Assembly (NCBI RefSeq): GCF_003334815.1 | Contig: NZ_QOWO01000133.1 | DNA from: Escherichia coli | Lineage (GTDB): Bacteria > Pseudomonadota > Gammaproteobacteria > Enterobacterales > Enterobacteriaceae | DNA: 374 bases | Direction: 5' to 3' (one strand) | Shown here: positions 1 through 374 of the stretch, in pieces | Numbering within the stretch: position 1 is the stretch's first letter | Layout of the letters: the number at the start of each line of letters is the position of its first letter | The notes under the pieces: generated by a model | Databases searched by the model: none | Told to the model about the DNA's origin: nothing | The model's input: only the letters and a program-made list of their open reading frames with translations | Program-made: the position numbers and the translations under genes

Positions 1-348
1 GATTTTCTGTATGCCGAGGCGTATGTGTACGCGCTGGCGCAAAAAATGATGCCGGAATATCAGGGAGGCTTCTGGCACTTCATCCGCCTGCCGGACGGTG
101 GCGGTTACATGATGCCGGATGGCGACCGTTTCCACATGGTGAACGGTGCAAACTGGTTTGACCGTACCGTGAGTGCTGATGCCGCAGGCATCATTCTGAC
201 TTCCCTTGTGATTAACCGCCAGTTGTGGCTGTACCACGACAGCGGGGATGCAGGACTGACCCAGCTTTACCGGATGCGCGATGCGCAGTTGTGGCGTCAC
301 ATCGAATTTCACCCCGAATGCAACGCGATTTACGCGGCACTGGACTGA
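1..348 (+). CDS. ArdB/KlcA-family antirestriction protein, 5'-partial (N-terminus lies upstream of the window)
   Basis: Frame +1 has no stop from nt 1 to TGA at 346-348; the ORF track's 25..348 sits in this frame and the 8 codons before it (DFLYAEAY) are also open. Translation carries motifs I recall from this family: Y-x-GG-x-W (58-75), DGGGYMMPD (94-120, cf. KlcA 'DGGFYMAPD'), VNG (139-147), SADAAGI (172-192, cf. KlcA 'SADAAGI'), and C-terminal Y-R-x-RD...HPEC-x-AIY-x-A-x-D ending at the stop (cf. KlcA '...HPEAAAIYRAID', YfjX-like '...HPE..AI..ID'). The match is from memory, not a search. The GTG at 25 is a track artifact, not the start, because family homology continues upstream of it and homologs have ~35-45 more N-terminal residues. 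Confidence 0.8.
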   Translation, partial: DFLYAEAYVYALAQKMMPEYQGGFWHFIRLPDGGGYMMPDGDRFHMVNGANWFDRTVSADAAGIILTSLVINRQLWLYHDSGDAGLTQLYRMRDAQLWRHIEFHPECNAIYAALD

Positions 349-359
349 TTAACGGACGG

Positions 360-374
360 GGCGGCAATGCCGCC
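360..374 (+). other. GC-rich stem-loop 12 nt after the stop (possible terminator stem or intercistronic structure), truncated by window edge
   Basis: Seen directly: ggcggc (360-365), loop aat (366-368), gccgcc (369-374) gives a perfect 6-bp all-G/C stem. G359 and G358 could extend it if nt 375-376 are CC. No downstream T-tract is visible because the window ends, so the function is unassigned. Confidence 0.3.

Follow-up and report, generated by a model that had tools for sequence, protein, structure and literature searches.

The ArdB/KlcA proteins relieve type I restriction while affecting modification little, and their fold is not that of a DNA mimic (PMC2836571). KlcA has shown antirestriction in vivo against type I enzymes of families IA to ID, its anti-modification being slight, and antirestriction in vivo has also been reported for the chromosomal ArdB paralogues (PMC2836571). 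Two plasmid-borne genes of the family are of direct concern here. Experimental papers refer to yfeB of plasmid R64 as "ardB (R64)" (PMC10149784), and yfgB of plasmid F has been described as 93% identical to ArdB(R64) (bioRxiv 10.64898/2026.01.09.698686). In vivo, ArdB(R64) inhibits EcoKI, EcoAI and EcoR124I (types IA, IB and IC) together with two type I systems of Bacillus licheniformis, and leaves BREX and the type III enzyme EcoPI uninhibited (PMC10149784). In vitro, its inhibition of EcoR124I and EcoAI is partial (PMC10149784), and cleavage by purified BlihIA is effectively blocked (PMC12429846). Deletion of Asp141 in ArdB(R64) abolishes both antirestriction and non-specific DNA binding (PMC12429846).

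The contribution of these genes to conjugation has been followed in several plasmids. Carrying an ardB::Cm mutation, the I-complex plasmid pMS7163B conjugated at lower frequency when the donor was hsd-deleted and the recipient EcoKI-positive (PMC10286972). Deletion of ardB or klcA on RIP113 and pB10 did not detectably change conjugation against the restriction-modification systems that were tested (PMC11602122). In F, the single-strand promoter ssp2 drives yfgB and also blocks synthesis of the complementary strand, a roadblock that is resolved by UvrD; deletion of ssp2 reduced F transfer 5-fold into EcoKI-positive cells and at least 21-fold into wild E. coli strains (bioRxiv 10.64898/2026.01.09.698686).

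Here we analysed a stretch of 374 nucleotides of E. coli DNA (the window). Judged by its sequence, the gene that it carries is the antirestriction gene of ArdB type known from F-like and I-complex conjugative plasmids; its names are yfgB in F and yfeB or ardB in R64. We hold with high confidence the reading as a whole, namely that this ArdB-type gene would lie in a plasmid leading region, would be expressed zygotically from single-stranded DNA and would counteract type I restriction. None of it is new: the gene has been published already, as have the single-strand promoter from which it is expressed and the antirestriction activity.

The gene in the window and its family

Reading frame +1 stays open from the window's first base and encodes 115 amino acids; the translation starts with DFLYAEAY and ends with HPECNAIYAALD. 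The original prediction had placed a coding region of 115 amino acids at 1-348, and both the coordinates and the length are exact. The first 26 codons of the gene are outside the window, and the ORF runs off the 5' edge. Plasmid records with the identical sequence place its start 78 bases upstream and give it a product of 141 amino acids, so that the window holds the 3' three-quarters of the gene; a GTG at base 25 is merely the earliest possible start inside the window, and no true start is found there. In plasmid pC15-1a (locus L001) the full gene of 426 bp occupies positions 9923-10348, and the window corresponds to 10001-10374. Four further ORFs in the window (23-51 amino acids, three of them antisense to the conserved gene) were without support and were taken as chance. 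The features are collected in Table 1.

Table 1. Features of the 374-nucleotide window, with positions counted from its first base
Feature	Position	Strand	Basis
CDS, residues 27-141 (C-terminal 115 aa) of the 141-aa ArdB-type antirestriction protein WP_001198928.1	1..345	+	Translation, identity to pC15-1a
Pfam PF03230 "Antirestrict" match	55..345	+	Translation residues 19-115, model positions 2-92 of 92
GAC codon, C-terminal Asp141	343..345	+	Window sequence
TGA stop codon of the ArdB-type gene	346..348	+	Window sequence
Intergenic G+C hairpin GGGGCGGC-AAT-GCCGCCCC, cut by the window end (2 bases beyond)	358..374	+	L001 10357-10375, sequence

The sequence-only prediction had assigned the product to the ArdB/KlcA family and had proposed an HMM search as the check. 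That search gave a strong match to PF03230, with E = 9.7e-27 for the 115-residue fragment (over model positions 2-92 of 92) and E = 1.9e-26 for the full 141-residue protein (residues 45-141), and the assignment is borne out by this match together with the alignment to two family structures. In a phmmer search of the PDB, KlcA (2KMG) was matched with E = 1.8e-18 (residues 5-141 against 6-142; 37% identity by BLASTP) and ArdB (2WJ9) with E = 3e-7 (residues 11-141 against 51-181; 28% identity by BLASTP). PHROG 10132, "anti-restriction protein", was also matched (E = 9e-20), and the NCBIfam scan returned no model for either the full protein or the fragment. The full protein is small and acidic (141 amino acids, 16.3 kDa, pI 5.0, 17 Asp/Glu versus 10 Lys/Arg), and homology predicts for it the KlcA/ArdB fold, described as "novel", which is not a DNA mimic.

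We then compared the window gene with its R64 and F counterparts. YfeB of the IncI1 plasmid R64 (NC_005014, 54478-54903), that is ArdB(R64), also has 141 amino acids and is identical to the window protein, without gaps, at 133 of the 141 residues; 358 of the 374 window bases are identical. Going from the window protein to R64 YfeB, the substitutions are S18F, N26Q, A31V, Y34S, Q40K, Q47E, M72I and A88C, six of which are encoded in the window. YfgB of F (NC_002483, 56755-57180) is closer, with 138 of 141 residues identical, again without gaps, and 363 of 374 bases identical; its three substitutions are M72L, A76E (F has VNGEN, not VNGAN) and A110V. Relative to the window, 8 codons differ synonymously and 3 non-synonymously in F, and 7 and 6, respectively, in R64, which indicates that the coding frame is conserved across both plasmids. 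Asp141 is kept in the window protein, whose last codon is GAC, and is shared by R64.

The other described members are more distant. KlcA of the IncP-1 plasmids (pBP136, 2KMG) has the same length and belongs to the same Pfam family, but is only 37% identical and is encoded in the kilC operon of IncP plasmids, not in an F- or I-type leading region. Its aligned sequence reads VNGNG and HPEAAAIY, where the window protein has HMVNGANWF and EFHPECNAIY; both of these differences had been anticipated from the sequence alone. Two chromosomal proteins with longer N-termini belong to the same family: YfjX (lfgA, in CP4-57 of K-12), which is 32% identical and has HPES, and ArdB of CFT073 (2WJ9), which is 28% identical and has HPEC like the window protein. 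A C-terminus of the form ...HPE(C/S)xAI...ID is common to all three. KlcAHS of the blaKPC-2 plasmids (pHS10842), an ArdB/KlcA-family protein of clinical enterobacterial plasmids, is likewise encoded by a 426-bp gene. It was rejected as the window gene, with which it was compared by its published cloning primers only: the KlcAHS gene ends are ATGATGCAAACAGAACTTAA... and ...CCATCTTGGCCGCAATAGAC, whereas those of the window gene are ATGCAATATGCGAAACC... and ...GCGGCACTGGAC.

The suggestion that the protein may be a distinct subfamily member stands in part. Identities of only 37%, 32% and 28% to KlcA, YfjX and ArdB of CFT073 speak for it, but the clade is not new. By its alignments, the window protein belongs to the clade of F yfgB and R64 yfeB, that is ArdB(R64), which has already been studied experimentally (PMC10149784, PMC12429846, PMC10286972, bioRxiv 10.64898/2026.01.09.698686).

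Distribution on plasmids and the leading region

All 374 bases of the window are identical to pC15-1a. The same 100% identity at the DNA level is seen in many plasmids, from E. coli, Shigella, Klebsiella and also E. albertii, and in all of the best 40 matches listed; every listed matching record is annotated "antirestriction protein". Among complete E. coli genomes, we found 4901 matching places in 3508 of 5426 genomes, 4838 of them (98.7%) on plasmids. In PLSDB, at least 5000 plasmid records matched at 90% protein identity or more, and about 81% of those records were typed as conjugative. The remaining 63 near-identical places in E. coli are chromosomal; they probably represent integration of F-like plasmids (Hfr-type), the simplest explanation, or joins made during assembly.

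The original prediction had proposed a probable mobile-element context, naming leading regions of conjugative plasmids, ICEs and enterobacterial islands, and had suggested inspecting the flanks. Inspection of identical records found mobile-element DNA, with a methylase, ssb, psiB/psiA, ardA, hok and relaxase/T4SS genes nearby, and the leading-region site was seen in all four plasmids compared. The neighbours of ardB are the same in pC15-1a (IncF), pM217_I1 (IncI1), F and R64: upstream are a DNA methylase gene, a small ORF, a DUF1380 gene and a gene for a hypothetical protein of 257-258 amino acids, and downstream are a second DUF1380 gene, a small ORF, ssb, a DUF905 gene, a parB-like gene, psiB, psiA and hok/flm. 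IncI plasmids add ardA downstream, as in R64, where the hypothetical gene also precedes ardB and the DUF1380 gene, ssb, psiB, psiA and ardA follow it. The oriT and relaxase region lies at the far end, with relaxase/T4SS genes nearby. The window therefore probably lies in an IncF/IncI leading region, as judged from these identical records, its own flanks being outside the window.

In F, R64 and pC15-1a, ardB lies 9-12 kb from oriT (about 9 kb from the oriT region in the case of F). Its orientation is that of ssb and psiB. All of the leading-region genes are read in the direction of oriT, from which it follows that their template is the transferred strand. This layout has been described for leading-region anti-defence genes (PMC11541004).

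A neighbourhood of radC-like and cbtA/cbeA genes, which had also been suggested, was absent from all four plasmid loci and belongs to the YfjX-type paralogues, which sit in prophage-like islands. In the CP4-57 locus of K-12 (L005 5920-7783), RefSeq lists yfjX under the name lfgA ("putative antirestriction protein") and yfjY under the name lfgB ("CP4-57 prophage protease"). There, lfgA is followed by the gene for a JAB/RadC-like protease, then by ypjJ and the yfjZ/ypjF toxin-antitoxin pair. With 32% protein identity and different neighbours, the chromosomal YfjX context was rejected for the window gene.

Two DUF1380 paralogues bracket the ardB unit in pC15-1a (L001 10395-10817 and 8244-8678).

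Non-coding elements on either side of ardB

A G+C-rich non-coding spacer of about 400 nt lies 5' of ardB, outside the window (L001 9532-9922; L003, the F locus, 11343-11755; L004 24062-24478). The spacer is 98% identical among F, R64 and two other plasmids, more than the ardB coding sequence itself (96-97%). Folded as the single-stranded DNA of the transferred strand, it forms a long imperfect hairpin (-98.8 kcal/mol, z = -4.8), which R64 shares, and the non-template arm holds TTGCAT and TAAGAT/TACGAT hexamers. A sigma-70 promoter scan around ardB found no sites, in keeping with a gene driven by a single-strand hairpin promoter in place of a conventional one; the terminator scan called the preceding gene's terminator, at L001 9513-9531. 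The spacer corresponds to the element published as Frpo3 (bioRxiv 10.1101/2025.04.03.647016), or ssp2, and F yfgB occupies the same leading-region position, 3' of this single-strand promoter.

We also considered whether the spacer is a copy of Frpo1 or Frpo2, and discarded the idea, as the repeat comparison showed only the spacer's own inverted repeat. Separately, the F locus contains three adjoining direct-repeat blocks (D2-D4; L003 13016-13622 and 18404-19012), 77-95% identical and 5.39 kb apart, which lie 5' of both ssb and the gene at L003 19033. In location and spacing they agree with Frpo2 and Frpo1 as published. An Rfam scan of ardB and about 1 kb on each side gave one sub-threshold chance match outside the window (che1, 23.9 bits against a gathering threshold of 54.1).

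On the other side of the gene, a perfect 8-bp hairpin begins 9 nt 3' of the stop codon, just 5' of the Shine-Dalgarno sequence (AAGGAG) of the DUF1380 gene. pC15-1a, F and R64 do not differ in this region, whose RNA fold has a free energy of -21.6 kcal/mol (z = -3.5). The terminator scan left this hairpin uncalled, and because it has no trailing T-run it is not a canonical intrinsic terminator. It could keep the mRNA stable, link the translation of the two genes, or fold within the single strand that is transferred.

How the protein may counter restriction

The window allele would be expected to relieve type I restriction with little effect on modification, as has been reported for the 94%-identical ArdB(R64) and for other members (PMC10149784, PMC2836571, PMC10286972). 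In the sequence of events that we propose, the transferred strand would be the template of ardB, which would lie in the leading region, and the recipient would transcribe the gene straight from the incoming single strand, from ssp2/Frpo3 immediately upstream (outside the window). The plasmid would thereby become modified, and would be safe afterwards. At the molecular level, the protein would interfere directly with HsdR-driven translocation or cleavage on the DNA, in a manner that would need the C-terminal Asp141 and would involve no DNA mimicry. We infer this direct interference at the HsdR translocation or cleavage step to be the most likely mechanism, and our preference for it is a tentative one, falling a little short of an even balance. 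The authors of the ArdB work called the mechanism "a mystery" and favoured a block of HsdR translocation on DNA (PMC10149784).

The main rival to direct HsdR interference is an indirect route, in which ArdB would put HsdR out of action by recruiting or triggering a pathway of the host, a "third player" or a process resembling restriction alleviation. We consider it unlikely, although it would account for the finding that KlcA and three ArdB proteins, active in vivo, neither inhibited nor bound EcoKI when purified (PMC2836571), and for the incomplete inhibition by ArdB(R64) in vitro, for which the authors invoked a missing component (PMC10149784). Against it, the antirestriction activity of the homologue KlcA136 is independent of ClpXP (PMC2836571), ArdB(R64) also acts on Bacillus enzymes expressed in E. 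coli (PMC10149784), and the protection from purified BlihIA suggests a direct mechanism (PMC12429846). A leading-region gene of pMS7163B, "910", shows a donor-specific, EcoKI-dependent conjugation defect like that of ardB (PMC10286972). Should 910 prove to be the neighbouring DUF1380 gene, it would be a candidate for the third player invoked for ArdB; an alternative explanation of the 910 defect is a polar effect of the Cm cassette.

By analogy within the family, ArdB of the F/R64 clade might also be a general inhibitor of translocating helicase-nucleases, which we regard as improbable. A single gene of the leading region would in that case act against two defences that are unrelated. The idea has already been raised for the family (PMC10810201); should it hold, that would count as confirmation and could not be called a discovery from the window.

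In our opinion very improbable is the reading, again drawn by analogy, that the main target would be Cas3, the nuclease of type I CRISPR-Cas, as for AcrIC11, and not type I restriction. HsdR and Cas3 are both translocating helicase-nucleases, which counts in its favour. Moreover, AcrIC11 of Xanthomonas albilineans, a KlcA homologue, blocks Cas3-dependent DNA degradation and not Cascade binding (PMC10810201). The direct evidence on the F/R64 clade, however, concerns type I restriction-modification, our literature search found no CRISPR-Cas test of the clade, and the lack of effect of ArdB(R64) on BREX and EcoPI (PMC10149784) also argues against Cas3 as the target.

Finally, it is scarcely credible that the window is a chromosomal island paralogue (YfjX/YafX/YeeS type) beside radC-like and cbtA/cbeA genes and not plasmid DNA, since, although such paralogues exist, as in CP4-57 of K-12 with its JAB/RadC-like gene and yfjZ/ypjF, and the 63 chromosomal places among the 4901 could be counted for an island origin, YfjX is so much less similar to the window protein than the plasmid genes, which are 100% identical to the window in DNA and make up nearly all of the matching places.

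In annotation work the fragment can be relied on to mark the leading region of F-like and I-complex conjugative plasmids, and its clade is among the commonest genes of enterobacterial conjugative plasmids. The medical relevance of the ArdB-type gene is that it helps antibiotic-resistance plasmids past type I restriction in new hosts.

Follow-up and report, generated by a model that had tools for sequence, protein, structure and literature searches.

The stretch of DNA analysed here, which we call the window, comprises 374 nucleotides from Escherichia coli and holds the 3′ part of an anti-restriction gene of the ardB/klcA family, followed by part of an intercistronic hairpin. Translation confirms the prediction that frame 1 is open over nt 1–24, and no stop interrupts the frame before the TGA at 346–348, which makes 116 codons including the stop. 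A listing of open reading frames places the start of this frame at GTG 25, with a product of 107 aa. DNA 5′ of window nt 1 was read from identical plasmid records, and positions marked L001 refer to the locus from one of these, pM217_I1, in which the window is L001 3001–3374 and the full ORF, of 141 aa, is L001 2923–3348. The features of the gene that lie within the window are as follows.

1–348, + strand: codons 27–141 and the TGA, the 3′ portion of the anti-restriction gene of the ardB/klcA family (yfeB in R64)
16–19, + strand: GAGG, a pseudo Shine-Dalgarno motif 5 nt 5′ of GTG 25, within codons Glu32 (invariant) and Ala33
25–27, + strand: GTG, the internal codon Val35 rather than a start; its counterpart in KlcA is V38, and it falls within predicted helix 28–42
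46–48, + strand: ATG, the internal Met42, used as the start by many deposited annotations; the bases before it, GCGCTGGCGCAAAAA, are without an SD-like motif
346–348, + strand: TGA, stop codon of the ardB/klcA-family gene

The annotated CDS starts 78 nt 5′ of window nt 1 and encodes 141 aa in L001, in L002, in L013, in R64 (for which the sequence used was NC_005014.1) and in F, and RefSeq gives the same 141 aa for the exact allele (WP_001198928.1) as well as for F and R64. Our main reading, to which we assign a probability of about 93%, is that the window holds the 3′ 348 nt of a 141-codon ardB/klcA-type gene of the plasmid leading region, that this gene starts at an ATG upstream of the window, and that GTG 25 is codon Val35. 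The gene is already known and is correctly annotated in RefSeq as WP_001198928.1.

More than 1,000 plasmid records match the whole window at 100% identity, and among the matches listed every 100%-identical record has an antirestriction protein CDS annotated under the match. A match is present in 3,508 of 5,426 complete E. coli genomes, nearly always on plasmids, and in at least 5,000 PLSDB records, mostly of conjugative plasmids, with Escherichia, Klebsiella, Salmonella and Shigella as hosts. The same 426-nt CDS occurs in IncI, IncF, R64 and F records; the copy of plasmid F (56755–57180) is identical at 412/426 nt, and the R64 copy (54478–54903) carries the gene name yfeB and encodes ArdB(R64), the protein studied in experiments. 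The identical 374 nt are found both in IncI-type backbones (L001 and L013) and in the IncF backbone pC15-1a (L002). These 374 nt, together with an 889-nt block of gene plus upstream DNA at 99% identity or more, are common to MOBP/IncI and MOBF/IncF plasmids, which indicates that plasmid groups have recently exchanged modules of their leading regions.

The original prediction held that the gene is cut off by the window edge and that its real start lies upstream, out of view, together with a ribosome-binding site. Upstream extension in the identical records finds both: the ORF begins at the ATG 78 nt 5′ of the window with no in-frame stop between this ATG and nt 1, and a GGAGG lies 8 nt 5′ of it at L001 2910–2914. 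The combination that would have pointed the other way, a stop just 5′ of nt 1 together with a ribosome-binding site placed for GTG 25, is not what the identical records contain. The nearest in-frame stop is a TGA at L001 2902–2904, 21 nt 5′ of the ATG, and thus the frame offers no earlier start than this ATG. Codon 27 begins at window nt 1; 26 codons therefore lie beyond the window edge and 34 come before GTG 25, whereas 35–45 N-terminal codons had been expected upstream; the full length of 141 aa does fall within the predicted 140–150 aa. The N-terminal peptide expected of the upstream-ATG product is (M)QYAKPVTLNVEE. An ATG preceded by GGAG(G) at codon 1 is kept in 8/8 alleles, which range from 65 to 100% identity. 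From the sequence of these alleles we conclude that the true start is the upstream ATG with its strong SD and that GTG 25 is internal. The GTG 25 start given by the ORF finder is an artefact of the window edge, being the first start-capable codon past the boundary.

The open frame over nt 1–24 says little by itself, since 8 open codons have a chance probability of 0.74 at the composition of the window, and the weight therefore comes only from homology and from the extended sequence. KlcA (2KMG, 142 aa) aligns over its residues 6–142 with residues 5–141 of the product (E 1.8e-18), while ArdB 2WJ9 (E 3e-7) and PHROG 10132 each align to residues 11–141. Homology to full-length KlcA and ArdB thus extends across the N-terminus, and nt 1–24 (DFLYAEAY) are covered both by the 2KMG alignment and by 15 full-length homologues. 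The statement that family homology already covers nt 1–24 therefore stands, although the alignment quoted for it, 'VYALAQK...', begins at the GTG codon and does not include those bases. Across the 15 homologues, down to 64% identity, V11, R16, L17, L20, P21 and F24 are invariant, as are G25, D27, F28, E32 and, as an amino acid, V35. In codons 1–34 of close alleles the synonymous to nonsynonymous counts are 7:1, 6:4 and 7:4, which resembles the rest of the gene. Read in this way, the sequence indicates that the N-terminal codons are coding and constrained. A literature search for ArdB mutants R16A, E32A or W51A found nothing.

Membership in the KlcA/ArdB family, also predicted from the window, is borne out by a Pfam match to PF03230 (E 1.9e-26; residues 45–141, model positions 2–92 of 92) beside the 2KMG match; an NCBIfam scan returned no family. 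The product is 141 aa long, large homologue clusters run from 141 to 147 aa, and family members of 144–157 aa are tabulated in the literature (Table 1, PMC2836571). Profile, full-length homology, fold, size and plasmid location all fit, and the gene product is in the ArdB/KlcA family, PF03230. An AF2 model of the product (pLDDT 76.6 overall) matches only 2KMG (TM 0.77, 133 columns) and 2WJ9 (TM 0.72) in the PDB at E < 0.001, and in this model Val35 lies within helix 28–42. We dropped the AF2 model as evidence for N-terminal structure, since its confidence is low at residues 1–19 (pLDDT <50 at residues 1–15), and used instead the NMR description of KlcA, which is one rigid domain with flexible residues 3–6 only (PMC2836571). 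With Val35 in the middle of a helix in an ordered fold, a product started at the GTG would begin mid-helix and would be without an ordered, conserved part of the fold.

These observations bear directly on the reading in which GTG 25 is a genuine start, whether sole or alternative, and yields a 107-aa protein. A weak SD-like GAGG is indeed present 5 nt 5′ of the GTG, and public databases list the very 107-aa product expected from a GTG start, under several accessions (P0121, 36 contigs). The GAGG, however, is not conserved in homologues: it is lost before the Val codon in 5/8 alleles, namely R64 (where it reads GAAG), P0057, P0044, P0113 and P0059, and in P0113 the Val35 codon is GTC, which cannot initiate. 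The 34 codons preceding the GTG are conserved and homologous to KlcA/ArdB, and Val35 sits in the middle of a helix of a single-domain fold. As for the deposited products, in 8/8 of the contigs with a 107-aa call that we examined the interval from ATG to GTG contains a frameshift or an N-gap or is of noisy sequence, as listed here.

3–6, + strand: T4 run, site of a −1 frameshift (T4 to T3) in contigs L003 and L007
5′ of GTG 25: −1 A in L004, an N-gap in L005, +1 C in L006
5′ of GTG 25: +2 TC in L009, +1 T in L010, many indels in L008

In view of these contigs, and judging from their sequence, GTG 25 is the fallback of gene callers on broken or badly assembled copies, and the warning that an annotation starting at 25 would be wrong is upheld by them. 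We consider initiation at GTG 25 extremely improbable. The lesions in L003–L010 (at about 1399–1501, the 102 nt before GTG 25) lie mostly in homopolymer or short-repeat runs, and they may be true pseudogenes or assembly errors.

A second short form is much more widespread. The 100-aa product from Met42 makes up clusters P0085 and P0100, with 1,205 and 1,378 sequences (about 2,600), and these annotations speak for ATG 46 as the real start of a 100-aa protein (MQYAKPV...), in which case the open frame upstream would be incidental; the PF03230 model, which begins at residue 45 of the product, would fit such a protein. In both loci with a 100-aa call that we examined (L011 1378–1803 and L012 1378–1803), however, the 141-aa ORF, its ATG and its GGAGG are intact, and thus the 100-aa call is an under-called start there. 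Reading of GCGCTGGCGCAAAAA finds no SD-like motif before ATG 46, the N-terminal 41 residues contain many invariant positions and align to the solved full-length KlcA and ArdB, and RefSeq gives 141 aa for the exact allele, F and R64. We therefore hold a start at ATG 46 to be very unlikely. On the sequence of these loci, the 100-aa annotation is a systematic under-call of the start, and it is commoner than the 107-aa call. That the Pfam model covers residues 45–141 only may be the reason for the later starts chosen by some pipelines.

A third possibility is that the copy from which the window was taken is itself a damaged or promoter-less remnant, a frameshifted or deletion allele without a functional upstream start. 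Frameshifted copies are common, and there is a deletion allele whose junction falls inside the window, at one copy of a short repeat.

25–36, + strand: GTGTACGCGCTG, one copy of an imperfect 12-nt repeat whose partner, GTGTGCGGGCTG, lies at L001 2643–2654 in the upstream hairpin

In this recurrent allele about 380 nt are lost between GTGTGCGGGCTG and GTGTACGCGCTG (L001 3025–3036), giving a 117-aa fusion product, P0086, with 308 sequences. The deletion takes out the 3′ part of the hairpin, the SD and codons 1–34, and it joins upstream non-coding DNA to codon ~38. The window is not this allele, because its nt 1–24 match the intact gene and not the deletion junction. The 100%-identical records among the matches listed all have the antirestriction CDS at the match, and the 141-aa ORF is intact in 5/5 loci (L001, L002, L013, R64 and F). 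A remnant is thus unlikely, although a shade less so than either of the internal starts, and the reading of an intact gene that is merely truncated by the window is retained.

Two further variants were seen. The locus of the P0086 allele, L018 1201–1554, is a contig of E. coli H120 with IS elements on its flanks. A rare variant, P0102 (107 aa, beginning MCTRWRKNDAGISGGFW...), starts at an out-of-frame ATG at window position 23, which implies a −1 change in the A6 run at window 41–46 and a second, compensating frameshift; this double frameshift looks like a sequencing error. With one gene annotated as 141, 107 and 100 aa, and as 117-aa fusions, length clustering and pan-plasmid counts could split it.

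Downstream of the stop the window runs into a short intercistronic element.

358–374, + strand: intercistronic GC hairpin GGGGCGGC-AAT-GCCGCCCC, cut by the 3′ end of the window; complete at 358–376 (L001 3358–3376)

This hairpin has 8 bp and lies 10 nt after the stop, with a fold of −18.4 kcal/mol (z = −2.8). No T-run follows it and a terminator search made no call at the site; it may be an element of mRNA stability or processing rather than a terminator. The next gene, yfeC (DUF1380), starts 46 nt after the stop, at an ATG preceded by AAGGAGA. Further on in pM217_I1 (L001 4774–6138), ssb is annotated as broken, with one partial CDS and then another partial CDS, and thus the leading region of this plasmid is rearranged just past the ardB operon.

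The promoter had been predicted to lie upstream of the window along with the start. Scanning the 417-nt spacer upstream of the gene for duplex sigma-70 promoters gave no match, and this empty scan raised the idea of a single-strand promoter. The spacer follows a terminator-like hairpin of the preceding gene and contains a long imperfect inverted repeat with arms at L001 2648–2679 and 2855–2886, which belongs to a larger element.

L001 2558–2893 (108–443 nt 5′ of window nt 1): hairpin element of ~340 nt, directly 5′ of the SD
L016 (R64) 4114–4449 and 11065–11419; L013 21611–21963; L017 (F) 12392–12726: the same hairpin element elsewhere

On either strand the element is more stably folded than every shuffle (z = −3.35 and −4.26), the minus-strand fold being −94.6 kcal/mol, with the z of −4.26. 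The consensus hairpin from an alignment of nine sequences comprises 66 pairs in which 94% of cells are paired; compensatory pairs number 20 as against 5.6 ± 2.0 in shuffles (0/500 reached this number) and 2–7 in slid controls. The 3′ arm carries TTGCAT-15 nt-TAAGAT, a weak promoter-like pair (7/12) whose TAAGAT holds a conserved internal loop of 3 nt. A transcript from this element would be expected to begin about 45–50 nt 5′ of the ATG, just 3′ of TAAGAT on the complementary arm. A scan for −35/−10 boxes (≥ 8/12) on folded T-strands found nothing, and since it likewise missed Frpo2 of F it is uninformative. An Rfam search over the gene and its flanks returned nothing at E ≤ 1.

A published candidate for a single-strand promoter, Frpo′ 4 (Samuel et al. 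2024, PMC11541004, Supplementary file 4), matches the hairpin in T-strand orientation over 339 nt at 82% identity (E 3e-88). The hairpin is also found 5′ of four diverged ardB homologues, at 67–80% identity. In IncI plasmids a copy that is 95–97% identical lies immediately 5′ of ardA and extends to GGAGGA; this copy sits 6.6 kb from the ardB copy, and within ±3 kb of the latter an ungapped repeat search and blastn found no second copy. In IncI1, ardB and ardA thus share a cassette of hairpin, 5′UTR and SD, and F has the hairpin besides Frpo1 and Frpo2.

We considered that the hairpin could be a copy of the classical Frpo/ssi elements (ssiD/Frpo1-2 of F, ssi1-3 of ColIb-P9) and rejected this, since blastn (E < 1e-3, word size 7) of the hairpin against Frpo1/2 of F and five reference Frpo/ssi sequences gave no match. 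The reference elements map elsewhere in L001, R64 and F, namely 5′ of ssb and at two further positions closer to oriT. The notion that the element upstream of ardA is ssi3 proved wrong as well, ssi3 mapping 5′ of ssb and ssi2 3′ of ardA.

In L013, R64 and F, ardB shares its strand with ssb, psiB and ardA and is directed toward oriT (the nikA or traM side). Genes transcribed from the T-strand as it enters need this orientation (PMC11541004, PMC7736820). Taken with the conserved fold, this suggests that the promoter outside the window is probably the conserved 340-nt candidate hairpin of the Frpo′ 4 type. It is plausible, though inferred, that the incoming single T-strand would form the hairpin, that the hairpin would act as a single-strand promoter, and that ardB would be transcribed early in the recipient. 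Whether the hairpin represents a second functional family of ssDNA promoters, which in F would be a third such promoter and would drive zygotic expression of ardB, we judge to be an even question. In the published experiments on F, only Frpo1 and Frpo2 were reportedly deleted. Much less likely than this promoter reading, and carrying only a very small probability in our estimate, is a shorter isoform made by internal initiation at GTG 25 or ATG 46 alongside the product of the upstream ATG.

For annotators and for work on leading-region expression, the inconsistent start calls and the Frpo′-type cassette shared by ardB and ardA may be useful. The gene itself helps IncF and IncI resistance plasmids to establish in new hosts, and our finding leaves this known picture unchanged.

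Among known systems, Frpo′ 4 is the one that the upstream hairpin resembles, with a long hairpin, a conserved CCCGGCTAAGATGGAG on the 3′ arm and compensatory changes in the stem. Unlike Frpo′ 4, the validated elements Frpo/ssiD of F and ssi1-3 of ColIb-P9 are without blastn similarity to the ardB hairpin. The hairpin is a candidate promoter by published assignment only. The protein has several relatives. KlcA of the IncP plasmid pBP136 (2KMG, 142 aa) has the same fold (TM 0.77) at ~37% identity in the structural alignment. In IncP plasmids KlcA is a member of the kilC/kor regulon and not part of a leading region of the F/I type. ArdB of E. coli CFT073 (2WJ9) also has the same fold (TM 0.72) at ~23% identity, with a chain that is longer at the N-terminus (181 residues deposited). 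KlcAHS of blaKPC-2 plasmids is in the same family, has anti-type I activity and was obtained as an amplicon of 426 bp (Liang et al. 2017, PMC5411435). We considered that KlcAHS might be the same gene and rejected this, because its primer sequences show a different allele: they encode MQTEL... and ...LAAID, as opposed to MQYAKPV... and ...YAALD here.

The closest studied relative is ArdB of R64 (yfeB; WP_001198886.1), a 141-aa protein that is identical to the product of the gene in the window at 133/141 positions (94%) and differs by S18F, N26Q, A31V, Y34S, Q40K, Q47E, M72I and A88C. Its gene occupies the same place, between yfdA and yfeC and upstream of ssb, in the same orientation toward oriT, and it is preceded by the same hairpin in a spacer that is 97.8% identical over 417 nt. 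R64 ArdB inhibits type IA, IB and IC restriction in vivo and BlihIA in vitro (PMC10149784, PMC12429846); for ArdB and KlcA together, inhibition of type IA–ID restriction in vivo is reported, without DNA mimicry, and one mechanism proposed for ArdB is a possible block of translocation by HsdR (PMC2836571, PMC10149784, PMC12429846). By homology the gene in the window encodes an anti-restriction protein of the ArdB type. R64 ArdB, at 94% identity, is reported to block in vivo the endonuclease activity of type I R-M systems, and WP_001198928.1 would be expected to work in the same way.

Follow-up and report, generated by a model that had tools for sequence, protein, structure and literature searches.

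What lies at the locus?

The window, by which we mean the whole 374-nt stretch of Escherichia coli DNA that was analysed, covers the greater part of a plasmid gene for an antirestriction protein. The features needed at the outset, with coordinates counted from the first letter of the window, are these.

1-348, + strand: 3' 345 nt plus stop codon of a 141-aa gene of the ArdB/KlcA antirestriction family (Pfam PF03230 and KlcA/ArdB matches)
46-56, + strand: copy 1 of the direct repeat ATGATGCCGGA, read as K-MMPE-Y (Met-Met-Pro-Glu), a clade-specific motif
109-119, + strand: copy 2 of ATGATGCCGGA, read as Y-MMPD-G (Met-Met-Pro-Asp), a motif conserved family-wide
57-119, + strand: 63-bp interval lost in natural deletion alleles, here called d63 (DNA alignments of 12 d63 loci)

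Frame +1 is open through the window to a TGA stop at 346-348, with 26 nt of downstream sequence after it, and the full gene lies at L001 5923-6348, the window beginning at gene position 79. This gene is a member of the ArdB/KlcA family, and antirestriction activity is predicted for it from the family. Indeed, the Pfam profile PF03230 (Antirestriction) is matched at E=9.7e-27 over model positions 2-92 of 92, a phmmer search against solved structures returns KlcA (2kmg, E=2.7e-13) and ArdB (2wj9, E=2.8e-5), and the only PDB matches of an AlphaFold2 model (pLDDT 77.6) at E<=1e-3 are the same two entries, 2kmg at TM 0.79 and 2wj9 at TM 0.73. In NCBIfam there is no family for the 141-aa protein and none for the 120-aa deletion form that is our main subject. 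KlcA, like ArdB, alleviates type I restriction in vivo (PMC9366191).

The window is 100% identical to the IncI1 plasmid pM217_I1, whose leading region contains a DNA methylase, DUF1380, the antirestriction gene, an ssb remnant, psiB, psiA and ardA, and the gene sits in the leading region of IncI/IncF-type plasmids. An abundance of anti-defence genes that are expressed early is a known property of leading regions (PMC11541004). Close copies (92-100% identical) are found in 3,508 of 5,426 complete E. coli genomes, with 4,838 of the 4,901 E. coli matches on plasmids, and further copies are carried by Klebsiella, Salmonella and Shigella plasmids.

Just past the stop codon lies a G+C-rich hairpin, GGGGCGGC-AAU-GCCGCCCC, which occupies window positions 357-374 and continues to L001 6378, the end of the window cutting through it (RNA fold of -21.6 kcal/mol, z=-3.5). 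Since it has no T-run, and since AAGGAG comes after it together with the ATG of the DUF1380 gene that is next in line, it is an intercistronic stem and not a canonical terminator.

Is the repeat unusual, and where did it come from?

What a sequence-only reading of this DNA had singled out was an exact 11-nt direct repeat lying in frame within the gene, and a direct search of the sequence agrees, since the + strand has ATGATGCCGGA at 46-56 and 109-119 and nowhere else, with 63 nt from start to start. Both copies are read in frame +1, as KMMPEY and YMMPDG respectively. The identity is 11 nt and no longer, with differing bases adjoining the copies on each side (a/c before, a/t after), and the pair is the longest direct repeat in the gene. 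A longest exact direct repeat of at least 11 nt is seen in 2.3% of 5,000 dinucleotide-preserving shuffles of the window and in 2.2% of 5,000 codon shuffles, close to the chance expectation of 0.01-0.02 that had been put forward, and at a chance level of about 2% an 11-nt repeat is unremarkable and would not reach significance in a scan of many windows. In addition, 79% of shuffled proteins have a repeated tripeptide. Two M-M-P-acidic peptides need only use the same Pro codon for their 11-mers to be identical, and under the gene's own Pro usage such agreement has P=0.5.

The two motifs are not equally conserved within the family. The second reads YMMPD in nearly all retrieved homologs, YMAPD in KlcA and FMAPE in ArdB. 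The first MMP motif, on the other hand, is not seen outside the close E. coli-type clade: at 65-80% identity, homologs read WMPEY, LIPEY, LVPEY, HITDY or MITDY at this site, KlcA has RRLCERY, and the KlcA and ArdB residues there are unrelated. The earlier suspicion that only the second copy falls in a conserved motif is therefore borne out, and conservation of both MMP motifs among orthologs, which had been proposed as a check, holds for the second and fails for the first.

One option raised at the time was an internal micro-duplication within the coding sequence, of which the two copies would be what remains, and an exact and in-frame identity of 11 nt is of course what such an event would leave. 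However, no similarity extends past the 11-mer on either flank of the two ATGATGCCGGA sites, the first motif is missing from homologs that keep the second, and, as we have seen, what KlcA and ArdB carry at its position is unrelated to it, so that we give this explanation next to no chance. Because the flanks are unrelated and the first motif is unconserved, ordinary substitution together with preferred codons would account for the repeat in place of duplication, and the other option that had been offered, convergent codon choice or coincidence, is supported as its origin both by the unconserved first motif and by the even odds of codon identity. The repeat thus looks like a chance by-product of two Met-Met-Pro-acidic peptides, and neither like a functional element nor like a duplication scar. 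The lack of conservation of the first motif, which had been named beforehand as the outcome that would point to coincidence, bears only on how the repeat arose, and not on whether the repeat can serve as a substrate for deletion.

As a side observation on the same sequence, an ATGATGCC core recurs at window positions 45-53, 109-116, 176-186 and 187-195. At 176-186 it takes the form of a partial direct copy, CTGATGCCGCA, within the conserved SADAAG motif, and at 187-195 that of an inverted copy, GGCATCATT, which is complementary to 45-53 and to 109-116. None of these copies was tied to a deletion or a structure.

Do natural alleles lack the interval between the copies?

The answer is yes. The 63-bp interval codes for residues 42-62 (MMPEYQGGFWHFIRLPDGGGY), and the homolog search gave 120-aa proteins that span the whole query and, when aligned, are without exactly these residues. 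The search for natural variants lacking the interval, which had been recommended as a test, yielded 32 distinct d63 proteins, read out from the homolog clusters, and 12 loci at the DNA level. Their hosts are E. coli (including O25b:H4-ST131), Shigella sonnei and Salmonella enterica, and their sources are NCBI, ENA and Logan assemblies with contigs of up to 134 kb (the records include GCA_012310385.1, GCA_001256075.1, GCA_021461265.1 and SRR36634109). One of these proteins, P0138, is the window's protein minus the 21 residues exactly, and was read on 24 contigs.

At the DNA level, all 12 of the loci fetched have a gap at gene columns 124-186 and keep a single ATGATGCCGGA, and 11 of them join the left flank of copy 1 directly to the right flank of copy 2 through that one 11-mer (junction sequence AAATGATGCCGGATGGCGACCG). 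The twelfth, L022, has a variant right-hand join, ATGATGCCGGA-CGGTGACCG (junction sequence ATGATGCCGGACGGTGACCG). The deletion can be placed equivalently at any 63-nt frame starting from 46 to 57. The neighbouring genes of the d63 loci are the same as in full-length plasmids, and the 120-aa form is the derived one, as KlcA and ArdB both contain the interval. The suggestion that the repeat is a substrate for an in-frame 63-bp deletion has accordingly found its counterpart in nature, in alleles that lack exactly that interval and retain one 11-mer.

How frequent are these alleles? A 51-nt query across the d63 junction had no hit among the roughly 4,900 gene copies of 5,426 complete E. coli genomes and none in 72,556 PLSDB plasmids, which by the rule of three places an upper bound of about 6e-4 on the frequency of d63. 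The query itself performs well: in a local control it found d63 alleles at E of about 1e-15 to 1e-17, with full-length alleles at 3e-6 or weaker, it is unaffected by low-complexity masking, and the same design recovered a 24-bp deletion allele (d24, described below) in both databases. The d63 alleles are real but rare, and persist at low frequency.

Given that every d63 example comes from a draft, short-read, Logan or metagenome assembly, and that none is present in complete genomes or in PLSDB, it might be asked whether errors in the sequencing or assembly of short reads have produced the 120-aa alleles. We consider this very unlikely indeed, for the examples stem from several pipelines, as judged by contig names (NODE_, k141_, k127_, Logan and NCBI draft records), one and the same allele is met again in samples that are independent of each other, and d63 alleles carry private substitutions on contigs of up to 134 kb with normal neighbours. 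Moreover, 34 complete genomes have the analogous d24 deletion, and the k-mers used by assemblers are far longer than an 11-nt repeat. The private amino-acid changes of d63 alleles were not used as evidence of relaxed selection, because clusters of distinct sequences are ascertained for being different.

A separate oddity concerns the d63 allele P0058, whose segment L011 108-470 has 238 chromosomal E. coli matches, versus about 59-63 for the other alleles queried. The excess consists of about 179 short chromosomal matches at >=99% identity, and the 28-mers unique to L011 fall at gene positions 36-81, 156-207, 282-336 and 333-363, none of them at the junction. These extra matches may be paralogs or further CRISPR spacers.

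Has the deletion happened more than once?

The 12 loci represent 10 distinct d63 haplotypes, which span most of the allelic diversity of the gene (4-37 differences in up to 363 nt). Two of these are particularly telling: L019 is identical at 363/363 positions to the full-length alleles H197-H204 from complete genomes, and L024, from Shigella sonnei, is identical at 363/363 positions to a different full-length set, H205-H209. The two differ from each other at 17 sites, the nearest of which lie 3 nt to the left and 13 nt to the right of the junction, so that recombination could have moved the deletion only by way of a conversion tract of less than about 27 nt. In addition, L022 encodes the same protein as the other d63 loci with a join of the 24-bp-deletion type, and it was thus reached by another route. 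From these haplotypes and joins we conclude that d63 arose in at least two or three independent events.

The alternative is that one ancient 63-bp deletion has been moved between backgrounds by homologous recombination or gene conversion among co-resident plasmids. The gene is visibly mosaic, and the d63 allele P0071 exemplifies this, being H112-like overall with an H31-like patch just to the right of the junction, and at most 97.1% identical to its closest full-length allele in complete genomes; some recombinational spread of d63 may therefore have occurred. As the explanation for all of the alleles, however, a single event seems rather unlikely to us: the full-length alleles to which L019 and L024 are identical (363/363 positions) are not the same ones, the differences between the two haplotypes flank the junction closely enough to require the very short tract just mentioned, L022 has a different junction sequence, and a rare allele would have to co-reside with each recipient allele in turn.

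We had for a time entertained a single origin ourselves, based on the first four alleles, which were cluster representatives and all had the H31-like right patch. This impression was a product of sampling bias, the cluster members showing both right-flank haplotypes and many backgrounds.

How might the deletion form?

Our preferred reading, to which we would assign a probability of roughly 80%, is that a chance repeat serves as a recurrent slippage-type deletion site, and that the resulting alleles are most likely loss-of-function. In outline, the two chance-born 11-nt copies, at a distance of 63 bp and unsurpassed in length by any other direct repeat of the gene, would act as the deletion site, and misalignment between them would remove one copy together with the 52 bp in between. 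Slipped-strand mispairing or template switching during replication is the likely route. The product stays in frame, as a 120-aa protein without residues 42-62, and the same 63-bp loss has been repeated in wild plasmids of E. coli, Shigella and Salmonella, where the alleles stay at low frequency. Homology of 11 bp is below the efficient range of RecA-dependent recombination. Both the molecular mechanism and its RecA-independence are things that we infer, the latter from the length of the homology and from published work in E. coli, where RecA-independent deletion between short direct repeats has been described (PMC5426353; PMC7145654), and RecA-independence is what would be expected there for homology of 11 bp. 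Folding of the interval as single-stranded DNA, on both strands and against shuffles, gave z of about -1, and hence no slippage-promoting structure.

The other deletions of this gene are instructive here, and they involve three further features.

220-229, + strand: copy 1 of CAGTTGTGGC (QLW), the second in-frame exact repeat
286-295, + strand: copy 2 of CAGTTGTGGC (QLW); natural 66-bp deletions join both copies
89-106 and 113-130, + strand: imperfect 18-nt direct repeat, 78% identical, with a TGCCGGA core, which underlies a natural 24-bp deletion

If all in-frame deletions of 12-90 nt in this gene are enumerated, 7,321 distinct products are possible, of which one has 11-nt microhomology and one has 10-nt microhomology, and natural alleles exist for both, namely d63 and d66. 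The CAGTTGTGGC repeat is the gene's second-longest, with 10 nt and copies 66 nt apart, and the corresponding 66-bp deletion (d66) is found in P0052 (locus L009) and again in P0141 (WP_201477491.1, L025 1501-1797), a 98-aa protein that has both the d63 and the d66 deletion. Neither the complete E. coli genomes nor PLSDB contain the d66 junction. The P0052 cluster, with its 327 members, might have passed for evidence of a common d66 allele, a candidate that we dropped as the members are mostly partial fragments. Further down the scale, a 6-nt repeat matches one 48-bp deletion allele, and deletions with 2-4 nt of microhomology are singletons.

The d24 allele is an in-frame deletion of 24 bp at window 100-123, with a product of 133 aa and a join of CCGGACGGT to GACCGT. 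Among the 5,426 complete E. coli genomes 34 have it, some of them on plasmids of O55:H7 and O103:H2 strains, and it is found in PLSDB as well. The TGCCGGA heptamer is found at 50-56 as well, inside copy 1 of the 11-mer. A junction at the exact 7-nt TGCCGGA repeat was considered for d24 and rejected, the DNA placing the crossover further in, at a single shared G of the imperfect 18-nt repeat.

It is at this point that the simplest explanation of all can be judged, according to which the repeat is an accident of codon usage without any consequence. Much of what we have described agrees with the first half of that statement, including the 2.2-2.3% of shuffled windows with an exact repeat of at least 11 nt, the repeated tripeptides in 79% of shuffled proteins, the P=0.5 for identical Pro codons and the unconserved first MMP motif in more distant homologs. 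The second half is hardly tenable, in the face of 32 protein variants and 12 DNA loci whose deletion endpoints lie inside the repeat pair, 11 of them exactly at the 11-mer, and of the fact that d63 is the sole product with 11-nt microhomology among the 7,321 possible in-frame deletions. Coincidence accounts for the origin of the repeat, but not for an absence of consequence.

What does the deletion do to the protein?

In the AlphaFold model, a helix at residues 25-42 is followed by strands at 51-55, 61-65, 69-74 and 79-84 and then by three helices. The d63 deletion takes out the loop after the helix, the whole of strand 51-55 and the start of strand 61-65. Of the 21 lost residues, 15 are at least 90% conserved (alignment A3, 33 full-length homologs), and the lost block is also common to KlcA and ArdB. 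With the first strand, part of the second and a conserved family block removed, d63 alleles are likely to be loss-of-function, as judged from the predicted structure and the alignment. Further decay is seen in some deletion alleles, consistent with loss of function, namely a stop codon in the d24 allele L017, frameshifts in the d63 members P0133 and P0137, and the double deletion in P0141.

There is a practical side to this for those who mine plasmid genomes. The 120-aa (d63), 133-aa (d24), 119-aa (d66) and 98-aa (double-deletion) products are all annotated 'antirestriction protein' despite missing conserved parts, and the 120-aa and 133-aa forms are without part of the beta-sheet core, so that surveys of plasmid anti-defence genes probably count some inactive genes among their number. 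The d63 alleles are carried by resistance and virulence plasmids that are widespread in E. coli, Shigella and Salmonella. Since the repeat would have no function of its own, the finding matters modestly; its appeal is that of a clean natural case, in which a chance 11-bp repeat in a coding sequence leads to a recurrent and predictable in-frame deletion allele.

Could the deletions be selected?

This question is raised by one further feature of the window.

76-107, - strand: protospacer of a natural E. coli type I-E spacer (32/32 match), with an ATG PAM that is the reverse complement of 108-110

The spacer in question, TAACCGCCACCGTCCGGCAGGCGGATGAAGTG, is 32 nt long and belongs to a type I-E array of E. 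coli GmM066 (L002 1501-1532), and it matches window 76-107 exactly. Its repeat-spacer-repeat unit is present in 4 of 5,426 complete E. coli genomes. On the crRNA-sense strand the protospacer follows an ATG whose G is the repeat's last base. The 63-bp interval takes in the whole of the protospacer together with the PAM. Full-length alleles match the spacer at 32/32 positions, d63 alleles have no match left, and d24 alleles match at 25/32 without a PAM, the 24-bp deletion having removed PAM and seed, with the loss of the 7 protospacer bases nearest the PAM.

On this basis the deletion alleles might be seen as positively selected, either as CRISPR escape variants or because they relieve the plasmid of a costly antirestriction protein, be the cost kil-type toxicity or its being sensed by a defence system. 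A type I-E spacer with a working-type ATG PAM does target the deleted interval, d63 and d24 both do away with what it needs, and klcA belongs to a kil operon, whose expression can be lethal (PMC9366191). Against selection, the spacer is found in only those 4 genomes and occupies an old position in its array, close to the trailer; a sweep would not be expected to leave d63 so very rare, with no instance among about 4,900 finished copies; and the d66 deletion leaves the protospacer untouched. Furthermore, the type I-E systems of E. coli are usually silenced by H-NS. We therefore think it improbable that the deletion alleles have been favoured in either way, and equally improbable that the in-frame deletions are selected escape variants and not neutral decay; the protospacer overlap allows the escape idea and does not support it.

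Were selection to be at work after all, chance repeats would let leading-region genes shed a CRISPR target, or a costly or sensed protein, with the downstream operon staying in frame and undisturbed. The overlap is in that sense a cheap idea on how leading-region genes might escape targeting. The preferred reading is still that of a chance-born deletion site whose products most likely lack function.

How does this compare with known systems?

With respect to the protein, the closest relatives are the KlcA (IncP, 2kmg) and ArdB (2wj9) systems, with which the window protein shares the PF03230 domain, sequence similarity and the predicted fold, together with a conserved GG.W....L.DGG.YM.PD block. 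The leading-region site beside ssb, psiB, psiA and ardA is a further point of likeness. The window protein differs from them in being only about 34% (KlcA) and 24% (ArdB) identical over the structural alignment, and both are without the first MMP motif, so that they lack the 11-nt repeat as well.

Microhomology-flanked deletions that remove CRISPR protospacers are a known escape route in phages and plasmids, and d63 resembles these in that a type I-E protospacer and its PAM lie between the repeats and are fully removed. In contrast to such escape deletions, the spacer here is rare (4/5,426) and any link of d63 to CRISPR pressure is hypothetical.

A further comparison is with deletions between short direct repeats in E. 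coli, where Albertini et al. 1982 reportedly provide a classic case in the lacI deletion hot spots and the work of Bzymek and Lovett 2001, cited in PMC5426353, is likewise said to be classic. As in those deletions, exact repeats bound the lost segment and one copy is kept, and it is the gene's longest repeats that have natural alleles, the 11-nt repeat giving d63 and the 10-nt repeat d66. The reciprocal 63-bp duplication, which some slippage models would lead one to expect, was not seen, there being no duplicated 21-aa interval among the 165 retrieved proteins, a limited sample in which such an absence carries little weight. One 225-aa protein (P0001, from NCBI, on a 4.4-kb contig) contains an in-frame tandem duplication of residues 50-133 (FWHF...HPEC, 84 aa), which is unrelated to the 21-aa interval. 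Our search of the literature found no paper on an in-frame deletion in klcA. All in all, d63 is a known mutational mechanism in a new natural example and not a new mechanism, and what sets it apart from the laboratory reporters of the known system is that it is a standing natural polymorphism, carried by wild plasmids in three genera.

Follow-up and report, generated by a model that had tools for sequence, protein, structure and literature searches.

The exact tandem duplication of GATGCGC found towards the 3' end of a plasmid-borne antirestriction gene is very probably a by-product of coding that behaves as a weak hotspot of slipped-strand frameshifts, for the most part in one direction, with products that persist mainly where the gene is dispensable. 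The window, i.e., the whole stretch of 374 bases that was analysed, carries two units of this repeat. Alleles with one and three units and otherwise identical flanks exist in nature, are rare, and sit in several plasmid backgrounds.

The antirestriction gene and its repeat

The window comprises the 3' part of a 426-nt gene, encoding a protein of 141 aa, and 26 nt downstream of it. The coding sequence (CDS) is read in frame 1 according to the list of open reading frames and ends with the TGA at positions 346-348 (Table 1). The window is 100% identical to the gene for the 'antirestriction protein' WP_001198928.1 in the IncI1 plasmid pM217_I1, where the annotation of the surrounding leading region lists a DNA methylase, DUF1380 genes, ssb, psiB, psiA, and ardA. 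The annotation of R64 likewise places the gene in a leading region, among ssb, psiB, psiA, ardA, and methylase genes. The leading region is the context for genes that act on entry into a new host (PMC11541004).

Table 1. Features of the window discussed in the text.
Feature	Position	Strand	Basis and remarks
Antirestriction gene, 3' part, ArdB/KlcA family	1..348	+	Frame 1, 116 codons (residues 27-141 and stop)
First GATGCGC unit	273..279	+	Direct reading; stretch missing in one-unit alleles (alignments)
Second GATGCGC unit	280..286	+	Direct reading; three-unit allele (L005) has one extra copy
Quasi-palindrome TGCGC-GAT-GCGCA	275..287	.	DNA fold; 5-bp stem, 3-nt loop, -5.3 kcal/mol
-1-frame reading SCGVTSNFTPNATRFTRHWTD, new C-terminus after unit loss	287..352	+	Translation of edited sequences; stop TAA 350-352

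Membership of the ArdB/KlcA family is indicated by domain and structure matches. Pfam PF03230 (Antirestrict) matches residues 45-141 (E=1.9e-26), and the PDB matches are KlcA (2kmg, E=1.8e-18) and ArdB (2wj9, E=3e-7), with both alignments reaching the C-terminal Asp. The protein shares 94% identity with the syntenic protein of R64 (comparison made with NC_005014), with the last 50 residues being identical, and judging from this synteny the window CDS probably corresponds to R64 yfeB. ArdB from R64 inhibits type I restriction in vivo (PMC10149784). In KlcA, the C-terminal helices 3-5 constitute the core three-helix bundle, and E133 and D142 form part of the few patches of its surface that are conserved (PMC2836571). 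These two residues align with E132 and D141 of the window protein. ArdB of pKM101 and R64 and KlcA of the IncP plasmids (PMC2836571, PMC10149784) are relatives of the host gene by family, and not precedents for the repeat. Homologous DNA was found in approximately 4,900 places in 3,508 of the 5,426 complete E. coli genomes, nearly all of them plasmid-borne.

A plasmid of E. coli O55:H7 USDA5905 (NZ_CP039842.1, 57754-58155) carries a more diverged homologue (86% identity) of 402 nt versus 426 nt, which is shorter by an in-frame length of 24 nt and is still annotated as an antirestriction protein. The gene was also found on short contigs of Streptomyces assemblies (L146, L150) and of MAGs assigned to Oscillospiraceae, Oscillibacter, and Collinsella (L147, L148, L149). 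These occurrences in Streptomyces and in MAGs of Gram-positive gut bacteria are most likely the result of contamination or mis-binning, and not of a real host range. In pM217_I1 itself, ssb is annotated as a 75-nt fragment that abuts another partial gene (L001, 7774-9138), an indication that the leading region of this plasmid was rearranged or suffered a deletion.

The exact GATGCGC tandem that the original prediction had placed inside the CDS was confirmed by direct reading. The ends of the repeat are sharp on both flanks (272 g versus 279 c, and 287 a versus 280 g), and the codons that cover it, CGG ATG CGC GAT GCG CAG, encode R-M-R-D-A-Q (residues 117-122). Removal of one unit converts residues 120-141 into SCGVTSNFTPNATRFTRHWTD and gives a product of 140 aa, while addition of one unit alters the sequence from residue 122 on. 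The prediction that about the last 20 codons would be frameshifted is borne out, with translation of the edited sequences giving 22 codons.

When the window was shuffled 5,000 times with its dinucleotides preserved, an exact tandem of two 7-nt units arose in 2.4% of the shuffles, and an exact tandem of two units of at least 6 nt in 11.5%. Tandem Repeats Finder, with a minimum score of 30, reported nothing in the window, where two 7-nt copies fall below the threshold. The repeat is real, yet near the chance level and statistically unremarkable by itself. Its 14 bases would be a by-product of encoding (R)-M-R-D-A-(Q) as xxG ATG CGC GAT GCG Cxx, with no designed element. The RMRDAQ peptide is confined to the IncI/IncF clade, as is the DNA repeat, and more distant homologues have YMLRDAQ, FQMRDAQ, and similar peptides in this place. 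The quasi-palindrome listed in Table 1 arises from the duplication, and its fold has a z of -1.8 in a 20-nt context and of -0.1 in a 36-nt context. It was considered as a stabiliser of a slipped intermediate and set aside, given that it is no better than shuffles in the 36-nt context; a contribution of this kind might be possible, and would be weak.

Copy-number alleles and their plasmid backgrounds

Comparison of homologous loci for one-unit and three-unit variants, which had been proposed together with the original prediction, gave a positive answer, as exact alleles of both kinds exist. DNA queries were made of the 50-nt flanks with one, two, or three units between them. In the complete E. 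coli genomes, the one-unit query gave two ungapped matches, namely the pO157 plasmid of strain 10671, from cattle in the UK, and pMB41_1 of O157:H7 MB41-1, from cattle in Louisiana (USA). Both are annotated as 'antirestriction protein, frameshifted', and in the alignment both lack precisely one unit. Among at least 5,000 plasmids of PLSDB, the one-unit allele was again retrieved from these two records. The three-unit allele was found neither in the complete E. coli genomes nor among the at least 5,000 PLSDB plasmids.

Proteins were searched by exact-sequence look-ups in a collection of 15 billion proteins. Exact look-ups were needed because clusters at 90% identity bury the variants inside the wild-type cluster, and indeed a homology search with the frameshifted product missed the allele for this reason. 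The one-unit product of the pO157 background (ERC85103.1, STI62382.1; P0123) was found on 89 contigs; 2 contigs carry the three-unit product of the pO157 type (P0124). The DNA was verified for ten one-unit loci and for the three-unit locus, and a check by regular expression and alignment showed one, two, and three units with identical flanks, so that the alleles differ by exactly one unit. The one-unit variants occur in finished PacBio-era plasmids, in NCBI drafts, and in Logan assemblies.

The records of these alleles call for some care. The one-unit open reading frame (L003, 2701-3119) encodes 140 aa and ends at a TAA located 4 nt past the normal stop. RefSeq labels the allele as 'frameshifted', and the GenBank records ERC85103.1 and STI62382.1 carry the name of an intact 'antirestriction family protein', so that in some records a 140-aa frameshifted ArdB passes for an intact one. 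The one-unit locus from an NCTC genome (UGCM01000001.1; L010) has many scattered 1-nt indels versus other pO157 plasmids, with neighbouring genes split, and these indels probably stem from errors in the long-read consensus; its 7-nt deletion is nonetheless also present in clean assemblies. A literature search for a frameshift of the pO157 antirestriction gene turned up nothing specific.

The one-unit loci of canonical pO157 (L003, L004, and L007-L010) differ by 0-2 SNPs per 6 kb among themselves and versus a two-unit pO157. With only 0-2 flanking SNPs per 6 kb, descent and recurrence are inseparable within canonical pO157, and the 89 contigs may represent one or a few clonal O157 lineages. The one-unit allele is also present in L006 and 10 similar places, which belong to a pO157 variant with ssb/DUF905/parB downstream. 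In the nearest complete relatives of L006, the O157:H7 strains ECP19-598 and G5295 (99.7%), the span is 7 nt longer, and therefore contains two units. A one-unit product was furthermore found in an allele of the pECSF1/SE15 type (P0136/L022, from SRR22432872; single contig), which has 8 substitutions relative to the window allele in the 114 bases surrounding the site. The backbone of the three-unit allele is non-O157 and F-like, and its nearest complete plasmids are only 98.4% identical. The pECSF1-type one-unit allele comes from one automatically assembled SRA run and the three-unit allele from two.

The change thus recurs in independent lineages, in two forms of pO157 and the pECSF1 type for the one-unit allele, and in an F-like plasmid for the three-unit allele. 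Because the variants sit in several distinct backgrounds, their sequences would imply one duplication and three or more deletions; the minimum number of deletions falls to two if the allele passed from one pO157 form to the other by recombination.

Frequency, controls, and competing explanations

In spite of these events, the two-unit state prevails. Variants account for 2 of approximately 4,335 places in the complete E. coli genomes (about 0.05%), with more than 99.9% having two units, and for 2 of approximately 350 pO157-type copies in complete genomes, of which approximately 348 keep an intact gene. An unbiased DNA scan that allowed for a variable gap between the flanks found no variant among 120 metagenome contigs, nor among 7 contigs from a set with one genome per species, all of them having the two-unit spacing. 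In the IncI1-type background of the window, the two-unit product is present on at least 1,000 contigs of the protein collection, and neither a one-unit nor a three-unit product was found there. The same holds for the one-unit and three-unit products of the pCUVM53, p1405a, pOkiPb, and MS196 backgrounds. The lack of variants in the IncI1-type and these four other backgrounds means that the rate per lineage is low, and that the site is a hotspot only in a relative sense.

The repeat itself is not conserved as such. Of the 120 metagenome alleles, 95 have the exact repeat, 22 have one that is interrupted by point substitutions, and 3 were unreadable by the script; most of the interrupting substitutions are synonymous (CGC to CGT or GCG to GCA). 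Among 9 sampled E. coli alleles, 2 likewise have a broken repeat. Given that about 18% of natural alleles are broken by point substitutions, nearly all of them synonymous, the repeat is not maintained as a repeat.

For comparison with other sites of the same gene, ten control frameshift products in the pO157 background were looked up in the same protein collection. Nine of them were absent (gain or loss of one base at CCC338, TTT344, and TTT385, loss of one base at TTT407, and gain or loss of one unit of the ACCGT duplication). The only one present was the product of the A6 to A7 change, on 3 contigs, and in this background both products of the 7-mer are present. The look-ups require the exact full-length product, so that controls that truncate early (ACCGT and A6) could escape gene callers, and the comparison of 7-mer and control counts is confounded by clonality, by gene calling, and by the absence of the products in other abundant backgrounds. 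Within these limits, the absence of the controls may favour a relative hotspot, jointly with the A6 run.

Both of the repetitive controls are observations in their own right. ACCGT ACCGT (two units of 5 nt, window 161-170) is a second exact out-of-frame tandem of the CDS. The A6 homopolymer (window 41-46) is another slippage site of the gene; its A7 product of 79 aa (P0149, UGK56941.1, 'hypothetical protein') falls in a cluster with 7 related truncated members.

It is unlikely that there is no hotspot at all, and that one neutral deletion in clonal O157, together with a few artefacts of sequencing or assembly, has been observed at a site that mutates no more readily than others in the gene. 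The near identity of the canonical pO157 loci is what this explanation expects, as is the origin of the pECSF1-type and three-unit alleles from only one or two automatically assembled runs, and frameshifts at other positions do occur sporadically among the cluster representatives (P0007, P0036, P0044, P0060, P0062, and P0064). Nonetheless, it fits poorly with the same precise change by one unit, lost or gained, in four backgrounds that differ in sequence or structure, and with the absence of nine of the ten matched control products. Artefacts are also difficult to reconcile with the presence of the variants in three kinds of assembly, and the assembly k-mer exceeds the 14 nt of the repeat, which would make assembly collapse improbable.

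A weak slippage hotspot in a coding by-product accounts for these observations as follows. Because two exact 7-nt copies lie side by side, replication slippage would occasionally remove or add one unit, by slipped-strand mispairing that loops out 7 nt or by a 7-nt loop on the nascent strand. In E. coli, MutS-dependent repair handles loops of approximately 1-4 nt, and deals poorly with loops beyond that size. The 7-nt products of slippage could thereby escape MutS-dependent correction. Either frameshift would replace the C-terminal part of the ArdB/KlcA fold, including the conserved E132 and D141. Because both frameshifts destroy the region of the core bundle and of the surface patches, the antirestriction function is very likely, or almost certainly, lost in the frameshifted alleles. 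The loss of a unit is effectively irreversible by slippage since no repeat remains, and only the change from three units to two could revert.

The fate of the frameshifted alleles would then depend on the plasmid. On conjugative plasmids, they are presumably removed by selection. On pO157, the gene would be dispensable, and under relaxed selection the frameshifted allele could persist and spread clonally. pO157 is typed as non-mobilizable, and its ssb-psiB/leading region is remodelled. The concentration of the variants on this plasmid fits relaxed selection on a gene that would act only at entry into a new host.

The same concentration could be read as adaptive, with slippage supplying the mutation and selection favouring the loss of ArdB on pO157, possibly because ArdB is costly or interferes with the type I restriction-modification of the host. 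The one-unit allele reaches 89 contigs in the pO157 background and is carried by two structural lineages of pO157, and the products are absent from the far commoner conjugative backgrounds that were looked up, save for the one contig of the pECSF1 type. This reading is nevertheless quite improbable, since approximately 2 variants in 350 complete pO157-type plasmids indicate that there was no sweep, and the counts are explained just as well by the neutral hitch-hiking of an allele in a clonal pathogen. It is very improbable that the duplication constitutes a recurrent, selected 'off' route for ArdB, taken once transfer stops or once ArdB hampers the type I restriction-modification of the host. 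If true, the slippage alleles of ardB would be adaptive, would mark plasmid domestication in O157:H7 and its relatives in a phylogenetically informative way, and would still not represent reversible phase variation.

The original prediction had described the site as a weak candidate for a mutational on/off hotspot, and of this description the slippage-prone site and the frameshift of the conserved C-terminus upon loss or gain of a unit hold, while the on/off switching is unsupported. A phase-variable (contingency) switch, in which reversible gain and loss of 7 nt turns antirestriction on and off, would be consistent with a unit that is inside the CDS and not a multiple of 3 in length and with the natural occurrence of one-, two-, and three-unit alleles, but it is largely refuted, and extremely improbable, given that there are only two copies, that the one-unit state has no repeat to expand from, that two units are found in more than 99.9% of the complete-genome copies and in 120 of 120 metagenome contigs, that nearly all of the substitutions breaking the repeat in about 18% of alleles are synonymous, and that the plasmid on which the variants are concentrated is non-mobilizable and offers no evident role for the gene.

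Known systems and neighbouring features

A close parallel to a slippage hotspot of this kind is lacI, where the three CTGG units, gaining or losing 4 nt, are reportedly the classic case of a slipped-strand frameshift hotspot in E. coli, going back to Farabaugh et al. in 1978. As in hotspots of the lacI type, the ardB repeat is exact, head-to-tail, and inside a CDS, its mutants have gained or lost one unit, and the deletion and duplication products are both seen and both frameshifting. In contrast to lacI with its three CTGG units, only two copies are present, and the unit is longer (7 nt). Slippage cannot return the deletion product to two units, and the ardB repeat is known from population genomics and not from a mutation assay.

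The phase-variable contingency loci of Haemophilus and Neisseria contain tetra-, penta-, and heptanucleotide tracts (PMC7015867). The ardB repeat shares with them an out-of-frame unit inside a CDS, the copy number of which sets the reading frame. It differs in that its tract has 2 units and not many, shows no frequent copy-number polymorphism, is not preserved against synonymous change, and changes one way and not reversibly. The frameshifts of ardB also resemble the pseudogenisation of transfer genes and leading-region genes on non-conjugative virulence plasmids, in that they concentrate on the non-mobilizable pO157, but here approximately 348 of the 350 complete pO157 copies keep an intact ardB.

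The ardB repeat is a new example of a well-known type of mutational site, and, as a textbook case of slippage in a single plasmid gene, it carries little weight for basic biology. The 7-nt indel could serve as a marker of certain pO157 sublineages, and it illustrates the decay of an anti-defence gene on plasmids that no longer conjugate. The annotation of 140-aa frameshifted products as intact proteins, described above, is a caveat for users of these records.

Two other features of the window were observed. A perfect 8-bp GC-rich hairpin, GGGGCGGC-AAT-GCCGCCCC, starts 10 nt past the stop codon and spans window 358-374 and 2 nt beyond (L001, 6358-6376). The hairpin GGGGCGGC-AAT-GCCGCCCC is not followed by a T-run and is therefore unlike a classical intrinsic terminator; 3' of it, TGTAAAGGAGACGAGAACATG constitutes the ribosome-binding site and the start of the next DUF1380 gene.

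The second feature is a match to a type I-E CRISPR spacer of E. coli GmM066 (NZ_CM183652.1; L002, 1501-1533), which is identical to window 76-107. The array adjoins cas2e/cas1e, and in its transcribed orientation the protospacer is on the minus strand of the window. The triplet that adjoins the protospacer is ATG (window 108-110, 'cat'), and the 33rd matching base is the G of the PAM, shared with the end of the CRISPR repeat. ATG is an interference-proficient type I-E PAM. From the exact match of the spacer, it follows that a chromosomal CRISPR array has a spacer directed at this plasmid antirestriction gene.

Follow-up and report, generated by a model that had tools for sequence, protein, structure and literature searches.

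The 374-nt stretch of Escherichia coli DNA analysed here, referred to below as the window, is carried with 100% identity by more than 1000 E. coli plasmids and has matches in 3508 of 5426 complete E. coli genomes, nearly all of them plasmid-borne. A blastn search of the plasmid collection gave at least 5000 records, and all the matches listed were at least 95% identical. Plasmid pM217_I1 (locus L001) was taken as the reference locus, a window coordinate being the L001 coordinate minus 5000. Most of the window is occupied by the 3′ part of an antirestriction gene, whose start codon lies 78 nt before the window and whose full length is 141 codons. In a 100% match the product is annotated as 'antirestriction protein' (WP_001198928.1), and other records name the gene YubI or yfeB and the next gene yubJ or yfeC. 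Every homologue, the 99%-identical cluster among them, carries Pfam family PF03230, and comparison of the window protein with solved structures recovers KlcA (2KMG, E 1.8e-18) and ArdB (2WJ9, 3e-7); NCBIfam contains no model for this protein or for the DUF1380 protein next to it. On the strength of these matches, the gene is assigned to the KlcA/ArdB-family (PF03230) antirestriction genes of IncI1/IncF plasmid leading regions. On L001 it forms part of a same-strand array (methylase, DUF1380, hypothetical gene, klcA-like, DUF1380, 63-aa gene, ssb, psiB, psiA and ardA) that constitutes a plasmid leading region, and the junction found on the F′ plasmid of JM109 is identical to that of the window. 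The features at this junction are as follows.

1..348, + strand: 3′ part of the antirestriction gene (ORF of 107 codons plus stop, open at the 5′ end of the window)
346..348, + strand: stop codon TGA of the antirestriction gene (ORF and annotation)
349..357, + strand: 9-nt spacer TTAACGGAC between the TGA and the stem
358..365, + strand: 5′ arm of the stem, GGGGCGGC (fold and covariation)
366..368, + strand: loop AAT (junction alignments)
367..369, + strand: ATG in the loop and 3′ arm, no gene start (MPPL*; not conserved in relatives)
369..374, + strand: 3′ arm GCCGCC, extended by CC at 375-376 beyond the window to give GCCGCCCC (fold and covariation)

Two further elements lie within the coding part of the window. 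An exact 11-nt direct repeat, ATGATGCCGGA, occupies positions 46-56 and 109-119 and codes twice for Met-Met-Pro (in KMMPEY and YMMPDG); it is probably either a coincidence or an old internal duplication. A second perfect hairpin, of 7 bp (TGATGCC-GCA-GGCATCA), is found at 177-193. DNA 91-100% identical to the gene is also present in assemblies labelled Streptomyces morookaense, Streptomyces sp., Acinetobacter idrijaensis, and Oscillospiraceae/Oscillibacter and Collinsella MAGs (L003, L005-L008, L010 and L011). These copies most likely reflect contamination or mis-binning and not a true host range.

The element of interest is a G/C stem directly behind the stop codon. As the original prediction described, GGCGGC (360-365) pairs perfectly with GCCGCC (369-374) around the 3-nt loop AAT (366-368), with an ATG at 367-369 and a purine-rich GGACGGGG at 354-361; a repeat search of the window returned the same element as a 7+1+7 palindrome (360-366/368-374). 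The downstream sequence of exact-match plasmids adds two pairs, G358/G359 with C376/C375, so that the full stem is 8 bp long and all G/C (GGGGCGGC/GCCGCCCC, 358-365/369-376) within a 19-nt palindrome, GGGGCGGCAATGCCGCCCC. The suggestion that it belongs to a longer palindromic element holds only in the trivial sense of these two additional pairs, no longer element being present. The complete stem-loop folds at -18.4 kcal/mol (z = -3.8), a stability that none of 200 shuffles matched. It begins 10 nt past the stop codon and ends 4 nt ahead of the SD of the next gene, and the spacer between stop and stem is constant in the enterobacterial clade (9 nt, or 8 nt where the stem has an extra outer pair).

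From the window alone the case for this stem is weak, a perfect hairpin of at least 6 bp arising in 42% of dinucleotide shuffles of the 374 nt and a G/C-only one in 4%; the stem is placed beyond chance by covariation and by its presence in every homologous lineage sampled. A minimum free energy fold of the window pairs 334-342 with 365-373, which is an artefact of the last two 3′-arm bases being missing from the window and vanishes once the complete arm is present, and weak outer pairs around the hairpin in a 91-nt fold are without conservation. Rfam gave no match at E values up to 1 across L001 4000-7000, and a promoter and terminator scan of the window found no site. Nor is the element a REP/BIME-type repeat, as it occurs in single copy in the 10.4-kb locus even with three mismatches allowed.

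Relatives were taken from the protein database as homologues with 65-80% protein identity, their contigs were fetched and the junctions compared; a genome scan with the protein gave near-identical copies only, which are not usable for covariation. The stem is kept in all close copies (91-100% identical), one of which has the loop GAT. Among the relatives, stem and loop read GGGACGGC-TGT-GCCGTCCC in L017, GGGGCAGC-ATT-GCTGCCCC in L027 and CGGGGCGC-CTG-GCGCCCCG in L031, whilst L029 has one G:T pair in the stem, L026 has a loop of 12 nt, and L019-L023 and L033 carry the window's stem with loop GAT ahead of quite different downstream sequence. Loop variants therefore comprise GAT, TGT, ATT, CTG, CCCGA and the 12-nt form, a range of 3 to 12 nt. 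In an 11-sequence alignment of the eight pairs, 97.7% of cells are paired. Two-sided changes have occurred in three of the eight pairs, each in another lineage (G:C to A:U twice and G:C to C:G once), in addition to one G:U pair; sliding the partner gave no such changes, and 0-1 of 500 column shuffles reached the observed values. A fourth two-sided change, of the innermost pair from C:G to U:A, is found in an IncR plasmid. The stem differs from that of the window at 10 of 160 sites (6%), compared with 25-35% in the last 150 nt of coding sequence. On the evidence of these substitutions, the stem is shown to be kept by selection as a structure. The arm GGGGCGGC is nearly invariant at 65-80% protein identity, a degree of conservation that exceeds the need of pairing alone; this excess could reflect sequence-specific recognition or recent recombination between plasmids, as opposed to purely thermodynamic selection.

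The sequence beyond the window bears directly on two roles proposed for the hairpin in the original prediction, those of an intrinsic terminator with its T-tract further downstream and of a structure that hides the start codon of the next gene. The sequence behind the stem reads TGTAAAGGAGACGAGAAC ATG TAC TGT and contains no T-tract. The ATG at 367-369 opens only four codons before a stop (MPPL*) and is not conserved, the loops of relatives being TGT, ATT or CTG. The next gene, a DUF1380 gene (yubJ) of the small kind that had been anticipated, starts on the same strand at window-equivalent position 395, 19 nt past the stem, with its SD, AAGGAG, at 381-386 and thus outside the stem, and the start 8 nt further on. 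No genuine start codon or SD lies inside the stem. In a partition-function fold, the SD is predicted to be unpaired at 73% with the native stem, 50% with the 3′ arm scrambled and 82% with the hairpin deleted, from which it follows that the hairpin does not sequester the ribosome-binding site. The four-codon frame at 367, the lack of a T-tract behind the stem (TGTAAAGGAG, with no site in the scan) and the position of the DUF1380 start and SD together rule out start-codon sequestration and, as far as the sequence goes, a canonical terminator in this lineage, although some relatives have 3-4 T at this position and pAsa5 has T6. The original prediction would have been abandoned had the downstream sequence shown no T-tract and no ORF at 367 and had the stem not been conserved; the first two were indeed observed, but the stem proved strongly conserved, with compensatory changes.

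The start of the DUF1380 gene itself (window-equivalent 395-413, L001 5395-5413) reads ATG TAC TGT ACT GTT and contains ACTGT twice. In pTB201-like and NDM6 plasmids (L012 1696-1709, and L014 at the same position) one ACTGT copy is present, which brings a TAA into frame three codons past the ATG. For these plasmids the annotation pipeline calls unusual, spurious upstream DUF1380 starts, one overlapping the klcA stop and one 31 nt inside klcA, both reading through the hairpin. Either the gene has been inactivated in these plasmids, or a small switch of variable length is at work.

What lies behind the hairpin varies. It is retained upstream of DUF1380, a 136-aa gene, ardA, a 59-aa gene or the 63-aa gene; in L017 and L027 it is kept with 450-1200 nt of non-coding DNA behind it; and in L008 and L015 the DUF1380 gene is missing and the hairpin stands ahead of the 63-aa gene. 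Conversely, the paralogous upstream DUF1380 copy has the same AAGGAGACGAGA leader but no hairpin. The structure stays with the antirestriction gene's 3′ end irrespective of the downstream content. In L008 and L015 (junction 1647-1700 in the latter), the sequence runs from the hairpin and TGTAAAGGAG into another leader and the 63-aa gene, and in RA3 an unrelated hairpin is followed by CTTAAAGGAGGTG, resembling the TTAAAAGGAGGTG of L023. It seems that the hairpin moves together with the A/U-rich stretch and the SD, while the genes downstream are exchanged. The arrangement H148/L015, with hairpin and AAGGAG but no DUF1380 gene, is treated as modular gene shuffling, and H149/L016, in which klcA and the hairpin are lost in a deletion running from the methylase gene, as a plain deletion. 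The hairpin was considered as a recombination site, for which the break-points of these two arrangements give no evidence.

More distant KlcA genes were retrieved by tblastn with the KlcA structure sequence as query (RA3 being NC_010919.1). All of them carry a strong stem-loop at a distance of about 4-27 nt from the stop codon, often unrelated in sequence to that of the window.

RA3 (IncU): -19.3 kcal/mol, followed by CTTAAAGGAGG
pBP136 (IncP-1 beta): -31.3 kcal/mol, loop UUCG
pKJK5 (IncP-1 epsilon): -22.8 kcal/mol, loop UUCG
pOXA-48-type (IncL/M): -18.3 kcal/mol, loop GUGA
Legionella plasmid: -15.5 kcal/mol, two G:U pairs
pAsa5: -14.4 kcal/mol, followed by T6 and a convergent gene, a true terminator
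IncR: -18.4 kcal/mol, innermost pair changed from C:G to U:A

Across 17 lineages, the stability of the post-stop hairpin is matched by a median of 1%, and by no more than 8%, of the other 34-nt windows of its locus. Since the best of 30 overlapping windows was taken as the post-stop value, the chance per locus is several-fold above these fractions. Multiplied over independent lineages, that chance is still small. A post-stop hairpin thus accompanies KlcA-family genes in at least seven plasmid groups, which is mildly notable.

Other strong G/C hairpins without a T-run follow genes in L001, namely DUF1380 copy 1 (-19.1), the 63-aa gene (-20.3) and ardA (-17.6); boundary hairpins of this kind are located at L001 3695-3716, 6012-6033 and 6054-6071 and at L035 1136-1153. 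Canonical terminators follow two other L001 genes, and 0 of 300 random 60-nt coding windows reach -18. This suggests that the klcA hairpin is one of several cistron-boundary structures and that such structures are a general design in the leading region.

Several lines of evidence address whether the hairpin acts as RNA or as DNA. UNCG and GNRA tetraloops stabilize RNA. Loops of these types recur in the distant hairpins, and are also found after ardA (UCCG) and DUF1380 copy 1 (UGCG). Because of their G:U pairs, the hairpins of three lineages fold better on the sense than on the antisense strand: Edwardsiella (-16.6 versus -8.3 kcal/mol), Legionella (-15.5 versus -6.7 kcal/mol) and pBP136 (-31.3 versus -23.4 kcal/mol). 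Most hairpin variants are perfect palindromes and uninformative on strand, so the asymmetry rests on these three distant lineages, whose hairpins are perhaps not homologous. In the single-strand promoter model, the leading-region genes are transcribed from the transferred strand, which is their antisense strand (PMC12672017), and the bias towards the sense strand therefore points to the transcript and not the entering DNA. Loops of 3 to 12 nt and unrelated sequences argue in turn against an operator in duplex DNA.

The expression of the unit has been described. Within minutes of the transfer of the IncI1 plasmid pESBL, and likewise of F, strong induction of the klcA operon sets in; it comes from a class 2 single-strand promoter, of which a sister copy is located 5′ of ardA (PMC12672017). 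In L001, a non-coding repeat of about 315 nt with 96-97% identity is located at 4585-4900, upstream of klcA, and at 10060-10374, just upstream of ardA, and matches the published class 2 promoters. By an established mechanism, a stem-loop located 3′ of an operon's first cistron blocks 3′-to-5′ exonucleases, and the first cistron outlasts the rest of the operon (PMC5927463). The klcA locus has the corresponding arrangement, a stable stem-loop 3′ of a cistron in a same-strand multi-gene unit, with pairing conserved through sequence changes.

Taken together, the hairpin is best described as a putative conserved stem-loop of the sense-strand RNA that marks where the antirestriction (klcA/ardB-type) cistron ends. 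Its anatomy and the analogy with known systems lead to the proposal that it stabilizes the mRNA as a protective 3′ structure, to which we give about even odds, more than to any other reading. The gene klcA is the first of a short operon (klcA, the DUF1380 gene and the 63-aa gene) that is switched on very early in the recipient from the single-strand promoter just upstream. In the proposed mechanism, RNA polymerase would mostly pass the hairpin, as no U-tract follows it. After cleavage further downstream, or any other ending of the transcript, the G/C stem just past the stop would block 3′-to-5′ exonucleases such as PNPase and RNase II, and the antirestriction segment would outlive the distal mRNA and be expressed at a higher level, in the manner of malE-malF. 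Against this, 8 bp is at the small end of the structures shown to block exonucleases. The hairpin possibly also serves as a weak attenuator; minor pausing or attenuation of polymerase could occur, more probably in relatives with 3-4 U past the stem.

The main rival explanation, which we regard as unlikely, gives that last activity the leading part: the hairpin would be a leaky intrinsic terminator or attenuator that releases or pauses some polymerases and so lowers downstream transcription. A G/C-rich stem-loop (8 bp, 3-nt loop, -18.4 kcal/mol) directly past the first gene of an operon is what such a terminator requires, and relatives with the same stem have 0-5 T in the first eight nucleotides past it, some of them with 3-4 T (TTTTAAAG, TTTTAAGT or TTTAAGG). 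In pAsa5 a canonical T6 terminator occupies the same position, and in L017 and L027, where the next 450-1200 nt contain no gene, the unit of transcription closes with the hairpin. On the other side, the tail in the window, TGTAAAGG, falls short of a U-run (about five or more of the eight nucleotides directly 3′ of the stem), the window lineage having two U in eight (UGUAAAGG); a consensus scan of L001 4500-6500 lists other sites, none of them at the hairpin; and several relatives have no U-run after the stem (GTTGAGG, ACTGTAAC). By sequence, a canonical terminator would appear to be ruled out in the window's lineage, with relatives grading towards one. The published record also speaks against attenuation, as the klcA unit is described as one induced operon (PMC12672017). 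In RA3, a GC-rich palindrome without a long T-run lies between klcA and orf04 ('klcAt'), and the segment 3061-3110, placed between a promoter and xylE in E. coli, did not lower expression (PMC7414963). The cloned fragment is exactly the post-stop hairpin located here in RA3 (L036). With 3-4 U past the stem in several relatives, the attenuator role is not separable from the stability role.

A second alternative, which we consider improbable, sees the hairpin as serving the downstream cistron: once RNase E has cut upstream, it would protect or insulate the 5′ side of that cistron, as in papBA, and keep the SD accessible. Protective 5′ hairpins are a known mechanism (PMC5927463), and in many lineages the stem is followed by an A/U-rich stretch and SD (TGTAAAGGAG, TTAAAAGGAGG, TTTAAGGAGC and, in RA3, CTTAAAGGAGG). 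The fall in predicted SD accessibility from 0.73 to 0.50 on scrambling the 3′ arm is in keeping with this role, but deletion of the hairpin raises the prediction further, to 0.82. The hiding of a start codon, as one form of such an element, is refuted by MPPL* and by the placement of start 395 and its SD outside the stem, and neither the persistence of the hairpin in L017 and L027, with no gene for 450-1200 nt, nor the lack of a hairpin upstream of the paralogous DUF1380 copy with the same leader is expected of a structure serving the next gene.

There is also a slim chance that the element is a duplex-DNA palindrome bound by a dimeric regulator, or a functionless palindrome that arose by chance or hitch-hiking. 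The palindrome is perfect over 19 bp, its stem sequence is unusually invariant, and a 6-bp hairpin is not rare in shuffles of the window. Yet loop lengths of 3 to 12 nt would alter the spacing of operator half-sites, distant lineages keep the hairpin and not the sequence, and G:U pairs are meaningless in duplex DNA, whilst the compensatory changes contradict chance and, like the 6% divergence of the stem against 25-35% in its flanks, argue against neutrality. Slimmer still is the prospect of a single-stranded DNA hairpin on the transferred strand, serving as a priming signal, nuclease block or promoter accessory during conjugative entry: the leading region does enter the recipient single-stranded and uses hairpin promoters (PMC12672017), a near-perfect palindrome folds on either strand and similar hairpins stand at several other leading-region gene ends, but the transferred strand is the template, on which the G:U variants fold far worse, KlcA genes that lie elsewhere than in leading regions, namely in the stability module of RA3 and at klcA-klcB of IncP-1, have hairpins as well, and the element is 19 nt long and downstream of its gene, as against the large stem-loops of single-strand promoters (the repeat of about 315 nt upstream of klcA).

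A more far-reaching proposal, to which we attach very little probability, is that KlcA-type genes, and perhaps ArdA-type genes too, share the hairpin as a family-wide cis element needed for their burst expression from single-stranded templates. An incoming single strand has no non-template partner by which the nascent RNA could be displaced; a very stable RNA hairpin formed where the cistron ends might peel the transcript off the template or set the 3′ end in the absence of a U-tract. Were this true, the element would signal termination or release specifically in transcription from single-stranded templates and would not be an ordinary stabilizer.

The protective 3′ stem-loop, to return to the preferred reading, is of interest since the antirestriction genes of leading regions need fast and strong expression if the plasmid, which often bears resistance genes, is to survive entry into a new host. 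If the stem-loop sets the persistence of the antirestriction message relative to the genes behind it, it would be a small part of the establishment programme. For annotation, the ATG in the loop is no gene start and the hairpin is not to be labelled a terminator. In other respects the hairpin is an ordinary cistron-boundary structure.

Comparison with known systems places the hairpin among several types of element. With the Frpo/ssi promoters (Masai & Arai 1997; classes 1-3 in PMC12672017) it shares the leading-region neighbourhood and the hairpin theme, and a class 2 element is located about 100-340 nt upstream of the start of the window gene. Those promoters are long imperfect hairpins that rebuild -35/-10 boxes, lie upstream and act on the transferred strand, whereas the klcA hairpin is 19 nt long, contains no promoter-like site, is located downstream of its gene and favours the sense strand. 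Intrinsic terminators resemble it in having a G/C-rich stem and short loop directly past a stop, with 3-4 U in relatives and a full terminator in pAsa5; the window lineage differs in its tail UGUAAAGG, which forms no U-tract, and in the same-strand gene with a strong SD that follows 19 nt on. The 'klcAt' palindrome of RA3 is alike in its position (8 nt past a KlcA-family stop), G/C-rich composition, lack of a long T-run and the CTTAAAGGAGG behind it, which resembles the sequence here and in L023, but it has a different stem (AGCCCCGG.../...CCGGGGCT) and a different downstream gene and belongs to a stability module and not a leading region; RA3 KlcA is only distantly related and was retrieved through pBP136 KlcA (40% identity). 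The closest parallel in the proposed role is differential operon decay, as in malE-malF (Dar & Sorek 2018, PMC5927463). The malE-malF element consists of REP repeats and many of the structures of Dar & Sorek lie inside the next coding region, whereas the klcA hairpin is a single, short, unique intergenic hairpin of 8 bp, known here from sequence. In common with those systems, a stable stem-loop lies 3′ of the first and presumably most needed cistron, no U-tract follows and the structure is conserved, and the model predicts that the upstream gene would be the more stable.
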